519 nucleotides of DNA. Source: a phage. Position 1 is the first letter of the stretch, and each line of letters starts with the position of its first letter. The position numbers were made by a program, and so were the translations under genes. Positions 1 to 519 of this stretch are shown piece after piece. The notes beneath the pieces were generated by a model. That model was not told the origin of the DNA and made no database searches. It saw nothing but the letters and a program-made list of their open reading frames with translations. Location of the stretch: the sequence record L26375.1; one strand, given 5' to 3'.

Positions 1-85
1 GACAGTGAGTCACCACATTGAAAGATGATGCGGTCTAACGAAACCTGACCTAAGACGCTCTTTAACAATCTGGTAAATAGCTCTT

Positions 86-155
86 GAGTGCATGACTAGC
101 GGATAATTCAAGGATATCGTAAGGTGCCCTTTATGATATTCACTAATAACTGCAC
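86..155 (+). promoter_or_regulatory. Probable RNase III processing site (T7 R0.3 equivalent) in the leader; approximate boundaries
   Basis: By established T7 biology, the 0.3 mRNA 5' end is generated by RNase III cleavage about 35 nt upstream of the start codon, which maps here to about 130..136. In the sequence, a 9-position stem with a GUAA tetraloop spans 110..131, with pairs C118-G123, U117-G124, A116-U125, U115-G126, G113-C128, G112-C129, A111-U130, A110-U131 and one A114.C127 mismatch. A possible lower stem pairs GUGCA 88..92 with UGCAC 151..155. The lower-stem assignment and the boundaries are tentative. Confidence 0.5.
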
Positions 156-160
156 GAGGT
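156..160 (+). promoter_or_regulatory. Shine-Dalgarno ribosome-binding site for ocr
   Basis: GAGGT at 156..160 is complementary to the 16S rRNA 3' end. An 8-nt spacer (AACACAAG, 161..168) separates it from the ATG at 169..171, which is near-optimal geometry. Confidence 0.85.
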
Positions 161-168
161 AACACAAG

Positions 169-519
169 ATGGCTATGTTTAACATGACTTACAACAACGT
201 TTTCGACCACGCTTACGAAATGCTGAAAGAAAATATCCGTTATGATGACATCCGTGACACTGATGACCTGCACGATGCTATTCACATGACTGTCGATAAT
301 GCAGTTCCGCACTACTACGCTGACATCTTTAGCGTAATGGCAAGTGAGGGCATTGACCTTGAGTTCGAAGACTCTGGTCTGATGCCTAACACCAAGGACG
401 TAATCCGCATCCTGCAAGCGCGTATCTATGAGCAATTAACGATTGACCTCTGGGAAGACGCAGAAGACTTGCTCAATGAATACTTGGAGGAAGTCGAGGA
501 GTACGAGGAGGATGAAGAG
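169..519 (+). CDS. ocr: Ocr (gene 0.3 protein), DNA-mimic anti-restriction protein inhibiting type I restriction-modification; 117 sense codons, 3'-partial only in that the stop codon lies beyond the window
   Basis: The frame is open from ATG 169 to the last base of the window. My translation is [117 protein letters not shown]. This matches the T7 Ocr sequence as I recall it at all but four positions, including the acidic C-terminal tail [11 protein letters not shown]. It has a strong SD at the correct spacing and codon usage typical of well-expressed E. coli/T7 genes (CTG, CGT, GAC, AAC, ATC). Recalled T7 Ocr is 117 aa, so the stop should be the next codon after 519. Confidence 0.95.

Follow-up and report, generated by a model that had tools for sequence, protein, structure and literature searches.

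Phage T7 defends itself with the product of its gene 0.3, the protein Ocr, a homodimeric mimic of bent DNA whose mature monomer is 116 residues long and has 34 acidic side chains (PMC3439906). Ocr occupies the DNA groove of type I restriction-modification (R-M) enzymes and so blocks them (PMC3439906), and its surface carboxylates imitate the phosphate backbone of the bent DNA. It also inhibits BREX (PMC7261183), and complexes of Ocr with the BREX methyltransferase PglX/BrxX have been described (PMC11341690, PMC11842806). The protein triggers the PARIS abortive infection system, from which T7 escapes by the substitution F54V or by ocr null alleles (PMC9122126). Heat-adapted laboratory lines of T7 average about 10 substitutions per genome (PMC8923235). 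Mutagenesis of T7 with nitrosoguanidine or hydroxylamine yields predominantly G:C>A:T changes, at about 4–8 mutations per genome per cycle (PMC6042481).

Natural homologues of ocr are found in other Teseptimavirus phages, and seven of these (NC-A, JeanTinguely, N30, EG1, phiA1122, 3A_8767 and Yanou) were used here for comparison with a stretch of phage DNA of 519 nt, referred to below in its full length as the window. Like the window, the seven relatives encode a PF08684 protein as the first early gene and carry a leader hairpin, but they differ from T7 by 8–16% at the DNA level, by changes that are mostly synonymous and of mixed type, whereas the window differs from T7 by 1.9%, in one mutational direction only and mostly non-synonymously. 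Taken as a whole, the window can with good confidence be read as the ocr region of T7 from a mutagen-loaded line, in which DNA mimicry by Ocr would be retained.

Identity of the Window and Its Gene

A megablast search against phage records aligned the whole window, ungapped, to nt 757–1275 of the T7 genome (V01146) at 98.1% identity; 509 of the 519 bases are the same and there are no indels. None of the 184 matching phage records gave a closer match. On the plus strand, the frame from 169 to 519 begins with ATG and continues through 117 sense codons to the final base of the window without a stop, coinciding with the annotated T7 gene 0.3 (nt 925–1278). The product of this ORF matches the Pfam family PF08684 ('DNA mimic ocr') across the entire profile (positions 1–101 of 101) with a score of 206.7 bits (E = 7e-62; the cut-off is 25 bits), and PHROG 2568 ('ocr-like anti-restriction') with E = 1.9e-55. 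It also aligns from residue 1 to 117 with residues 1–117 of PDB 1S7Z chain A ('Gene 0.3 protein / Protein Ocr'; E = 1.7e-70), with 113 of the 117 residues identical; the Ocr sequence of 1S7Z is found in ten PDB entries. Together with the T7 alignment, these matches place the ocr (gene 0.3) CDS, codons 1–117, at 169..519 (+), with its stop codon just outside the window. In T7, a TAA at nt 1276–1278 directly follows codon 117 and overlaps the ATG of gene 0.4, and the T7 isolate P (AY264777) has the same arrangement (gagTAAtg) at the end of its gene 0.3; the window ends at the final sense codon.

The encoded protein contains 33 Asp + Glu and 6 Lys + Arg residues, a net charge of −27, while the reference monomer of T7 Ocr has 34 acidic and 6 basic residues (PMC3439906) and a net charge of −28. 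Residue F54, which is relevant to the dimer and to PARIS (PMC9122126), is intact, and is conserved in 130 of 132 homologues. A Shine‒Dalgarno sequence, GAGGT, can be read at 156..160 (+), with a spacing of 8 nt to the start codon at 169, and is invariant across all 11 aligned sequences. Since the window is colinear with T7 757–1275, the gene is the first of the early region, preceded by the promoters for the host polymerase and by the leader hairpin. With T7 ocr and its product (CAA24384.1 / NP_041954.1; 1S7Z) it thus has in common the locus, the number of codons, nearly all residues including F54, the leader, the Shine‒Dalgarno sequence and the acidic C-terminal tail. In the seven natural relatives, 170 of the 219 changed codons in this frame (78%) are synonymous and the changes are concentrated at third positions, showing that the plus-strand frame 169–519 is the one under selection.

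That the gene is T7 ocr is virtually certain, and the window represents the left-end early region of T7 with T7's own ocr rather than the homologue of another phage. The locus is already known, and there is no new system in the window. The initial annotation, which had called the plus-strand ORF near-identical to T7 gp0.3 (Ocr) and a known protein rather than a novel system, is upheld on both counts. The two comparisons it had proposed, with T7 gene 0.3 and with an Ocr-family HMM, both returned strong matches. It was also right to place the gene among the earliest of T7, where gene 0.3 follows immediately after the early promoters A1–A3, and to warn that the list of ORFs hid the real gene. That list holds three ORFs, all on the minus strand, and the true ORF is missing from it because the frame runs off the end of the window.

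Related Records and the Gene 0.3–0.7 Deletion

A recurrent laboratory deletion of about 1.4–1.5 kb, which extends from the C-terminus of gene 0.3 to gene 0.7, forms at the sequence GAGGAAGTCG (PMC8923235). The left copy of this 10-bp deletion homology is found at 487..496 (+) of the window (position 1,253 in Table 2 of PMC8923235). The window reads through GAGGAAGTCG as wild type, and therefore comes from a lineage without the recurrent 0.3–0.7 deletion. Several T7 records match the window only as far as 500–502.

Many Ocr homologues are labelled 'protein kinase' or 'receptor binding protein kinase' in their source records, which looks like an annotation error derived from the neighbouring gene 0.7 or from 0.3–0.7 deletion fusions. 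The Ocr homologue of phiA1122 (NC_004777, nt 906–1328) is 140 aa long and shows PF27024 beside PF08684. The DNA match of phiA1122 to the window breaks off at 492, as though its C-terminus were a different or a fused one. A record deposited as 'Enterococcus phage EFA-2' (MT350293.1) contains an ocr region of the T7 type that shares 91% identity with the window, and for a Teseptimavirus-type sequence the assignment to an Enterococcus host looks doubtful. Another laboratory allele of ocr occurs in the T7 laboratory record GU071091, which differs from the reference by a single C>A transversion at window position 360 (GACCTT>GACATT) that specifies Leu64Ile.

The Ten Differences from T7

Base-by-base comparison with T7 gave five substitutions in the leader, between 18 and 120 (+), and five in the gene, between 179 and 388 (+). 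Those in the leader are C18T, G25A, C107T, G114A and C120T, and those in the coding sequence are C179T (S4F), C234T (N22, synonymous), G289A (A41T), C293T (A42V) and G388A (D74N), with residue numbers counted from Met1. All ten are G:C>A:T transitions. This class makes up 29% of the differences from T7 in the seven relatives, and under such a natural spectrum a result of ten out of ten has a probability of P ~4e-6. Read on the plus strand, the changes divide into six C>T and four G>A, without strand bias (P = 0.54). Eight of the ten are found in none of the seven natural relatives; the remaining two, the loop change at 120 and Phe4, both recur in Cedecea phage Yanou. That the set of differences is non-random, all of one class and with four amino-acid changes, went unremarked in the initial annotation, as did the nature of the upstream 168 bases as the T7 early leader with a conserved hairpin.

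Four of the five changed codons are non-synonymous. This proportion does not fit the 22% seen in the natural relatives (P = 0.01) but agrees with the 61% expected if G:C>A:T changes fell at random in the gene, where 101 of the 166 possible changes of this class are non-synonymous or nonsense (P = 0.35). No stop codon or frameshift has been introduced by the ten changes, while four G:C>A:T nonsense sites are available in the gene. Leader and coding sequence were not hit at significantly different rates (P = 0.29). A purine on the 5′ side, the context of nitrosoguanidine, is present at seven of the ten sites; given the 45% expected from background, this falls short of significance (P = 0.10), and the specific mutagen can therefore not be named from the window.

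Scored with an HMM of 132 natural homologues, the window protein falls 6 bits below T7 Ocr, at about 1.5 bits for each substitution. Residue 42 is Ala or Cys in 130 of the 132 homologues and residue 74 is Asp or Glu in 130, while residue 41 is Ala in 110 and residue 4 is Ser in 97. Each of Phe4, Thr41, Val42 and Asn74 is present in at least one natural homologue. The exact variant protein is absent from a collection of 15 billion proteins, and no viral (IMG/VR), GTDB genome or JGI metagenome contig contains the 31-mer that covers both A41T and A42V. Megablast searches of plasmids and E. coli genomes found nothing nearer to the window than wild-type T7.

The Leader and Its Hairpin

Positions 1..168 (+) correspond to T7 757–924 in the ungapped alignment with V01146 and represent the untranslated 5′ part (leader) of the early, class I transcript of T7. 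The start of promoter A3 is annotated at T7 750, so that the window begins 7 nt downstream of it, and a promoter/terminator scan returned no sigma-70-like promoter or terminator-like sites within the window. A conserved hairpin occupies 97..145 (+; T7 853–901), as indicated by the predicted fold and by conservation of pairing across 11 sequences. It consists of a lower stem (97–105/137–145), an internal loop, a 9-bp upper stem (110–118/123–131) and a GNRA tetraloop (119–122).

We take this hairpin to be the putative RNase III site R0.3. Its structure is supported by 99.5% pairing relative to slid controls, by the fold z-score and by our reading of the literature. Standard pairs occupy 197 of the 198 pair cells in the 11 sequences, compared with 33–52% when the partners are slid, and for the 89-nt segment of T7 the folding energy is −25.2 kcal/mol (z = −2.7). 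Natural variation in the stems is confined to G.U<->G-C and U.G<->U-A changes, which are one-sided, and no double compensatory changes were seen across the 11 sequences. The order A3–R0.3–gene 0.3 has been given for T3-type genomes (PMC3276506), and RNase III sites are not among the annotated features of the T7 records examined. At a permissive threshold, Rfam returned only two chance snoRNA matches (E ~3) and no curated family over the T7 leader hairpin. Cleavage in T7 is presumably at about nt 890 (Dunn & Studier 1983), equivalent to position 134 of the window. Dunn and Studier are also said to have reported that translation of gene 0.3 depends on RNase III processing.

The lone non-pair among the 198 cells belongs to the window, where G114A creates an A.C mismatch opposite C127, while C120T converts the loop from GCAA to GUAA. 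Among the relatives the tetraloop takes only the forms GCAA (T7), GUAA (Yanou, as in the window) and GAAA (EG1), so that the GNRA type is kept. Together, C107T, G114A and C120T are predicted to cost the canonical fold 7 kcal/mol (core −17.0 to −10.0 kcal/mol), and the predicted minimum in the window is a re-registered 13-bp hairpin (112–124/129–141; −13.3 kcal/mol). These modelled changes in the leader might alter RNase III processing and Ocr expression, the effect on expression being speculative. The locus thus differs from that of T7 in its weakened hairpin, with five leader transitions and a synonymous one, as well as in the four substitutions of Ocr and the resulting loss of one negative charge.

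Origin of the Mutations

The mutation pattern makes it likely that the window comes from a chemically mutagenised laboratory lineage of T7. In such a history all ten G:C>A:T transitions, in leader and gene alike, would have accumulated without purifying selection in a laboratory T7 line grown under a chemical mutagen, perhaps nitrosoguanidine or hydroxylamine, on hosts in which ocr is dispensable. With four non-synonymous changes to one synonymous, and a conserved hairpin pair broken, there is indeed no sign of purifying selection. The backbone is that of T7, to which 509 of the 519 bases are identical, while phages other than T7 reach at most 92% among the matches listed.

Described isolates of T7 show a similar pattern. 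Over these 519 nt, isolates P and P82 (AY264777 and AY264778) depart from T7 at seven positions; six of the changes are G:C>A:T, and three of the four in coding sequence are non-synonymous. Both isolates reportedly come from the nitrosoguanidine work of the Bull laboratory (Bull et al. 2003, J Mol Evol, 'Experimental evolution yields hundreds of mutations in a functional viral genome'). The spectrum of the window is also the one that the same group describes for nitrosoguanidine or hydroxylamine mutagenesis of T7 (PMC6042481). Extrapolated genome-wide, the density in the window would correspond to ~770 changes and that in P/P82 to ~540, both in the hundreds. P and P82 therefore resemble the window in their T7 backbone, in a comparable density of changes (seven versus ten), in the near-exclusive G:C>A:T class and in coding changes that are mostly non-synonymous. 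They differ from it in the sites that are mutated and in having one A>C transversion. As no mutated site is common to the window and P/P82, the window represents an independent lineage. Its identification as isolate P itself was rejected, the seven mutations of P being at other sites, and so was an origin from a heat-adapted T7 line (PMC8923235), in which ~10 substitutions are spread over a genome compared with ten in 519 nt here.

Transitions of this kind could also be made enzymatically, by a deaminase tethered to T7 RNA polymerase, by another engineered hypermutation system or by a host deaminase acting on ssDNA. Cytosine deamination yields exactly C>T and G>A, and the region is transcribed, with the T7 promoter phiOL upstream at nt 405 of the T7 genome. 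However, transcription of T7 is all rightward, so that an excess of C>T on one strand would be expected where a ratio of 6:4 is seen, and at least four G>A among ten changes has P = 0.013 if 10% are expected. Deaminase contexts are not enriched either (TC at two and WRC at five of the ten sites, counted by eye), and chemically mutagenised T7 isolates already display such a pattern and density. An enzymatic origin is accordingly considered improbable.

Less probable again is ordinary evolutionary divergence from T7 in the ocr region of a natural T7-like phage. S4F and the C120T loop change do occur together in Cedecea phage Yanou, and all four of the new residues have natural precedents, but a uniform set of G:C>A:T changes is hardly compatible with the natural spectrum (P ~4e-6), nor is the proportion of non-synonymous codon changes (four of five against 22% in the relatives; P = 0.01). 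In addition, the nearest non-T7 phages are only 91–92% identical among the matches listed, while the window is T7 at its other 509 sites, and one of the changes disrupts a hairpin pair that is otherwise invariant.

A non-biological source is about as unlikely as natural divergence, be it damage by deamination, a bisulfite-like conversion, or errors in the consensus of a T7 assembly with poor coverage. Damage-induced errors are likewise C>T and G>A, and the variant is absent from all collections searched; against this, coverage would have to be extremely low for ten errors within 519 bases to reach the consensus, the reading frame has acquired neither a stop codon nor a frameshift, and the density is near that of real, sequenced mutagenised isolates (seven per 519 nt).

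There is even less reason to favour either a natural footprint of a cytosine-deaminating host defence, comparable to that of APOBEC on retroviruses, or an Ocr allele selected for altered recognition by a sensor such as PARIS. The known PARIS-escaper alleles of ocr (F54V and null; Rousset et al. 2022, PMC9122126) are, like that of the window, laboratory-derived point mutants of the T7 gene. Unlike it, they include frameshifts and the nonsense mutations 247C>T and 265C>T, both at sites in ocr accessible to G:C>A:T change; the window has none of these and keeps F54, and nothing indicates selection for PARIS escape.

The possibility that the 141-aa antisense ORF at 10..435 (−), with a TTG start, is a real gene can be dismissed. 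The frame stays open in T7, P82, NC-A, N30 and EG1 as it does in the window, but it has no Pfam or PHROG matches, JeanTinguely and phiA1122 break it with in-frame stops (ungapped alignments), and the third-position and synonymous excess sits in the opposite, plus frame. Nor do the annotations for the first 2 kb of T7 place a leftward promoter to the right of this ORF; the sole leftward promoter there, A0 at 224, is outside the window and points away. It is spurious, and long merely from lying opposite coding sequence.

Expected Activity of the Variant Ocr

The initial annotation described Ocr as acting against type I R-M enzymes by acidic DNA mimicry, as an inhibitor of BREX and as a protein sensed by PARIS, in agreement with published work (PMC3439906 for the first; PMC7261183 and the structures in PMC11341690 and PMC11842806 for the second; PMC9122126 for the third). 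Many single and double mutants of Ocr show no observable effect, and loss of activity was reported only when a C-terminal deletion destabilised the protein, when the dimer interface was disrupted or when charge was removed extensively (PMC3439906). Residue D74 of the window protein corresponds to D73 in the numbering of the mature protein, which is the one central acidic residue near the target-recognition domains of EcoKI (PMC3439906). The substitution D73C worsened a five-fold charge mutant of Ocr and matters only on that background (PMC3439906). A42V places a larger, branched residue at a site that is otherwise Ala or Cys. Judging from the sequence, we expect the variant Ocr to be folded, dimeric and a largely active DNA mimic, perhaps slightly weakened by D74N and A42V.

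Implications

The value of the window for discovery is small, as the locus belongs to T7 itself and few anti-defence proteins are as well characterised as Ocr; the only addition made here is a likely mutagenesis scar on a unique and probably unselected ocr allele. Two lessons for annotation follow from it. ORF lists that omit frames running off the end of a window can hide the real gene and show a spurious antisense one, and the spectrum of differences in 'near-identical' matches is worth inspecting, as it points in this case most likely to an artificial, mutagen-loaded line. For the same reason, the sequence is unsuitable as evidence on natural variation or conservation of Ocr. D74N removes a charge that contacts the target-recognition domains of EcoKI, and A41T and A42V are two changes within a tightly packed helix. 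Combined with the damaged leader hairpin, these substitutions make the allele a small natural experiment on the robustness of Ocr.

Follow-up and report, generated by a model that had tools for sequence, protein, structure and literature searches.

Directional G:C->A:T substitution in a leader and ocr gene of bacteriophage T7, probably left by laboratory mutagenesis

Gene 0.3 of bacteriophage T7 encodes Ocr, a DNA mimic that blocks type I restriction enzymes, and the window studied here (the whole stretch of 519 nucleotides that was analysed) carries an uncatalogued allele of it. The question raised by this locus is how a piece of DNA so close to T7 came to differ from it by base changes of a single kind, and what those changes may have done to the gene and its product. 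An initial annotation, made from the letters alone, had noted four amino-acid differences from T7 Ocr, had ascribed each of them to a G:C->A:T transition, and had proposed a mutagen or cytosine deamination as the cause, leaving natural drift in a close T7 relative open as an alternative.

The stretch is T7 DNA. Megablast and a base-by-base comparison place it on the + strand of the T7 reference (NC_001604) at 757–1275, in an ungapped alignment with 98.1% identity (509 of 519 nucleotides the same). Positions 1–168 (+ strand) form the 5' leader of the T7 0.3 early mRNA, as judged from the ungapped match to NC_001604 757–924 and the annotation of that record, and the leader sequence includes a ribosome-binding site, GAGGT, at 156–160 (+ strand). 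Positions 169–519 (+ strand) hold codons 1–117 of gene 0.3 (ocr), identified by translation, by the Pfam family PF08684 ("DNA mimic ocr"), whose profile is covered in full (positions 1–101 of 101) with E = 7e-62 and 206.7 bits, the cut-off being 25, and by a match to the crystallised protein, PDB 1S7Z (E = 1.7e-70), from which only four residues differ. The translated product includes the segments HMTVDNAV and LMPNTKD and closes with EEDEE. Gene 0.3 spans 925–1278 in NC_001604, and its stop codon falls just past position 519 of the stretch. Position 1 lies 7 nt past the start of the E. coli promoter A3 (T7 750 in the NC_001604 annotation); the order of A3, leader with ribosome-binding site, and gene 0.3 is colinear with the start of the T7 early operon throughout the ungapped alignment.

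The ends of the stretch are themselves of note: one stands 7 nt after the A3 start, and the other coincides with the final sense codon of ocr and leaves out the stop. Such ends suggest a trimmed, cloned, or amplified fragment rather than a random contig, and for that reason they leave room for a constructed origin, either as a mutagenised clone or as an altered copy of the reference.

Exactly ten bases differ from NC_001604 757–1275, and all ten differences are G:C->A:T (six C>T, four G>A); transversions, A:T->G:C changes, and indels are all absent from the ungapped comparison. The substitution density is 1.9%, and with 6 of 116 C and 4 of 125 G altered, about 4% of the G:C pairs have been converted, on both strands. 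Five changes fall in the leader, four are missense, and one is silent. On the + strand, those in the leader are C>T at 18 (T7 774), where eight of eight natural relatives have C; G>A at 25 (T7 781), where all natural relatives have G; C>T at 107 (T7 863); G>A at 114 (T7 870); and C>T at 120 (T7 876), a naturally variable base. Those in the gene, likewise on the + strand, are C>T at 179, which turns codon 4 (178–180) from TCT to TTT (S4F); C>T at 234, which leaves codon 22 (232–234, AAC to AAT) as Asn; G>A at 289 in codon 41 (289–291, GCT to ACT; A41T); C>T at 293 in codon 42 (292–294, GCC to GTC; A42V); and G>A at 388 in codon 74 (388–390, GAC to AAC; D74N). The four amino-acid changes had been listed relative to T7 Ocr, and correctly so: Ser4, Ala41, Ala42, and Asp74 are the residues of both the T7 reference and PDB 1S7Z, the codons and coordinates are exact, and the nucleotide alignment shows that each change results from one G:C->A:T transition. 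D74N does remove one acidic residue, taking the Ocr total from 34 to 33. Typing every substitution extends the uniform spectrum from four of four to ten of ten, the six additional changes being the five in the leader and the silent one at Asn22.

To place this spectrum among natural variation, the same region was aligned from eight natural Teseptimavirus relatives (NC-A, phiA1122, JeanTinguely, 3A_8767, N30, IME390, EG1, and Yanou). Each differs from T7 here by 30–70 substitutions of mixed spectrum. Pooled over the eight, there are 107 G:C->A:T changes, 133 A:T->G:C changes, and 124 transversions; the G:C->A:T share is 29% in the pooled counts and 35% when each column state is counted once, and A:T->G:C changes (about 35%) and transversions (about 33%) make up the remaining spectrum. 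Under the natural spectrum, ten G:C->A:T changes out of ten would arise with P of about 5e-6 to 3e-5. The relatives agree with T7 at the ten sites, apart from Yanou, which has T at 120 and at 179, and EG1, which has A at 120. The states in the stretch are therefore derived, and the G:C->A:T direction is real rather than an artefact of the choice of reference.

These data bear directly on the reading of the stretch as a wild, close T7 relative with a drifted ocr region. Natural mutation pressure leans towards G:C->A:T, and F4, T41, V42, and N74 each exist somewhere among natural Ocr homologues. Against this reading stands, besides the mixed spectrum of the relatives, the outcome of a megablast search of phage records, in which none of 184 matches is closer to the stretch than wild-type T7 itself, so that no record has a net mutation in common with it; moreover, the four rare residues are never found together in nature, and four of the five coding changes are missense, yet the relatives keep Ala41, Ala42, and Asp74, and all but Yanou keep Ser4. 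We regard natural divergence as exceedingly improbable, and the drift that had been left open is effectively excluded. The accompanying proposal, that a uniform G:C->A:T spectrum reflects a mutagen or cytosine deamination and not ordinary divergence, is strengthened by the ten-of-ten count, by the mixed spectrum of the relatives, and by the existence of laboratory T7 with the same signature and a comparable density of changes, described below.

Searches for the same sequence elsewhere returned nothing identical. The whole stretch had no match among plasmids and E. coli genomes, and the exact variant protein is absent from the protein collection. A k-mer spanning A41T/A42V had no exact match in viral, metagenome, or genome contigs; one spanning D74N had none in viral or metagenome contigs; and k-mers for the three neighbouring leader changes and for S4F had none in viral contigs.

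The changes within and outside the gene fit the pattern of mutations that escaped selection. There are 166 possible G:C->A:T changes in ocr, namely 97 missense, 65 silent, and 4 nonsense, and the observed ratio of four missense to one silent compares with an expectation of 58% missense (P = 0.31). The leader took five changes on 75 G:C sites and the coding sequence five on 166 (P = 0.17). Loss of an acidic residue accounts for one of the four missense changes, against 35% expected. The missense:silent ratio, the division between leader and coding sequence, and the acidic loss all fit an absence of selection. Because random G:C->A:T change in a very acidic gene is expected to remove acidic residues, D74N is unremarkable in this respect; the rarity of the four variant residues, and their never occurring together in 120 natural representatives, are likewise expected of unselected changes.

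A positive control was provided by the whole genome of T7 isolate P (AY264777), a heavily mutated laboratory line, aligned to the T7 reference. We take isolates P and P82 (AY264777, AY264778) to be the mutagen-plus-bottleneck line of Bull et al. 2003 (J Mol Evol 57:241) and, given also the spectrum computed here, presume that the mutagen was nitrosoguanidine. Of the 304 substitutions that separate isolate P from T7, 94% are G:C->A:T, and both strands were hit (159 C>T and 127 G>A). The density averages 3.9 per 519 nt, with a maximum of 10. In 84% of cases the mutated G has a purine on its 5' side, against 51% in the genome background, a bias that we presume to be the signature of nitrosoguanidine. 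Two lesser features of this genome are that C>T slightly outnumbers G>A on the + strand and that the density peaks in the leftmost 924 bp (1.4%, vs 0.5–0.9% elsewhere).

Isolates P and P82 share with the stretch a T7 backbone and near-pure G:C->A:T change on both strands. Within the same 519 nt they carry seven substitutions, of which six are G:C->A:T; missense changes in ocr are among the seven and were tolerated. T7 DNA full of G:C->A:T changes that are tolerated in the dispensable ocr region is, in other words, a known kind of object. None of the ten changes in the stretch is common to P or P82, however, and none of their seven occurs in the stretch, which represents an independent lineage; with so different a mutation set, AY264777 and the P/P82 lineage are ruled out as its origin. 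The stretch also differs from isolate P in degree. It is denser (10 substitutions vs 7 in this region, and 2.5 times the genome mean of P), its 5'-purine bias is weaker (70% vs 84%, with three 5'-T sites), and its changes are clustered, whereas those of isolate P are almost unclustered (6.9% vs 5.2% expected).

Sequence context was examined for indications of the agent. Read 5' of the mutated G, the ten sites have A, G, A, G, T, A, T, G, G, and T, so that a purine occurs at seven sites and T at three. The purine count fits both the background of the stretch (46% purine, P = 0.11) and isolate P (84%, P = 0.22), and the three 5'-T sites are improbable under isolate P (T = 4.9%, P = 0.011); a hand calculation from the isolate P frequencies puts the likelihood ratio of the isolate-P signature to a context-free process at about 0.2 for the ten sites. 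On the cytosine side the 5' neighbour is A at five sites, G at three, T at two, and C at none. For deaminase motifs, this small sample gives TC at 2 of 10 sites (background 31%), CC at 0 of 10, and WRC at 5 of 10, which does not differ significantly from its 28% background. CpG is not represented among the ten sites. Clustering is mild, with four of the nine gaps at 7 nt or less (permutation P = 0.012), and close pairs always lie on opposite strands (18C/25G; 107C/114G/120C; 289G/293C), which argues against a processive single-strand deaminase, from which same-strand runs would be expected. Along the + strand, neighbouring changes in the clusters 18/25, 107/114/120, and 289/293 accordingly alternate between C>T and G>A.

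Several agents were considered and rejected. UV as the sole cause is incompatible with the non-dipyrimidine sites 120 (GCA) and 234 (ACA), and the proportion of dipyrimidine sites, 8 of 10, compares with a background of 71%. Bisulfite-type conversion would have altered nearly all C of one strand rather than 6 of 116 C and 4 of 125 G. Hypermutation by an APOBEC/AID-type or toxin-type deaminase was rejected on the ten sites' want of TC, CC, or WRC preference and of same-strand runs. Hydroxylamine and EMS, both poor in context preference, and nitrosoguanidine are all possible, ten sites being too few to name the agent; deamination, enzymatic or not, is less likely.

We consider it probable that the stretch is T7 DNA (757–1275) that passed through a G:C->A:T-specific process, most likely deliberate mutagenesis in the laboratory. 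The target would have been T7 itself or a 0.3 fragment that had been cloned or amplified. Nitrosoguanidine or EMS, both alkylating agents, would have produced O6-alkylguanine, which mispairs with T, or alternatively hydroxylamine would have produced N4-hydroxycytosine, which pairs with A; either lesion would yield G:C->A:T changes, and the process would have converted some 4% of the G:C pairs in leader and coding sequence alike. Since T7 can do without Ocr on hosts that lack restriction against it, the changes would have gone unfiltered by selection, and the Ocr allele would be a by-product rather than an adaptation. Mutagenesis of T7 stocks with MNNG is routine laboratory practice (PMC3470554), and a passage of PMC8923235 refers to its use on T7, citing Springman 2010. 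Against this explanation stand the three 5'-T sites, a density 2.5 times the isolate P mean, the clustering, and the finding, taken up below, that D73C worsens the Ocr mutant Mut12.

Two other accounts of the spectrum carry some weight, neither of them great. The stretch may be a constructed sequence, either a random-mutagenesis clone of an ocr fragment (from a mutator strain, biased error-prone PCR, or a hydroxylamine-treated plasmid) or a designed or computer-altered T7 derivative. We think this unlikely. The end points noted above would suit a C-terminal fusion or a test set, no collection searched contains the sequence, the context shows no bias beyond "any G:C pair," and leader and gene took equal numbers of hits. 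On the other hand, the usual spectra of Taq/Mn error-prone PCR and of mutator strains are mixed and include A:T changes and transversions; the sequence contains no vector, tag, or linker; and the version with hydroxylamine on a plasmid overlaps the explanation preferred here. Cytosine deamination without a chemical mutagen, whether through heat or storage damage, passage through an ung host, an enzymatic deaminase (an expressed APOBEC/AID-type enzyme, a base-editor-style tool, or a bacterial deaminase), or damage errors in a low-coverage assembly, strikes us as less credible again than a constructed sequence. It would give the same G:C->A:T-only result on both strands, it accommodates the mild clustering, and the 5'-T sites that fit isolate P poorly pose no problem for it; heat, according to a statement quoted in PMC8923235, raises G:C->A:T transitions in phage T4, which also counts in its favour. 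Its weaknesses are the missing deaminase motif (TC, at 2 of 10, lying below its background and CC absent), the close pairs on opposite strands in place of same-strand runs, the absence of sites at CpG, and the extreme spontaneous or heat exposure needed to convert 4% of the G:C pairs in a sequence that is still coherent; in its bisulfite-type version, nearly every C of one strand should have been hit.

A special case of deamination is enzymatic editing of replicating T7 inside the cell, for instance by a bacterial DNA cytosine deaminase serving as an anti-phage hypermutator, by analogy with APOBEC3G acting on HIV. Were it so, the targets would include Ocr and its leader, which lie on the DNA that enters the cell first. 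The spectrum is right and the mild clustering would fit, but with no motif, no coordination between strands, and no environmental or host context, such editing must be judged very improbable.

Of the five leader changes, three fall in a predicted hairpin that extends over roughly 78–160 (+ strand), with its upper stem at 110–131. We take this hairpin to be the RNase III site R0.3, presumably cleaved at about 134/135, a position that reportedly originates with Dunn and Studier in 1983. According to older work, processing at R0.3 may promote translation of gene 0.3. The wild-type leader hairpin has a predicted stability of -26.8 kcal/mol and is distinct from shuffled sequences (z = -2.2). The best fold of the mutated leader is predicted to be 6 kcal/mol weaker (z = -0.8) and is no longer distinct from shuffles. 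This predicted loss is due to G114A, which disrupts the G114–C127 pair halfway along the upper stem of 9 bp. Two further changes lie close by: C107T turns the C107–G135 pair, adjoining the presumed cleavage site, into U–G, and C120T lies in the GCAA loop, which varies in nature. If processing aids 0.3 translation, the predicted weakening of the hairpin could affect processing and lower Ocr expression, and G114A in particular may have reduced the latter. An arrangement of A3, R0.3, and gene 0.3 in that order has been confirmed only in T3, a related phage (PMC3276506).

The protein encoded by the mutated gene keeps 113 of the 117 residues of T7 Ocr, and the two loci have in common the leader, the ribosome-binding site, the length, the acidic C-terminal tail, and Phe54, a residue of the dimer interface. 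What sets the variant apart from T7 gene 0.3 is the four missense changes, the silent change at Asn22, the five leader changes, and one acidic residue fewer. It contains 33 D+E and 6 K+R; the T7 Ocr monomer has 34 acidic and 6 basic residues (PMC3439906). An AlphaFold model of the variant (mean pLDDT 84.4), used for secondary-structure placement only since such models cannot judge the effects of point mutations, has helices at 8–25, 31–58, and 78–116. In this model S4F is N-terminal, where no helix is predicted, A41T and A42V lie in the second helix, and D74N falls in the loop preceding the long C-terminal helix.

Natural tolerance of the four changes was surveyed in 120 cluster representatives of natural Ocr homologues. 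Position 4 (Phe here) is Ser in 85 and Phe in 4; position 41 (Thr here) is Ala in 98, Val in 13, Ser in 4, Ile in 4, and Thr in 1; position 42 (Val here) is Ala in 91, Cys in 27, Ile in 1, and Val in 1; and position 74 (Asn here) is Asp in 90, Glu in 28, Asn in 1, and Gly in 1, and thus acidic in 118 of 120. Each of F4, T41, V42, and N74 is found singly, though rarely, and none of the 120 representatives combines them. Residues 41 and 42 had been described as part of a conserved stretch, a description that holds insofar as both are mostly Ala (98 and 91 of 120) and needs qualifying insofar as Val, Ser, Ile, or Thr occurs naturally at the first and Cys, Ile, or Val at the second. The representative P0039, named for the Ocr of Escherichia phage vB_EcoP_SYGE1, has the sole Asn at the Asp74 position. 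Cedecea phage Yanou naturally has T at both 120 and 179, giving Phe at Ocr residue 4 (ATG TTC); with Phe4 in Yanou and in 4 of the 120 homologue clusters, S4F is a naturally tolerated state. Among the matches listed by a large protein search, the best has 95% identity to 88% of the query. T7 Ocr, which matches at 97% along its full length, is missing from the listed representatives and presumably lies within another cluster.

Asp74 is Asp73 in the numbering of the mature protein. Roberts et al. (2012) describe Asp73 as the one central acidic residue near the target-recognition domains of EcoKI, and found that adding D73C to the five-change mutant Mut12 abolishes its remaining inhibition of modification (PMC3439906). 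Their charge mutants carry 5–17 substitutions each and all folded, and antirestriction in vivo survives in several of the sets with five or six charge changes (PMC3439906). The engineered mutants that include D73C have lost the same acidic side chain as D74N; they differ from the variant in being designed sets of Asp/Glu to Asn/Gln/Cys replacements, whereas the variant combines a single charge change with S4F, A41T, and A42V. Because the published multi-charge mutants stay active, we infer that the variant probably still functions, including in the inhibition of EcoKI, EcoB, and BREX. By analogy with those mutants it is probably folded, dimeric, and still active against type I restriction as a DNA mimic, with at most a modest loss of affinity; activity may be slightly reduced by the loss of the EcoKI-facing charge.

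Asp73/Asp74 is not mentioned in the studies of the BrxX–Ocr complex (PMC11317158), the RNAP–Ocr complex (PMC7064336), or in Kanwar 2016 (PMC4872106), and Ala41/Ala42 is not mentioned in the two papers on complexes (PMC11317158 and PMC7064336). The Ocr allele that escapes the defence system PARIS is F54V (Rousset et al. 2022; PMC9122126). F54V is, like the variant, a missense T7 Ocr allele of laboratory origin, as we suppose the variant to be; it was, however, selected, and it arose by a T>G transversion, outside a mutagen-type spectrum. It is absent from the variant, in which Phe54 is unchanged, and nothing ties the four residues changed here to evasion of a defence system.

What is new here is a previously uncatalogued Ocr allele, the gene, the T7 backbone, and the kind of process being already well known, and for biology at large the case has little weight. 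The allele could serve as a multi-substitution Ocr variant in studies of robustness, with D74N at an EcoKI-facing acid and A41T/A42V at a mostly Ala-Ala helix position, and G114A offers a handle on the effect of the upstream hairpin on 0.3 expression. More generally, the case illustrates that laboratory-mutagenised phage DNA can be told from natural variants by a purely directional spectrum, once this is compared with natural relatives and with a mutagenised control; such a comparison is relevant to the curation of phage databases.

One further element of the leader deserves mention. An Rfam scan of the stretch at E <= 1 assigned no family. A boxA-like motif, GCTCTTTAACAA, which we take to match the boxA antitermination consensus of rRNA operons, is present as a single copy at 57–68; it is invariant in eight of eight natural relatives and was spared by all ten mutations.
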